Positions 1 to 64,000 of a stretch of 64,000 nucleotides of DNA are shown piece after piece. The notes under the pieces were generated by a model that did no database searches, had not been told where the DNA came from, and saw nothing but the letters and a program-made list of their open reading frames with translations. Made by a program: the position numbers and the translations under genes. Every line of letters begins with the position of its first letter. Within the stretch, counting starts at the first letter, position 1. The DNA is taken from assembly GCA_965204745.1 (NCBI GenBank), contig OZ242010.1:2592001-2656000 (forward strand), in the 5' to 3' direction. The stretch comes from Candidatus Latescibacterota bacterium. GTDB lineage: Bacteria; Latescibacterota; UBA2968.

Positions 1-2837
1 GCAGCGCGACCGTGTCCGGTGTGGCGCGCAACGCCCAAGGCGCGGGCAGTGTGACCGGGGTGACTTTGACGCTGACGGACGATGACGATGCGCCGGACGT
101 GACGATGGTTGTATCGCCTGCGTCAATTTCAGAGAACGGCGCGATTTCGACGGTGACCGCGACCCTGTCTCACACGTCGAGCGCGGCGACGACGGTCACG
201 GTTTCCGTGCCTACATCATCCGACTACACATTGAGCACGGCGACCACGCTGACCGTCGCGGCGGGCGAGACGACGAGCACGGGCACCGTGACGATCACGA
301 CGGTGGACAACAGCATATCTTCGGGGAACAAGACGGTGACCGTGACGAGTACGGTAGGCAACAGCGTGGGCACGGGATCGGTCACTGATGCGACGCTGAC
401 GATTATCGATGACGAAGTGGCGCAGGTGATGTTGATTTTGTCTCCGGCGTCGATTGCAGAGACTGGCGCGGTTTCAACAGTAACGGCGACGCTAAATCGC
501 CCCGAGAACGCGGCGACGACGATCACGGTTTCAGCGATGGCTGTGTCGCCTGCGGATGCGAATGACTTCATGCTATCGAGCACGAACACGTTGACTATCG
601 CGGCGAGTGCGACGACGAGCACGGGCACCGTGACGATCACAGCGGTGAACGACATGACCGATGCGCCGGACAAGGAAGTGACCGTGTCTGCAACGGTGCA
701 GGGTGGCAATATGGCGTCGCTATCGTCTGCCGTGACATTGACGATCACAGACGATGAGGCCGCGCCGACGGTGACGCTGTCGCTGTCACCCGCGTCGATT
801 TCGGAGGCGAGCGGTGTTTCGACGATCACGGCAACCCTGTCGCATCGGTCAAGCGCGGCAATGACGATCACAGTGCGCCCTGTGGCGGGTGCTTATACCG
901 TGGGGTCGGATTCGACGATCACCATCGCGGCCGGGAGCACGGCGAACGCGACGGACACCGTGGTCATTACAGCGGTGAACAACACCCAAGACGAGCCTGA
1001 TCGCAGCGAGACCGTGTCCGTTGTGGCACGCAACGCCCATAGCACGGGCAGTGTGACCGAGGCGACCTTGACGCTGGAGGACGATGACGCCGCGCCGGAC
1101 GTGACACTAATGCTGTCGCCCGCGTCTATCTCGGAGGCCGGCGGCATGAGCACGGTGAGCGCGACGCTGACACACCCGTCGAGCGCGGCGACAACGATCA
1201 CGGTGCGCCCGGTGGCGAATGCCTACACAGTGGGGTCGGATTCGACGATCACCATCGCGGCCGGGAGCACGACGAACGCGACGGACACAGTAGAGATCAC
1301 AGCGGTGGACAACACCCAAGACGCGCCTAATCGCAATGTGACCGTGTCCGGTGTAGCGAACAACGACCAAGGCGCGGGCAGTGTGACCGGCGCGGCTTTG
1401 ACGATCACAGACGATGACGCGGCCCCGGACGTGACGATGATGGTGGCACCGGCGTTGATTTCTGAAGCTGGCGCGGTTTCGACCGTGACAGCGACCCTCT
1501 CGCACCCATCGAGCGCGGCGACGACGATCACGGTTTCCGCGTCGGCTGTGTCGCCTGCGGTTCCGGGCGACTTCACGCTATCGGGCACGGCCACGCTGAC
1601 CGTCGCGGCGGGCGCGACGACGAGCACGGGCACCGTGACGATCACGACGGTGGACAACAGCATGTCTTCGGGGAACAAGACGGTGACCGTGTCGGCGAGC
1701 ACGGTGGGCAACAGCATAGGCACGGGATCGGTCACTGATGCGACGCTGACGATTATCGATGACGACGTGGCACAGGTGACGTTGGTTTTGTCTCCGGCGT
1801 CGATTTCTGAGGCAGGCGCGGTTTCAACAGTAACGGCAACGCTAAATCGCACCGTGACCGCGGCGACGACGATCACGGTTTCAGCGATGGCTGTGTCCCC
1901 TGCGGTTGCGGGCGATTTCACGCTATCGAGCACGAACACGCTGACCGTCGCGGCGAGTGTGACGACGAGCACGGGCACCGTGACGATCACATCGGTGAAT
2001 AATACGACCGATGCACCGGACAAGCGCGTGACCGTGGCTGCAACGGTGGCAGGTGGCAATGGGGCGTCGCTATCGTCTGCCGTGACCCTGACGATCACAG
2101 ACGATGACGCCGCGCCGACCGTGACGTTGGTACTGATGCCCTCGTCCATCTCGGAAAACGCCGAGGTTTCCACGATCACGGCGACCCTATCGCATCCATC
2201 GAGCGCGGTTACGACGATCACGGTCTCTGCTACGCCTGTGTCCCCTGCAACTGCGAGCGACTTCACGCTATCGAGTGCAGACACGCTGATCATCGCGGCG
2301 ACGGCCACAACGAGCACGGACACCGTGACGATCACCGCCGTGGACAACCCCGACCAGGCGGACGATAAGACGGTCACGGTGTCTGCAACCGCAAACAATG
2401 CCCAAGGCATCACCGCACCCTCACCCGTGACCCTGACCCTGACCGATGACGACGCACCGAGTGCCAACTTGGATGTGGATGGCGATGGCCGGGTGAGATT
2501 GTTCTCGGATATAATCCTGGTCATTCGATATGTCCTCTTCTTCCGGGAAGAGGCCCTCCTCAGAGGGAACGTCATCGAGCCAACTGCCACGCGCATGACC
2601 GCTCAAGAAATTGAACCCTACCTCGACACGTTGGTCAATCAGAACATTCTCGATGTGGATGGCGATGGCGATGTGAGGCTGTTCTCGGATATAATCCTGA
2701 TCATTCGATACGTCCTCTTCTTCCGGAACGAGGCCCTCGTCAGAGGGAACGTCATCGAGCAAAATGCTACGCGCACGACCGCTCAAGCCATTGAACCCTA
2801 CATCCGAAGCCTCTATCCCGACTCCCACTTCCAATGA
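1..2837 (+). CDS. Giant secreted adhesin-like protein, 5'-truncated by the window edge; Calx-beta/Ig-like repeats plus a duplicated C-terminal dockerin/EF-hand-like domain
   Basis: Thr/Ser/Val-rich ~110-aa repeats ending LTITDDD; two C-terminal repeats LDVDGDGxVRLFSDIILxIRYVLFFR; 3' end near-identical to the genes ending at 21714 and 35638. Confidence 0.85.
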   Translation, partial: SATVSGVARNAQGAGSVTGVTLTLTDDDDAPDVTMVVSPASISENGAISTVTATLSHTSSAATTVTVSVPTSSDYTLSTATTLTVAAGETTSTGTVTITTVDNSISSGNKTVTVTSTVGNSVGTGSVTDATLTIIDDEVAQVMLILSPASIAETGAVSTVTATLNRPENAATTITVSAMAVSPADANDFMLSSTNTLTIAASATTSTGTVTITAVNDMTDAPDKEVTVSATVQGGNMASLSSAVTLTITDDEAAPTVTLSLSPASISEASGVSTITATLSHRSSAAMTITVRPVAGAYTVGSDSTITIAAGSTANATDTVVITAVNNTQDEPDRSETVSVVARNAHSTGSVTEATLTLEDDDAAPDVTLMLSPASISEAGGMSTVSATLTHPSSAATTITVRPVANAYTVGSDSTITIAAGSTTNATDTVEITAVDNTQDAPNRNVTVSGVANNDQGAGSVTGAALTITDDDAAPDVTMMVAPALISEAGAVSTVTATLSHPSSAATTITVSASAVSPAVPGDFTLSGTATLTVAAGATTSTGTVTITTVDNSMSSGNKTVTVSASTVGNSIGTGSVTDATLTIIDDDVAQVTLVLSPASISEAGAVSTVTATLNRTVTAATTITVSAMAVSPAVAGDFTLSSTNTLTVAASVTTSTGTVTITSVNNTTDAPDKRVTVAATVAGGNGASLSSAVTLTITDDDAAPTVTLVLMPSSISENAEVSTITATLSHPSSAVTTITVSATPVSPATASDFTLSSADTLIIAATATTSTDTVTITAVDNPDQADDKTVTVSATANNAQGITAPSPVTLTLTDDDAPSANLDVDGDGRVRLFSDIILVIRYVLFFREEALLRGNVIEPTATRMTAQEIEPYLDTLVNQNILDVDGDGDVRLFSDIILIIRYVLFFRNEALVRGNVIEQNATRTTAQAIEPYIRSLYPDSHFQ

Positions 2838-3028
2838 AAGTCTGTTCCCTGACCGCCACAGATGGCAATGGCGATGGCAATGCGAATTTCGCCGACTTCT
2901 TGACCTTTGCCAGCAAGTTCGGCTCGCGGCCCGGTCAGGAGCGATATGACACCCGGTGCGATCTCAATGGCGATGGTCAAATTGACTCTGCCGATTTCTT
3001 CATCTTCGCCGCCGACTTTGGCACCTAA
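2834..3028 (+). CDS. Small stand-alone double EF-hand/dockerin-like ORF
   Basis: DGNGDGNANFADFLTFASKFG...DLNGDGQIDSADFFIFAADFG; ATGA overlap with the upstream stop; paralog at 35447-35641. Confidence 0.55.
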   Translation: MKVCSLTATDGNGDGNANFADFLTFASKFGSRPGQERYDTRCDLNGDGQIDSADFFIFAADFGT

Positions 3029-3058
3029 GGCTGACAACTGCGAAAGATGCGAAAAAAC

Positions 3059-3097
3059 AAAAGCCCGGGTTCACAGGGAACTCGGGCTTTACTTTTT
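3059..3097 (+). terminator. Intrinsic terminator hairpin of the adhesin cassette
   Basis: AAAGCCCGGGTTC-acagg-GAACTCGGGCTTT followed by a T-rich tract; copies at ~21476-21515 and ~35387-35425. Confidence 0.7.
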
Positions 3098-3105
3098 GGA
3101 ATTGG

Positions 3106-3311
3106 GACCTACCCCCTAGCCCCGTTACTCGCTACGCTTCGTTGTAGGCTACGCCTGTGCCTACGAGGAAGGGGGAAATGGCGAGAGGTTTTTTTGGGGT
3201 TCATGGCGTGATTCATTCGCTCAAAGCCATCAGAACAGCCAGGGATACAAACCTTCAAAAAGCCATGCGCTCCCCCTTTCCTTGTAGGAAAGGGGGCCGG
3301 GGGGATAGGTC
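3106..3311 (+). repeat. ~200-bp MITE/REPIN-like element with hairpin arms
   Basis: Imperfect terminal inverted repeats GACCTACCCCC...GGGGATAGGTC; CCTTTCCT..AGGAAAGG hairpin; several copies in the window. Confidence 0.8.
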
Positions 3312-3547
3312 TCTATGGCGACAGGGCATGCGAAGGACACAGCGGAGTGGGAAGGACGAAGCGGCGGCAGGGATGTGTGGGGTAATCCGCGTAATCTGCG
3401 TAATCCGTTTAATCCGCGATTCAGACACGGTGGGACGGGATGGGCACGCATCAGGTGCTAAAAACGGTTGATTTATTTTTTTCGCATCGTAGATTTAGGC
3501 GATGCTAATTTTTTGTGTTCTGCCGTTACGTGATCAATGGCCCGACC

Positions 3548-4318
3548 ATGACCCGGTTATTCGCATTTCTCGGCGGGCAACTCGCCGAGTTCTTCATTCA
3601 GAATTTTCAGATGTTCCGCCATTTCGTGCAGTGCTTGGCGGAGCTGTGGCACATCTATCTGTATCGACAGCAGATTCTCGCGCAGTGTTATACCATTGGC
3701 GTTGGGTCTTTGTCCTTGGTCTGTCTGATTTCGGCTTTTAGCGGCATGGCGGTCGCCATTCAGACCGCGTACCAGATGGAAGAGTACGTGCCCGATTACA
3801 TGGTTGGCGCGCTTATCGTGCGTTCCGTGATCTTGGTGTTGTCGCCGATTTTGATGGGGCTCGTGCTCGCGGGCCGGGTGGGCGCGGGCGTTGCGTCGGA
3901 GGTCGGCACGATGAAGGTTTCAGAGCAAGTCGACGCGCTCACGTCTTTGGCGGTCGATCCGGTGGGCTATCTCATGTTGCCTCGGGTGGTCGCGGGCGTG
4001 TTCATGCTTCCGGTTCTCGTGGTGTATTCTTTTCTCGTGGCGATTGCGTGCGGGTTTGTCATGTCGATCATCAGGATGGACATTACGCCCTCGGATTTGA
4101 TCAAGGGCATGAAACTCTATTTTCAACTTTACGACGTTTTTGTCGGGTTGGTTAAATCGGCTGTTTACGGCGGGTTGCTGGCGTTTATGGGGGCTTATAT
4201 GGGCCTTTGCACGCAAGGGGGCGCGCAGGGCGTTGGACGGGCTGCCACGGCCGCGGTCGTGGTTTCTTCCGCGCTCATTCTCATTCTCGATTATTTTCTC
4301 ACCCACGCGCTGTTGTGA
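3548..4318 (+). CDS. mlaE: MlaE-family ABC transporter permease
   Basis: Motifs AGRVGAGVASEVGTMKVSEQVDAL and GGAQGVGRAAT; multiple TM helices; start codon estimated. Confidence 0.9.
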   Translation: MTRLFAFLGGQLAEFFIQNFQMFRHFVQCLAELWHIYLYRQQILAQCYTIGVGSLSLVCLISAFSGMAVAIQTAYQMEEYVPDYMVGALIVRSVILVLSPILMGLVLAGRVGAGVASEVGTMKVSEQVDALTSLAVDPVGYLMLPRVVAGVFMLPVLVVYSFLVAIACGFVMSIIRMDITPSDLIKGMKLYFQLYDVFVGLVKSAVYGGLLAFMGAYMGLCTQGGAQGVGRAATAAVVVSSALILILDYFLTHALL

Positions 4319-5067
4319 TGACCAAAAAAACAAAAACGGCCATTGCGTTTTCCGGGGTGTTCAAGTCATTTGACGGGCATCCCGTGCTCAAGGGATTGCA
4401 CCTCCAGATCCCTCGGGGTGGGATTACGACCATTTTGGGGCCGAGTGGCTGCGGCAAAAGCGTGACCCTGAAGCACGTAATCGGCATCGAGCGGGCGGAT
4501 AGGGGCGAGGTCGTTGTGGATGGGCACGACATGGGGCGCATCCGCCGGCGCGAACTGATCGCACTGCGGAAGCGCATCGGGTTTTTATTTCAATCTTCGG
4601 CCCTGTTCGATTCGATGACGGTGAAGGAAAATGTGGCATTCGGGTTGCGGATGCACACCAAGATGGGCGAAGGGGAAATCGCAGAGCGGGTACACGTCTG
4701 CTTGGACGCGGTGCGACTGGCGGGCATCGAGGCCAAGATGCCGGTCGAATTGTCCGGCGGCATGAAAAAACGCGCGGCCCTGGCGCGGGCCATTGCCATG
4801 CAACCGGATTTTATTTTGTACGATGAACCCACAACCGGGCTGGATCCCAACACGTCTAGCGTGGTGGGCGACTACATTCTCAAATTGCAATCGGAACTCG
4901 ACGTGACCTCTGTGGTCGTCACGCACGACATGCCCTTGGCGCGGCGCGTGTCGGACCATCTCGCCCTGCTCTACGATGGCGAGGCGGTGGTGCAGGGGTC
5001 GCTGGCCGAGGTCGAAGCGACGGGCAACGCGGTGTTTGAACGCTTTATTCAAGGCAGGTTGGGATAA
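4318..5067 (+). CDS. mlaF: MlaF/Mkl ABC transporter ATP-binding protein
   Basis: Walker A GPSGCGKS, signature LSGGMKKR, Walker B ILYDEP; operon context. Confidence 0.92.
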   Translation: MTKKTKTAIAFSGVFKSFDGHPVLKGLHLQIPRGGITTILGPSGCGKSVTLKHVIGIERADRGEVVVDGHDMGRIRRRELIALRKRIGFLFQSSALFDSMTVKENVAFGLRMHTKMGEGEIAERVHVCLDAVRLAGIEAKMPVELSGGMKKRAALARAIAMQPDFILYDEPTTGLDPNTSSVVGDYILKLQSELDVTSVVVTHDMPLARRVSDHLALLYDGEAVVQGSLAEVEATGNAVFERFIQGRLG

Positions 5068-5969
5068 TGGGCAATCGCGAGCGAGAAATTCTTTTGGGCG
5101 CGGTCATCTTTTTTTCTGTCGTTATTTTGGTGGTCGGCACGTTGTGGCTTTCGGATCGGTATGCGGGCGCCGCGGGCGGGTATCGCCTCCACGTCAAGTT
5201 CGACAGGGTGCCGGGCCTGCAAGTGGGCAATCCGGTGACGTTTCGCGGGGTGCGCGTGGGCAAGGTGCTGGCGATTTTTTTGGACGAAGGCCGACCGGTT
5301 GCCGCGCTCGGGTTTTCCGAGGTGGCTGATTTGCCAGTGGATTCGCGGTTTCTGCTCAAGTCCGATGGCTTGCTCGGGGGGCAGATGATCGAGGTGCATT
5401 TGGGGCAGTCCGAGCAACATCTCGCGGATGGCGCGGTCGTGCATGGCATTTCCGATTCGGGTCTCGATGCGGTGGTGGCCCAAGGCGAGCAGACGATTGA
5501 GCACTTGCGCGGGGCCATTGACAGCATTGCCAGCGCGGACAATCTCGCGCATCTCAACAGCATGCTCGCGCGCGTCGATACCACCACTCGGCATCTCAAC
5601 CGGCTGTTGAGCGATCCAAAACTCGAGGCGATGATCGACAGCTTGGCATTGGCCGCAGACGATACCCGCGCGTTGATGCGGGATAACCGCGAAACGTTGA
5701 CCCTTGCCGTGACCGACTTGGCCGCGACCTTGGCGACGCTCGCACGGGTTTCCGCGCAGGTGGAGACGACTGCGGTTGCGTTGCAAAAGACATTTGCCAA
5801 CCTCGATACCATTTCCGCGCAAATACGCGCTGGGCACGGCACGGTTGGGCGGCTGGTTCACGACGATGCGGTGTACGAGCATTTGGGCCGCACGCTGACG
5901 TCTGTGGACAGCCTGGTGGAAGACATTCGGCGCAATCCCAAACGCTATTTCAGCTTCAGTGTTTTTTGA
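5067..5969 (+). CDS. mlaD: MlaD/MCE-family protein
   Basis: N-terminal TM helix, GLQVGNPVTFRGVRVGKV MCE motif, helical extension ending DIRRNPKRYF. Confidence 0.9.
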   Translation: MGNREREILLGAVIFFSVVILVVGTLWLSDRYAGAAGGYRLHVKFDRVPGLQVGNPVTFRGVRVGKVLAIFLDEGRPVAALGFSEVADLPVDSRFLLKSDGLLGGQMIEVHLGQSEQHLADGAVVHGISDSGLDAVVAQGEQTIEHLRGAIDSIASADNLAHLNSMLARVDTTTRHLNRLLSDPKLEAMIDSLALAADDTRALMRDNRETLTLAVTDLAATLATLARVSAQVETTAVALQKTFANLDTISAQIRAGHGTVGRLVHDDAVYEHLGRTLTSVDSLVEDIRRNPKRYFSFSVF

Positions 5970-5979
5970 GGAGATCAGC

Positions 5980-6861
5980 ATGGTCAGGTGGATTTTGCTT
6001 TTGCTCGTTGCCATCGTTGCCACGGTCTCGGCGACCGATCTGATGTGGTTGCATTGGCAAAACGATGACGCCATCTCCTTTGGGGGATTTGTCGCCGAGA
6101 TGCGGGCGGTCAAAGCCATTGCGGAAACAGACGACGCGCCCGCGCGCATCGTGTACGGAGACCGACAGGGCGTGGTTCACATGTTGGAGATGCAAGACGG
6201 GCGTTTTCGGGAGGTGTGGAACAGCCCCCCGCTGCGGGCGGCGATTTCAGAGGTTTTCGTGCTGGATATCGATGTGGATGACGAACTCGAGATCGTGGCC
6301 TACACCGAGTCGGGCGATATCGCGTTTTATCGCGCCAGCGATTTTCAGCAACTCTGGCGAAGTACGGACGATGAGTTTGCCTCTGTGTCTGCGATGGTCA
6401 TTGAAAATATCGACGACGATCCGCAACTCGAGTTGGTGTTTTGCGGCGAGGATGTGGCAGACACGCGAAATTATCGGGCGCCGGGCGGGGTGCGCGACAA
6501 TGCCGATCAAGAGCGCGCATCGCAAGTGGGCCGCCTGTTCGTGTTCGATAGCAAAAATCTGTTTTTGGAATGGCGCAGCGAGCAAGGGCTGTGGGGCGGA
6601 AGTATGGCGGTGGGCGATCTCGACGACGATGGCGAACTCGAGATCGCGCTCAATACGGGTTTTGTCATCGACGCCACTTACCAGCGCGTGGAGTGGGAAT
6701 ACCGCGGGGGCTTTGGCGAGAAGGTCGGGTACGCGGACCTCGATGGGGATGGCATCCCCGAATTGATCGGCGAATATTACAACGCGACTCGCCCGCGGCG
6801 GTTTATTCGCATTTTTGATGTGGATCTGCAATCCGAAAGTTTTCTCAGTTCCGGCAGATAA
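5980..6861 (+). CDS. Secreted FG-GAP/VCBS-repeat beta-propeller protein
   Basis: Signal-like N-terminus; repeated DxDxDGxxE[IL] motifs. Confidence 0.7.
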   Translation: MVRWILLLLVAIVATVSATDLMWLHWQNDDAISFGGFVAEMRAVKAIAETDDAPARIVYGDRQGVVHMLEMQDGRFREVWNSPPLRAAISEVFVLDIDVDDELEIVAYTESGDIAFYRASDFQQLWRSTDDEFASVSAMVIENIDDDPQLELVFCGEDVADTRNYRAPGGVRDNADQERASQVGRLFVFDSKNLFLEWRSEQGLWGGSMAVGDLDDDGELEIALNTGFVIDATYQRVEWEYRGGFGEKVGYADLDGDGIPELIGEYYNATRPRRFIRIFDVDLQSESFLSSGR

Positions 6862-6921
6862 GTGCTTGACGCCCTTTGGCAAAATGGGTAACTTGTCTGC
6901 CAACCAAAAAAGCTATCCGGT

Positions 6922-6998
6922 CGGAGCGTAGCGCAGCTCGGTAGCGCACCATCTTGGGGTGATGGGGGTCGCTGGTTCAAATCCAGTCGCTCCGACCA
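6922..6998 (+). tRNA. tRNA-Pro(GGG)
   Basis: CGGAGCG/CGCTCCG acceptor stem, CCATC-TTGGGGT-GATGG anticodon arm, GGTTCAAATCC T-arm, encoded CCA. Confidence 0.97.
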
Positions 6999-7007
6999 TA
7001 AAACAGC

Positions 7008-7041
7008 GGGGGCTATGCAACGCGGCATAGCCCCTTGTTTT
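7008..7041 (+). terminator. Terminator after tRNA-Pro
   Basis: GGGGCTATGC...GCATAGCCCC followed by TTGTTTT. Confidence 0.7.
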
Positions 7042-7168
7042 GTACTTGCCAAACCGCGGATGATATGATAGATAAAGACAACCTTTTCACAATCCGCCAC
7101 ACAAGGGTAAAAAAAATGTTCGAATCATCGAAGTTGTCGCCACATTTCCTCGAAAGGAGCGTTGTGCC

Positions 7169-8881
7169 ATGTTAGATACGTTTTCAAGCGACATAACCGC
7201 CCATGCGAATAAGTTGCGCTGCGCCGCGGTCTTTGCGTTTATGGATCTCGACTATATCCAAACAGTGGTCAAACGCGCGGTTCTTTCACACAAGAAGGCG
7301 GCGAAAGAAGCGCGAGAGATGTTCGAGTCCGCAGTGAACAAACCTGGGTTGGTGAAAGTGTCCCGGTTTCCCAATCAGCCCTCAAAGGCGCCGCCGCCCT
7401 TTCTCGTAGAGCCGGTTTTGAAAGCCGTGATGCGGTCGGACAAGTTGGCGGGCGCGATTCTGAAAATCTGGGCAGAGTCCCACGAGGCACTCAACGAAGT
7501 GGTCGTGAAGCATCTGGGCAATTTGGCCATGCCGGCCGAGTATCCGGATTTTTCAGAGTTTCGATTTCGAAGTGCGTGGTTTAGCGATGCGTGGACGCGC
7601 GAGCGGGATAGTATTCTCGAGCAACACAGCGAGTTTAACAAAGACGATGTGGCCCTGATGCTGTGCTATGTGTCGGGCAAAATCCCCGGGCCTCGGGAAA
7701 GCGCGAAAAACGACGCGCTGTCTCGGTGTCTCAAATACATGCGGGCACTGCCGGCCAATGCGCCGGAATGGGAACGGGGGATTTCGGATTTTGTTGCAGA
7801 ACTCGAAGCCATCCGGAAGGTGAAATCAACGCAGCGCAGTCAAGCATCTGGTATTGACGTTGCGATTGGCGAGATCAAGGATGTGTTTTCGGGAACCTTG
7901 ACCTTTTTTCAGCGGGATGCCACGTCTTGGTCCGTGGCGCATCTGGATCCGGACGTGGACTTGGCTGACGCGCTGAAAGAGATAGAGAATTTGCAGTCGT
8001 TGCTGACCGAGTATCAACCCATTGCCGATATGGCTGCGATTTTGACCGAAGAGCGGGTGAGACGGCAGAAGCGGGTGGGGTTGGAGAATCGCATTTTGCC
8101 GGTTATGGATCGCATAGACGAACTGATGTGCGGGGATCCCGAGTCCGGGGAGGCCCTGCTGGCAGAATTGCGAGAGAGAAAAGAACAACCGGCAGCGGAT
8201 GAGAAGCGCGCTGATCAGCCGGATGACGACCCAGTTCCTGAACAGCCGGAGGAGAGCCGCAGGTTTTCGGATGAGGATTACGAGTCGTTGCAATCGGAAA
8301 ACCAACACCTCGGTCGCGAGGTCAAGTCGTTGCACGACAAGTTGCGCGAGGTTCAAAATGAGATGGAGAGTTGGCGCGTGGCCTATATTGAGGCGGCGAG
8401 CAAGGCGCCGGCAAGTGCAGACGAAGAAGAAACCCTGCCCATTGAGAACGTGCATGACGCTGTCGAACTCGCCAAAGAAAAGTACGGAGACGCGCTTTTG
8501 TTCCAACTCAATGCGAAGTCGCGGGTCGAAGACAATCCGTTCAGGCATCCCAAAGCCGTGTGGGACGCGCTGACCTGGCTGGCGACCACGTATTACGAGT
8601 ACCGCAAGGGCGAGCGCGAGTTGCCGAACATCGACCAGTCCGTGCGCGAAGCCTGTAGGTGGTGGTACAGAGGCCACCAGAGCAATATGACGATGAACAA
8701 GTACAAAGACTGGTACACCACCAAAGTCAATGGGCAGATTTGCTGGCTGCATACGCACATCGGCACGGGGCGCAACAAAAATGCGCGCTTCACCATTCGG
8801 ATCGGCTTTGACTGGGACAAGGACAGCGACCGCGTGATCGTGGGCTTCATCGGTCAACACCAACAGACGGATGCGACATGA
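7169..8881 (+). CDS. Hypothetical helical/coiled-coil protein with a possible C-terminal RelE-like fold
   Basis: Long ORF with AAGGAG RBS; C-terminal HIGTG...RIGFDWD...VIVGFIGQH pattern. Confidence 0.7.
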   Translation: MLDTFSSDITAHANKLRCAAVFAFMDLDYIQTVVKRAVLSHKKAAKEAREMFESAVNKPGLVKVSRFPNQPSKAPPPFLVEPVLKAVMRSDKLAGAILKIWAESHEALNEVVVKHLGNLAMPAEYPDFSEFRFRSAWFSDAWTRERDSILEQHSEFNKDDVALMLCYVSGKIPGPRESAKNDALSRCLKYMRALPANAPEWERGISDFVAELEAIRKVKSTQRSQASGIDVAIGEIKDVFSGTLTFFQRDATSWSVAHLDPDVDLADALKEIENLQSLLTEYQPIADMAAILTEERVRRQKRVGLENRILPVMDRIDELMCGDPESGEALLAELRERKEQPAADEKRADQPDDDPVPEQPEESRRFSDEDYESLQSENQHLGREVKSLHDKLREVQNEMESWRVAYIEAASKAPASADEEETLPIENVHDAVELAKEKYGDALLFQLNAKSRVEDNPFRHPKAVWDALTWLATTYYEYRKGERELPNIDQSVREACRWWYRGHQSNMTMNKYKDWYTTKVNGQICWLHTHIGTGRNKNARFTIRIGFDWDKDSDRVIVGFIGQHQQTDAT

Positions 8882-8883
8882 GG

Positions 8884-8961
8884 AAGGAAGAGGGGAGAGG
8901 CAAGAGGCAAGACGTAAGAGGCAAGAGGCAAGAGGCAAGAGGTAAGAGGCAAGAGGTAAGA
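8884..8961 (+). repeat. Heptamer tandem array (AAGAGGC/AAGAGGT)n, interrupted by IS110
   Basis: About 10 degenerate units; continues as AAGAGGGG after 10251. Confidence 0.9.
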
Positions 8962-8976
8962 TACTCTCTTAAAAGG

Positions 8977-9984
8977 TCAAGGGGTTTTCGGGGTGATTCG
9001 ATAGAATTTTTCGCCCTCAAAATCTTGGTCATGGCGCAACATGCCCCAGATCGAATGGAGCAACTTTCGCATCACCGCAACGATAGCCTGCAAAGGTTTC
9101 TTGCCGCGGGCGATGAGTTGGTCATAGAAGGCTTTGACATGGCCTTCGTGTCTGATGGCCACCCAGGCAGGCATATAGAGGGCATGGCGGAGGTACTTAT
9201 TCCCGGTTTTCGAGATGCGTCTTTGTGGATTGGCGGTTCCGGATTGTTTGGGTTTGGGATCCAGGCCTGCATGTGCGACCCACTGGGGCGGTTGCATCTC
9301 CTCTGGCAAAAGGGTCAACTCGGCCAAGAGCCGCAAGGCACTCGTTTGCGCGATGCCAGGCGTCGAGCAGAGGCGTTGGTAGGCACGCTTGAGGGGCTCA
9401 TCGTGCAAAACGAGATCGAGGGCTTGGCTTTCCAAGTATGCAATCCGGCGTTTGAAGTGTCGAATATTCACCTGAATATCGCGTGCGATGAGACGTGTGC
9501 TGCGGATGTGGTAGCTCTGCGCGTGGTTGCGGCTCTGTTCGCGGATGATCTCCTGCTTGAGTTGGTCAATGCGTCTGGTGAGGGCTTGCAGTTGAAGCCG
9601 TTGCTCGCTCGGCGCTTGCCAAGGCACAAAAGGCATGCGCTCGGCATAGTCGAGGATCAACAACGCATCCTTCGCATCCGTCTTCGCCCGTTGCATGCAG
9701 GCTTGGGCGTACTTGCTCATCGCTTTGGGATTGACGACCATGACCTTTGTGTGGCGATGCCGATGCAAGGCCAAGGCCACCCCCAAACTGTAAAGCCCGG
9801 TCGCTTCGAGGCACACAGAGACCATGTGCCCGCCCTTCGTGAGCCACTTCAGCAACCGCTTATGCGCTTGGGGATCATTGGCAAAGGTCGCTTGCATGAC
9901 AGCTTGTCCGGGTCTGGACAGGGCAACGGACAACGTGCGGGCACTGACATCAATGCCGGCAAAAGCGGGGTGAGATTTCGACAT
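8977..9984 (-). CDS. IS110-family DEDD recombinase/transposase
   Basis: GIDVS, CLEATG and KTDAKDA acidic residues; PGIA and AGLDP...QSG (catalytic Ser) in the C-terminal domain; GGAGG RBS. Confidence 0.95.
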   Translation of the reverse strand: MSKSHPAFAGIDVSARTLSVALSRPGQAVMQATFANDPQAHKRLLKWLTKGGHMVSVCLEATGLYSLGVALALHRHRHTKVMVVNPKAMSKYAQACMQRAKTDAKDALLILDYAERMPFVPWQAPSEQRLQLQALTRRIDQLKQEIIREQSRNHAQSYHIRSTRLIARDIQVNIRHFKRRIAYLESQALDLVLHDEPLKRAYQRLCSTPGIAQTSALRLLAELTLLPEEMQPPQWVAHAGLDPKPKQSGTANPQRRISKTGNKYLRHALYMPAWVAIRHEGHVKAFYDQLIARGKKPLQAIVAVMRKLLHSIWGMLRHDQDFEGEKFYRITPKTP

Positions 9985-10024
9985 GGGGGCCTCCTGTGAT
10001 GAGGGGGTTGTAAGGGATCTGGTG

Positions 10025-10237
10025 CGCGCTCGGGGTCGCGTCCCGACCATTGACGCCAAGTCTACCGGTCTTGTATATGCAGCCTCAAGGGGCTTAGATA
10101 CTCTTCGGCATAGACCCGGCGGTCGGGGGGCCTATCTTACCTACAAGGTCATCGCCTTCAAGAGGGGCCGGCCTTCCCCGAGCCGGGCATCAAGATGGCT
10201 TATCTCGATACGAGGGCGCAACTCCTAATTAACCCTT
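10025..10237 (-). ncRNA. Predicted IS110 bridge RNA
   Basis: Two internal loops with guides matching target (CCCCTCTT, AGGTAAGA) and donor (AGAGTATCT, ATACAAGA); RNA ends are estimated. Confidence 0.8.
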
Positions 10238-10256
10238 ACTTCCAAGATACAAGAGG

Positions 10257-10339
10257 GGTGGCCTTCTCACGTCTTGCCTCTACCTTCTTACCTTTTTAAG
10301 GTGGCCTTCTCACGTCTTGCCTCTACCTTCTCACCTTTT
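10257..10339 (+). repeat. 43-bp direct duplication of pyrimidine-rich heptamer-like sequence
   Basis: GGTGGCCTTCTCACGTCTTGCCTCTACCTTCT(T/C)ACCTTTTT twice; partly complementary to the 8884-8961 array. Confidence 0.75.
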
Positions 10340-10345
10340 TGGGTG

Positions 10346-10370
10346 TAGGGGCGTTGCCCCGTGCCTGCCC
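10346..10370 (+). repeat. GTAG-type REP
   Basis: GTAGGGGCGTTGCCCCGTGCCTGCCC; related copies at ~46090 and ~55642. Confidence 0.65.
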
Positions 10371-10700
10371 AAAGGCATGGGCTGACCTGCTGTTGGTCAG
10401 TATGCTTGTTGTTCAGCATCCAAGGAGTAAAAGCGAGAGGCGAGAGGGCCATTACGGTCTTCTCGCCTTTTGCGTACTGAATAAAGTCATTTCAGTTTTT
10501 GAAGGGCTTTTGCACAGGTTTATTTTTTTTGGTCGCGTTGCGTGGGTTGCAGAGTTCAATACCCACTGGGGTAAATGTCGCCATCCATGCTTGCTCGATC
10601 TCAGGATCTTTTGTGGGCCACTTTTCGATAAAAATGACCCACAACGAATTTTGTGGGACATAAATGTCCAACAAAACCCGCGCTGATGTGTAAATCAGCA

Positions 10701-11174
10701 TCAAAACACCTCGTGTCCCTCCACGACATTGACGAGTTCAAAGAACGCCAGAACGTTTGATCTCCGGCCGCTTCCGCGAAAAATTACCCGCAGAACATCT
10801 CCTTTGCACAAGGCGTCCAGAATCCGGCGTGCTGTCTTTGCCGGAATGCCCGCTTCGGCAACAAAGAGCGAACTCGAAAAGACCGGACGCTCAAATTGAA
10901 TGTCGTCGCGGCGTTCGGGCGACGCCATCTCTCGTCCCGCCTCAAATTCCAACACCTCGCCCATCGTGGCTTGCGTGCCTTCAATGCGCGAGGACAGCAC
11001 GGCCTCTCGAGTCGTGAGCGGCGAGCGTAAAACGCCGGGGTTCGGGATGGCAGAAAGCATGCCGTCGTAACGCGCCACCGCCCCGGCCGCCGGGCCGATC
11101 AGTAGAATCAGCACTTGCCAGTCAAGGTTTGCGGGGGGAAACTGCCCCGCGTGGTAATGGATTGCTACCATCAT
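10701..11174 (-). pseudogene. Fic-family gene with an in-frame loss of the catalytic Fic core
   Basis: Fic_N motif EAVLSSRIEGTQ joined directly to a C-terminal HTH (GSGRR); no HPFxDGNGR motif. Confidence 0.7.
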
Positions 11175-11424
11175 CGCGCCCTTCGGACAATGCGAACTGA
11201 CCGATGAGTTATTCTGCAAATCGAGTTATCTTTCAAAGTTCGGGTTTCATCATACTCAGGGTTTGCCATTTCTTCAAGGACTTTTTTGATTTTCGCCCCA
11301 GCTTGATCGCCATGCATGTTTTGGCATTGCAACGCATTTGGGTTTGTCTTATTATTTTGACGACTTCGCCTCCCGTCCGCATTAGGGGTAGATATTTGCA
11401 CGATACAACTGTGGAGTTGAGAAA

Positions 11425-12822
11425 ATGAAAATACGAATAAAAAACCTCGGAATCTTAAAGCAGGCTGAATTTTCGCTGGGCGATTTGACCATCATCTGCG
11501 GCGAAAATAACACCGGCAAAACGTATATGGCTTACGCGCTGTATGATTTCTTACGGTCTTGGCACGAATTTATCCCTGTTCCGGTAAGCGATGCCCAGAT
11601 CCAAAATTTGATTGCAGACGGTGTCCTCAATATCGGATTAAAACAATATGTCAAAAAAGCCGATCAGATGCTCGCGGCGGCATGCGGGAAGTACAAGGAT
11701 AAACTGGACGCTGTTTTTGCAGCACCCGAAGGCAGGTTTGATAACAGTGAATTTCAAATTCAGGTAAAAATTCCCGATGATATTTTACAAAAAGAAATAA
11801 CAGGAAACACGCCGTTCATTACCTTTTTAAAGAGAAAAGGGTATGAAGAATTGATGGTTACTTTAGAAGAAAAAAAACAAGAAAAAAATAGGGATTCCTT
11901 TATTCAGAGCATTCAAAAAGCCGCATATATAGAAAGGTTCATTGGTTTGATTATCAGTAGGGTTATTTTTGGTGATTCCTTTCCCCGGCCCTTTATCGCT
12001 TCAGCCGAGCGCACTGGCGTAGCTATTTTTCGCAAAGAATTGAATTTTGCCCGCAACCGCCTGCTTGACGAAATAGCCCAAGCAGAAAAAAAAATTGATC
12101 CGAGACAGTTGCTATTCAAAGAGTACCAAAATTACCCTTCGCCAATAGAAGCCACTGTGGAATTTACGCGCCAACTTGAAGATGTTGCAAAAAGAAAAAG
12201 CTTTATCACGAAAGAACACCCGGAAGTGTTGGAAGACTTGGCCGATATTATAGGTGGGGATTACAGTCTGCTACAAAATGACCGACTCTACTATAAACCC
12301 AAAGGGACGCGGGTTTGGTTGACGATGGTCGAGAGTTCTAGTGCGGTGCGTTCATTGCTGGATATGGGGGTTTATCTGCGCCATGTCGCTCAAAAGGGGG
12401 ACCTGTTGATGGTAGATGAGCCGGAGTTAAACCTTCATCCAGAAAACCAACGCCGCATTGCCAGGCTGTTTGCGCGGCTGGTAAATGTGGGGGTAAAGGT
12501 CTTTATCACCACCCACAGCGATTACATCGTCAAAGAACTGAATACCCTCATCATGCTCAATCACGACAAGCCACACCTAAAAAGAATTGCCGAAGAAAAC
12601 GGCTATCGGGATGTCGAATTGCTCAGGCCAGATCAGATCAAAGTATATACGGCTCAAGAGGCGTTGATGCCCTTAGAAGAAGGGCAAAAGAGACGCCGCA
12701 GAGGTCACACACTCGTGGCGGCTGAAATTGACCCCGAACTCGGCATTGAGGCCCCTAGCTTTGACGAGACGATTAATGACATGAACAGGATTCAGGAAGA
12801 CATTATTTGGGGAGCGGAGTAA
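11425..12822 (+). CDS. AAA_15/AAA_21-like (AbiEii/OLD-type) ABC ATPase
   Basis: IKNLG N-terminus, Walker A GENNTGKT, SSSAV signature, VDEPELNLHP, ITTHS; visibly lower GC than flanks. Confidence 0.9.
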   Translation: MKIRIKNLGILKQAEFSLGDLTIICGENNTGKTYMAYALYDFLRSWHEFIPVPVSDAQIQNLIADGVLNIGLKQYVKKADQMLAAACGKYKDKLDAVFAAPEGRFDNSEFQIQVKIPDDILQKEITGNTPFITFLKRKGYEELMVTLEEKKQEKNRDSFIQSIQKAAYIERFIGLIISRVIFGDSFPRPFIASAERTGVAIFRKELNFARNRLLDEIAQAEKKIDPRQLLFKEYQNYPSPIEATVEFTRQLEDVAKRKSFITKEHPEVLEDLADIIGGDYSLLQNDRLYYKPKGTRVWLTMVESSSAVRSLLDMGVYLRHVAQKGDLLMVDEPELNLHPENQRRIARLFARLVNVGVKVFITTHSDYIVKELNTLIMLNHDKPHLKRIAEENGYRDVELLRPDQIKVYTAQEALMPLEEGQKRRRRGHTLVAAEIDPELGIEAPSFDETINDMNRIQEDIIWGAE

Positions 12823-12827
12823 GCGGC

Positions 12828-13379
12828 ATGGAAGATATTGAAATATTGCGAGAAATGCTCATCGCCGATGTTCGAGTTCCGCTACAACCGAGGCAGGGTA
12901 GGCCGGCTGTTGAACTTACAGATGAACAGAGCAAAACAATTGTGGAAATAAAAGGGCTACCTCATGACTCTGTTGTTATCAAAGCGGAGGCTTTTGAAGG
13001 CCCTCTGAACATCTTTCGAGGTTCAAAAATGGAACGCAGGCGGGCTGATTTTGTGATTGTATCCAATGAGGATACAAAGAAGTGGATTGTCTGCATTGAA
13101 ATCCAAGCGGGGAATAGCAAAAAGGCAACGCACATTAAAGCGCAATTAAAAGGCGCGCAATGCTTTATGGGTTACTGCAAATGTATCGGAAGGTCATTTT
13201 GGGAATCGAAAAATTTTCTCGACAACTACCAATACCGGTTCGTGTGCATGGCAAATATCAACCAGGACAAAAGACCGACACGTCCCAATAGGCAACCATT
13301 ACACGACAGCCCCGAGAAGTTTCTGAAACTTCCTGGCAACGCTCACCATTTTAATAAATTGATCTGGCGAGAATCTTGA
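12828..13379 (+). CDS. Hypothetical protein, putative PD-(D/E)xK-like nuclease partner of the ATPase
   Basis: RRADFVIV...IVCIEIQ...QLKG pattern; starts 5 bp after the ATPase stop. Confidence 0.65.
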   Translation: MEDIEILREMLIADVRVPLQPRQGRPAVELTDEQSKTIVEIKGLPHDSVVIKAEAFEGPLNIFRGSKMERRRADFVIVSNEDTKKWIVCIEIQAGNSKKATHIKAQLKGAQCFMGYCKCIGRSFWESKNFLDNYQYRFVCMANINQDKRPTRPNRQPLHDSPEKFLKLPGNAHHFNKLIWRES

Positions 13380-13401
13380 TGGCCCTGCCTCAAAGGAGTC
13401 A

Positions 13402-14521
13402 ATGACCATGACATTACAAGCGGGAATCGTTGGGTGCGGGAACATCAGCCGAAGCCATGCAGCAGCTTATACAGGCTTGAACGATGTGGCCCTCGTCGCG
13501 ATGTGCGATGTGGATGTCGAGGCATGCAAGACGCGCGGAGACGAACATGGCGTGCGTGCATGCTACGCGGATTACGAGGAGATGTTTGCGGCGGAAAATT
13601 TGGATCTCGTCAGCATTTGCACCCACGCGCCCCTGCACGCGCCCATTGCCATGGCCGCTGCAAAAGCCGGCGTTCACGTTCTGTGTGAAAAGCCCTTGTC
13701 CATTGATCTGCAAAGTGCCGATGCCATGATCGCGGCCTGTCGCGAGGCCGAGGTGCGACTGGCCGTGAGTCACCAATATCGGTTTAGCCCGCTGTATCGG
13801 CGCGCCAAGGCCTGGATCGCATCAGGGCGGATCGGCCAGTTGCGCGCCATCCGCGAGATCGGCAAGGGCCGCGAGGCGGGTTTCGAGTTGATGGAAATGG
13901 GGGTTCACTACTTCGACGAGATGGATTTTTTTATGGAGGGCATTGCGTGGGTTCACGCGCAAATCACCTATCGGGGCCGTGAAGCCGGCGTTGAAGACAT
14001 CATGCACAGCAGCGAATTGTGCAAGACAGACCGGCGCGACAATGGCATGGTCGCCGGCGACGCGATGATGATCCATGTAGGCGGACGGGATGGGACTTCG
14101 GGGATGGTCGAACTCTACCGCCGCACGTCTCGAGCAGGGTGGCTGGCAGGCCCCCACATTTTAGGGGATGAGGGGCAGATGATGATCAAACCCAATCCCA
14201 CGAGCGGCAGGGTCGAAATGTGGTATTGCCCCTTTGACGTGTCATTCGCGGCCCACACGCCGCAATGGGAGCAGGTGGAACTAGAAGCGGAAGCCTTTGT
14301 CATTGATGGCAAGGCATGGCCTGCCCTGCATTCGATCTGGAGCGTGCGAGATATGGTACGCGCCATCCGAGAAGGCCGGCAACCCGAACGAACTCGGCGG
14401 CGCGAAAGCATGCGTGTCCTTGGCGTGCGTCAGTGCGGTGTACGAGTCGCACTTCACCGGCAGGCGAGCCTATTTGCCGCTGCGAGACCGCAGCCATCCG
14501 CTCGTCGCACGGCTGCGATGA
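13402..14521 (+). pseudogene. Gfo/Idh/MocA oxidoreductase with a late frameshift
   Basis: GIVGCGNI and CEKP motifs; a GAAC duplication at 14386-14393 moves the expected C-terminus (AVYESHFTGRRAYLPL) into another frame. Confidence 0.8.
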
Positions 14522-14536
14522 GGAAAGCCGCAAGAC

Positions 14537-16192
14537 TCATAGCAAGCACACCTTGGCTTGTAATTCATCCACGAGGACTTTTTGGTTCTCCGAATAATCC
14601 ACGGGGATGTCGACGACATGCACGCCGCCGGTGGCGTAGCACTGGGTCAGCAGGGGGGCGATCATTTCCGTGGCGGTTACGCGGTGCCCGTGCGCGCCGT
14701 AGCTCTTGGCGTAGGTGACGAAATCCGGGTTGCCAAATTCCAGACCAAAATCCGGAAGCCCCATGTCGTATTGTTTCCAGCGAATCATGCCGTACGCATC
14801 GTCTCTTAAAATCAGGACGACGAGGTCGAGGTCGAGGCGGACAGCGGTTTCCAACTCTTGGCTGTTCATCATAAACCCCCCGTCGCCGCAAATCGCCATC
14901 ACCCGTCGGTGGGGATAAAACCGCGTGGCCTCAATGGCCGAGGGCAATCCCGCGCCCATCGTCGCCAAGGCATTGTCTAACAGCACGGTATTGGGTTGCG
15001 TGGTGGGGTAGTTGCGCGCAAACCAGATTTTGTACACGCCGTTGTCCAGCGCGATGATGCCGTCTTCGGGCATGGCTTTTCGCACGTCCCAAACCAAGCG
15101 TTGGGGCTTGACCGGAAAGCCGTTGTCGTCTTCGCCGATGTGAATGTGTTCTTGGATTTGTTCGCGGATACGCATGTAATAGTCAAAATCGTGCGCCTCG
15201 GTTTTGCCGGCTCTGTCGGCGAGGCGGCGCATCGTGTTGGCAATGTCGCCCACCACTTCCAGTTGTGGAAAATACACATTGTCCACCACCGCGGATTTGA
15301 AGTTGATGTGGATCACGCGGGTTGCCCCCTCATCGTGCGACATGAAAAAGGGCGGCTTTTCCACCACGTCGTGCCCGACATTGAGGATCAGATCTGCGCG
15401 GTCAATGGCGCAGTGGAGATAGTCGCCATCGGACAATGCCGCCGTGCCCAAATACAGGGGATGGCGGTCGCCCACAACGCCCTTGCCGAGTTGGGTATTG
15501 AAAAAGGGAATGCCGGTTTTGTCGAGAAAGCGCGCGATGGATTCCCAGATGCGCTTGCGATTGGTGCCCGCGCCCAAGAGCATCAAGGGCCGCACGGCGT
15601 CTTTGATCATGTCCACGGCATTGTCAATGGCGCGGTCATTGGCGTCCCCGCGCAAGCAAGTGCTGATGTTGAAGATCGGCGTGGTGTGTTCGTCGACGGG
15701 CTCTAACGCCACATCTTCCGGCAATTCCAGATGCACGGCCCCCGGGCGTTCTTCTTGTGCGAGCCGAAATGCCTCCCGCACTATCGAGGGGATCATGCCC
15801 ACATTGACAATTTGCCGGGTGTACTTGGTCAGGGGTTCCATCATCCGCACCACGTCGATGATCTGAAATTGGCCTTGCTTGCTCTTTTTGATCGGCTTTT
15901 GGCCCGTGATCATGAGCAAGGGCATGCCGCCCAACTGGGCATAGGCCGCGCCGGTCACAAAATTGGTCGCGCCGGGCCCGAGGGTGGCAAGGCAAACGCC
16001 GGCCTTCCCGGTCAGACGCCCATAAGTCGCCGCCATAAACGCCGCGCCCTGTTCGTGCCGCGTCAAAATGAGTTGGATGCGCGATTTGCGAAGGGCCTCG
16101 AGAAAAGCGAGATTTTCTTCGCCCGGCACCCCGTAAATATGCGTCACGCCTTCGTTTTCCAATGCTTTGACAAACAAATCCGAAGCGTTCAT
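14537..16192 (-). CDS. Acetolactate synthase large subunit-like ThDP enzyme
   Basis: GVPGEEN, RHEQGAAFMA, GDGGF ThDP-binding motif. Confidence 0.92.
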   Translation of the reverse strand: MNASDLFVKALENEGVTHIYGVPGEENLAFLEALRKSRIQLILTRHEQGAAFMAATYGRLTGKAGVCLATLGPGATNFVTGAAYAQLGGMPLLMITGQKPIKKSKQGQFQIIDVVRMMEPLTKYTRQIVNVGMIPSIVREAFRLAQEERPGAVHLELPEDVALEPVDEHTTPIFNISTCLRGDANDRAIDNAVDMIKDAVRPLMLLGAGTNRKRIWESIARFLDKTGIPFFNTQLGKGVVGDRHPLYLGTAALSDGDYLHCAIDRADLILNVGHDVVEKPPFFMSHDEGATRVIHINFKSAVVDNVYFPQLEVVGDIANTMRRLADRAGKTEAHDFDYYMRIREQIQEHIHIGEDDNGFPVKPQRLVWDVRKAMPEDGIIALDNGVYKIWFARNYPTTQPNTVLLDNALATMGAGLPSAIEATRFYPHRRVMAICGDGGFMMNSQELETAVRLDLDLVVLILRDDAYGMIRWKQYDMGLPDFGLEFGNPDFVTYAKSYGAHGHRVTATEMIAPLLTQCYATGGVHVVDIPVDYSENQKVLVDELQAKVCLL

Positions 16193-16575
16193 AAGTTCCC
16201 CTTTGCGTTATGGCTTCACCGCCACCGCCGCACAGAGTTTGTGGTCGTGCGGTTGTATATTATCACAAATTTCCAAATATACGGAAAACTTTGAAAAAAA
16301 TTAGGGAATTATATACTTAACGAAACGAGGATATGTTGTTATATTCCTCTAAGCAACTGGTTAAAGGGGAAGCAAAGGGCATTGGGTTGATCCAAGTATA
16401 TAATCCCCTATTTTTATTTTTCAAAAAATTATTTTGGAATTATCGGGACCTACCCCCTAACTTAGTTATCCGCTCCGCTATGCTCGGGGTATATGAGGTT
16501 TAACCTGCGAAAAGCGAATGCTTTTGTGACTATTCAAGTTATCTCAGTACGTCGGGTTTTGGGGCTGTTGTGCGG

Positions 16576-16655
16576 ACTGGACTGACTGACACTGACCACT
16601 GACTACTGACTACTGACCACTGACCACTGACTACTGACCACTGACCACTGACCAC
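16576..16655 (+). repeat. Heptamer tandem array (ACTGACC/ACTGACT)n upstream of sat
   Basis: About 10 directly visible units. Confidence 0.9.
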
Positions 16656-16673
16656 CAATACGGAGATATCCAA

Positions 16674-17936
16674 ATGTCCGATACACACCCGGGGCTAATC
16701 GCGCCCCACGGCGGTTTGGCGACACCAGTCAATCGCACGGTTGCAGATGTCGAATCCTTTTTGACCGAGGCGTGCAAATTGTCGCGCATTTTGGTCAGCG
16801 ATGCCGATTTGTCCTCGGTGTATCGCTTTGGCGATGGCGGGTTGAGCCCGCTCACCGGGCCGATGGACGCACAGACGTATCATCGGGTGCTGGATGAAGC
16901 GGTCATTGAAGTCGATGGCACGCGCTATGCGTGGACCATTCCCATCTCCTTGCCCGTGCGCGCCGATGTTGCCAAAACCCTCTCTGTTGGGCAACGCGTC
17001 GCGCTGGAAAACAGATCTGGCGAGATCGTGGCCGCGCTGGATATCAACGACATTTTTGAATGGGACAAACCCACGTACCTCGAGCGCGTTTATTTGACCG
17101 AGCGCACGGATCACCCTGGCGCGGATATGGCGTTGCACGGCGATGCGGACAAGACCCACCTCTTGGGCGGCGAGATTCAAGTGCTTCCCCAACCGCGCAA
17201 TCCGCATTTTGGACAATACGTGCTCGGTCCGCGCGAAGTCAGACGCGCATTGGCACGCAAAGGCTGGGCCCGCGTCGTGGCGTTTCAAACGCGCAATGCC
17301 CTGCACCGGGCGCACGAATACGCGCTGGTCTATGGTTTGGAAACCCTGTTGCGCCAAGGCCACAACGCAGGAGCCTGCCTCAACCCGCTGGTGGGCGAAA
17401 CCAAATCGGACGACGTGCCCGCCGATGTTCGCATGCAAACCTACGAAGCCCTGATCGCAGAGCGGGGGTTGGGCGAGGGCGATAGCGATGCGGCCCTGTG
17501 GGAAGCGCGCGGGGAATCCGTCTCGGACCGGGTGATCTTGTTGGGCTTGGATATCAAGATGTTTTACGCCGGCCCCAAAGAAGCCGTAATGCACGCGATC
17601 TACCGGCAGAACTTTGGATTTACCGACATCATCATCGGCCGCAAGCACGCAGACGCGCCCTATCACGACGGCAGCGCGATTTGGGGGGATTTCGATGCCC
17701 AAGCCATTTTCGATCACCTCGACGGCGACCTACAGATCCAACCCGTGAACGTGGGATTCGCCGCTTATTACGAGTCCATTGGCCGCGTGGATTTAATGGA
17801 ACACCACGCCGATGAAACGCCGGTCTTCATCTCCGGCTCGCAAGTGCGCGAGACCCTCGGCAAGGGCGAGCAAGTCGATCCCCGCATCATGCGCCCGAGC
17901 ACATCCGAGATTTTGAGCAGAGCGATGAAGGGGTAG
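16674..17936 (+). CDS. sat: Sulfate adenylyltransferase (ATP sulfurylase)
   Basis: [42 protein letters not shown] motifs. Confidence 0.93.
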
Positions 17937-17939
17937 GGA

Positions 17940-17980
17940 TCAGTAGTCAGTAGTCAGTAGTCAGTTGTCAGTTGTCAGTC
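17940..17980 (+). repeat. Heptamer array (TCAGTAG)n downstream of sat
   Basis: Reverse complement of the upstream array type. Confidence 0.85.
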
Positions 17981-18379
17981 CCCACACCGCCCTACCGCAT
18001 TCCCCAACCGCCCGTGCGTGCCCAGCCGCTCTAACCATCCACCCGTGCGTGCCCGTCCCGTCCCCACCCCGCCGTGTGCGTGACCCACCGCCCTGCCGCC
18101 GCTTCATCGTTTCCCTCGCAAAACCTCTCGCCATTCCCCCGTCCTCTCCTGTGCATGCCCATCTCATCTCGCCCTTTTGTGTTTTGAACTGGTTGTACCC
18201 CGCTCGTGCCTTTGAACTGGCTGTCGCCAGTTGTACCTCGCTCGTGGCTAATCGCATCTCTCCTCTTGTATCTTTCCACAGGGGCATCGCCCGCCATCTC
18301 TGTCGGTTGGGAATTGCGCGGATTACCCCCTCCGCTTTTGGTCCGATCCTTTTCTGCGCCCTTCGCCCTACCTTCGTCC

Positions 18380-19681
18380 TCAATCCGCGATCCGCCTCTG
18401 CATGCACGCGGCAAAAACGCCATCATTGCCGGTTTGGTGGGGTAGCAGTTGGAGGTGGGGATGGGTGAGGTGAAAGTGTGGGTGGTCGCGCAAAAAGGCT
18501 TCGACAACGCGCTCGTTTTCTTCGGGTTCGAGGGTGCAGGTACTGTACACGAGGACGCCGCCCGGGGATACGAACTGGGTAGCGTGGGTGAGGAGGGTGC
18601 GTTGCAGGCGTGCGAGTTCCGGGATATCCGATGCCCGGCGGTGCCAGCGCAGGTCCGGATGGTGGCTGAGGATGCCCAAAGCAGAACAGGGCGCATCGAT
18701 GAGCACGCGGTCAAACAGGCGGTTGAGGGCCAAACGCCGCGCATCGGTTGCGATGGGATGGACGCAGGTGATGCCGAGCCGATGCACGTTTTGCTTCAGG
18801 ATGTCGAGCCGGGACCGAAAGCGGTCCGCGGCGAGGATAAAACCGCGATTTGCCATGCGTTCGGCCATGGCCATCGTTTTGCCGCCCGGCGCGCTACACA
18901 AATCGAGAATGGCCTCTCCGGGTTGCGGATCGAGCAGGGGAACGACCAGTGCCGCGCCCGCGCCTTGCACGCTGAACAGGCCATTGCAATACGCACGGGT
19001 TTGAAAGAGATGGCCCGCATGGGATACGGCGAGGAGATGGGGGCCGGCAACTCGCGCGTCAATCCCTTCAGCTACGAGGTGTTCGCGCAACGCATCGGCC
19101 GATGTTCGCAACGCATTGGGGCGGATGGTGAGGGCGGGTTGGGCATTGTTGCTTTCGCACAAGGCGTGCGTTTCATCCAGGCCATAGCGGTCGACCCAGC
19201 GTGCGACGAGCCACTGCGGATGGGATGTGGTGAGGGCGAGGTGTTGGATGGGGTCGATTTGGGGATCGGGAAAGACGATGGGGTTGCGGTTTTCAGCCAC
19301 GCCGCGCAAGACCGCATTGACCAACTTGGCGATGCGTGCGCCGAGGAGGTGACGGGCGAGGGTGACGGCTTCCGAGACGACCGCATACGCCGGCACGCGG
19401 TCGAGGTGCTGGAGTTGGTACGCGCCCAAGCGCAGGAGATTGCGTAATTTGGGATGCTGTTTGGACAGGGGTTTGGCGAGATAGGCCGCGAGGGCGTGAT
19501 CCAACCGCGCCCGATAGGTCAGCGTGCCCATCACGAGGTGGTGCAACAAATTGCCGTCGCGTGCGGGGAGTCGCCCGCGCTGCACGTCAATCAAACGATT
19601 CGCGTACGCGCCCCGTTCAACGCGGCAGAGAATATCGAGCGCGAGATGGCGCGGATTTTTGGACGCAACAGACAAATTCAC
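18380..19681 (-). CDS. rsmB: 16S rRNA m5C967 methyltransferase RsmB
   Basis: NusB-like N-terminus, DLCSAPGGKT, DAPCS, VYSTCT motifs. Confidence 0.93.
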   Translation of the reverse strand: MNLSVASKNPRHLALDILCRVERGAYANRLIDVQRGRLPARDGNLLHHLVMGTLTYRARLDHALAAYLAKPLSKQHPKLRNLLRLGAYQLQHLDRVPAYAVVSEAVTLARHLLGARIAKLVNAVLRGVAENRNPIVFPDPQIDPIQHLALTTSHPQWLVARWVDRYGLDETHALCESNNAQPALTIRPNALRTSADALREHLVAEGIDARVAGPHLLAVSHAGHLFQTRAYCNGLFSVQGAGAALVVPLLDPQPGEAILDLCSAPGGKTMAMAERMANRGFILAADRFRSRLDILKQNVHRLGITCVHPIATDARRLALNRLFDRVLIDAPCSALGILSHHPDLRWHRRASDIPELARLQRTLLTHATQFVSPGGVLVYSTCTLEPEENERVVEAFLRDHPHFHLTHPHLQLLPHQTGNDGVFAACMQRRIAD

Positions 19682-20994
19682 TTCCCGCTAAACGCCACAT
19701 TCTCAAACACCAATGTGGGCGTCCGCATGCTGGAATAGGCATTGGGATCATCGCCCACGGCAACGAGATTTTGCAGCAGGTCGAGGAAATTGCCCGCGAT
19801 GTTCATTTCGGACACGGGGCCTGTTTTCCTGCCGTTGGCAATGCGGAACCCACGAAACCCGTAAGAAAAATCCCCGGTCGTGGCGTCGGCATTGCCGCCG
19901 AGCCAAGACGTGACGTGAAAGCCGTTTGTCACCTGCGAGATCAGGGCGTGGAGGTCGTTGTCCCCGGGCGCGAAAACGAGGTTGGACGACGTGCCCGTCG
20001 TGGGTTGCCAGCCGAGTTTGCGCGCGTAATACGTGTCGATGTAATACGTTTGCAAAACGCCCTGATCGATGATGGGCACGCGCTTTGCCGAAATGCCTTC
20101 GCTGTCGTAATGCCGAGACGCAGGCCCGCGCACCAGCAGGGGATCGTCCGTCACGGTGAGGAGCGAACTGGCGATTTGCGCGTCTTTCTCGTCCGCTAAA
20201 AACGAGCGGTTCTGCTGGATGCTGCGCGCTTGCAACGCCCCCCAAATCGCGCTGATCAACCGGCCGCCGGCTTCGGGATCGACCACCATAGTGGCCCGCA
20301 CGCTCGGCACTTTTTCACTGCCCAACCGGGACAAGGCGCGGTGCAAGCCCTGTCGCGCAACGGTTTGGGGATCCGGCAAATCCGACAAATGGCGCGCCCG
20401 CACGTACCGGTGATCTTCCGGCCGGCCGTGCGCGCCCTCTTTGAGCGTCACACTCGCGCCATAGCCTATTGACGTGCCGCGTTGCGTGCCCGAAAATCCA
20501 TTTGAACTCGCCCGCGCTGACGTGTGCCAGCCATAGTACACATCGGCGGTCGCGCTGACCACGCGGTCGTCTGCGTGCGTGATGGCGTCCATTGTCTTGA
20601 GCCAATCCACACACGCTTCGCGGGGCAAATCGCGGATGGTGGGATCGTCCGATTGCAGATCGACATCCGGGCGATTTTCGTACAGCACGGGATCTGGAAT
20701 CACGCGAAAGGGATCCTCGGCCAAGTGCCGCGTGAGGGCCACCGCGTCGTCGACAAATCGGGCCACAGACTCAGGGCGCAAATCCGTGGTCTGATGCGTG
20801 GAATAACGCCCATCGACATACAACTGAATGCCCATGCCGCGACTCGCGCTCTGTTGCACTTGCTCGATGTTCCCGTCTCGATACGAGTATTCCGTGCTGT
20901 TTTCATCGCGCACCCGAGCCACCGCATCATCGGCCCCGGCCCTTCGCGCCTGCTCAACCGCCTGCTCCGCGCGTCTGAGAAGTTCCCGTTCCAT
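19678..20994 (-). CDS. TldD/PmbA-family peptidase (PmbA/TldE-like)
   Basis: DDP...YDSEG, GGNADATTGDFS, EMNIAGN motifs; no HExxxH. Confidence 0.88.
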   Translation of the reverse strand: MERELLRRAEQAVEQARRAGADDAVARVRDENSTEYSYRDGNIEQVQQSASRGMGIQLYVDGRYSTHQTTDLRPESVARFVDDAVALTRHLAEDPFRVIPDPVLYENRPDVDLQSDDPTIRDLPREACVDWLKTMDAITHADDRVVSATADVYYGWHTSARASSNGFSGTQRGTSIGYGASVTLKEGAHGRPEDHRYVRARHLSDLPDPQTVARQGLHRALSRLGSEKVPSVRATMVVDPEAGGRLISAIWGALQARSIQQNRSFLADEKDAQIASSLLTVTDDPLLVRGPASRHYDSEGISAKRVPIIDQGVLQTYYIDTYYARKLGWQPTTGTSSNLVFAPGDNDLHALISQVTNGFHVTSWLGGNADATTGDFSYGFRGFRIANGRKTGPVSEMNIAGNFLDLLQNLVAVGDDPNAYSSMRTPTLVFENVAFSGK

Positions 20995-21042
20995 AATATC
21001 CCTCTTGTAGCACATACATCGCCTTGGGGTGGCAGGGTGGGG

Positions 21043-21198
21043 ACTGACTACTGATAGTAGTCAGTTCCCCACCTGACCCCACCGCCCAAGTAGTCAGTGG
21101 TCAGTCCCCGCCCACTCCCCACCGCTGACAGTAGTCAGTCCCCACCTGACCCTACCGCCCAAGTAGTCAGTGGTCAGTCCCGCCCACTCCCCACCGCT
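21043..21198 (+). repeat. ~73-bp direct duplication built from GTGGTCA heptamers
   Basis: GTAGTCAGT..CCCCACCTGACCC.ACCGCCCAAGTAGTCAGTGGTCAGTCCC..GCCCACTCCCCACCGCT twice. Confidence 0.75.
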
Positions 21199-21382
21199 AT
21201 GTTCGTTAGAATTAGACAACTGACAATGCGAATTAAGAGTAGAAAGCGAGTAAGAAGCAAGCCGCGGTCAATCATCCAAAGACATGAACGAGTCATCCAT
21301 TATAGAATTGCCCTTGAACTTGTCTTAAAACGAACGATGGATGCCCCTCCTCCGGCTCTTTCCCGCAACGGAGAGATGTTAT

Positions 21383-21460
21383 TCCCCCTTGTATCTTCCT
21401 CGTAGGCACAGGCGTAGCCTACAACGAAGCGTAGCGAGTAACGGGGCTAGGGGGTAGGTC
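21383..21460 (-). repeat. Left half of the MITE-like element
   Basis: Reverse complement of 3106-3177, with an extra GTATCTT in the hairpin arm. Confidence 0.75.
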
Positions 21461-21527
21461 CCAATTCCAAAAAGTAAAGCCTGAGTTCCCTGTGAACCCG
21501 GGCTTTACTTTTTTTGTTTTTCGTCGT

Positions 21528-21717
21528 TCAGCCTGTCGAGCCAAAGTCGGCGACGAAGATGAGGAAATCGGAGAATCCAATCTCGCCATCGCCATCGCAC
21601 CGGGGGTCATATCGCTCCTGACCGAGCCGCGATCCGAACTTATCCGCAAAGGTCAAGAAGTCGGGCGAAATTCACATCGGCATCTTCATCTGTGGCGGTC
21701 AGGGAACAGGCTTTCAT
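21528..21717 (-). pseudogene. Frameshifted copy of the small dockerin-like ORF
   Basis: TTCGCCCGAC versus TTCGCCGAC in the two intact paralogs. Confidence 0.65.
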
Positions 21718-24700
21718 TGGAAGTGGGAGGCGGGATAGAGGCTTCGGATGTAGGGTTCAATTTCTTGAGCGGTCGTGCGCGTAGCAGTTGGCTCGATGAC
21801 GTTCCCTCTGAGGAGGGCCTCGTTCCGGAAGAAGAGGACGTATCGAATGATCAGGATTATATCCGAGAACAGCCTCACATCGCCATCGCCATCCACATCG
21901 AGAATGTTCTGATTGACCAACGTGTCGAGGTAGGGTTCAATTTCTTGAGCGGTCATGCGCGTGGCAGTTGGCTCGATGACGTTCCCTCTGAGGAGGGCCT
22001 CTTCCCGGAAGAAGAGGACATATCGAATGACCAGGATTATATCCGAGAACAATCTCACCCGGCCATCGCCATCCACATCCAAGTTGGCACTCGGGCTTTC
22101 GTCATCGATAATCGTCCCTGTGCCTTGCGCCGTGCTTATGGTCGCATTGGTCGCACTGCTCAGCGTCACGATCACGGTCTCGTTCGGCTCATCATCCGAG
22201 TCGTCGGTCACAGAAACAGGGATGGTCTGGATGGTATCGCCTACCGCGAAGGTCAGGGTCCCTGCGGTGAGCGCGGTGTAATCCGTCCCCGAAGTCGCGG
22301 TGCCCGTGCCCGCGTCTGCATACCCCACCGTCACTTGTAACGTGTTGTGCGCCGGGCTTAGGTACACCCGAAAGGTCAGGGTCGCGGTCGCGCCTTCAAT
22401 CACGCTTGGCGAACCGATACTCAGCGCAGGCATGCCATCGTCATCGATAATCGTCCCTGTGCCTTGCGCCGTGCTTATGATCGCATTGGTCGCACTGCTC
22501 AGCGTCACGATCACGGTCTCGTTCTGCTCATTATCCGTGTCGCCGGTCACAGTAACAGCGATGGTCTGGCTGGTCACGCCTGCCGCGAAGGTCAGGGTCC
22601 CTGCGGTGAGCGCGGTGTAGTCCGTCCCCGAAGTCGCGCTACCCGTGCCCGCGTCTGCATACGCCACCGTCACCGCCTTGCCGCTCCCCGCATTCAATCT
22701 AACGGTGAACGTCAGGGCAGTGCCCTCAACCGCACTCGGCGAACTGATCGAGAGCCTCGGCGGCGGGTCATCATCGGTGAGCGTCAAAGTTGTCCCGGTC
22801 ACCCTGCCCGAGACTTGGCTATTGTGCATCACAACGGGCATGGTCACGGGGCGATTAGGCTCGTCTTGGGTGTTGTTCACCGCGGTGATGACCACCGTAT
22901 CCGACGCGTTCGCGGTTTGCCCAGCCGGTATGGTGATCGTCGAATCCGCCGGCACCGTGTAAGCACCCGCCACAGGACGCACCGTGATCGTCGTCGCCGC
23001 GCTCAACGACCGTGCCAGCGTCGCGGTCACGGTACTCATCCCGCCGTTTTCCGAGATCGACGAGGGCGTCAGTGACAACGTCACGACCACGGGTTGGAGA
23101 TTAAATTGCACGGTGGTGTCCATGCCGGCATACTTCAAGGCCGGATACTGATTCGTCGCGCCAAAGTACCACGGATCGTCGTTGCCGGCTTGTCCGTCGA
23201 TGTTGGCGTTCCAACTGGAGTAGATGCCGATGTAGTCGTTGGGGCGCTGGAGGTCGGCGGTGGCGTAGCCCGTGCCGCCTGCGCTGGTGTTATGGTAGCT
23301 GAGGAAGGTGTCCCAGTAGCTGTTGGACACGCTGCCCGGGGAAACAACATTGCCTATTAGCCCACCGACATTGCTTCCTGTGCCGCTGACCCTGCCTGTG
23401 GAATACGAGTTTGTTATAGAACCGCCAAACCGAGCTCCCACCAGACCGCCAGTATTGCTCTCTCCGCTGAGGGAGGCATTGGAGTAGCTAGTGGAGATGG
23501 TTCCATTATACAGGTAGCCTACCAATCCGCCGCTGGAAGTGCCGGTGGCGCTGACCTTGCCTGTGGTGTAACAGGCGACGACTTCGCCGCGCATGGTGCC
23601 TACCAGAATGCCGACCCATTTCCACGCCGCAACGTCGCCATCGATTACGCCCAAGGATTCGATGCGGGAGGTGTTGGAGATTGCGCCGAACAGCCCGACG
23701 TCGGTGACGCCGCTACGGCTGATGAGCAGGTTGTGGATGGTAAAGCCGTTGCCCTTGAAATCGGCTGTGTAATTGTTGCCGGAGTCGTCGCCGATTGGCT
23801 CCCAGCCTTGGCCGCTGTTCCAGTAGGTGGCGTCTGCTGAGGTGATTGCGCCATCGTTGTTCTCGTCAAAGTCCAGGTCGCTGAGCAGTTCGTAGCCGGT
23901 GCAACCGGTGGCAGGGCAACCCTTTGAGACTGAAGCGTCGGGAAAGGCGGCGTTGTAGGCGGTTCTATCGTTGGCCGAGGCTCTTGCGTCTATGGCACCA
24001 TCGCCATCCAAATCCCAGCGCACGACGTTGAGTTGTGCCAAGGACGAGACCTCGATGAAGCCATCGCTATCCGTGTCGTAATGCCTGGGTTGGGCATCGA
24101 ACTGCGCCGTGGTGTCCATGTCGGCATACTTCAACACCGGATACTGATTCGTCGTGCCAAAGGTCCAGGGAGCATCATCGCTGGTCCCGATAGCATCTAT
24201 GGTCAGACCGTCCCAAATGTTATAGATGCCTGTCGCAGACGTGACCGATTGTAAGTCAACAGTCGGCTCGCCCTCTGGCATAGCCGTATCGGCATCGTCG
24301 GCAATGCCGCTTTCTTGTGTGTCCCAGTAGCTATCGACCACTGAACCAGCCGAAGTGCCCACCAAACCGCCTGTTGTGCCAGCACCCGTGACCCGCCCTA
24401 TCGAGTAGCTGGCGGTCACGCCACTGCCGCTCGCGAGTTCACCCACCAACCCGCCGCCCACCCCGCTACTGTGCCCCACGAACACCGGGCCCAGGGCATA
24501 AGACGCCACCACCTCGGTCTGAATTCTCAGCCAACCCACCAACCCGCCAACCTTCCCGTCACTCGTCACAGTCGCAGGAACGCTCACAGAGACGTTCGCG
24601 TAGCTACTCACAATGCGGTTGGTGCCCGAAGTGCGATAAGATTGACCGATCAAACCACCCACACCCCACTTCGACCCCGAAACGCTACCCGTCACATAAC

Positions 24701-27700
24701 ACGACGAGATGGTGCTCCCACCACCCTGAGCACCGGCCAGAGCACCCACGCGGTCATTGCCGGTCACATCCACATTCAACAACCCCAACCCCGAAACATT
24801 GCCCTCAACCGACTGGAACAATCCTGCATTATGCCGAGTCCCCCGGTCGATGAACAGGTGGGAGATCGTATTGTTGTTGCCTTGGAAAGTACCGGTGTAA
24901 GTCCCAGTAGGGTTCCAGCCTGCGCCGCTGTTCCAGTAGGTGGCGTCTGTTGCGGTGATCTCGCCATCGTTGTTCTCGTCAAAGTCCAGGTCGGCGAGCA
25001 GTTCGTAGCCGGTGCATCCCGAGAGGCAGCCCATGCGGGTGGCGGTGTCCCGGCTTGGAAAGGCGGTGTTGTAGGCGGTCGTATCGGCGGTCGTGGCAAA
25101 TGCGTCTATGGCCCCATCGCCGTTGAGATCCCAGCGGATGGCGTTGAGTTGCGCCAGCGTGGTGATAGCGATGAGGCCATCGCCATCGGTATCGTAATTG
25201 GTGAGACCTGGAGCGCGCATGACCTCGCCCGAGATTCCATCGCGCACACCGGTCTTGCTGGCAATGACGCGCACTGTGTAGGTCGTCCCCGACGTCAAGG
25301 GAATCTTGTAGCGCGTAGCCGTGGTGGTGGCCTCACGCGCGGCGGCGTAGCTTTGCACTCCGGATTTCCACTGCACGGTGTATCCCGTCGCTTGACTCGC
25401 CGCACGCCAGCCCACGTACAAGGTGTCCCCATTGGACGTCACTGCCACACCCGCCGGTATGCTCGGTTGCAACGCAAGTTGCGCGGTGGTATCCAGGCCG
25501 GCATACTTCAACACGGGGTACTGATTCGTCGCGCCAAAGTACCACGGATCGTCGTTGCCCGTTTGCCCATCCAGATTTTGGTTCCAGTTGGCGTAGATGC
25601 TACCGGTGGTATAGCCGGTGATGCTTTGGAGGGCACTGGTGGTTTGAGCGCCCGCGAAGAAGGAGGAGGTGCCAGCGGTGGTGCTCTGCCCGGAGGTTTG
25701 GGTGTCCCAGTAGCTGTTGGTCATCGGGGTGGCTGAACCCGTCTGTAGTCCCGCCAAGCCGCCGGTGAATGTGGTGCCGGTGGCGGTGTTGGAAACAGCG
25801 CCGATAGCATAGACAGCGCTTATCGAGTTCGCGTCAGTGACCTGCACTTGACCTATCAGACCGCCCGCTCTGACGCCGCTACCGCTACCAGAAACGGTCC
25901 CGGTTGCGTAGCTGGAGCGCAGGTATTCGCTACCACTGAGATTTACCTCCCCCATCAGGCCGCCCACTCTGAGGCTTAGGGCGTTGGTGGAACCGTTACC
26001 GGTGCCGTTCCCGGAAACGTTCCCGGTCGCGTAGTTGGCGTAGCTGGGACCTAAGATTCTCCCTATCAGGCCGCCCACTCTGCCTATGCCGTTCCCGGAA
26101 ACGTTCCCTGTCGCGTAGCTGACGCTGACCCGGCCCCAGGCCGTACCGGTCAGGCCACCGGCGGCGGTGCCGGTGCCGGTGCCGGTGACCGTGACCGTCC
26201 CAGTGGCGTAGGTGGAGTCGACGGTACCGGTGGTTTCCCCGATCAGGCCGCCGGCAGAAAGCGCTCCATTGTTCGTTCCGCTCACATTGCAGGTGGCGTA
26301 GCTGTCGCTGACGGGCGCAGTGGCGTAGCCCAACAGACAGCCGGCAGTGCCATTACTGGTACTGCTGGTGTTGTGGGTTACGGAGCCGCCAGCAACGTAG
26401 CTCCCGCGCACCGCGCCGCCACTGAGGCGACCCGCCAAGGCACCGGTTCGACCAATGTTGTTCGAACTGGCGGTGGAAGTGCGGGTGTTGGTGATATTCA
26501 CGTCCAACAAGCCCACATCTCTAATCGTGCCGGTGACATCGCCGAACAGACCGACGAAACCGCCGCCGGTGGCGGTGCTGGTGCTGTCAGCGATAAACAA
26601 GTTGGAAATGGTGTTGTCATTGCCGTCAAAGGTGGCAGAGAAGACGGTTGCAGCGCCGCTGGCCGCAACACCGATGGGCGTCCAGCCAGCGCCGCTGTTC
26701 CAGTAGGTGGCGTCTGCTGAGGTGATCTGGTCATCGTTGTTCTCGTCAAAGTCCAGGTTGTTCATCAACTCGTAGCCGGTGCAACCGCCGGTGGCCGGGC
26801 AACCCATCCGGCCGCTACTGGCGGTAATGTCGCCGCCGGGAAAGGCGTTAGCATAGGCGATGGTGTCGGCGTGGGTACCGGTGGGCAGGCCATCGCCGTT
26901 CAAGTCGTAGCGGATGGCATTTAACTGCAACAGGGAAGTCACGTCAATCAGGCCGTTGTTGTCGCTGTCGTGGTCAACTACCCGCTGGCTGGGGGTTCTC
27001 AGGGTTGGGTACTGGCTGGTGGTGCCGAAGTTCCACGGGTTGTCGGGTACGCGATCACCGTCCATATCTACGTTCCAGTTGGCGTAGATGCCGGTGTAGC
27101 CGGTGGGAGATTGGAGCGCGTTGGTGAGTTGTCCCGTGCCGGCGTCGCTGTTCCCCAAGTTGCTGGTTTGGGTGTCCCAGTAGCTAGCGATTGCGTTGGC
27201 CCCTATGGAGCCGCCTAACAGGCCGCCGACTTCGGCGCTCCCGCTGACTCTGCCGGTGGCGTAGGAGTTTGTTATAGAGCCGGCACGCTAAATCCCACAA
27301 GGCCGCCGACTTCGGTAGTTCCGCTGACGGATGCAGTGGAGTAGCTTGTGGTGATAGACCCTCGGTTCAGGTATCCGACCAATCCGCCGCTGCCGAAGCC
27401 GCGGGCGGTGACCGAGCCGGTGGTGTAACAGGCGACGACGGCGGCGCCGCGGTTATAGCCTACCAAGATGGCACTATTTTGCCTCCCCGTTATGGTGGCG
27501 TTGGTTACGCCTAGGGTTTCGACACGGCTACCGGATTCAATCTCGCCGAACAGCCCTATGTAGTTGGTGTTTTGGCGGTTGATGAACAGGTTGTCGATGG
27601 TGAAGCCGTTGCCTTTGAAATCGCCTGTGTACTTGTTGGAGTCGTTGCCGATGGGCTGCCAGCCGGAGCCGCTGTTCCAGTATGCGTCGGCGGAGTTGGC

Positions 27701-28009
27701 GGAGCCGCCGCCGTCGGTGTCTAAGTCAATGTTGGCGGTGAGTTCGTAGCCGGTGCAGGTGGAGGCGCAACCCATGGCCGAGGCGGCGTTGGGAAAGGCG
27801 TCGTTGTAGGCCACGGTATCCGCAGCGGCTACGGTACCATCGCCATTGAGGTCATAGCGAATGGCGTTGAGTTGGGCGTGGGTGGACACCTCAATGTAGT
27901 TGTCGTTGTCGGTGTCGTAGTCGGTTTGGGCAAAAGCCGGCCCCGATGCCACCAGCATGCCCAGCGCGATCAGGGCCAACAAGCGAGATCTGAAAATGGC
28001 GGGAATCAT
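21714..28009 (-). pseudogene. Giant GLUG/FnIII/Calx-beta adhesin-like gene (~2100 aa) split by a single frameshift at ~27285
   Basis: Signal peptide MIPAIFRS...AFAQ; ORFs 27272-28090 and 21714-27158 join after a 1-nt correction; collinear with the paralog at 35638-42015. Confidence 0.82.
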
Positions 28010-28088
28010 CTGAAGCCTCCGAAAAAAATATAACGAGTTGTGCAGGCAGGGCTTTTGCCTGCGGGAAAAAAATAACGACGGTGGATAC

Positions 28089-28118
28089 AAGTTAAGGTAC
28101 CATGTCGTTGCTTGTCAA
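28089..28118 (-). promoter_or_regulatory. Putative sigma70 promoter of the adhesin gene
   Basis: TTGACA-N18-TAACTT; conserved at 42282-42311 upstream of the paralog. Confidence 0.5.
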
Positions 28119-28136
28119 GGGGAATTGGGACCTATG

Positions 28137-28368
28137 GACCTACCCCCCTAGCCCCCCTTCCTCACAGGAAGGGGGGAATGGCGAGAGGTCTAGCGAGGGA
28201 TTGTGTGTAAGGGTTTTTGGATTTTCATGGCGTGATCCATTCGGTCAAAGCCATCAGAACAGCCATGGATGCAAACCTTTAAGAAAGCCATGCGCTCCCC
28301 CTTTCCTTGTAGGCACAGGCGTAGCCTACAATGAGCGAAGCGAATAACGGGGGCCGGGGGGATAGGGC
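28137..28368 (+). repeat. MITE-like element, followed by TAATCCGCG nonamer repeats to ~28440
   Basis: Same terminal repeats and internal sequence as 3106-3311. Confidence 0.8.
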
Positions 28369-28547
28369 TATGGTGGTAGGGTGGTGGGTGGTAATCCGCG
28401 CAATCCGCGTAATCCGTTTAATCCGCGATTCAGACACGGCAGGGTGGCGAGGTGAGGCCGCACGGGCAACGGGGTGGAGCGGATGGGCGCGCACGCACGG
28501 AATAAACCGCGCAATTCAGTTGCATGGCTCGTAAATGTCAACACAAC

Positions 28548-28943
28548 CTAGCTACCAAACCCGCCTTCGCGCGCTTGGCGTGCCATTTCCCTTGCGAGTT
28601 TGGGCGCGGGGTCTTCCCATCCTTCGGGCTTGAGTATCTTGCCATCTGCGCGGCGAATCGCTTTGCCATTCACCACCTTTTGCATGTTCGCGCTGTGGAC
28701 AATCTCAAAAAGCGGGTCGAGATTGACGCCGTTTCGCACGGCAAAATCGCAGATGTAGTAAATGGCGTCCACGAGTGCGTCTGCTTGTTCCACAACGGTT
28801 TGCGCGGCCGCCAATTCGTCGAGTTCATCATCGACCATCTGTCGGATAAACGCAATGCCCTGTTCTGTCATGTGTTGCGGACGCGCTGGCAGGTCGTCGT
28901 TGCAAGCCATTGTGAAGTGGCGCACCTGAGCGGTGTATCCCAT
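28548..28943 (-). CDS. MazG-like/PRA-PH NTP pyrophosphohydrolase
   Basis: DELDEL...DALVDAIY...VHSANMQK...DGKILKPEGW motifs. Confidence 0.85.
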   Translation of the reverse strand: MGYTAQVRHFTMACNDDLPARPQHMTEQGIAFIRQMVDDELDELAAAQTVVEQADALVDAIYYICDFAVRNGVNLDPLFEIVHSANMQKVVNGKAIRRADGKILKPEGWEDPAPKLAREMARQAREGGFGS

Positions 28944-28952
28944 GCGGCCTCC

Positions 28953-30026
28953 TCATGCGATAGTCACATCGGGACAGAGATAAACGTCTTGAATGTCGTT
29001 GAGCAACTGGATCCCCTCGCGCATGGGGCGTTGAAATGCCTTGCGCCCCGAGATGAGGCCCGTGCCGCCCGCGCGTTTGTTGATCACCGCCGTGCGAACC
29101 GCTTCGGCGTAGTCACTCGCGCCCGAAGACGCGCCGCCGGAGTTGATCAGCCCGGCTTTGCCCATGTAGCAGTTGACGACTTGGTAGCGGCACAGGTCTA
29201 TGGGGTGATCGGACGTGAGGTCCGTATAGACTTTGTCGTGCGTGCGCCCAAAGTTCAAGGCTGTGTACCCACCGTTGTCGGTCGGCAATTTTTGTTTGAT
29301 GATGTCCGCGCCAATGGTGACGCCGAGGTGGTTGGCCTGACCGGTCAGGTCCGCGGCTTCGTGGTAATCCACCTCTTCGGTCGCAAATGCCGCGTTCCGC
29401 AAATAGCACCACAGCACGGTGAACATTCCCAAGTCGTGGGCGCGGGCAAAGGCTTCGCTGATTTCGACGATTTGTCGGTTGGATTCTGCCGATCCAAAAT
29501 AGATCGTGGCACCCACGCCGGCACATCCCATTTCCCACGCTTGTTCGACTTGCCCAAAGATGACTTGGTCGTATTGAGGGGGATAGGTGAGCAACTGGTT
29601 GTGGTTGAATTTGAGGATGAAGGGGATTTTGTGGGCGTATTTGCGCGCCACCATTCCCAGAACGCCCAAGGTGGTTGCCACGGCATTGCACCCTCCGTCA
29701 ATGGCGAGTTTGACGATGTTTGCCGGGTCAAAGTAGATGGGGTTGGGCGCGAAGGACGCACCGCCGGAATGCTCGATGCCCTGATCGATAGGGAGGATGG
29801 AAACGTAGCCCGTGCCCGCGAGCCGGCCCGCGCTGTACAGGCGTTGCAAGTTGTTGAGCACGGGAATGGCGCGGTCAGAATCCGCAAACACCCGGTCGAT
29901 GAAGTCCGAACCCGGCAACGCGAGCAAGTCCTTAGGGACCACTGCGTTGTGTGTGAGCAAATCGTCGGCGTCATCGCCGAGGTAGTCTGCGATTTTGCCA
30001 ATGCCATTTTGAACATCAACTGCCAT
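28953..30026 (-). CDS. fbaB: Class I fructose-bisphosphate aldolase
   Basis: [27 protein letters not shown] motifs. Confidence 0.95.
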
Positions 30027-30157
30027 GAGAGAACTCCTTTTGACTAGAGGGTTGTCAGGTTGAGGCAACCGAGAGGCCGATGAAGCGTCTATTACCCATG
30101 AACGGCTACAACTGCGAGCGAAAAAGATACATGCGGACGGGTTGCTTGTCAATGCGT

Positions 30158-30224
30158 GAGTGGTCAGTGGTCAGTAGTCAGTGGTCAGCGGTCAGTGGTC
30201 AGTGGTCAGTGGTCAGTGGTCAGT
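30158..30224 (+). repeat. (GTGGTCA)n heptamer array
   Basis: About 9 units. Confidence 0.9.
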
Positions 30225-30340
30225 AGGTTGTGTTGATATTTACGAGCCATGCAACGGCTTGAGCGGTTTATCGAGAAAATCAAGCCCTATCGCAGAATAT
30301 GCTCTCGGTTTGAGAAACTGGAATAGTCGCTCCTTATCGG

Positions 30341-30752
30341 GACCTACCCCCCTAGCCCCCGTTACTCGCTACGCTTCGTTGTAGGCTACGCCTGTGCCTG
30401 CGAGGAAGGGGGGAACTGTGAGCGGTTTTGCGAGGGGATTGATGAGGGATATTTAATCGCTTTATGCCCTCGCAAAACGCCATCAGAGCAACCAGATCGA
30501 GAAGCCATCAAAGGCACTTTACTCCCCTTTCCTCGTAGGAAAGGGGCCGGGGGATAGGTCCCCCTCGCAAAACGCCATCAGAGCACCCAGAGCGAGAAGC
30601 CATTAAAGGCACTTTACTCCCCTTTCCTCGTAGGAAAGGGGCCGGGGGATAGGTCCCCCTCGCAAAACGCCATCAGAGCACCCAGAGCGAGAAGCCATTA
30701 AAGGCACTTTACTCCCCTTTCCTCGTAGGAAAGGGGCCGGGGGATAGGTCCC
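30341..30752 (+). repeat. MITE-like element whose right half is triplicated as a 95-bp tandem repeat
   Basis: Units start at 30467, 30562 and 30657; each ends CCCCTTTCCTCGTAGGAAAGGGGCCGGGGGATAGGTC. Confidence 0.88.
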
Positions 30753-30876
30753 AAAAGCCATCAAAGGACCAAACGCCTTAAATGAGCAAGAAGCAACACC
30801 TTTGCTAATCTGTGCGTAACGTAAAAAAATAAAATGTCAACACAACCTAACAGTTGATTTTCCATTGGAGGTTCTT

Positions 30877-32499
30877 ATGCGTGCGATATGGACATGTGCG
30901 GGGTTCCTGCTGGTGTGTGCGTTGAGCGGGAACCTGTGGGCAGGCGATTTTGACAATCCGCTGTTGGTGCAGGCGGTCGAGGCGCAGACGGTTCGGGACT
31001 ATGCGAAAGCGCAGGCCCTGTTTGAAGACTACATCGCCACCTTGCCGGAAAAGGAGCAATCCCTGTACCGCGATCTCGCGCAAGTGGCATTGCCCGATGA
31101 TTTGGAGATTTACCGCGATGCGAGCAAAGAGAAACGCGCTGAACTGGCGGATCGGTTTTGGCAGCGCGTGGATCCATCGCCTTTGACAAAGGCCAACGAA
31201 CGCCTCATCGAGCATTATCGGCGCGTGGCGTATGCGCGCCACCAATACGGTCAGGTGGCGTTTCCGTGGGATGATCGCGGGGAGGTGTACGTGCGCTTTG
31301 GCGCGCCCGATCACGCGAGCAAGTCGGGCGATATTCAAAATGAGATGGATAGGGAGATACAGGATGCGCGACAAAATTACGTGAACCGCAGGCGCATCGC
31401 CCTGCGAATCAGGCCCGGGCAGCCCATTTTTCCGGTGCCATCGCTGTCGTGGTGGGAGTATTGGGTGTACGCGGATTTGGCCGGGGGCACGGAGTTTGAC
31501 TTCGTGCGCCGAGGCAAAGGGAGCGTGTATGAATTCGCGCCGATGCCCGATGGCTTGGGCATTGCGTTGACGACGGATTTGATCGAGTATCAGAGCGAGA
31601 TGGTTTTGCGACAGGTCGCCGTGCATCAGCCCTCTGTGTACGAGGTGGATTTTGCCGATCTGCCCATTGACTTTTTTTACTATCCCGCGGGATTTCGCGG
31701 CGAAGATGGGATGACGCGATTGGAGATCTATTACGGGTTGCCCGCGTCCGAGATGGCGCGGTTGCCCGTGGATGACGAGACCGATCAGGTGCTGTTAGAT
31801 CGCGGCCTGGCCCTGTTTGACAGCTTGTGGACAGAGGTCTATCGCGTGCAGGATCAGTTGACATTCCAAGCCCCGTCAGATCGGCAAGTCTTGGATGGGG
31901 CATTTATTCCGGGGGTGCTCGCGGTTGAGGTCCGCGCGGGGCTTCACCATCTTTCCTTTCAGATCCGCGATGTGGTGTCGGGCAAATCGCAGGTGTATCA
32001 GCAACCGCTATCCGTGGCCGATTTTTCGCAAGCGGACGGGTTGTCGATGAGCGATATCGCCTTGGCCTTCTGGGTTGGGCCGAGCGATTCGACAACCACA
32101 GGGCCTTTTCACAAGCGCGGGCTCGAGGTGATTCCCATGGCGTCAAAGGCGTTTCGGCCCGATCAAAATGCGTTTGTCTATTTTGAAGTGTACAATTTGA
32201 AACGCGATGAATTTGGACAGACGAAATACCGCGTGGACTATTCTTTTCGCGCCGAGGAAAAGGGGATCGCGCCCGTGCGTGCGCTGCGCGGCATAGGCCG
32301 TTTTTTGCGCTTGCAGGAAAAGCGGCGCGAGGTGGTGATTTCCTACGAGCAATCCGGAGGCGCGCCCGAAGATGTGGCGTATGTCGAATTGGATTTGAAA
32401 GACGCGGAGCCGGGCGGGCAAGAAGTGCGCGTCAAAGTGACGGACTTGCTGGCCGACCGCGAGGTGGAGAAAAAAATTGCGTTTAAGATCGCGCCGTAG
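30877..32499 (+). CDS. GWxTD-domain-type exported protein
   Basis: Signal peptide; FWQRVDPSP..NE...EHYRRVAYA...WDDRGEVYVRFGAPD. Confidence 0.85.
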   Translation: MRAIWTCAGFLLVCALSGNLWAGDFDNPLLVQAVEAQTVRDYAKAQALFEDYIATLPEKEQSLYRDLAQVALPDDLEIYRDASKEKRAELADRFWQRVDPSPLTKANERLIEHYRRVAYARHQYGQVAFPWDDRGEVYVRFGAPDHASKSGDIQNEMDREIQDARQNYVNRRRIALRIRPGQPIFPVPSLSWWEYWVYADLAGGTEFDFVRRGKGSVYEFAPMPDGLGIALTTDLIEYQSEMVLRQVAVHQPSVYEVDFADLPIDFFYYPAGFRGEDGMTRLEIYYGLPASEMARLPVDDETDQVLLDRGLALFDSLWTEVYRVQDQLTFQAPSDRQVLDGAFIPGVLAVEVRAGLHHLSFQIRDVVSGKSQVYQQPLSVADFSQADGLSMSDIALAFWVGPSDSTTTGPFHKRGLEVIPMASKAFRPDQNAFVYFEVYNLKRDEFGQTKYRVDYSFRAEEKGIAPVRALRGIGRFLRLQEKRREVVISYEQSGGAPEDVAYVELDLKDAEPGGQEVRVKVTDLLADREVEKKIAFKIAP

Positions 32500-32502
32500 T
32501 CC

Positions 32503-34155
32503 CTAGAACGCCCTGATCATCCGCACGTGTACCATGCCTTGGTCAAAGCTCTCTTTCCAGGGCAATCCGTAGTCGATGCCAAGCGTGCCCATCCCGCTAG
32601 TTGCCAAAAGTCCCAGGCCGTAGGAAAGGGGATATTGGCTCGCCTCTGCGCCGCTGATCCGCCCGGCATCGACAAAGGCGAAAACCCGAGTCTTTGGCCC
32701 CAGCAACCGGCGGCATTCCACATTGACCCATCCCGCGGTTGTTCCCCCAAATTGCTCTTCCCGATAGCCCCGCAGGGATTGCGTGCCGCCAAGCCAAATC
32801 CACGCGGTTTCTGGCACCCCCCTCGTTTGCCCCACCCACGAGGCACGCGCCCGCCCCGCGATGGCAAATTGCCTGCCCAAAGGCCGCGACACCTGCCCAT
32901 CGGCCGTCCATCGCACGCGCCTGATCCCGGGCGCGACCTCGCCGATTTCGCCCTTAAACTCGGCTTGCCAACCGTGCGTCTCATCCACGCGCCGGTCGAT
33001 CCGCACGCCCATCTCGAGAGACCACATCTTCTCGGCATCGTAAAATCCCAAACCCGTTGAATCGGGCAATACGCGGCTGTGTGCAAGCCCGCCGAACAAA
33101 TGCGTGCCTGCGGATACGGAAACATCTGCGCCCGCGCCAAATCGCTGCGTCACGTACCCGGCCCGTTCGTGCATTTCCACGCGGCCCCATGCCGAGATCG
33201 CGCTGTTGAACACATATGGTTCGCGGTACGAAACGCGCAAGTGAGACGCGCCCTCGTCCCTGCGCGACCACAGGGCATAGCCCTCGCGCCCGCCGCCGGA
33301 AAAGTTCAAGACGTCGAGCGCGATTGCCCCGGTCAAGGTCTGCCCCGAACCGAGGCCGAGGCCGCCTTCGATGCGCGTGTGGCGCGATTCCTCCAGCCCG
33401 ATCACAAGGGCCTTTTCCTCCCCGGTAGGCACGAGTTCGGCTTTGTGAACGCGGTCGATGAAGGGTAGATTTTGCAACCGCTGCACAAACGCATCTACGC
33501 GCCGCTGGTCATAGACTTCGCCCACAGAGATATGCCGCAACAAAACATCGTCCCGCGTCACCTCATTCCCCTCGAACCGCACGGTATCAATGCGAACTAG
33601 CGGGCCGGGGGACACGTCAACCCGCACGCCCGCGCCATTCTCGCCCCATAGCACATCGGGACGCAACGCGCAAAACGGATAGCCTCGGTCTTCGTAAAAA
33701 CGCAACAGGCGATCCAAGTGCCGGTTCAAGTCGCTTTCGGTCAATACCGCGCCCTGTGCAAGCCCAAAGGCATCGCGCACATCTGACGGATCAAAGATCA
33801 ACTCGCCGCGCACTTGCACGGATGCAATCCGGGTTCGCGCACCTTCGGCGATTGCAAAAACGACCGTCGTTTTATCTCCGCGTACAATTTTGGGAAACGA
33901 TACTGCCACACGCCAGAAGCCCTGTTTTTTGTATTCTTCCAAAATGCGTTGCACATCCTTTCGCAACAACGCGGAATCCACACCTACGCCCGCTCGCGTG
34001 ACCAACCACCCCTGCACATCGCGCACGGGCACAGACCGCGCACCTTCAATTTGAACGCGCGCCACAATCGGGCGATCTTCCTCTGCTGACGCCACCAGCG
34101 GGAAAACCACAAGGGCAACCACGGATAAACACCTATAAACGCGGATGAAAGTCAA
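32503..34155 (-). CDS. Omp85/BamA-TamA-family outer membrane protein with POTRA domains (start uncertain)
   Basis: POTRA motifs (YEDRGY, FEGNEVT), LRGY barrel motif, C-terminal Phe. Confidence 0.85.
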   Translation of the reverse strand: MTFIRVYRCLSVVALVVFPLVASAEEDRPIVARVQIEGARSVPVRDVQGWLVTRAGVGVDSALLRKDVQRILEEYKKQGFWRVAVSFPKIVRGDKTTVVFAIAEGARTRIASVQVRGELIFDPSDVRDAFGLAQGAVLTESDLNRHLDRLLRFYEDRGYPFCALRPDVLWGENGAGVRVDVSPGPLVRIDTVRFEGNEVTRDDVLLRHISVGEVYDQRRVDAFVQRLQNLPFIDRVHKAELVPTGEEKALVIGLEESRHTRIEGGLGLGSGQTLTGAIALDVLNFSGGGREGYALWSRRDEGASHLRVSYREPYVFNSAISAWGRVEMHERAGYVTQRFGAGADVSVSAGTHLFGGLAHSRVLPDSTGLGFYDAEKMWSLEMGVRIDRRVDETHGWQAEFKGEIGEVAPGIRRVRWTADGQVSRPLGRQFAIAGRARASWVGQTRGVPETAWIWLGGTQSLRGYREEQFGGTTAGWVNVECRRLLGPKTRVFAFVDAGRISGAEASQYPLSYGLGLLATSGMGTLGIDYGLPWKESFDQGMVHVRMIRAF

Positions 34156-34266
34156 AAGACAATACCTTGGTAAGAATTGGGATATAAGGTTGAAGGATGG
34201 GCAAAGTTGAGGAGCAATTACAGGTTCACTATTGACACAATATAACAAATTCGTTATGTTATCCCA

Positions 34267-34629
34267 ATGGAATGGGAGATTACATATTACAGCGAAAAAG
34301 TACAACAAGATATCTTGCGCTTTCCGCCAAGTGTTCAAGCACGCTATTTTAATTTGACCGACAGGATGCAAAAATTTGGGCCTAATCTGGGTATGCCGCA
34401 TACACGAGCACTGGGCGGCGGGTTATTTGAACTCCGCTTGAGGGCCAAAGAGGGTATTGGTCGCGTGTTCTTTTGTACACTGACTTCGCGTGTGCAAAGT
34501 TCAGCCGGAAAAAGAAAAATTGTTATGCTCCACTGTTTCGTAAAAAAATCTTACAAGATACCGAAGAAAGAACTCGATATAGCTAGAAATCGACAATCAG
34601 AATTTCAGGGTTCTCAAAAATTATCCTGA
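34267..34629 (+). CDS. RelE/HigB (Gp49-like) toxin
   Basis: GPNLGMPHTRALGGGLFELR...IVMLHCFVKKS..IP motif. Confidence 0.9.
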   Translation: MEWEITYYSEKVQQDILRFPPSVQARYFNLTDRMQKFGPNLGMPHTRALGGGLFELRLRAKEGIGRVFFCTLTSRVQSSAGKRKIVMLHCFVKKSYKIPKKELDIARNRQSEFQGSQKLS

Positions 34630-34671
34630 GCACGCCACTCATCCATCCGCATAACCGAAAAAGCGAAAAAA

Positions 34672-34956
34672 ATGATCAGTCACGAAGAATTGAAAAGACG
34701 AGCACTCGCAAACCCCGCAACAAGAGCCGAGTACGAGGCTCAAAAGCCGGAGTTTGAATTGCTGGACAAGATGCTCGAAGCGCGAAAACGCGCTGGCTTG
34801 ACGCAAAGTCAGGTCGCCGAAAAGATGGGCACAAAGGCAACGGCGATCACCCGCTTGGAGTCTGCCAACAGCCACCACTCGCCAAAAATCGAGACCCTGC
34901 GAAAATACGCCGAGGCAGTGGGGTGTCGGCTCAACATCGAGTTGATCCCCGATTGA
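34672..34956 (+). CDS. HigA-like XRE helix-turn-helix antitoxin
   Basis: ARKRAGLTQSQVAEKMGT...RLES HTH; lies downstream of the toxin. Confidence 0.9.
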   Translation: MISHEELKRRALANPATRAEYEAQKPEFELLDKMLEARKRAGLTQSQVAEKMGTKATAITRLESANSHHSPKIETLRKYAEAVGCRLNIELIPD

Positions 34957-35123
34957 CCGGTGGGACGGATTACGCAGATTACGCGGATTACCCCATACCG
35001 CCCCACCGCAAGCCCTATCCCTAAGTAAGAGGCAAGAGGTAAGAGGCGAGACCGGCCCACAACCCTTCCGCCGCTTCATCGTTCCCACTCCGCAGTGTCT
35101 TTCGCATCCCCCGCCGCCATAGA

Positions 35124-35379
35124 GACCTATCCCCCCGGCCCCCGTTATTTGCTTCGCTCATTGTAGGCTACACCTGTGCCTACAAGGAAAGGGGGAGCGC
35201 ATGGCTTTCTTGAAGGGTTGCATCCAGGGCTGTTCTGATGGCTTTGAGTGAATGGATAATGCCATGAAAATCCAACCCCCTATCGCGCAATCCCCTCGCA
35301 AGACCTCTCGCCATTCCCCTCGCAAAACCGCTCACCGTTCCCCCCTTCCTTTTAGGAAGGGGGGTTAGGGGGGTAGGTC
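35124..35379 (-). repeat. MITE-like element
   Basis: Reverse-complement copy of the family; its distal flank resembles 3312-3410. Confidence 0.8.
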
Positions 35380-35446
35380 CAGAAGTAAAGCCCGAGTTCA
35401 CTGTGAACCCGGGCTTTTGTTTTCCCTTTCGCGTCTTTCGCATTTG

Positions 35447-35641
35447 TCAGCCTGATGAGCCAAAGTCGGCGGCGAAGATGAGGAAATCGTCGAATCCAAT
35501 TTCGCCATCGCCATCGCACCGGGCGTCATATCGCTCCTGTCCGAGCCGCGAGCCGAACTTATCCGCAAAGGTCAAGAAGTCGGCGAAATTCACATCGCCA
35601 TCGCCATCTTCATCTGTGGCGGTCAGGGAACAGGCTTTCAT
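35447..35641 (-). CDS. Small double EF-hand/dockerin-like ORF
   Basis: DEDGDGDVNFADFLTFADKFG...GEIGFDDFLIFAADFG; ATGA overlap with the upstream stop. Confidence 0.55.
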   Translation of the reverse strand: MKACSLTATDEDGDGDVNFADFLTFADKFGSRLGQERYDARCDGDGEIGFDDFLIFAADFGSSG

Positions 35642-38600
35642 TGGAAGTGGGAGTCGGGATAGAGGCTTCGGATGTAGGGTTCAATGGCTTGAGCGGTCGT
35701 GCGCGTAGCATTTTGCTCGATGACGTTCCCTCTGAGGAGGGCCTCGTTCCGGAAGAAGAGGACGTATCGAATGATCAGGATTATATCCGAGAACAGCCTC
35801 ACATCGCCATCGCCATCCACATCGAGAATGTTCTGATTGACCAACGTGTCGAGGTAGGGTTCAATTTCTTGAGCGGTCTTGCGCGTGGCAGTTGGCTCGA
35901 TGACGTTCCCTCTGAGGAGGGCCTCTTCCCGGAAGAAGAGGACATATCGAATGACCAGGATTATATCCGAGAACAATCTCACCCGGCCATCGCCATCCAC
36001 ATCCAAGTTGGCACTCGGGGTTTCGTCATCGATAATCGTCCCTGTGCCTTGCGCCGTGCTTATGGTCGCATTGGTCGCACTGCTCAGCGTCACGATCACG
36101 GTCTCGTTCTGCTCATCATCCGAGTCGTCGGTCACAGAAACAGCGATGGTCTGGATGGTATCGCCTACCGCGAAGGTCAGGGTCCCTGCGGTAAGCGCGG
36201 TGTAATCTGTCCCCGAAGTCGCGGTGCCCGTGCCAGCGTCTGCATACGCCACCGTCACTTGTAACGTGTTGTGCGCTGGGCGTAGGTACACCCTAAAGGT
36301 CAGGGTCGCGCTGGTCGCGCCTTCAATCACGCTTGGCGAACCGATACTCAGCGTAGGCATGCCATCGTCATCGATAATCGTCCCGGTGCCTTGCGCCGTG
36401 CTTATGGTCGCATTGGTCGCACTGCTCAGCGTCACGATCACGGTCTCGTTCTGCTCATCATCCGAGTCGTCGGTCACAGAAACAGCGATGGTCTGGCTGG
36501 TCGTGCCCGCCGCGAAGGTCAGGGTTCCTGCGGTGAGCGCGGTGTAGTCTGTCCCCGAAGTCGCGGTGCCCGTGCTCGCGTCTGCATACGCCACCGTCAC
36601 CTCCTTGCCGCTCACCTCATTCAATCTAACGGTGAACGTCAGGGCAGTGCCCTCAACCGCACTTGGCGAACTAATCGAGAGCCTCGGCGGCGGGTCATCA
36701 TCGGTGATCGTTATCGCAGTTGGGAGGACCACACTGCCCTGGTCGTTGTCTGCCACAACGGTCACGGTCACGTCGCGATTAGGCGCGTCTCGGGTGTTGT
36801 CCACCGCTGTGATGACCACCGTGTCCGACGCGTTCGCGGTTTGCCCTGCCGCGATGGTGATCGTCGAATCCGTCCCCACCGTGTAAGCACCCGCCACCGG
36901 GCGCACCGTGATCGTCGTCGTTGCGCTCAATGGGTGTGCCAGCGTCGCGGTCACGGTGCTCATCCCACCGCTTTCCGAGATCGACGAGGGCGTCAGTGCC
37001 AACGTCACTATCGCGGGTTGGAGCTGAAATTGCACGGTGGTGTCCAGGCCGGCATACTTCAAGGCCGGATACTGATCCATCGCGCCAAAGGTCCACGGAT
37101 CGTCGTTGCCGGCTTGTCCGTCTATGTTGGCGTTCCAGCCGTAGTAGGTGTCGTTGCTGGTGGCACCGTAGGTGGTGGGGCTCTGGAGCTCGCTGGTCGT
37201 CTTGCCCGCAGCGCCGCTACCGCCGAAGCTGGTTTGGCGTCCGCTGGTTTGGGTGTCCCAGTAGCTGCCGCTAACCGTGCCCGTGCCGGCATTCGACTCG
37301 CCCAACAGCCCGCCGATAGATGTCATCGACCCGCTGGAGAGGCTGACTGCGCCGGTGGAGTAGGAGTTTGTTATGGAGCCGGCGGCGGCTTTTGAGCCTA
37401 CCAGCCCACCGAGGTTCTGAGTCGCGCTGACGGATGCGAGGGAGTAGCTTGTGGAAATGGCACCTCCGGTCCAGCCGACCAGACCGCCGACGACATTGTC
37501 GCCCGTCATGCTGCCGGTGGTGTAGCAGGCGACGATTTCGCCGCGATTGCCGCCGACCAGAATGCCACTAAAGTCGTCTGCCGTAACATCGGCGTCGGTT
37601 ACGCCCAGCGACTCGATGCGGGAGTTGGTGCCGGTGCCGCCGAACAGTGCTTGGTAGCTGACAGCGGAGCGGCTGATGAACAGGTTTTGGACGGTGTAGC
37701 CGTTGCCTTTGAAATCGCCTGTGTATCGTAACGCTGGGCTGGCGTCGGAGCCGATGGGCATCCAGCCTTGGCCGCTATTCCAGTAGGTGGTGTCTGCTTG
37801 GGTGATCGCGCCATCGTTGTTCTCGTCAAAGTCCAAGTTGTTGAGCAGTTCGTAGCCAGTGCAACCGCTGGAAGGGCAACCCTTGCTCGCTGACAAGTTC
37901 CCGTTGGGAAAGGCGGCGTTGTAGGCGGTCGTATCGGCGGTCGTGGCACTTGAGTCTATGGCACCATCGCCATTGATATCCCAGCGCATGGCATGCAGTT
38001 GTGCCAAGGTCGAGACCTCGAGGAGGCCATCGCTATCCGTGTCGTAATGCACGGGTTGGGCAGCGTACTGCGCCGTGGTGTCCAGGCCGGCAAACGTCAA
38101 GACCGGATACTGCTTTGTCGTGCCAAAGGTCCAGGGATCATCATCGTTGGTCCCCGAAGCATCTATGGTCAGATCGTCCCAGTTGGCATAGATGCCGCTC
38201 GCAGACGTGATCGATTGTAAGTCGGCAGTCAGCTTGCCCTCCGGCGCAACAGTATCGCTATCATCGACAATGCCGCTTGTTTGCGTGTCCCAGTAGCTAT
38301 CGGTCACTGTACCAGCCGAACTGCCCACCAAACCCCCTTTCGTACCGGCACCCGTGACTGCGCCCGTCGCGTAGCTGGCGGTCACGTCACTGCCGCTCGC
38401 GATTTGACCCACCAAACCGCCGCCCACCGCGCTACTGTGTCCCGCGAACACCGTGCCCAGCGCGTAAGACGCCACCACCTCGGTCTGATCGGTCAGCCAA
38501 CCCACCAAACCGCCGGCCATCCCGCCACTCGTCACATGTGCAGGAACCCGCACAGAGACGAGCGCGTAGCTGCTCACAATGCGATTAGTGCCCGAAGTGC

Positions 38601-41600
38601 GATAAGACCGACCAACCAAACCACCCACACCCCACTTCGACCCCGAAACGCGACCCGTCACATAACACGACGAGATGGTGCTCCCACCACCTTGATTACC
38701 GGCCAGACCACCCACGCGGTCAGCACCGGTCACATTCACATTCAACAACCCCAATCCCGAAACATCGCCATCAACCGCCTGGAACAATCCTGTATTATGC
38801 CGAGACCCCCGGTTGATGAACAGGTGGGAGATCGTCTTGTTGTTGCCTTTGAACGTGCCGCCGTAAGGCCCCACAGGGTCCCAGCCGGCGCCGCCATTCC
38901 AGTAGGTGGCGTCTGCTGCGGTGATCTCGCCGTCGCCGGAGGTGTCAAAGTCCAGGTTGGCGAGCAGTTCGTAGCCGGTGCATCCCGGGAAGCAACCCAT
39001 ACGGGTGGCGGTGTCCCGGTTTGGAAAAGCAGTGTTGTAGGCGGTCGTATCGGCGGTCGAGGCACTGGCGTCTATGGCACCATCGCCATCGAGATCCCAG
39101 CGCATGGCGTTGAGTTGCGCCAGCGTGGTGATAGCGATGAGGCCATCGCCATCGGTATCGTAATTGGTGAGACCTGTAGCGCGCATGACCTCAACCGATC
39201 CATCGCGCGCACCGGTCTTGCTGGCAATGACACGCACTGTGTAGGTCGTCCCCGACGCCAAGGGAATCTTGAGGAACGTAGCCGTGGGGGTGGCCTCACG
39301 CGCGGCGTCGTAGCTTTGCATGCCGGATTTCCACTGCACGGTGTATCCCGTCGCTTGACTCGCCGCACGCCAGTGTACGTACAAGGTGTCCCCATTAGAT
39401 GTCACTGCCACACGCGGCGGTATGCTCGGTTGCAACGCAAGTTGCGCGGTGGTATCCAGGCCGGCATACTTCAAGACCGGATACTGATTCGTCGCGCCAA
39501 AGTACCACGGATCGTCGTTGCCCGCTTGCCCGTCCAGATTTTGGTTCCAGTTGAGGTAGCTGCCGGTATAGCCGGTGGGGCTTTGGAGGGCGCTGGTGGT
39601 TAGACCGCCAAGGGTGTTGATGAGGGTCCCAGCGGTGGTGCTCTGCCCGGTGGTTTGGGTGTCCCAGCGGCCGTAGGTTATCGCCGCCGTGATTGAACCA
39701 CCCCGTTGTGCCGCCAGGCCGCCGGTGGCTGTGGTGCCGGTGCTGGTGTTGGAAACAGTGCCGATAGCATAGACAGCACTTATCGAGTTCGCGTCAGTGA
39801 CCTGCACTTGACCTATCAGGCCGCCCGCTTTGACGCCGGAGCCGGTGCCGGAAACGTTCCCGGTTGCGTAGCTGGAGCGCAGGTATTCGCCACTACCGAG
39901 ATTTATCTGCCCGATCAGGCCGCCCACTTTGAAGCTGAGGGCGTCGGTAACACCGGTGCCGGTGCCACTACCGGAAACATTCCCGGTCGCGTAGTTGGCG
40001 TAGCTGGGACCAGCCATATGCCCGATCAGGCCGCCCATTCTGCCGGTGCCGCTCCCGGAAACGTTCCCAGTCGCGTAGCTAACGCTGACCCGGTCCCCGG
40101 CCCAACCTATCAGGCCACCGGCGGCGATGGAGCCGGTGCCGGTGATGGTGACCGTCCCAGTGGCATAGGTGGAGTCGACGCTACCGGCGGCTGTCCCGAT
40201 CAGGCCGCCGATGAACAACGAATTGTTGTTCGTTCCGACCACATTGCAGGTGGCGTAGCTATCGCTGACGGTGCCATTGGAGTAGCCCAACAGACAGCCG
40301 GTATAGCCAGTGGCACTGGCACTGCTGGTGTTGTGGGTTACGGAGCCGCCGGCAACGTAGCTCCCGCGCACCGCGCCGCCGGCATTGAGGAGCCCCGCCA
40401 AGGCACCGGTTTGACCCACGTTGTTCGAACTGGCGGTGGAAGTGCGGGTGTTGGTGATATTCACGTCCAACAAGCCCACATCTCTAATCGTGCCGCTGAC
40501 ATCGCCGAACAGACCGACGAAACCGCCGCCGGTGGCGGTGCTGGTGCTGTCAGCGATAAACAAGTTGGAAATGGTGTTGTCATTGCCATCAAAGGTGGCG
40601 GAGAAGGCGGTTGCAGCGCCGGTGGACGCCACACCGATGGGCGTCCAGCCAGCGCCGCTGTTCCAGTAGGTGGCGTCTGCTGCGGTGATTGAGCCATCGT
40701 TGTTCTCGTCAAAGTCCAAGTTGTTGAGCAACTCGTAGCCGGTGCAACCGCCGGTGGCCGGGCAACCCATCCGGCCGCTACTGGCGGTAATGTCGCCGCC
40801 GAGAAAGGCGTTAGCATAGGCGATGGTGTCGGCGTTGGTGCCGGTGGGCAAGCCATCGCCGTTCAAGTCGTAGCGGATGGCGTTTAACTGCAACAGGGAA
40901 GTCACGTCAATCAGGCCGTCGTTGTCGCCGTCGTGGTCAACTACCCGCTGGCTGGGGGTTCTCAGGGTCGGGTCCTGGCTGGTGGTGCCGAAGTTCCACG
41001 GGTTGTCGGGGACACGATCACCGTCCACATCTACGTTCCAGTTGGCGTATATGCCGGTGTAGGTGATGGGATTTTGGAGATCGCTGGTGCTCTTGCCGGT
41101 AACGCCTGCGTTGCTACCGGGTAATGCGCCGGGAGCAACGACGCCGATGCCACCGGGCCGCTCGCTGGTTAAGGTATTCCAGTAATTGTTGGACTGGGTA
41201 TTGCTGGCACATGAGCATCCGAGCAACCCGCCGACGTTGTTGTTGCCGCTGACCCTGCCGATGGAGTAAGAGTTTGATATTAAGGCGAAAGTGCTAAAGC
41301 CCACCAGACCGCCGACATACTGCCCCCCGCTGACAGATGCAGTGGAATAGGTGGTGTTGATATCTCCGCCGTTAAAGCCGTTATAGCCTACTAATCCACC
41401 GGTTTGATCTCCGCCTTGCACTGCGCCGGTGACGTAGCAGGCGACGATTGGGCTTCCACTATTTCCGCCTGCCAGAATGCCGGTATTGTCTCTTCCCCGA
41501 ACGTTGGCGTTGGTTACGCCCAGGCTTTCTATGCGGCCGGATTGAATGGAGCCGAACAGTCCGACGTAGCCTGTGTTGTTTCGGCTGATGAACAGGTTGT

Positions 41601-42015
41601 TGATCGTGTAGCCGTTGCCCTTGAAATTGCCCGTGTATTTGTAGGCGTTTGTGCCGATGGGTAGCCAGCCGGCGCCGTTGTTCCAATAGGTGGCGTCTGC
41701 TGAGGTGATTGAGTTGTCGTTGTTCTCGTCAAAGTCCAAGTTGTTGAGCAGTTCGTAGCCATTACAGCCGGCGGACGGACACCCCATGCCCGAGGCGGGG
41801 TTACTGAAGGCGGTGAAATAGTTCGTAGAGTCGGTGCTCGACACAACACCATCGCCGTTGAGATCCCAACGAATGGCGTTGAGTTGCGCCAAGGAGGTGA
41901 CGTCAATCAGGCGGTCGTTGTCCGAGTCGTAGTCGGTTTGGGCAAAAGCCGGCCCCGATGCCATCAGCATGACCAGCGCGACCATAGCCAACAAGTGAGC
42001 GTAGCGGGACATCAT
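35638..42015 (-). CDS. 2125-aa secreted adhesin-like protein: four (Ca-binding cap + GLUG repeat) modules, FnIII-like, Calx-beta repeats, dockerin-like C-terminus
   Basis: Signal peptide ending AFAQ; repeated DxDxDGL...LNA.RWDLxGDG / GCxGYEL / GGLVG / YWDTQTS blocks; ATSGTDY...LTFAAG Calx-beta motifs. Confidence 0.9.
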   Translation of the reverse strand: MMSRYAHLLAMVALVMLMASGPAFAQTDYDSDNDRLIDVTSLAQLNAIRWDLNGDGVVSSTDSTNYFTAFSNPASGMGCPSAGCNGYELLNNLDFDENNDNSITSADATYWNNGAGWLPIGTNAYKYTGNFKGNGYTINNLFISRNNTGYVGLFGSIQSGRIESLGVTNANVRGRDNTGILAGGNSGSPIVACYVTGAVQGGDQTGGLVGYNGFNGGDINTTYSTASVSGGQYVGGLVGFSTFALISNSYSIGRVSGNNNVGGLLGCSCASNTQSNNYWNTLTSERPGGIGVVAPGALPGSNAGVTGKSTSDLQNPITYTGIYANWNVDVDGDRVPDNPWNFGTTSQDPTLRTPSQRVVDHDGDNDGLIDVTSLLQLNAIRYDLNGDGLPTGTNADTIAYANAFLGGDITASSGRMGCPATGGCTGYELLNNLDFDENNDGSITAADATYWNSGAGWTPIGVASTGAATAFSATFDGNDNTISNLFIADSTSTATGGGFVGLFGDVSGTIRDVGLLDVNITNTRTSTASSNNVGQTGALAGLLNAGGAVRGSYVAGGSVTHNTSSASATGYTGCLLGYSNGTVSDSYATCNVVGTNNNSLFIGGLIGTAAGSVDSTYATGTVTITGTGSIAAGGLIGWAGDRVSVSYATGNVSGSGTGRMGGLIGHMAGPSYANYATGNVSGSGTGTGVTDALSFKVGGLIGQINLGSGEYLRSSYATGNVSGTGSGVKAGGLIGQVQVTDANSISAVYAIGTVSNTSTGTTATGGLAAQRGGSITAAITYGRWDTQTTGQSTTAGTLINTLGGLTTSALQSPTGYTGSYLNWNQNLDGQAGNDDPWYFGATNQYPVLKYAGLDTTAQLALQPSIPPRVAVTSNGDTLYVHWRAASQATGYTVQWKSGMQSYDAAREATPTATFLKIPLASGTTYTVRVIASKTGARDGSVEVMRATGLTNYDTDGDGLIAITTLAQLNAMRWDLDGDGAIDASASTADTTAYNTAFPNRDTATRMGCFPGCTGYELLANLDFDTSGDGEITAADATYWNGGAGWDPVGPYGGTFKGNNKTISHLFINRGSRHNTGLFQAVDGDVSGLGLLNVNVTGADRVGGLAGNQGGGSTISSCYVTGRVSGSKWGVGGLVGRSYRTSGTNRIVSSYALVSVRVPAHVTSGGMAGGLVGWLTDQTEVVASYALGTVFAGHSSAVGGGLVGQIASGSDVTASYATGAVTGAGTKGGLVGSSAGTVTDSYWDTQTSGIVDDSDTVAPEGKLTADLQSITSASGIYANWDDLTIDASGTNDDDPWTFGTTKQYPVLTFAGLDTTAQYAAQPVHYDTDSDGLLEVSTLAQLHAMRWDINGDGAIDSSATTADTTAYNAAFPNGNLSASKGCPSSGCTGYELLNNLDFDENNDGAITQADTTYWNSGQGWMPIGSDASPALRYTGDFKGNGYTVQNLFISRSAVSYQALFGGTGTNSRIESLGVTDADVTADDFSGILVGGNRGEIVACYTTGSMTGDNVVGGLVGWTGGAISTSYSLASVSATQNLGGLVGSKAAAGSITNSYSTGAVSLSSGSMTSIGGLLGESNAGTGTVSGSYWDTQTSGRQTSFGGSGAAGKTTSELQSPTTYGATSNDTYYGWNANIDGQAGNDDPWTFGAMDQYPALKYAGLDTTVQFQLQPAIVTLALTPSSISESGGMSTVTATLAHPLSATTTITVRPVAGAYTVGTDSTITIAAGQTANASDTVVITAVDNTRDAPNRDVTVTVVADNDQGSVVLPTAITITDDDPPPRLSISSPSAVEGTALTFTVRLNEVSGKEVTVAYADASTGTATSGTDYTALTAGTLTFAAGTTSQTIAVSVTDDSDDEQNETVIVTLSSATNATISTAQGTGTIIDDDGMPTLSIGSPSVIEGATSATLTFRVYLRPAHNTLQVTVAYADAGTGTATSGTDYTALTAGTLTFAVGDTIQTIAVSVTDDSDDEQNETVIVTLSSATNATISTAQGTGTIIDDETPSANLDVDGDGRVRLFSDIILVIRYVLFFREEALLRGNVIEPTATRKTAQEIEPYLDTLVNQNILDVDGDGDVRLFSDIILIIRYVLFFRNEALLRGNVIEQNATRTTAQAIEPYIRSLYPDSHFQ

Positions 42016-42031
42016 ATCAGAATCCTCTCGA

Positions 42032-42047
42032 GGGGGGGGGGGGGGGG
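42032..42047 (-). repeat. C16 homopolymer just upstream of the adhesin start
   Basis: 16 consecutive G on the + strand. Confidence 0.9.
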
Positions 42048-42281
42048 TACACTGTACTGATCATCCTAACAGATTGTTTTGCAATGAAATAGACCCACAC
42101 ACCAAGATGGGAATGGGCGACATGAACGCCTGTTTTCGCAGGGGAACGGTGGCCTCCAAACAGGTTTGAACAACGTCGAAAAATGGCAGTCAACATGTGA
42201 TCTCTCCTAAAAAATAGAGTGAGTTGTACAGGCATGGCTTTTGCCTGCGTGCGCCAAATAACGAATAACGATGGTGGAGTA

Positions 42282-42311
42282 AAATTAAGGTACCACGTCG
42301 TTTCTTGTCAA
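42282..42311 (-). promoter_or_regulatory. Putative sigma70 promoter of the adhesin gene
   Basis: TTGACA-N18-TAATTT, homologous to 28089-28118. Confidence 0.5.
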
Positions 42312-42336
42312 GCCTAAAAGTGACGATGGGAATTGT

Positions 42337-42772
42337 GACCTACCCCCTAGCCCCGTTACTCGCTCCGCTTCGTTGTAGGCTACGCCTGTGCCTGCGAGGA
42401 AGGGGGAACTGTGAGCGGTTTTGCGAGGGGAATGGCGATAGGTTTTTTGGGGTTCATGGCATTATCCATTCACGCAAAGCCATCAAAACAGCCATGGATA
42501 CAAACCTCCAAGAAAGCCATGCGCTCCCCCTTTCCTTGTAGGAAAGGGGGCCGGGGGGATAGGTCCTGCGAGGTGTGACCTACCCCCTAACCCCCTTCCT
42601 GCGAGGAAGGGGGAACTGTGAGTGGTTTTCCGAGGGATTGCGCGAGCGGGGTTTGGATTTTCATGGCGTGATCCATTCGCGCAAAGCCATCAAAACAGCC
42701 GGGGATACAAACCTTTAAGAAAGCCATGCGCTCCCCCTTTCCTCGTAGGAAAGGGGGCCGGGGGGATAGGTC
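42337..42772 (+). repeat. Two tandem MITE-like elements (42337-42566 and 42577-42772)
   Basis: Each runs GACCTACCCCC...GGGGATAGGTC. Confidence 0.82.
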
Positions 42773-42910
42773 CCCTCGCGCCACGCCATCAGAGCAATCA
42801 GAGCAATCAGAGCTAGAAGCCATGTCAGTGGTCACTGCGCGAATAGCAACGCAAAAAGGAGACACCATCAAGTGTCTCCTTTTTTTATCGCGAGCGCGGC
42901 TCATCCTCAC

Positions 42911-43351
42911 CTATTCATCGTCATCGGTTGACAGGGGCAAATCTTCTTGCCTCAAAACGCGGCGGCGGGGCCGGCTGAATTGTTGGGGTGCGCGCTCGAG
43001 GCGTTCTTGAACTTGTACGGTATAACGCGCTGTGGGCACGGCCTCGAGGCGTGCGGGATGAATTGCCTCGCCCGATTCTTCGCAGAAGCCGTACGTGCGA
43101 TTTTCAATTTTTTGCAGGGCATTGTCGATTTCGGCCAATTCGTGCCGCTCGTGATTGCCCAAGGACGTCATCAATTCCACGGACGACGCCTTGCCCGCTG
43201 CGTCGAGTGGATCCGCGGCGACATTGCCTCTGATTTCGTCGAGGTCTTCGTCTTGACTGAGCACTTGCTTGAGCAACTCGCGCCTGCGCTCAATCAGAAG
43301 GTTCCGGTAAAATTCGAGCTTTTTCGCGCTCAAAGGTCGATGCTTTGCCAT
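42911..43351 (-). CDS. TraR/DksA-family transcriptional regulator
   Basis: DPLD coiled-coil tip; YGFCEESGEAI..ARLEAVP (reduced Cys set). Confidence 0.9.
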   Translation of the reverse strand: MAKHRPLSAKKLEFYRNLLIERRRELLKQVLSQDEDLDEIRGNVAADPLDAAGKASSVELMTSLGNHERHELAEIDNALQKIENRTYGFCEESGEAIHPARLEAVPTARYTVQVQERLERAPQQFSRPRRRVLRQEDLPLSTDDDE

Positions 43352-43409
43352 TGCCTGCTGGCTCCCTTTAGGTTATTTGCCCAGGTGAAGTGACGGTTCC
43401 CGTTCGCCA

Positions 43410-43850
43410 TCACAGCAACGCGATCCCTCTCGAATGACAGATGTTCGCAAAATCGCGGAGATTGAACGTGAGCATCGCGTCTATGCGGACATTGGGGTCA
43501 TCGAGGATTGCACAGATCACGGCATCCACAAGGCTCATCGCGTTGCGTTGCGTTTTGGCCCGTGTAAGCGCGTCTTCGTAGGCGTCGAGCCGATATGGAG
43601 AATCGTTGAGCAATTCGATATGAGGGCCGCGAAGGATGCTTTCAAACCGCGCAATCGTTGATGGTCTCCGCGCAAACCGCGTGTTGATGGTCTCGTACAG
43701 AACCGGCCAAGGTATGACGAGAGAAAGGATTTCGAGCCATTCTCGTTTTTCGACAGCATCGGCGTGATAACGGTCCCTCTCGTTGAAGAGCGCGAAGAAG
43801 AAGCCCGAGTCCACCAGAAGTCTATAAGGCGTGGTCATCGACATCGACAT
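43410..43850 (-). CDS. PIN-domain (VapC-like) protein
   Basis: LVDSGFFFAL...D.YH, VLYET, SLVDA, LTFN.RDF motifs. Confidence 0.85.
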   Translation of the reverse strand: MSMSMTTPYRLLVDSGFFFALFNERDRYHADAVEKREWLEILSLVIPWPVLYETINTRFARRPSTIARFESILRGPHIELLNDSPYRLDAYEDALTRAKTQRNAMSLVDAVICAILDDPNVRIDAMLTFNLRDFANICHSRGIALL

Positions 43851-44157
43851 CGTCGTATTCCTCGTGCAGTCCGTAGCCCACCCAAGGCGCGCTCTTGCGG
43901 CGACCGATGAGGAAGTGCCCCCGTAGGCGCATTTTTTTTTGATAGACGATATATATCCGCGAGCGTTTGTCCAGTGCGACCGCGCCCTCTATCTCGGCCT
44001 TGAGAGATTCACACAGGGCTTCTCCGTCATGAGAAAACCAAAAACACGCCACGCTACTGCCGCATTCTTTTGCATTTTGATCATCGAGCCATGCGTACAG
44101 GCCTTCGTAATCGCCGCGCACACCGAGATCAAAAGACAGCCAAATCAATTTTTTCAC
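43822..44157 (-). CDS. Small hypothetical protein (possible Cas2/VapD-like fold) overlapping the PIN gene
   Basis: GGAGG RBS and GTG start; IWLSFDL...DYEGLYAWLD. Confidence 0.7.
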   Translation of the reverse strand: MKKLIWLSFDLGVRGDYEGLYAWLDDQNAKECGSSVACFWFSHDGEALCESLKAEIEGAVALDKRSRIYIVYQKKMRLRGHFLIGRRKSAPWVGYGLHEEYDDVDVDDHAL

Positions 44158-44248
44158 GCGCTTATCCTCCAGCTTTTGGGGTGGCGATGCAAAAGTGAGA
44201 CAATTTATAGAATCAAAAAATAATGTCAAGTCAGGGAAATGGATCGCG

Positions 44249-45958
44249 CTATTTCCGAAGCGCGGTGAGAAAATCTTCTGCGGAAAGCGCGTTGAGCACG
44301 TCAGCGGGGGTTAGGCCGCCTTTGCGGGCGATGCCCAAGCCATAACGCATATTTTCGAGCTCTTCAATGCTGTGGGCGTCTGTGTTGATCGGAATTTGCA
44401 CGCCTTTTTTTTGGGCGTACTCCAGAAATCGCCAGTCCAGATCCAATCGGGCGGGATTGGCATTGATCTCGATTGCGGTGCGCGTGTTGGCGGCAACGTC
44501 GATAACCGCCCTCATGTCGACCGGATAGCCCTCGCGCGCGAGCAGCAACCGCCCCGTGGGATGGCCCAAAATATCGACATGCGGATTTTGAACCGCGCGA
44601 ATCAACCGGGCGGTGGCCTCTTTCTCGGTCATTGAAAACTTCGAATGCACGGATGCGACCACGAGATCAAATTCGGCCAAAAACGCATCGTCAAAATCCA
44701 AGCGTCCATCGCTCAAAATATCGACCTCGATTCCCTTCAATATCCGAATGCCCGCCACCTCAGCGGCAACCCGGTCGATCTCGTCCCACTGCGAACGCAC
44801 GCGGTCTTCGGTCAACCCATGGGCATAGGCGGCGGCCTTGCTGTGATCGCAAATGCCGATGTAGGTATGGCCCAGTGCTTTTGCGGCCCGCGCCATGGCC
44901 TCGATGCCGTGCCGCCCGTCGCTATATGTCGTGTGGATGTGAAGCGTGCCCTTGAGATCGGCTCGCGCGACCAACTCGGGCAAGGGGCCTCGTGCGGCGC
45001 GCTCGATCTCGCCTCTGCCCTCGCGCAATTCCGGGGGGATATAGTGCAGTCCCAGCGCGGCGAACAGTGCTTTCTCGTCGGGGCAATCCACGCCTTCATC
45101 GCCCTGAAACAACCCGGATTCATCGAGCTTCATCCCCCGATCCTTTGCCCGTTGTCGCATCGCGGCGTTGTGTTCTCGGCTACCTGTAAAATGGTGCAAT
45201 ACATGTGGAAAGGCCGCATCCTCCGCGATCAGCAACTCTGCGCGCATGCCCGAATCCAACACGACGTTCGCTTTGGTTTTGCCGCGGCCCGTCATCTCTT
45301 TCGCGCCGGGGTACTGGCCGAATGCCGTGGCGAGTTCCTCCCGGTCTTTCGCGCTCGCGACGATAATGACATCCTCGGTCGTTTCCGCGCATCGGCGCAC
45401 GTTGCCCGCGATAGCCAACCGCGTCACCCCCGGTTGCTCGGACAGGTACGCGCGCAATGCCTCGGCTTCGGTTTGTGCGGTGTGGCACAGGAATTGCCCG
45501 CGGTGTTGTTGCAAAAAGGACACGCCGCGCAGAATGCTTTGCGCGGTTTTTTTGCCAAAACCGCGCAGTTTTTCGATTTCGCCAGCCTCGCACGCCTTAG
45601 CGAGTGCATCCACGTCGGCAATGCCGAGTTGTTTGTAAATAGACCGCACCCGCTTCGCGCCCAAGCCGGGCACAGCGGTCATCTCGAACAACCCCTCGGG
45701 CAGGGCCTCGCGCAACTCGTTCAGGCCCGGCAACTCGCCGGTTTCGATCATGGTTTCGATCATGCCCCCGATCTTGCTGCCGATGGAGCGCACGGATTCC
45801 AATTCGCCGCGCGCGCTCAAGTCCGTGGCGGGTTCTTGCAGTTGGTCAATTTGCCGCGCTGCTCGGGCGTACAACCGAATGCGATACGGGTGTTCGCCGT
45901 GCAGTTCCATCAGCGTGGTCAGGTCTGTCAGCGCGTTTGCAATGTCTTTGTTGGTCAT
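44249..45958 (-). CDS. polX: DNA polymerase X / PHP-domain protein
   Basis: HhH motifs, HFTGS..HN, PPELRE; PHP motifs HIHTTYSDG, HPTGR, NTDAH. Confidence 0.95.
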   Translation of the reverse strand: MTNKDIANALTDLTTLMELHGEHPYRIRLYARAARQIDQLQEPATDLSARGELESVRSIGSKIGGMIETMIETGELPGLNELREALPEGLFEMTAVPGLGAKRVRSIYKQLGIADVDALAKACEAGEIEKLRGFGKKTAQSILRGVSFLQQHRGQFLCHTAQTEAEALRAYLSEQPGVTRLAIAGNVRRCAETTEDVIIVASAKDREELATAFGQYPGAKEMTGRGKTKANVVLDSGMRAELLIAEDAAFPHVLHHFTGSREHNAAMRQRAKDRGMKLDESGLFQGDEGVDCPDEKALFAALGLHYIPPELREGRGEIERAARGPLPELVARADLKGTLHIHTTYSDGRHGIEAMARAAKALGHTYIGICDHSKAAAYAHGLTEDRVRSQWDEIDRVAAEVAGIRILKGIEVDILSDGRLDFDDAFLAEFDLVVASVHSKFSMTEKEATARLIRAVQNPHVDILGHPTGRLLLAREGYPVDMRAVIDVAANTRTAIEINANPARLDLDWRFLEYAQKKGVQIPINTDAHSIEELENMRYGLGIARKGGLTPADVLNALSAEDFLTALRK

Positions 45959-46119
45959 TCAAAACCACCTTGAAATGTCGTGGACATTGGGGAATGAAGA
46001 TGTATTTTACAGCGGTGAGACGGGATTTTAGCCACAAAAGGCACAAAAAGGGTGCAACTGGCGATAGCTCGTTCAAAGGCGAGCAGTGTGTAGGGGCGAT
46101 GCCCCCGTGCTCGCCCGAA

Positions 46120-46232
46120 GTCAGTGGTCAGTAGTCAGTAGTCAGTCCCCACCCCGCCCAACTCCCTTTGGTGAGCCGTAAGACGGGAGACGGGAGGTAG
46201 CCCCGCCACCGCCCAAGTAGTCAGTGGTCAGT
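46120..46232 (+). repeat. GTGGTCA/GTAGTCA and GAGACGG heptamer cluster
   Basis: Directly visible units. Confidence 0.75.
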
Positions 46233-46303
46233 TCCCATCCCAAAAACAACTGACCGTTGATCGCTTGCACACATCAATATAGATGGGGAAAGGCAGCGCG
46301 TCA

Positions 46304-47365
46304 ATGAATGGAAAATTGAAAATCGCAGTCGTCGGGTTGGGGCGGATTGGGTGGCGGTTTCACTTTCAGCAGGCCCTTGCATCCGACCAATTTGAACTCG
46401 TCTCAGTGGTCGATCCCCTGCCCGACCGGTTGGCCGAGGCCCGCGTTGCAGCGGGGTGTGAGACCCTGACGGCGTTTGACGAGTTGTGGTCGCGGCCCGC
46501 GCCGGATGTGGTGGTCATTGCCACGCCGACCACCTTGCACGAAAGCATGACGATTCGCGCCTTAGAGGCGGGGTGTCACGTCATTCTCGAAAAGCCCATG
46601 ACCACGTCCATTGCGTCGGCGGATAGGATGATCGCCCAAGCGCGAAAATGCGACCGCCGCATCTTTCTCTATCAACCCCATCGCCTCACGCCTGAAACGC
46701 AAACCGCGCGCGAGGTGATTCAAAGCGGGTTGCTAGGGCCTGTGTATGCGATTCACCGGGGCGTGTATCGGTATGTGCGCCGCAATGATTGGCAGAGTTT
46801 GCGGAAAAACGGCGGGGGTATGTTGAACAATTACGGCGCGCATTACATCGACCAACTCATCTATCTCTCGGACGATTCGTCCGTTGCAGAAGTCGATTGC
46901 AAGCTCTGGGCTATCGCCACCCGAGGCGACGCGGACGACGTGGTCAAGGCGTGGATCAAAAAGGAGTCTGGGCAACTCTTGGACATGCAGATCAATCAGG
47001 CATCGGCTTATGACATGCCCACCTGGCATATTTGCGGGCACTACGGCACGGCCATTCGCACGGGCAATGCGTTCAAGGTGCGGTATTACGACCCGGCAGC
47101 AGCGCGACCGCTGTCGGTTATCGAAGGCGCGGCGCCCGACCGCAGTTACGACAACTACGACCGGTTGCCGTGGCGGGAAAAGGAGTTTCCCATTGCACGA
47201 GACAAACAGCGCGATTTTTACGCCAATATCTACGATGTGATTGTCGCCGATGCCGCGCCCCACATTCGCATCGAGGAATCGCGCGAACTCATGCGCGTGA
47301 TGGATTTGTGCCGGCGAGGCAATCGGGATTTTGTGGATGAACCCCAAACAAAGGATGTGCGATGA
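46304..47365 (+). CDS. Gfo/Idh/MocA-family oxidoreductase
   Basis: VVGLGRIG, LEKP, GGMLNNYGAHYID motifs. Confidence 0.92.
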   Translation: MNGKLKIAVVGLGRIGWRFHFQQALASDQFELVSVVDPLPDRLAEARVAAGCETLTAFDELWSRPAPDVVVIATPTTLHESMTIRALEAGCHVILEKPMTTSIASADRMIAQARKCDRRIFLYQPHRLTPETQTAREVIQSGLLGPVYAIHRGVYRYVRRNDWQSLRKNGGGMLNNYGAHYIDQLIYLSDDSSVAEVDCKLWAIATRGDADDVVKAWIKKESGQLLDMQINQASAYDMPTWHICGHYGTAIRTGNAFKVRYYDPAAARPLSVIEGAAPDRSYDNYDRLPWREKEFPIARDKQRDFYANIYDVIVADAAPHIRIEESRELMRVMDLCRRGNRDFVDEPQTKDVR

Positions 47366-48216
47366 AATTGTCACTCACTTCTGTCATGCTTCCCAGATGG
47401 GATTTGGAGACCACCTTTGCAAAACTCGCAACACACGGGTACGAGGGCATTGAACTCCGCTGTCGGTACAATCCCGAAGACCCGGATGCAGAACCGTCCA
47501 ACTGGGGCCGGCATCTCACCGACGTCAGCCCGGACAATATCGCGGCCAAGGCGGCGCAGATCCGCGACCTGTCGCAACAAACCGGGGTGCGCGTGTGCGC
47601 CCTCGCGCCCAATTTTACGTGCGATCAGACCGAGATTATCGACAAAATTTTCAACGGCGCGCTCGCCATCGACCCGGACAATCCCCCGCTCATTCGCATC
47701 GGCGCACAACGGCACGACCGATCCCGGCCCTATTTGCCGCAATTCTTGGACGCACGCGCGGGCTTTGCCCATCTGGTTGAACGGGCGCACGATTGCGGGG
47801 TCAAGATCATCTACGAGATTCACGTCGGCACGATTGCGGTGAGCGCATCTCGGGCTATCGAGCTCCTAAACAATTTCGACCCCAATCACATCGGCGCGAT
47901 TTTCGATGTGCCCAACATGATCCGCGTTGGCCTTGAGGACAGCAAGATGGGCCTCGAACTCCTCGGCCCGTACCTCGCGCATGTACACATCGGCAATGCC
48001 ACGCCCGTGCAAACCCAACGCGACGCCACCGGAAGCATGCACTGGCAATGGGATTTTTGCGACCTGCGAGAAGGCATGGCCGATATCCCCCAAATCATCC
48101 AAGACCTCAAGGACGTGGGGTATCAGGGCTACATCTCGCTCGAAGAATTTGGCCCGGGCGACGACGAAAAGAAAATCAGCGGCGAAGGGGCGTATTTGAA
48201 GGAGTTGATCGGGTAG
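47362..48216 (+). CDS. Sugar phosphate isomerase/epimerase (xylose isomerase-like TIM barrel)
   Basis: GYEGIEL, YEIH, FDVPN, HVH, GYQGYISLE motifs. Confidence 0.88.
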   Translation: MKLSLTSVMLPRWDLETTFAKLATHGYEGIELRCRYNPEDPDAEPSNWGRHLTDVSPDNIAAKAAQIRDLSQQTGVRVCALAPNFTCDQTEIIDKIFNGALAIDPDNPPLIRIGAQRHDRSRPYLPQFLDARAGFAHLVERAHDCGVKIIYEIHVGTIAVSASRAIELLNNFDPNHIGAIFDVPNMIRVGLEDSKMGLELLGPYLAHVHIGNATPVQTQRDATGSMHWQWDFCDLREGMADIPQIIQDLKDVGYQGYISLEEFGPGDDEKKISGEGAYLKELIG

Positions 48217-48273
48217 TGGTCAGTGGTCAGTGGTCAGTGGTCAGTGGTCAGTGGTCAGTGGTCAGTGGTCAGT
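48214..48273 (+). repeat. (GTGGTCA)8 heptamer array directly after the stop codon
   Basis: Perfect tandem units. Confidence 0.92.
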
Positions 48274-48629
48274 CCGCCCCGCCCAACCCCCTTCGATGAG
48301 ACGCAAGACGTGAGATGGAAGTTTAGCCACGAGCGGGGTACAACTGCTCCAGCAGTTCAAGTGCTTTTGTAACAGGACGATATGCGTCAGCCTGCAAGGT
48401 GGGTTGCAACATGGATGTGGGTTGCCAGACGGCCTTGCGCGCTGTGCGTGATGGCTTTAGCTGATGGGCTTTTGAGATGGCAGGGGTGCCATGGCTTCGC
48501 TGAATGACTGCGGTACGTCAAGGGCTTCGCTCGTTGTCCACATATCGCATCACATGAGGACAACAGAAATTCAATTTGGTATTATATCTGTCCTCGTGTA
48601 CAACGCCTGAATTGAAGGTATGAAGAAAG

Positions 48630-48887
48630 ATGACGTTCAGGATTTCAGCACATGCACGTCGGGAAATGTTGCGAAGGGGGATTTCAGAACTATGGGTTCG
48701 CAATATTACGGAAAACCCGGGGCAGATTGTTCCGGTGCGAGAGGGGAAGAAAGCATATCAATCTCTGAAAGCGTTGAAAGGCAAGACATATCTCGTACGT
48801 GTCATTGTCGCCGATGACGAAGACCCCTGTGTTGTCGTTACAGTTTATCTCACGAGTAAAATTGGAAAGTATTGGAGGCCCGCATGA
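48630..48887 (+). CDS. DUF4258-family putative toxin
   Basis: SAHARREM.RRGIS...VVVTVY pattern. Confidence 0.82.
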   Translation: MTFRISAHARREMLRRGISELWVRNITENPGQIVPVREGKKAYQSLKALKGKTYLVRVIVADDEDPCVVVTVYLTSKIGKYWRPA

Positions 48888-49078
48888 AAGTGAACTACGA
48901 TTCTGAAGTCGATGTGTTGCGTATCATTTTGAAAGACACGCCGATTGAGGAAAGCGATGAAGAAAAGCCGGGCGTCGTTCTGGATTATGACAAGGATGGC
49001 AATATCGTTGGGCTTGAAGTTTTGGATGCGTCTTTGCGCGTGGAGAATCCCAAAGCCGTTGAATATGCTGTAGAATAA
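48884..49078 (+). CDS. DUF2283-family putative antitoxin
   Basis: YDSEVDVL.I...LDYDKDGNIVGLEVLDAS pattern. Confidence 0.9.
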   Translation: MKVNYDSEVDVLRIILKDTPIEESDEEKPGVVLDYDKDGNIVGLEVLDASLRVENPKAVEYAVE

Positions 49079-49201
49079 CGCGCTATCCGCCCAACCCTTT
49101 GTCTGAATCGCGGACTAAAAATCCGTCCGCTCGCGCCAAACAAAAAGCCCGGGTTCGCAATGAACGCGGGCTCGTGTTTTACGCCGTATGTGTTCTGCGC
49201 T

Positions 49202-50002
49202 TCAGTACCCCATGCTTCGCAGGTACTCGCGGTTGGATTTTGCCGCTTCTGCTGAGGATTTGGGTGGATAGGGGCGGTCGAGTTCGACGGATATCCAGCC
49301 GTCATAGCCGATAGCTTCGAGTTTTTCCAATGTGGCTTTTGCGTCAAAGCCGAGGTTGCCCGCGCCGAGTTCTGCGAATCGCGCTTCTGCGTTAAACTGC
49401 CCAGTGCGGTGGTTCCACGTTGCGGGATCATCGGCGTGAACATCTTTCAAATGCACATGACCAATGCGATCTCGCAACACCGCGCTGTCAAACACGCGCA
49501 TGGGATCGCTGCCCGATGCTAAGAGGTGCCCGGTGTCGTAGAGCAACCACAAATCGGGCGCGGCGGTCATCAGTTTTTCCGCGTCTTCGACGGTCTCGAT
49601 CAGGGTTCGCATGTGCGCGTGGTGAAAGCCCTTCACATGGTGCGCGGCGCAATAGGCCAGCAGGTCGTCCAGGGTACGCGCCGCGGTTTCGATATCCGCA
49701 TCGCTCGGTTCATCGCCGCCCCATGCCGCGCGCCTGAGCGAGGGCACTTCTGCGGCCTCGTTGCCCAATGCGATATTGTACCGAATCCTATCGCGTGGGG
49801 TCGACCCGCCCACGTTGACCAGATGCAGGCCATGGCTTCTTGCGAGATTGGCCTTATCGACCAGATCGTCGGCATGTTCAATTCTCAGACCTTCCACGCC
49901 ATCCCATCCGGCTTCGGCGACTTCTGCCAACACCTTTTCGGGATGCTCATGTTGCTCTCCCCGAAACTGAATCAAATGACAAGCCAACTTGAATGTGCCC
50001 AT
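49202..50002 (-). CDS. IolE-like sugar phosphate isomerase/epimerase TIM barrel
   Basis: GWDGVE, FHHAH, YDTGH, HVHLKD, GWISVELD motifs. Confidence 0.88.
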   Translation of the reverse strand: MGTFKLACHLIQFRGEQHEHPEKVLAEVAEAGWDGVEGLRIEHADDLVDKANLARSHGLHLVNVGGSTPRDRIRYNIALGNEAAEVPSLRRAAWGGDEPSDADIETAARTLDDLLAYCAAHHVKGFHHAHMRTLIETVEDAEKLMTAAPDLWLLYDTGHLLASGSDPMRVFDSAVLRDRIGHVHLKDVHADDPATWNHRTGQFNAEARFAELGAGNLGFDAKATLEKLEAIGYDGWISVELDRPYPPKSSAEAAKSNREYLRSMGY

Positions 50003-50176
50003 CCTGCATCCTTTCTGAAGAGTGGTTGTCGATCGGCGTTGATACTGTTTTTGGTGACTTGCGAAAAATTCCCAGTACGATTTATTTCGGGTTGACTTTT
50101 GAATCGCACAAGCGTAATTTGTCAACAACTTACGCGAACTTCCGTCGGTGGACAATTCAATTCAGGAGGTACTGAC

Positions 50177-50473
50177 ATGGCAATGACATTTGAGGAACTC
50201 GACAAGCAACAAGGCATACATGAACGCCGCCTTGAGACAATGGAAAAACGGCAAGACAAACAGGACGACGCGCTTGCAGAGATGAACGCGCACATCGGGG
50301 ATGTCGACAGGCGTCAAGCGAAACTGGAAGGGATTATAGAAGAAATTAGCGGCACGTTGGTCGAAATCAAGGAAGGACAGCGAGAATTGAGAAACGGGCA
50401 ATGGCGGCTCGTTCTGTTGATTTTTGGTGCATGGGTAACTTTGGCGGGGTTGATCCTGTTCAAACTGAGTTGA
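50177..50473 (+). CDS. Small coiled-coil protein with a C-terminal TM helix
   Basis: AGGAGG RBS; heptad pattern; hydrophobic C-terminus. Confidence 0.7.
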   Translation: MAMTFEELDKQQGIHERRLETMEKRQDKQDDALAEMNAHIGDVDRRQAKLEGIIEEISGTLVEIKEGQRELRNGQWRLVLLIFGAWVTLAGLILFKLS

Positions 50474-50550
50474 TTTCAACACGCCCCTCAAACACCGTGC
50501 GATAAGGCGACCTGTTTTGAAGTAGGTCGCCTTGATTTTTTTTAAGAACT

Positions 50551-52497
50551 ATGAACTCACCCGATCCCACACCGCAGAGTGAACCGGCGCGGCACATCAC
50601 CACGCGCGCCATTGTCGTCGGTTTGATCCTCACCGTCGCGATCTGCTGGTTTGCCACGGATACGACTTATCGGTTGCGCGCCTCTCGCGTCTCGTTGGGC
50701 CACATGCCCATGTCGCTGTGGCTGCCGTTTCTGCTCATCTTTTTTCTCAATCCGTTGCTGAAAAAAATTCGGCGCGATTGGATGCTTCGCCCCGGCGAGT
50801 TGGGGCTCATCCTGTGTATGGGCTTTATCGGCAGCGTGTTTCCGACGAAAAATGTCGCGGGGCGTCTCATCGCGGTGCTCGCCAGCCCGTATTACAAAGC
50901 CACGCCGGAAAACCGATGGGCGGAATTTACGCATGAACACCTTCAGGCATGGGCCGTGCCGAGCAATCAGGCGGGTGACATCGCGCATCTGTGGGAGGGC
51001 TTGCCCGCGCATCTGTCGATTCCGTGGCAGGTGTGGGCAGGGCCGCTCTTTTGGTGGTTCACGTTTTTCTTCGCGCTGTTCTTCGCGTGTTTTTGCATCG
51101 CGGTCATTTTACGCAAGCAATGGGTGGAATACGAACGCCTCGCGTTTCCCTTGGCGCAGTTGCCCACCTTGATGATTCAGGACACGGCGGCCGGGCGGAT
51201 CGGGTTCCTCAAAAACGGCTTGTTCTGGACCGGGTTCGGCATCGCCTCGTTCATTTTGACTTGGAATATCCTGCCCCTGTTCTGGCACAACCTGCCCTTT
51301 CTGCCCATTGGCCCCACCTATCGCACCACGATCTCATTTGGACACGATTTCCCGCCGCTTCAAATCAAGTTCAACTTTGTCATGGCGGCTTTTGGGTATC
51401 TCACCAACCTCGAAGTCCTGCTCTCCGTGTGGTTGTTCCATGTGTTGTCGCTGATTGAAATTGGGGTCTTGAACCGGTTTGGCGTCGCGGTGGGCAAGGA
51501 TTTTGGCAGCGGCTTGTTGCTCCAGCAAGTCGGCGGGTTCGCGGCGTTCGCGCTGTTTGGCCTCTTCATGGCGCGGCAACACATCGGGGCCGCGATCCGC
51601 GCTGCGTGGCGCGCCGACGCAGATGACGAGGCCGAACTCCTGTCTTACCGCACCGCGCTCATCGGCTTGGTCGTTGCCCTGATCTACGCGAGTGCGTGGA
51701 TGTACGCGCTGGGCATTTCGCCGCTGGGCATTGCCATGCAACTCGGCCTGTTGTTTATCTACTTCATTGGCTTGGCAAAAATCGTCGCGGAGACCGGGCT
51801 CGTGTACGTGGAGACCCCGTTGCGGACGCAGGAACTCGCCGCAGCCGCGCTCGGCACAAGGGTGCAAACCCCGGATCACGTGGGGATGGCGTTGGCGGCC
51901 AACAGCGTGGAAAGCCATCGGGAATACGCCCTGCCCTCGCTCGCACACACGGCCAAGGTCCACGATATCTTTCGATGGACGCGCAACCGCATGGTCGCGG
52001 CCCTCATCCTCGCGTTTGTGGTGGGCTTTGTCGTTTCGATTGGGTACACGCTCAAGTTGTGTTACGGCGCGACTGGCGCGGCCAATATCCGCCACGTTTT
52101 TGTTTTTGGCGGGTACAGCCAGCGCATGTTTGACCGCGTGGTCTCTTGGGCGTCCGAGCCGACGTTTTTTGGCGATATCGAATGGCGTTTTTTGGCCGCG
52201 GGCGCGCTCGGCACGTTGTTTTTGAGCCTGATGCGCCTGCGGTTTGCGTGGTGGCCCCTGCATCCGGTCGGGTTCACCGTGGGCTATGTCTATCCGGTTC
52301 GGGTCACGGCATTCACGGTCTTTCTCGTCTGGGCATTCAAGTCTATCGTGTTGCGCGTGGGCGGCATTCGCCTGTACCGCAATTTGCAACCCTTTTTCAC
52401 CGGGCTTTTAATCGGCTATACCCTGGGCGTCGGCCTATCTACGCTCATCGACCACCTCTACTTCCCCGGCAACGGCCACATGGTGCATTCGTGGTGA
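50551..52497 (+). CDS. Polytopic membrane protein, DUF6785/DUF6784-like putative transporter
   Basis: RKQWVEYERLAFPL and WWPLHPVG motifs; many TM helices. Confidence 0.8.
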   Translation: MNSPDPTPQSEPARHITTRAIVVGLILTVAICWFATDTTYRLRASRVSLGHMPMSLWLPFLLIFFLNPLLKKIRRDWMLRPGELGLILCMGFIGSVFPTKNVAGRLIAVLASPYYKATPENRWAEFTHEHLQAWAVPSNQAGDIAHLWEGLPAHLSIPWQVWAGPLFWWFTFFFALFFACFCIAVILRKQWVEYERLAFPLAQLPTLMIQDTAAGRIGFLKNGLFWTGFGIASFILTWNILPLFWHNLPFLPIGPTYRTTISFGHDFPPLQIKFNFVMAAFGYLTNLEVLLSVWLFHVLSLIEIGVLNRFGVAVGKDFGSGLLLQQVGGFAAFALFGLFMARQHIGAAIRAAWRADADDEAELLSYRTALIGLVVALIYASAWMYALGISPLGIAMQLGLLFIYFIGLAKIVAETGLVYVETPLRTQELAAAALGTRVQTPDHVGMALAANSVESHREYALPSLAHTAKVHDIFRWTRNRMVAALILAFVVGFVVSIGYTLKLCYGATGAANIRHVFVFGGYSQRMFDRVVSWASEPTFFGDIEWRFLAAGALGTLFLSLMRLRFAWWPLHPVGFTVGYVYPVRVTAFTVFLVWAFKSIVLRVGGIRLYRNLQPFFTGLLIGYTLGVGLSTLIDHLYFPGNGHMVHSW

Positions 52498-52501
52498 CGC
52501 C

Positions 52502-53563
52502 TCATCGCTGCGAGAATTTCAGGCAGACGGGGAGGGGGACTTTTGCGGTGTGTCCCGTCTCCGTCAATTTTCCGGTTTGGTGGTCGATGGCGAAAGAGAC
52601 GATTGTGCCGCTGGCCTGATTCTCTGCGAGCAGGTGGTTGCCATCCGGGGACAGCGCGATGTTGCGCGGGGTTTGTCCACCGGTGGGATGGATATCGACC
52701 GGCGTTAGGGTGCCCGTGGGTTTGTCGATAGCGAAGATCGCCACGCTGTCGTGCCCGCGGTTCGATCCGTACACAAAGTCGGCGGTGACGTGAATATCCG
52801 CTGTGTGGCTGGTGCCCGAGAAGTCGTCGGGCAAGGTGGCGATAGATTGGCGCGGGGTTAAGGCGCCCGTGCTTGCGTCTCGGGCATAGACCGTGATGGT
52901 ATTGCCGATTTCGTTGATGAGATAGGCGTAGTGCCCGTCCGGGTGAAAGGCAAAGTGGCGCGGGCCTTGTCCGGGCGCGACTGAAACAGAGGGCGGATCG
53001 TTGGCGATGAGTTTGCCATTGGCGAGGTCGAGTTGGTAAATCAAGATTTTGTCCAACCCCAGGTCCGCGACATAGACATAGCGGTTATCGGGCGAGATAT
53101 TGGCAGAATGGGCGTGCGGGCCTTGTTGTCGTTGCGGGTTGACGCTGCTGCCCTCGTGCTGGACAAAATCCGATGCTTCGCCCAACGCGCCATTGTCGGC
53201 AATGGGCAACAGACAGGTGCTGCCGCCGCCGTAATTTGCGACCACGGCGTACCGGCCCGTGGCGTCGATGCTGACATGACACGGGCCGGTGCCTTTTGTG
53301 GATTGCTGGTTGATGAGGGTGAGGCCGTCCCCGCGGATGGCAAACGCGCTGATCGCGCCCGCTCGCTCGCCTTCGTATTCGCCCACTTCATTGACCGCAT
53401 AGAGAAAGCGACCACTCGGGTGAATGGCGAGGAAAGAAGGGTTTTCACTCTCGACGCTGCCCACCGGGGTCAGCGCGCCGGTGTCCGCGTCATAGCGGTG
53501 GATGTAGATGCCTTTGCTGCCCTCGCGGGTATAAGTGCCGATGTAAGCGGTGATGTCGCTCAT
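52502..53563 (-). CDS. pgl: 6-phosphogluconolactonase (lactonase family)
   Basis: YIGTYT, NPSFLA, PHAH, GPRH, SNRGHDS motifs. Confidence 0.9.
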   Translation of the reverse strand: MSDITAYIGTYTREGSKGIYIHRYDADTGALTPVGSVESENPSFLAIHPSGRFLYAVNEVGEYEGERAGAISAFAIRGDGLTLINQQSTKGTGPCHVSIDATGRYAVVANYGGGSTCLLPIADNGALGEASDFVQHEGSSVNPQRQQGPHAHSANISPDNRYVYVADLGLDKILIYQLDLANGKLIANDPPSVSVAPGQGPRHFAFHPDGHYAYLINEIGNTITVYARDASTGALTPRQSIATLPDDFSGTSHTADIHVTADFVYGSNRGHDSVAIFAIDKPTGTLTPVDIHPTGGQTPRNIALSPDGNHLLAENQASGTIVSFAIDHQTGKLTETGHTAKVPLPVCLKFSQR

Positions 53564-53583
53564 GGGAATCTCCTTGTTGTGTT

Positions 53584-54681
53584 TTACGACTGGCTCAAAA
53601 TTGTCACGACCATATCCCCAAAATCGCTGGTGGAGAGCACGTTTTTGGGATCGGTGGTTTCGCCGGCGAGTTCGGAAGTGGCGTATCCCCGTTCGAGAAT
53701 TTCAAACATCGCGTTCCACAAGGCGTTGGATTCCGCTTTCATGCCCAGGCATTTGTCGAGGAGAAATGCAATGCTGCCGATCATGGAATAGGGATTGGCG
53801 ATGTTTTGACCGGCAATGTCGGGCGCCGAACCATGCGCGGGTTCGACGTAGCCTTTCTCCGGGCCGATACACGCCGAAGGCATCAGGCCCAAAGACCCGA
53901 GCAGGCCGCCCGCCTGATCCGTGAGAATGTCGCCCTGCATGTTTTCGAGGAGCATGACGCCGTTGAATTGCGTGGGATTTTTGACGAGTTGAAAAGCCGC
54001 GTTATCCACGAGGATGGGGACGCATTCGACATCGTCGTATTCCCTTGCCATGTCCTCGATGATGGCGTTCCAAAACCGCGAGGTCGCCAGCACATTGGCT
54101 TTGTGAACGTGGGTCAAGGTGGCGCCCAAACGGCGGGCTTCGTCAAATGCGATTTTGCCAATGGCACGCACCTGTTTTTCGGTGTAGATGCAGTCGTCGC
54201 GCGCGTATTTCATGCCGGTGCCCGCGCCTTCTTCTTTGTCGCCAAAATAAATGCCGCCCACGAGTTCCCGAATCATGAGAATGTCGATGCCGTCTTTGAT
54301 GACGCTGTCGCGCAAGGGCGAGAACGAGGCGAGGGATTTGGGCAATCGGATCGGGCGGTAGTTGGCATAGGTGTTGAATCGCTTTCGCAACGGCAGGATC
54401 GCGCCGAGTTCTGGGCTTGACGCGGCCGGGATTTTGCCCATTTCTTCGAGCGAAAGCCCCACTGGCCCTTTGACGATGGCGTCTGCCCGGTCGCAGATGG
54501 CTTTTGTTTGCTCGGGAAACGGACTGCCTTCATCAAAATACGCCCGTGCGCCAAAGGGCGCGTATTCGATCACAAATTCGTGGTCGAATTTTTTTTCTAT
54601 GGTGCGAAGGGCTTTGATGCCCTCGCGCATGATTTCAGGGCCAATGCCGTCGCCTTCGAGCACGGCGAGGGTTTTTTTCAT
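53584..54681 (-). CDS. leuB: 3-isopropylmalate dehydrogenase
   Basis: GDGIGPE, RELVGGIYFG, KANVL, EPAHGSAPDIAG motifs. Confidence 0.92.
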   Translation of the reverse strand: MKKTLAVLEGDGIGPEIMREGIKALRTIEKKFDHEFVIEYAPFGARAYFDEGSPFPEQTKAICDRADAIVKGPVGLSLEEMGKIPAASSPELGAILPLRKRFNTYANYRPIRLPKSLASFSPLRDSVIKDGIDILMIRELVGGIYFGDKEEGAGTGMKYARDDCIYTEKQVRAIGKIAFDEARRLGATLTHVHKANVLATSRFWNAIIEDMAREYDDVECVPILVDNAAFQLVKNPTQFNGVMLLENMQGDILTDQAGGLLGSLGLMPSACIGPEKGYVEPAHGSAPDIAGQNIANPYSMIGSIAFLLDKCLGMKAESNALWNAMFEILERGYATSELAGETTDPKNVLSTSDFGDMVVTILSQS

Positions 54682-54715
54682 GGAAAGCCCTTTCTGGAAA
54701 AGTGGTTGGTGGGGC

Positions 54716-55468
54716 CTATCCTCCGGCCCCGTTAGGGGGCATGAGTTCGGACGCGGCTTCTCTATCCAAGATAAATGTACAATCGGGATGCGTCTGTAAA
54801 AAACTCGCAGGACAGGCCGGCTGTGGGAGGGCCTGAACCGCACGGGCAATGGCTCGGGCTTTGCGCTGACCCGTTGCCAAAAGGAGAATGCGTTTGGCGT
54901 CGCAAATGGTGGCTATACCCACGGTAAGGGCCTGTTTGGGCACGTCATCGGGCTGCGCGAAAAAGCGGCTGTTGGTTGCCCGCGTGTCTTCTGTAAGATC
55001 GACCAGACGGGTGCGCGAATCGGGCGGACTGCCGGGTTCGTTAAACGCGATGTGACCGTTGCGCCCCATGCCGAGCAACCACAGGTCAATGCCCCCGCAC
55101 GCACGGATTTTGGCTTCAAAAGCGCGGCACTCGCATTCGGGATCGGCGGCGATGCCATTGGGAATATGCGTGTTCCAAAGCCGAATATCTACATGGGCAA
55201 AGAACCGCTGGTTCATAAAATGGCGGTAGCTCTGGCAATGATCGCCATCTAACCCGCGGTACTCGTCGAGATTGAAGGTGGTCAGGCGCGCAAAGCTCAG
55301 GCCCTCTCGGTTGGCGCGAATGAGTTCGGAATAGGTTTTCACCGGGGTCGCGCCGCTCGCCAGACCGAGCACGGCATCGGGCTTTCGGCGGATGAGTTCG
55401 GCGATTTCCAATGCCGCGGTTCGCGCCACTTTGTCGGGCGTATCGCAGATGTGGAGTTGGATGGGCAT
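54716..55468 (-). CDS. nagB: Glucosamine-6-phosphate deaminase
   Basis: GLASGATP, FNLDEY, GHIAFNEP motifs. Confidence 0.93.
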   Translation of the reverse strand: MPIQLHICDTPDKVARTAALEIAELIRRKPDAVLGLASGATPVKTYSELIRANREGLSFARLTTFNLDEYRGLDGDHCQSYRHFMNQRFFAHVDIRLWNTHIPNGIAADPECECRAFEAKIRACGGIDLWLLGMGRNGHIAFNEPGSPPDSRTRLVDLTEDTRATNSRFFAQPDDVPKQALTVGIATICDAKRILLLATGQRKARAIARAVQALPQPACPASFLQTHPDCTFILDREAASELMPPNGAGG

Positions 55469-55489
55469 AAGGAAGCGGGCAGTGGTAAA

Positions 55490-55590
55490 AGGTGAGACGG
55501 AAGACGGGAGAGGTAAGACGGGAGACGCAAGAGGGGAGAGGCAAGAAATAAGTGCCAAGTGGTCAGTGGTCAGTGGTCAGTAGTCAGTCC
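55490..55590 (+). repeat. Mixed AAGAGG/GAGACGG and GTGGTCA heptamer arrays
   Basis: Directly visible upstream of nagB. Confidence 0.8.
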
Positions 55591-55990
55591 CCGCCCATCG
55601 CCGCCCAAAGGCGGTTCGCAGATCAGGCAGAGGGCGCAGATGTAGGGGCGATGCTCCCGTGTTCGCCCAAAGATACAAGAGGGGAGATAGCCCTGCCACC
55701 GCACCGCCCAAGTGGTCAGTGGTCAGTTACCTCGCACCGCCCCCAAGCGATAGCTGTACTGATTGCTGACCGCGAACGACCAACCGCTTGGGGCCGGGGG
55801 TTGGGCGGACTGACAACGGACAACCGACAACTGATACCATAAAAACTTGCATTGTATTGTCGTCCATTTTCGAGAACAAACTTGCTTGATCGCATTTTAA
55901 GGCTAGATGGTCCGATCACTGACCATCAGACACACAACAGGCTCCGTCCTGAGATAGGGGCGGAGCCTGTGCATTGCGGATCGATAGGCA

Positions 55991-56977
55991 TTAGAATTGA
56001 TAGGAATAATACAAGGCAATGCCCTGTTCTTTTGCATAAGCTGCAACGCCTTCCGATGAAATCATATGCGTCACGAGGATGGGCAAGACCTCTCCAAATA
56101 GTGGTTTTAAGTGGTCCAGCCTGGTGAAAATAAAGCGATTGATATGCCTTTCGGACAACTGGCTTTTGCTTTCCCCGAGAATGACCACTTCTCGCCCATT
56201 TTTCAGCCCTTTGCCAAAGATGTTCACCTCGAGAGAACGGTTTTTGTCGTCCGTGAGGTAGGTGCGAATCAGTCTATCCTGAACCTCAATTCCATAATCG
56301 GCCTTAAGGAGATCGGGCAACGCACGATAGGCCGCATTTTCGAGGGTATAACCCACTGTCATAGCGAGTCCGCCGAGTTGCGAGCGGGTTTTACCGTGTT
56401 CTTTGACCAAGGTGTCGAGCCTTTCTGTCAAGGTGTCGAGTCGTTCTTCAGAACGCGCTTGGGCCGCCTCCACGCGGTCAAGCCGCTTTTCAGAACGGAT
56501 TTGGGCCTCGGTGAGTTTTTCAATGGCCGCTTCAATGCGGTCAAGTCGTTCTTCAGAACGCGCTTGGGCCGCTTCAATGCGGTCGAGTCGTTCTTCGGAA
56601 CGCGCTTGGGCCTCGGCGAGTTTTTCGATAGCCGCCTCAATGCGGTCGAGTCGTTCTTCAGAACGCGCTTGGGCCTCGGTGAGTTTCTCGATAGCCGCCT
56701 CAATGCGATCCAGCCGTTCTTCCACGCGATCCAGTCGTTTTTCAGAACGCACTTGGGCCGCCGTGAGTTTTTCGATAGCCATCTCCACGCGGTCAAGGCG
56801 TTTTTCGGAACGCGCTTGGGCAATGGCGAGGTCTTTGACAGCATCCTTGAGATCTCGCATATCGACTGAGGTCGCTAAGCCGACGTATCCTTCGCGCAAT
56901 ACCTCGGTGAGGGTTTGGATTTGATCTTCGGTAAATGTATCTCCGAGTTTGCGTTTGATGTCATTTGCATCGAACAT
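55991..56977 (-). CDS. Heptad-repeat coiled-coil protein with a C-terminal PD-(D/E)xK-like domain
   Basis: Repeated AQARSEERLDRIEAAIEKL units; GYTLE...EVNIFG...GESK. Confidence 0.8.
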   Translation of the reverse strand: MFDANDIKRKLGDTFTEDQIQTLTEVLREGYVGLATSVDMRDLKDAVKDLAIAQARSEKRLDRVEMAIEKLTAAQVRSEKRLDRVEERLDRIEAAIEKLTEAQARSEERLDRIEAAIEKLAEAQARSEERLDRIEAAQARSEERLDRIEAAIEKLTEAQIRSEKRLDRVEAAQARSEERLDTLTERLDTLVKEHGKTRSQLGGLAMTVGYTLENAAYRALPDLLKADYGIEVQDRLIRTYLTDDKNRSLEVNIFGKGLKNGREVVILGESKSQLSERHINRFIFTRLDHLKPLFGEVLPILVTHMISSEGVAAYAKEQGIALYYSYQF

Positions 56978-57144
56978 TGCGTTTTCTCCTTTCGATACTG
57001 GTGGTTTGTTGGCGCGAAAAATATACTCAGATTTGACGTTTTTGACAAGGCGCGTTTTATCTTTTTTTTGAAAAACACAACCGTGGGGTCTCCTTGGAAA
57101 TGACGGGTTGCCCGTTGGGGCAATGGCGGTCGGATAGATTTAAG

Positions 57145-57182
57145 CAAAATACCGCAACAGATCTGCTGCGGTATTTTTTTTT
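57145..57182. terminator. Bidirectional terminator hairpin
   Basis: AAAATACCGCA..AG...CTGCTGCGGTATTTTTTTTT. Confidence 0.65.
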
Positions 57183-57193
57183 GAGGGGGCTCG

Positions 57194-57499
57194 TCATTCG
57201 AGGTCTGCGAGGGGTGTTGAGAGGGCGTCTCGGAGGATTTTGCCGGGTTTGAAGCCCACTTTGCGGCGGGCGGGTACAAAAACTTCGTCACCTGTTCGGG
57301 GATTGCGCGCACGCGGGCGAGCATTGGTGCGTTTGACATCCCAACTGCCAAAGCCTCGAATTTCGATGCGTTCGCCTTCCATAATGGCGTCTGCGAGCGT
57401 TTCAAAGAGTATGTCCACGGCTTGTTTGGCCGTCGTGGTCTGACAATTCATTTCATCTGCAAGTAGTTTCGTCAAGTCCGCTTTGGTGATGGTTTGCAC
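57194..57499 (-). CDS. HU/IHF-family DNA-binding protein
   Basis: ITKADL, IEIRGFGS, ARNPRTG, FKPGK motifs. Confidence 0.93.
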   Translation of the reverse strand: MQTITKADLTKLLADEMNCQTTTAKQAVDILFETLADAIMEGERIEIRGFGSWDVKRTNARPRARNPRTGDEVFVPARRKVGFKPGKILRDALSTPLADLE

Positions 57500-57576
57500 G
57501 GACAACCCCTTCCACATAACGCGAGAGCAAAAAATAACGGCGACCTCGTTGCGGATCACCGATGATTTGGAATGGT

Positions 57577-57653
57577 TGGTGGGCGCACAGGGACTCGAAC
57601 CCCGGACCAACGGATTATGAGTCCGTTGCTCTAACCAACTGAGCTATGCGCCC
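57577..57653 (-). tRNA. tRNA with CAT anticodon (probably Ile2/lysidine; elongator Met not excluded)
   Basis: GGGCGCA/TGCGCCC acceptor stem, CTCATAA anticodon loop, GGTTCGAG T-arm, CCA; lacks initiator features. Confidence 0.93.
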
Positions 57654-57716
57654 AAGTCAATTCACACGGGCAAAGATAAAGAACAAAGGCCATCGGTGCA
57701 ACCGAAAATTGTGTAC

Positions 57717-59498
57717 TTATTCCGGTTCGGCCATCGCCTTGCGCCGGGCCGTGAGTTGGCGGTGTTTTTCCAGTGTGGCGCGCAGGTCGTCCGGAGAGAG
57801 GGGGCGGCGCAACTGGGTTTTGAGCTGTTCGAGTTCGCGGTCGAGTTTTTTGCGTTGAAACGCGTGGATGTAATCCCCGATGGGAATGACGTCCGGAGTT
57901 GCCATGCCGAGTTCCAAGGCCAACTCGGTCAAAATGCGCCCGAGGCGATCATCCCCACATTGGTCGATGAGGTGCGCGGCGCCCGTGCTGTGTTTTTGTC
58001 GGCGGTTGTGGGCGATCATCTGTGCGATGTGCCTGTACGCGCTGTTCGTAAAATCCTCGGGTGAAATTTCTCGGAACACGGCATCGGCGGTTTCGGGATG
58101 TTGCATCATCAGGGTGAGCAATTCGCGCTCGTAGCGCGGACGGGCGTCAAATTCGGGGGCGGGCTGGTCGTTTTGCGGACGCGATGCCCGGTTCTGCGAC
58201 GGGGCGCTACGTTGGGTTTGCGCGATGTGGATGAGGGCGTCTTCACCCAAGCCGAGTTTTTCCGCGATGTCTTTGATGAGAAATGATTTGCGCGCATCGT
58301 CTTTGAGGCGGGCGATGAGGGCCGCGAAGGCGTGTGCGGCGCGGGTTTTGCCATCGATGGTCGAGAGGTCGTCTTGCGCGGCGAATTGTCGCATGAGAAA
58401 ATCCACTGCGGGCGCGGCGCGTTCTGCGAGTTTGAGAAACCCCTCTGCGCCGTGGGCGCGCACATAGCTGTCCGGGTCGTGGCCTTCGGGCAAGGTGACG
58501 ACGCGGACCTCGAGGCCGACTTCAAAGAGCGAGCCGATGCCGCGCATGGCCGCGGTCGCGCCGGCCGCGTCTCCGTCAAATACGAGAACGGTTTTGGGCG
58601 CGTATCGCCGCAACAGGCGTGCGTGGTCCGGCGTGAGTGCGGTGCCGGATGATGCGACTGCGTTTTCAATGCCGTGTTGCGCGAGGGCGATGAGGTCCAT
58701 ATACCCTTCGACGACGAGCGCGACACCCGCGTTGCGAATGGCGTCTCGGTCGCGCCACAGGCCGTACAGGGTCGCGCTTTTGTTGTACACGGGCGTTTCC
58801 GGCGAGTTGATGTATTTGGCCCGATCGTCCGGATCCAGGGCGCGCGCGCCAAACGCGACGGGACGCCCGGTGGCCGCGTGGATGGGAAAGGCGATGCGAT
58901 TGCGAAACCGGTCGTAAAATCCGCCTTTTGGGTTGGGCGCGACCAAGCCCGCGCGCTCGAGGAGTTGCGGGGAGAACCCCCTGCGCGTGGCAACTTGCAA
59001 AAAGCCATCCCACCTATCGAGGGCGTACCCGAGTGCAAACGAGTCGATGATGCCGCGGGTGATGCCGCGGTCTGTGAGGTAAGCCATCGCGCCCGACGCG
59101 CGTTTGTCCTGCGTGAGCATGTGGTGGAAGTATTTGACCGCGAGTTCATTGGCGCGATAGAGTTGGTCGAAAACCCGTTGCTGTTCGGGGTCATCTGGGC
59201 GCGCATCGGGTAGGGCAATGCCGGCGCGATCCGCGACTTGGCGCACCGCTTCGATAAAGCTGATGGTTTCGATATCGCGCAAAAACGTAAAGACATTCCC
59301 ACCCGCGCCGCACGCAAAGCACTTGTAGATCTGCTTGTCTTGCGACACGGAGAAGGATGGCGTGGAATCGTCGTGGAAGGGACACAGCCCGACGAAGTTT
59401 TTGCCCCGCTGGGTCAGCGCGACGTGGTGGCCCACGACCTCGACGATATCGACCGCCAAGCGCACTTGATCGATGACGGTTTCTGGAATGCGCGGCAT
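57717..59498 (-). CDS. dnaG: DNA primase
   Basis: CPFH...CFAC zinc finger, KYINSPET, VEGYMD, FDGDAAG motifs. Confidence 0.97.
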   Translation of the reverse strand: MPRIPETVIDQVRLAVDIVEVVGHHVALTQRGKNFVGLCPFHDDSTPSFSVSQDKQIYKCFACGAGGNVFTFLRDIETISFIEAVRQVADRAGIALPDARPDDPEQQRVFDQLYRANELAVKYFHHMLTQDKRASGAMAYLTDRGITRGIIDSFALGYALDRWDGFLQVATRRGFSPQLLERAGLVAPNPKGGFYDRFRNRIAFPIHAATGRPVAFGARALDPDDRAKYINSPETPVYNKSATLYGLWRDRDAIRNAGVALVVEGYMDLIALAQHGIENAVASSGTALTPDHARLLRRYAPKTVLVFDGDAAGATAAMRGIGSLFEVGLEVRVVTLPEGHDPDSYVRAHGAEGFLKLAERAAPAVDFLMRQFAAQDDLSTIDGKTRAAHAFAALIARLKDDARKSFLIKDIAEKLGLGEDALIHIAQTQRSAPSQNRASRPQNDQPAPEFDARPRYERELLTLMMQHPETADAVFREISPEDFTNSAYRHIAQMIAHNRRQKHSTGAAHLIDQCGDDRLGRILTELALELGMATPDVIPIGDYIHAFQRKKLDRELEQLKTQLRRPLSPDDLRATLEKHRQLTARRKAMAEPE

Positions 59499-59499
59499 G

Positions 59500-61434
59500 T
59501 TATCCCTCCACCCAATCTCCCCCTGCGCGGATGAGGGCGATCAGTTCGTCAACCGCGCCTGCTGCGGGGATGTTGCGTTTGACGATGTCTTTGCCCTTGT
59601 AGAGCGTGATTTTGCCGGGGCCGCTGCCCACGTACCCGTAATCCGCGTCGGCCATTTCTCCGGGGCCGTTGACGATGCAGCCCATAATGCCAATTTTGAC
59701 GCCTTTGAGGTGGTTGGTGTGGCGCCTGATGAGGGCGGTCGTTTCTTGCAGGTCGAACAGGGTGCGCCCGCACGAGGGGCAAGAGATGTATTCGGTTTTG
59801 GAGATGCGCGTGCGCGTGGCTTGCAAAATGCCAAAAGCCGTGCGGCACGGAAGTTGCGCGGCTGTGTGATCGGAGTCGTCCACCGTTTCGAGCCACAGGC
59901 CATCGCCCAAGCCGTCGATGAGCAGGCCCCCGCAATCCGTGGCAGCGTGGAGCATAAACGCATCATCGGTCGCGTACCTGCGGCGGAGGATGACGGGAAT
60001 GTCGCACTCCCATTCCGCGAGCAGGCAAAAGGCGCGGCGCAACGCCGGCAAGGCGTGCGTGTTGTGGGTTTGCAGAACGAGCACGGCATTGGGATCGGCC
60101 TTCAGCGCGCGGATGAGCGGGGCATCGAGGTGGGCGAGTTTGGCGCGGACAAAGACGATGTGATCAAAGATGCGCGGCGCTCGCAAGTAGGCGTCCGCAG
60201 AGAACAGCGGATGGGCATTGGAAGCGGGCGACCAGGCACGGGCATTTTGGATCGAGCCGAGTGTGCCGGGCAGTTCAAAATCCAAGGCGCGGTTGCCGAT
60301 GTGGATGAAGTCGACGGCCATGTCCGCGATGTGCCACTTGTCGAGCGCGGGGTCGTACGCGTACCCCAAGGGTTGAAGCGATTCCGGGGCGATGGGGCTT
60401 TGGGGCGTGGCGATGACCACCGGCACATTGGGCTTGCCGATTTTTTCGATCCTTCGGGTTTCGCGGCGCGCGTACGCAAATGGGTCGATAGGCGATGTCG
60501 CGATGGGCGGGATGGGCGCGTGGTCTTTGCGCGTGCCATACCGGGCGACGAGTGCTCGGGCGACCGGGATTTCGGCTTCGGGGTCTTCGGTGAGGGAGAC
60601 GCGGATCGTATCGCCCAAGCCATCTTCGAGCAACGCGCCGATGCCCGCGGCGGATTTGATGCGCCCGTCTTCCCCGTCGCCGGCTTCTGTCACCCCCAGA
60701 TGGAGTGGGTAATTCATGCCCTCGGCCATCATTTTGTGGACCAGCAGGCGGTACGCCTGAACCATCACTTGGGGATTGCTGGCTTTCATGGAAAACACGA
60801 TGTCCCGATAGCCGAGGTCCTGGCAGATCCGCGCAAACTCGAGGGCCGATTCGACCATGCCCAGGGGCGTGTCCCCGTACCGGCTCATGATGCGGTCGGA
60901 CAGGGAGCCGTGGTTGGTGCCGATCCGCATGACCGTGCCGTGGTCCTTGCAGATCTCGACGAGCGGCGCGAACCTGTCGCGGATGCGGTGGAGTTCGTCG
61001 GCGTATTGCGCGTCCGTGTATTCGACGATCTGGAACTTCTTTTTGTCCGCGTAATTGCCGGGGTTCACGCGCACTTTTTCCACGAGTCGCGCTGCGATTT
61101 CAGCCGCGTGTGGGGTGTAGTGAATATCGGCCACCAAGGGCGTATCATAGCCCGCGGCCCGAAGTTTCTTTTTGATGGTTGCGAGGTTGCGGGCTTCGTT
61201 TTGACTCGGCGCTGTCACGCGCACGTATTCGCACCCAGCGCGGATCATGCGAATGGCTTGGGCCACCGTGCCGTCGGTGTCTCGCGTGTCGGTCGTGGTC
61301 ATCGACTGCACGCGAATGGGATGGTCGCCGCCGAGTGGCACGCCGCCGATATCGACTTCGCGGGTTTTGAACCGGGCGTATTCCGTGAGGGAGTTGCAGT
61401 ACTTGCCCGGGGCGATGAGGAGGTCGCTGGTCAT
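59500..61434 (-). CDS. ispG: HMBPP synthase, long three-domain form
   Basis: RVQSMT, RIGTNHGSLS, HLGVTEAG, CPSCGR...MGCIVNGPGE motifs. Confidence 0.96.
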   Translation of the reverse strand: MTSDLLIAPGKYCNSLTEYARFKTREVDIGGVPLGGDHPIRVQSMTTTDTRDTDGTVAQAIRMIRAGCEYVRVTAPSQNEARNLATIKKKLRAAGYDTPLVADIHYTPHAAEIAARLVEKVRVNPGNYADKKKFQIVEYTDAQYADELHRIRDRFAPLVEICKDHGTVMRIGTNHGSLSDRIMSRYGDTPLGMVESALEFARICQDLGYRDIVFSMKASNPQVMVQAYRLLVHKMMAEGMNYPLHLGVTEAGDGEDGRIKSAAGIGALLEDGLGDTIRVSLTEDPEAEIPVARALVARYGTRKDHAPIPPIATSPIDPFAYARRETRRIEKIGKPNVPVVIATPQSPIAPESLQPLGYAYDPALDKWHIADMAVDFIHIGNRALDFELPGTLGSIQNARAWSPASNAHPLFSADAYLRAPRIFDHIVFVRAKLAHLDAPLIRALKADPNAVLVLQTHNTHALPALRRAFCLLAEWECDIPVILRRRYATDDAFMLHAATDCGGLLIDGLGDGLWLETVDDSDHTAAQLPCRTAFGILQATRTRISKTEYISCPSCGRTLFDLQETTALIRRHTNHLKGVKIGIMGCIVNGPGEMADADYGYVGSGPGKITLYKGKDIVKRNIPAAGAVDELIALIRAGGDWVEG

Positions 61435-61465
61435 GGAAAGGCCGTTTGGAAAAATGAGCTGTCCG

Positions 61466-62251
61466 TCATTGGCTTTCAGCCGTTGCGCTGTTGGTCGTTT
61501 GGTAGGGCGGCCTGATCGCCGACGCATCCTGCCGCATGAACAGGTTTTCTTCGATGGGAATGTGTTCGTCCGCGCTGTTGATGAGGTCGCGGGCCGTGTT
61601 GTGGGTAAAGGAGATGATCTCGACGCGCGGGCCAAGGGTTTTGACGAGATCGACCAGCGGGACAAAATCGCCATCGCCAGAGACGAGGATCACCACGTCG
61701 AGTTTATCCACAAGCCCCATGATGTCGATGGCCATGCCCATGTCCCAATCGCCTTTGGCGGATCCGTCGCTGCGCTGGCGCAAATCCTTGCGCCGAACTT
61801 CGTAGCGCCTTTGCTGGAGCATAGAAATAAAGTTGCTTTGATCGGTGTTGGGCGATTGCACGACATAAGCTATCGCACGGATCAGGCGGCGTTTGCCCAC
61901 GCTGAGTTCGAGCAGTTTTTCAAAATCGAGCCGCGCATTGAACTCGTTTGCCGCGTAAAAGATATTCTGCACATCGACGAAAATCCCGACCCGCAATTCG
62001 GTATCGGGAATGTCTGTGTAGCGGTGAGATCGGCGTTCGGCACTGGCTTGCAAAGCCGCGATGGTTTTCTGGATTTCATCGAGCGTGGAAAAAATTGCCT
62101 GTCGTTCCCGCGCGCCGCTAATGGCTTCTTTGAAAACCCGCGCTTTGATGTCTTGGATCTCTCGCATTGGAAACGCGATCCGATCTGTTTTTTCCTCGAT
62201 GCGCGCAAGTGTTTGTTGGATTTCTCGAATTTGATCTTTGAGGTCTGCCAT
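61466..62251 (-). CDS. NYN/LabA (DUF88) domain protein with an N-terminal coiled coil
   Basis: FVDVQN, KGDWD, SGDGDF motifs. Confidence 0.9.
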   Translation of the reverse strand: MADLKDQIREIQQTLARIEEKTDRIAFPMREIQDIKARVFKEAISGARERQAIFSTLDEIQKTIAALQASAERRSHRYTDIPDTELRVGIFVDVQNIFYAANEFNARLDFEKLLELSVGKRRLIRAIAYVVQSPNTDQSNFISMLQQRRYEVRRKDLRQRSDGSAKGDWDMGMAIDIMGLVDKLDVVILVSGDGDFVPLVDLVKTLGPRVEIISFTHNTARDLINSADEHIPIEENLFMRQDASAIRPPYQTTNSATAESQ

Positions 62252-62271
62252 GTGTTCTGGAGTCTCCCATC

Positions 62272-63045
62272 TTAGAGGTGAGGTGCGGCTGCGCCGAGGG
62301 CGAGGGCGAATTTGCCCGGGTGGTCGAGTGCTGCGCGATCCGGATGTGGCAACCGCGATGTGTCGATATTGCGAAATGTCGGGTATGCGATGAAGTCGCG
62401 GTCTGCGTGCGGTTTGTCTGCGGACAGATAGACCCGGTTGCAGGCGGGTCGGGCGTGCGCGTCAACAGCGGTTAATACGCCATTTTTAACGGCGATGCAA
62501 ACCGAATTTGCAGAATCGCGGTGGACAGCCACTCGTGGGCCGGGTTGCCAGATACCTGCGATTCGTCCGGCGTAAAACAAGGCGAGCGGCGCGGCGATGA
62601 GGTGGATGCGGGTTTGGCCCAAGGCGCGGCACAGGGTCGCGTGTGCGTGGATGATGTCTTTGCGGATGGCGGTCCAAAAAGCCGCACGGCCCGCCGGCAG
62701 GAAGTCGATCTCAAAATTGTCGATTGGCGAGATGAGAGCTTGGGATGCCTCCCACATCATGTGCTCGCGGCGGTCTTCCTCTGATGCGACTTCAAGGGGC
62801 ACTTTTTGGATGTGGTACAAACCATCCGATAGTGCGAATGACAAGGGGCCGAGGGGTTCGGGCAAGCGATCCAGTGCAGCGCGCAATGCTTTGACAAATG
62901 GCGCGGGCACTTCGGTATCAAACGCCCATGAAGCCGATACTCGCCGGGCCGAAAGCCCCTTTAGCCGATACGCATCGTCCGATTTTTCGAGGCAGACCAC
63001 GCGCAGGGAATCGCCCGAAATGTGAATGCCCGTGGCTGTGTTCAT
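62272..63045 (-). CDS. Divergent PilM-like actin-fold protein
   Basis: N-terminal GIHISGDSLRVV, WEA....P...IDF, C-terminal FALALGAA. Confidence 0.55.
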   Translation of the reverse strand: MNTATGIHISGDSLRVVCLEKSDDAYRLKGLSARRVSASWAFDTEVPAPFVKALRAALDRLPEPLGPLSFALSDGLYHIQKVPLEVASEEDRREHMMWEASQALISPIDNFEIDFLPAGRAAFWTAIRKDIIHAHATLCRALGQTRIHLIAAPLALFYAGRIAGIWQPGPRVAVHRDSANSVCIAVKNGVLTAVDAHARPACNRVYLSADKPHADRDFIAYPTFRNIDTSRLPHPDRAALDHPGKFALALGAAAPHL

Positions 63046-63470
63046 GGCGTGCTCACGTGGGGGCGCAACCGCTCGAGGGTTTTCGCGCCGATCCCCTTGA
63101 CCTTTGTGATGTCCTCAACGCGCTTAAACGCGCCGTTCTGCTCGCGGTATGCCACGATGCGCGCTGCGATTTGAGGCCCAATCCCGGGCAACCGCTCGAG
63201 CTCTTTTGCCGTTGCTCGGTTGAGGTCGATCAATGCCCCGGTTGCTTTTGTTTTCCCTGTGGCAGATGGCACAGCCGCGACGGGCTTTTGGACTTCGAGA
63301 TCGGCGATGCTATCCCGCGCATGCTCTTCGGGAACAGGCACGGCACTTTTTTGCACCTCAAAGTCGGGAACGCGCTCTGGGTCTCGGCTGTCGATATACG
63401 CGATCACAATGCCCACGATGAGAATGCAGCAGAGTAGCAATAGGATGATTTGTTCGTTTCGATTGAACAT
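63042..63470 (-). CDS. comEA: ComEA-family helix-hairpin-helix DNA-binding protein
   Basis: N-terminal TM helix; IDLNRAT..EL..LPGIG...VKGIG. Confidence 0.9.
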   Translation of the reverse strand: MFNRNEQIILLLLCCILIVGIVIAYIDSRDPERVPDFEVQKSAVPVPEEHARDSIADLEVQKPVAAVPSATGKTKATGALIDLNRATAKELERLPGIGPQIAARIVAYREQNGAFKRVEDITKVKGIGAKTLERLRPHVSTP

Positions 63471-63496
63471 GGGAGAAGCCGTAAGAGGTAAGAGGT

Positions 63497-64000
63497 AAGA
63501 TACTCTCTTAAAAGGTCAAGGGGTTTTCGGGGTGATTCGATAGAATTTTTCGCCCTCAAAATCTTGGTCATGGCGCAACATGCCCCAGATCGAATGGAGC
63601 AACTTTCGCATCACCGCAACGATAGCCTGCAAAGGTTTCTTGCCGCGGGCGATGAGTTGGTCATAGAAGGCTTTGACATGGCCTTCGTGTCTGATGGCCA
63701 CCCAGGCAGGCATATAGAGGGCATGGCGGAGGTACTTATTCCCGGTTTTCGAGATGCGTCTTTGTGGATTGGCGGTTCCGGATTGTTTGGGTTTGGGATC
63801 CAGGCCTGCATGTGCGACCCACTGGGGCGGTTGCATCTCCTCTGGCAAAAGGGTCAACTCGGCCAAGAGCCGCAAGGCACTCGTTTGCGCGATGCCAGGC
63901 GTCGAGCAGAGGCGTTGGTAGGCACGCTTGAGGGGCTCATCGTGCAAAACGAGATCGAGGGCTTGGCTTTCCAAGTATGCAATCCGGCGTTTGAAGTGTC
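63497..64000 (-). mobile_element. Second IS110 copy, truncated by the window end; transposase 3' part ends at 63516
   Basis: Appears identical to 8958-9461; flanked by a (GTAAGAG)n array. Confidence 0.93.

What the first reader, a model, noticed from the sequence alone, without database searches (positions are those of the whole stretch)
8958..10254. IS110 bridge-RNA recombinase programmed to target the host's heptamer tandem repeats
Seen on the minus strand: the junctions are CCCC-TCTT-[GTATCTTGG...AAGAGAGTA]-TCTT-ACCT. The empty target is therefore CCCCTCTTACCT, i.e. the (CCTCTTA/G)n heptamer array, and the circular donor is AGAGTA-TCTT-GTAT. The non-coding end holds all four guides in two loops. 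Target loop: left guide CCCCTCTT (10160-10167), AAGG..CCTT hairpin, right guide AGGTAAGA (10135-10142). Donor loop: left guide AGAGTATCT (10096-10104), AGCC..GGCT hairpin, right guide ATACAAGA (10069-10076), closed by the stem GCCGGGTCTA/TAGACTTGGC. The second copy (63497) also sits in AGGTAAGA. Established knowledge: IS110/IS621 bridge RNAs have this bispecific layout. Inference: this is an ortholog with a TCTT core whose safe harbour is a simple tandem repeat rather than a REP, and it may be reprogrammable.
Basis: partly seen in the sequence, partly recalled or inferred. Interest (0 to 1): 0.9.

Follow-up and report, generated by a model that had tools for sequence, protein, structure and literature searches.

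The report
Bridge-RNA insertion sequence targeting heptamer repeats
This is a small jumping gene of the IS110 family whose own guide RNA matches both its ends and the seven-base repeat arrays it sits in; it is a clear new example of an already known RNA-guided mechanism.

Summary
Window 8961-10251 (minus strand) is a 1.29-kb IS110-group element. It has a DEDD/Ser recombinase gene (PDB sequence hits: ISCro4 7e-40, IS621 5e-36) and a 267-nt left end. That left end carries four guide segments in two internal loops, in the order and strand sense described for IS621 bridge RNA.

- **Chance:** none of 20,000 shuffles of the left end held even two of the four segments.
- **Copies:** the genome holds 52 full-length copies. 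Flanks match the guides, and subfamilies with changed guides sit in correspondingly changed sites. So do relatives in two congeneric genomes.
- **Correction:** the crossover core is CT, as in IS621, not TCTT. The extra T on each side is a coincidence of target and donor.
- **Occupancy:** the perfect site CCCCT-CT-TACCT is 80% occupied (20 of 25), a one-wobble site 21%, a two-mismatch site 5%.

No RNA, circle or activity data exist. I rate it a new member of a known kind, of moderate interest.

One thing is unexplained. REP-like units that begin with the element's own core plus right-donor bases are abundant only in the three of 21 same-genus genomes that carry the element. No RAYT-type (REP-associated Y1) transposase was found in this genome.

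The parts
8961..10251 (-). Element body (1291 bp; 1293 bp with one CT core). Left end (LE) 9985-10251 is 267 nt non-coding; right end (RE) 8961-8976 is 16 nt.
   Evidence: Junctions read. 52 full-length copies share these ends. LE much longer than RE is the IS110-group pattern described in PMC11208160 section 12.
10252..10253 (-). CT core at the left junction, preceded by left target CCCCT (10254-10258) and followed by right donor TGTAT (10247-10251).
8959..8960 (-). CT core at the right junction, preceded by left donor AGAGTAT (8961-8967) and followed by right target TACCT (8954-8958).
8977..9984 (-). Recombinase gene, 335 aa from the ATG at 9984. AGGAGG at 9990-9995 lies 5 nt upstream. Counted from Met: D12, E60, D103, D106 and S248-G249.
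   Evidence: Pfam PF01548 1.2e-24 and PF02371 4.8e-20. Aligned to IS621 chain 8wt6_A with GIDxx, xEATG, KTDxxDA and SG conserved. Residue positions. IS621 catalytic residues D11/E60/D102/D105/S241 are from PMC11208158.
10187..10211 (-). 5' stem-loop of the predicted bridge RNA (10 pairs, 5-nt loop).
   Evidence: MFE and centroid folds. Not in the RNAalifold consensus, because the OZ251458 relatives differ here.
10124..10180 (-). Target-binding stem-loop. Closing helices 10170-10180 with 10124-10132. LTG (left target guide) CCCCTCTT at 10160-10167. Hairpin 10145-10158. RTG (right target guide) AGGTAAGA at 10135-10142.
   Evidence: helices 1 and 2: 99-100% of cells paired, one compensatory pair each. 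Guide-to-flank match.
10055..10120 (-). Donor-binding stem-loop. Closing helix 10106-10120 with 10055-10067. LDG (left donor guide) AGAGTATCT at 10096-10104. Hairpin 10081-10094. RDG (right donor guide) ATACAAGA at 10069-10076.
   Evidence: helix 3: 13 pairs, 3 with compensatory change. LDG is invariant in all 20 aligned sequences except own_95.8 and Gemm_L056.
10042..10048 (-). 3' half of a basal stem that pairs with 10181-10187 and encloses both guide stem-loops.
   Evidence: RNAalifold consensus on A1 and MFE fold.
8975..8980 (-). TTGACC, a -35-like hexamer in the right end, overlapping the stop codon. It is paired with a -10 only when the ends are joined.
   Evidence: Script scan of the joined ends: TTGACC, 18-nt spacer, TATCTT, 9 of 12 matches. 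No site of 8 of 12 or better at the integrated left junction. The tool scan of the integrated region found none in the LE. TTGACC or TTGAAC is conserved in the relatives.
10244..10249 (-). TATCTT, the -10-like hexamer at the start of the left end.
8886..8958 (-). CCTCTTR/CCTCTCC heptamer array forming the right flank, i.e. the remaining half of the target array.
   Evidence: Genome-wide TRF found 533 period-7 arrays.
63497..64000 (-). Right part of a second, 100% identical copy, cut by the window end. CT core at 63498-63499, right flank TACCTCTTACC.

Best explanation
This is an active or recently active IS110-group insertion sequence that uses a bridge RNA encoded in its left end.

**Shown from sequence.**
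- The element encodes a DEDD/Ser recombinase.
- Its left end has two internal loops. [quoted passage not shown] - The flanks of 52 copies fit these guides, and guide changes go with flank changes.

**Inferred by analogy with IS621.**
- The element leaves as a circle whose RE-LE junction (AGAGTAT-CT-TGTAT) is the donor.
- That junction also assembles a sigma-70-like promoter that drives the RNA and the recombinase.
- The RNA bridges donor and target inside a recombinase tetramer.
- Strands are exchanged at the CT core, which inserts the element without any duplication beyond the core.

**Target.** The preferred site, CCCCT-CT-T(A/G)CCT, occurs many times in the host's CCTCTYR heptamer arrays. 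One guide set therefore has dozens of intergenic landing sites, and neighbouring units can each take a copy.
For: **Protein.** Pfam DEDD_Tnp_IS110 and Transposase_20. The only PDB sequence hits are ISCro4 (7.3e-40) and IS621 (5.1e-36), with D/E/D/D and S-G conserved.

**Guides.** All four are present in the IS621 order and strand sense. 0 of 20,000 shuffles held two or more.

**Copies.** 52 full-length copies: 37 at 99% or more, 8 at 96.1%, 2 at about 95%, 5 at 88-89%. 51 of 52 give an uninterrupted full-length protein match.

**Flanks of the 45 copies with the main guides.**
- CCCCT-CT-TACCT: 20
- CCCCT-CT-TGCCT (U-G wobble): 17
- TACCT-CT-TACCT: 4
- CCCCT-CT-CCCGT: 2
- CCCCT-CT-TACTT: 1
- CCCCT-CT-TGCCC: 1

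**Covariation inside the genome.**
- Copy 1297033 has LTG TCCCT-CT-C and rc(RTG) T-CT-CACCT, and sits in TCCCT-CT-CACCT (12 of 12).
- Four 88-89% copies have LTG CGCCT and rc(RTG) TACTT. Their sites are CGCCT/TACTT (2 copies), CACCT/TACTT (1) and CGCCT/TACCT (1).
- The fifth 88-89% copy (217969) has LTG TGCCT and rc(RTG) TACTT, and sits in TACCT/TACTT.

**Covariation across genomes.**
- 18 copies in OZ251458 have LTG CTCGCCT-CT and rc(RTG) T-CT-CCCT. Left flanks are CGCCT (5), CACCT (7), TGCCT (4), TACCT (2). The right flank starts CCC in 16 of 18.
- 7 copies in OY282377 have LTG ATCC(T/C)C-CT and rc(RTG) T-CT-TTTCT or T-CT-TTCCT. The right flank is TTTCT in 4 of the 5 whose right end I located. 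The left five bases match 26 of 35 positions.

**CT core.** Right junctions read TCTC in 4 of the 52 own copies while left junctions read TCTT. OZ251458 junctions share only T-CT, and OY282377 junctions share only CT-T.

**Occupancy falls with mismatch.** 20 of 25, 17 of 82, and 4 of 87.

**Structure.** 30 curated pairs, 97.8% of cells paired. 6 pairs have compensatory changes, against 0-1 when partners are slid and 0 of 500 shuffles.

**Covariance model.** A model built from these RNAs finds the left ends of other IS110 elements in the right place and strand:
- Acidisarcina plasmid: 70.7 bits, E 7e-17.
- An E. coli plasmid element whose recombinase hits IS621 at 1.9e-70: 22.1 bits, E 6e-5.

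**Promoter.** A junction-only promoter is present, with a conserved -35. This matches what PMC11208158 states for IS621.
Against: - No RNA, circle or recombination data exist for this element.
- No Rfam family matched, even at E up to 10.
- The single-sequence fold is only modestly better than shuffles (z = -2.08; 5 of 200 shuffles fold as well).
- The aligned sequences are close relatives: effective number 1.25. Structural covariation therefore rests on few independent changes, several of them from one Gemmatimonadota sequence.
- Some copies do not fit their own guides. Four sit in TACCT instead of CCCCT and two in CCCGT on the right. Copy 602779 has 3 mismatches. L031 matches only 2 of 5 left-target bases.
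- The E. coli and Salinibacter model hits are weak, and the E-values come from a short calibration.
- RNAalifold and the MFE fold pair the core-proximal parts of LTG and RTG with each other. The 'open internal loop' is therefore my curation, made by analogy.
Confidence: 0.9

Rival explanations
1. It is an IS110 element, but site choice is made by the protein, or by DNA structure of the arrays. The left-end matches would then be fossils of heptamer array or of terminal sequence captured inside the element, not guides.
For: The left end lies in a genome full of such heptamers. LTG has the same sense as the array, so a captured array unit could look like it. No RNA evidence exists. The preprint 10.64898/2026.03.19.712850 reports, in its abstract as listed, an extra structural layer of target recognition for ISPpu10.
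Against: - RTG and RDG are antisense and sit at fixed positions in conserved helices.
- The guides change together with the flanks in subfamilies.
- In OY282377 the site is not a heptamer array at all.
- All four segments occurring together was never seen in 20,000 shuffles.
Confidence: 0.04
2. The element works: a bridge-RNA element with a four-base TCTT core that must be shared by donor and target.
For: TCTT stands at both junctions in 48 of 52 own copies. All four guides of the main family cover T-CT-T.
Against: - Copy 1297033 has TCTT on the left and TCTC on the right, with guides that predict exactly that for a CT core.
- Three more copies have TCTC on the right.
- OZ251458 copies have ...CCT-CT-TGTAT on the left and AGTAT-CT-CCCG on the right. 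OY282377 copies have ...CCYC-CT-T on the left.
- LDG reads AGAGTAT-CT-A, so it does not cover the fourth base.
- IS621 has a CT core (PMC11208160).
Confidence: 0.05
3. The family is no longer mobile. The copies were spread by recombination or array dynamics, and the guide-to-flank fit is a relic.
For: No circle junction was seen and no RNA holder was listed (those attempts are described under Tried and rejected). About 20 fragments and solo ends exist in the genome.
Against: 30 copies are 100% identical over 1297 bp and 51 of 52 keep the full reading frame. Both point to recent guided spread.
Confidence: 0.08

Closest known systems
IS621 (E. coli) bridge recombinase and bridge RNA (Durrant et al. 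2024, PMC11208160; Hiraizumi et al. 2024, PMC11208158)
   Same: - DEDD + Ser recombinase of about 330 aa.
- RNA encoded in a long left end, with a 5' stem-loop followed by a target loop and a donor loop.
- The 5' sides of the loops pair with bottom strands (8-9 nt) and the 3' sides with top strands.
- A CT core is included in all four pairings.
- A promoter is assembled at the circle junction.
   Different: - Protein similarity is distant: E 5e-36 to the IS621 chain, and 33% identity to an IS621-related E. coli plasmid element.
- The right target guide gives 7-8 contiguous pairs, against 4 for wild-type IS621 as described.
- A basal stem is predicted to enclose both loops.
- The natural target is a heptamer tandem array rather than a REP. 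The IS621 wild-type target is ATCAGGCCTAC in the paper.
- 52 copies occur in one genome.
ISCro4 (PDB 9t56) and IS622, engineered bridge recombinases (bioRxiv 10.1101/2025.05.14.653916; search listing only)
   Same: ISCro4 is the best PDB sequence hit (7.3e-40, aligned over residues 8-327).
   Different: I did not read that paper beyond the listing, so no RNA comparison was made.
REP-targeting IS110 elements of Pseudomonas putida: ISPpu9 (PMC12288879) and ISPpu10 (bioRxiv 10.64898/2026.03.19.712850); abstracts in the search listing only
   Same: IS110 elements that use a multi-copy intergenic repeat as landing site.
   Different: - Their target is a palindromic REP unit and they have few copies (seven ISPpu9 copies per the abstract).
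- Here the target is a 7-bp tandem array with several overlapping sites per locus.
- That allows two copies one unit apart: G000 1121590-1124183.
IS1111-group elements (bridge/seek RNA in the right end)
   Same: Same recombinase family and the same RNA-guided logic (PMC11208160 section 12).
   Different: This element has a long left end, a 16-nt right end, and its RNA in the left end. It therefore belongs to the IS110 group, not IS1111.

Membership tests
IS110-group bridge-RNA insertion sequences | Recombinase with a RuvC-like DEDD domain plus a Tnp domain carrying the catalytic Ser | tested here: met
   PF01548 1.2e-24 and PF02371 4.8e-20. D12/E60/D103/D106 and S248-G249 align with IS621 D11/E60/D102/D105 and S241-G242.
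IS110-group bridge-RNA insertion sequences | Left non-coding end much longer than the right end, with the RNA encoded in the left end | tested here: met
   267 nt against 16 nt. This criterion comes from PMC11208160 section 12.
IS110-group bridge-RNA insertion sequences | [quoted passage not shown] | tested here: met
   Folds. 30 curated pairs, 97.8% paired, 6 compensatory pairs, 0 of 500 shuffles reach this. Caveats: the aligned sequences are close relatives, and the 5' stem-loop is not conserved in OZ251458.
IS110-group bridge-RNA insertion sequences | [quoted passage not shown] | tested here: met
   CCCCT-CT(-T), AGAGTAT-CT, rc T-CT-TACCT and rc T-CT-TGTAT. Chance excluded.
IS110-group bridge-RNA insertion sequences | Guides covary with insertion sites among relatives, while donor guides stay conserved | tested here: met
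   Own subfamilies. Two congeneric genomes with 18 and 7 copies. LDG is identical in 18 of 20 aligned sequences.
IS110-group bridge-RNA insertion sequences | Dinucleotide core (CT in IS621) as the only sequence shared by both junctions | tested here: met
   The intersection of the junctions of three genomes and of copy 1297033 is CT.
IS110-group bridge-RNA insertion sequences | Sigma-70-like promoter reconstituted at the RE-LE junction of the circle | tested here: met
   TTGACC-18 nt-TATCTT appears only when the ends are joined. The -35 is conserved with a 17-nt spacer in relatives. This is sequence-level evidence only, and the promoter consensus of this phylum is unknown to me.
IS110-group bridge-RNA insertion sequences | The RNA is homologous to the described IS621-type bridge RNA | tested here: inconclusive
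   No Rfam family matched. My covariance model hits the left end of an IS621-related E. coli plasmid element at only 22.1 bits, E 6e-5, and an Acidobacteriota element at 70.7 bits. The IS621 RNA itself was not available to me.
IS110-group bridge-RNA insertion sequences | The RNA is expressed, binds the recombinase and is required for recombination; a circular intermediate exists | not testable with these tools
   No RNA run was listed. Contigs laid on the locus showed no RE-LE joint. Neither result counts as evidence.

The most novel reading that the evidence does not exclude
The element may not only exploit the host's repeats but also be tied to their spread.

**What was seen.**
- REP-like units of about 38-50 nt begin with the element's own core plus right-donor bases: CT-TGTATCTT, then a GC-rich palindrome ending in CCCTAC.
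- They occur 59, 94 and 177 times in exactly the three of 21 congeneric genomes that carry the element, and 0-2 times in the other 18.
- This genome has no detectable Y1/RAYT (REP-associated) transposase, and its only DEDD_Tnp_IS110 matches belong to this element family.

**The reading.** These units could be right-donor half-site substrates of the bridge recombinase. They might act as non-autonomous passengers, or as alternative left ends that let it move or delete flanking DNA. The CCTCTYR arrays, abundant only in the two genomes whose guides match them, might be expanded by the same activity.

**Against it.**
- The REP core itself shows the same three-genome distribution, so shared ancestry may explain everything.
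- The left flanks of the units do not follow each genome's left target guide.
- No left-donor-like right end was found: AGAGAGTATCT occurs only 6 times outside full copies.
Probability: 0.12. Interest if true: 0.7.

Novelty: new member of a known kind. Interest (0 to 1): 0.4.

Why it matters
**What it adds.** It is an unusually well-replicated natural example of bridge-RNA targeting.
- One genome supplies 52 insertions.
- Occupancy is graded by mismatch.
- Internal subfamilies have compensating guide and site changes.
- Two sister genomes hold the same scaffold with different target loops. One of these aims at a different position of the heptamer arrays, and one at a rare non-repeat site.

**Target type.** A short tandem array can serve as landing pad. 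Unlike a single REP, an array keeps offering intact sites next to an occupied one; one pair of copies sits a single unit apart.

**For tool builders.** It is a compact ortholog with long contiguous right-guide pairing and a documented natural retargeting series.

**For microbial genomics.** It links an IS burst to the repeat landscape of an uncultured lineage. Runs holding the element include some labelled sponge metagenome.

**What it does not do.** It does not change the known mechanism.

Tried and rejected
**Searches and assays that gave nothing usable.**
- Rfam at E up to 10 over 8700-10500 gave only chance-level hits to unrelated families. Rfam on L066 gave none.
- The consensus promoter/terminator scan of the integrated locus found one promoter-like site inside the ORF, and none in the left end.
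- The look-up of sequencing runs listed no RNA holder; all rows are contigs.
- Read laying on 8700-10500 with X1, X3, X5 and X6:
  - No RE-LE (circle) joint was seen.
  - The 'skips about 1300' and 'goes back 1335' joints have short sides, or lie in heptamer repeats. I read them as other copies or other arrays, not as empty sites or circles.
  - Depth is much higher inside the element than in the flanks, but the tool warns that depth is no copy number.
  - A variant contig in X6 differs at RTG and LTG positions (10134, 10139, 10141, 10142, 10163, and an insertion at 10166). I did not follow this.

Two scripts failed or returned nothing because my regular expressions assumed wrong guide lengths. 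They were corrected. In one search my pattern did not find the right end of L032 and L035, so right flanks are given for 5 of 7 OY282377 copies.

**Ideas tested and dropped.**
- *REP-linked CTTGTATCTT units are true left junctions made by the bridge system.* Tested through their left flanks. In the own genome CCCCT is the commonest (17 of 94). In the other two genomes the 15 flanks each that I read do not follow the resident guide. Not supported.
- *The OY282377 target is a repeat of that genome.* CCYCCTTTTCT has 4 intact sites there, against 5 for the reversed control. Rejected; that target is rare.
- *The 16-copy repeat CTTGTATCTTCCTCG... is another mobile element.* It lies beside a 1164-aa ORF family with internal repeats. 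Left open.

**Literature.**
- No paper holds both 'IS110' and 'heptanucleotide'.
- The search for 'IS110 family', 'tandem repeats', 'insertion site' and 'bridge RNA' returned papers in which tandem repeats mean cargo or locus duplication. I read passages of 10.1101/2025.10.25.684509 and 10.64898/2026.08.14.744561.
- Supplementary tables of Durrant et al. list thousands of orthologues and may already include this family. Supplements were closed, so I cannot say it is absent from them.
Full report
**What is there.**
- Read on the minus strand, the stretch is bounded by ...GGCCACCCC-TCTT-GTATCTTGG on the left and ...AAGAGAGTA-TCTT-ACCTCTTGCC on the right.
- Between these lie a 267-nt non-coding left end, one ORF, and a 16-nt right end.
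- The ORF runs 8977-9984 from the ATG. AGGAGG sits five bases upstream.
- The ORF carries Pfam DEDD_Tnp_IS110 (1.2e-24) and Transposase_20 (4.8e-20).
- Its only sequence relatives among solved structures are the ISCro4 (7.3e-40) and IS621 (5.1e-36) transposases.
- The IS621 catalytic residues D11, E60, D102, D105 and S241-G242 (PMC11208158, passages read) align with D12, E60, D103, D106 and S248-G249 here.
- My protein queries started one codon upstream of the ATG, so tool numbering is shifted by one.

**The four guide segments.**
  - CCCCTCTT at 10160-10167
  - AGGTAAGA at 10135-10142
  - AGAGTATCT at 10096-10104
  - ATACAAGA at 10069-10076
- I derived the four words from the junctions alone and asked how often they occur in shuffles of the left end. 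156 of 20,000 shuffles held one; none held two or more.
- Order and strand sense follow the rule given for IS621 (PMC11208160 sections 6 and 7). [quoted passage not shown] The 3' side is antisense to the top strand.

**Copies.**
- The window lies in a 5.48-Mb single-contig genome.
- blastn finds 52 full-length copies: 37 at 99% or more (30 of them identical over 1297 bp), 8 at 96.1%, 2 at about 95%, and 5 at 88-89%. There are also some 20 fragments.
- 51 of the 52 give an uninterrupted full-length protein match. The exception has a one-base insertion.
- All 57 DEDD_Tnp_IS110 matches in the genome belong to this family.

**Flanks.** Reconstructed empty sites of the 45 copies that carry the main guides:

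| Site | Copies |
|---|---|
| CCCCT-CT-TACCT | 20 |
| CCCCT-CT-TGCCT | 17 |
| TACCT-CT-TACCT | 4 |
| CCCCT-CT-CCCGT | 2 |
| CCCCT-CT-TACTT | 1 |
| CCCCT-CT-TGCCC | 1 |

The A/G position faces a U of the right target guide, so G would give a U-G wobble.

Intact copies of the first three words left in the genome number 5, 65 and 83. Occupancy is therefore 20 of 25, 17 of 82 and 4 of 87. A first-order Markov expectation for the first two words is below 0.3 per strand. Insertion frequency thus follows guide match, and the perfect site is nearly exhausted.

**The core is CT.**
- Copy 1297033 (95.8%) has LTG TCCCT-CT-C and rc(RTG) T-CT-CACCT. Its left junction reads TCCC-TCTT-GTAT and its right junction AGTA-TCTC-ACCT.
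- That outcome is what exchange at CT predicts for target TCCCT-CT-CACCT and donor AGAGTAT-CT-TGTAT. A four-base core would not give different fourth bases at the two junctions.
- Three other copies also read TCTC on the right.
- In the relatives below, the two junctions share only T-CT or CT-T.
- The left donor guide reads AGAGTAT-CT-A, so it stops at the core.
- The apparent TCTT arises because target and donor happen to carry the same T on each side of CT.

**Covariation.**
- Inside the genome:
  - Four of the 88-89% copies have LTG CGCCT and rc(RTG) TACTT. They sit in CGCCT or CACCT on the left and TACTT (three) or TACCT (one) on the right.
  - The fifth (217969) has LTG TGCCT and rc(RTG) TACTT, and sits in TACCT/TACTT.
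  - Copy 602779 is a misfit, with 3 mismatches to its own guides.
- Outside: the only close relatives in the species-representative genome collection are in two records titled Latescibacterota MAG chromosomes, plus one 48%-identical Gemmatimonadota contig.
  - In OZ251458 (18 copies, 76-78% protein identity) the scaffold is conserved but the target loop reads CTCGCCT-CT and rc T-CT-CCCT. Left flanks are CGCCT (5), CACCT (7), TGCCT (4) and TACCT (2). The right flank begins CCC in 16 of 18.
  - In OY282377 (7 copies, 80-84%) the loop reads ATCC(T/C)C-CT and rc T-CT-TTTCT or TTCCT. The right flank is TTTCT in 4 of the 5 copies whose right end I located. The five left bases match at 26 of 35 positions, ranging from 5 of 5 down to 2 of 5.
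- The donor guides hardly change.

**RNA structure.**
- The MFE fold shows a 5' hairpin and two stem-loops enclosed by a basal stem (z = -2.08).
- On 20 aligned sequences, RNAalifold recovers the two stem-loops.
- My curated structure leaves the guide loops open. It has 30 pairs with 97.8% of cells paired and 6 pairs with compensatory change. Sliding the partners gives 0-1, and 0 of 500 shuffles reach the observed value.
- Both loop hairpins show a G-C to C-G swap in the Gemmatimonadota sequence.
- The sequences are close kin (effective number 1.25), so this is supporting evidence rather than strong evidence.
- A covariance model from the alignment finds the left ends of other IS110 elements, upstream of the ORF on the coding strand:
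  - Acidisarcina plasmid: 70.7 bits.
  - Salinibacter plasmid: 23.7 bits, target loop only.
  - An E. coli plasmid element: 22.1 bits. Its recombinase hits IS621 at 1.9e-70.
- Rfam holds no matching family.

**Promoter.**
- When right and left ends are joined through one CT, TTGACC (8975-8980) and TATCTT (10244-10249) lie 18 nt apart, matching 9 of 12 consensus positions.
- No comparable site exists at the integrated left junction.
- The -35 is conserved in both relatives, with a 17-nt spacer.
- PMC11208158 states that IS621 reconstitutes such a promoter in its circle.

**Host repeats.**
- TRF finds 533 period-7 arrays in the genome, in several sequence families.
- Among 21 genomes of the genus, counts were as follows:

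| Genome | Element matches | CCTCTYR triple-unit matches |
|---|---|---|
| Own genome | 52 | 551 |
| OZ251458 genome | 19 | 252 |
| OY282377 genome | 9 | 0 |
| 18 other genomes | 0 | 0-4 |

- The predicted OY282377 target is rare there: 4 intact sites, against 5 for the reversed control.
- Another heptamer family (ACTGAYM) is spread over 13 of the 21 genomes without regard to the element.
- So heptamer arrays are a trait of the genus. The two genomes rich in CCTCTYR arrays carry elements aimed at them and have the most copies. With two such genomes this is a pattern, not a test.
- Element orientation (32 minus, 13 plus among the 45) mirrors array orientation (363 reverse, 188 forward).
- One pair of copies sits head to tail, one heptamer unit apart.

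**Unexplained.**
- The ten bases CT-TGTATCTT (core plus left-end start) occur 217 times in the genome.
- Outside the element, most are followed by a GC-rich palindrome ending CCCTAC. This is a REP-like unit of about 38 nt.
- The pattern is abundant only in the three element-bearing genomes: 59, 94 and 177 copies, against 0-2 elsewhere. The REP core alone has the same distribution.
- No Y1/RAYT transposase was found in this 97.65%-complete genome.
- The left flanks of the units do not follow each genome's guide, and no left-donor-like end was found.
- Common descent of the three genomes may explain the co-distribution. I could not build the species tree.

**Comparison and verdict.**
- Every sequence-level feature that defines IS110-group bridge-RNA elements was tested and met.
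- Expression, RNA-protein binding, the circle and the RNA's requirement could not be tested.
- The mechanism has been in print since 2024, and bridge RNAs are predicted for most IS110 elements (PMC11208160 section 12). This is therefore a new member of a known kind.
- Its particular points are the tandem-array target, the copy number with near-saturation of the perfect site, and the natural retargeting series.
- Within the searches, I found no paper on IS110 targeting of heptamer arrays.
- The supplementary orthologue tables, which I could not open, may already list this family.

Noticed in passing
Own genome, e.g. window 18265 (+), 55679 (-); also the REP-like palindrome at window about 10330-10375 (-) next to the element: REP-like units (a GC-rich palindrome ending CCCTAC), often preceded by CTTGTATCTT, the element's core plus its first eight bases. 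CTTGTATCTT occurs 217 times in the genome. The unit with this prefix is abundant only in the three congeners that carry the element. No RAYT-type transposase was found.
   Followed up: partly
Whole own genome (G000): 533 period-7 tandem arrays in several families, by canonical unit: AACTGAC 139, ACCACTG 94, ACTACTG 70, AAGAGGC 66, plus variants. The ACTGAYM family occurs in 13 of 21 genomes of the genus.
   Followed up: partly
G000:C1:1121590-1124183: Two copies (one 100%, one 96.1%) lie head to tail on the same strand, separated by ACC, that is, one heptamer unit apart.
   Followed up: no
L066 (G000:C1:415850-419850) and 15 similar places; one at window about 21388 (+): A 16-copy repeat beginning CTTGTATCTTCCTCG..., with left flank ...GAGATGTTATTCCCC. 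It lies next to a 1164-aa ORF (L066 432-3926, minus) that belongs to a multi-copy family with internal repeats. The left-flank context resembles the insertion sites of the OY282377 copies.
   Followed up: partly
Window 10134-10166 in run X6: A variant contig from another metagenome run differs from the window at right and left target guide positions (10134, 10139, 10141, 10142, 10163, and an insertion at 10166). This suggests further natural guide variants.
   Followed up: no
Window 10259-10345 (minus strand): The left flank holds heptamer-like units in the inverse orientation (GGTAAGA/AGGTAGA/GGCAAGA...) that meet the forward array at GGCCACC. Array pairs therefore form long imperfect palindromes. 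Several other copies have GGTGGCC or GGCCACC just left of the insertion.
   Followed up: no
G038 (another genus of the order); plasmids of Salinibacter ruber and Acidisarcina polymorpha: More distant relatives of the recombinase: 54% identity in G038, 52.5% and 42.2% on the two plasmids. The Acidisarcina left end matches the covariance model at 70.7 bits.
   Followed up: partly
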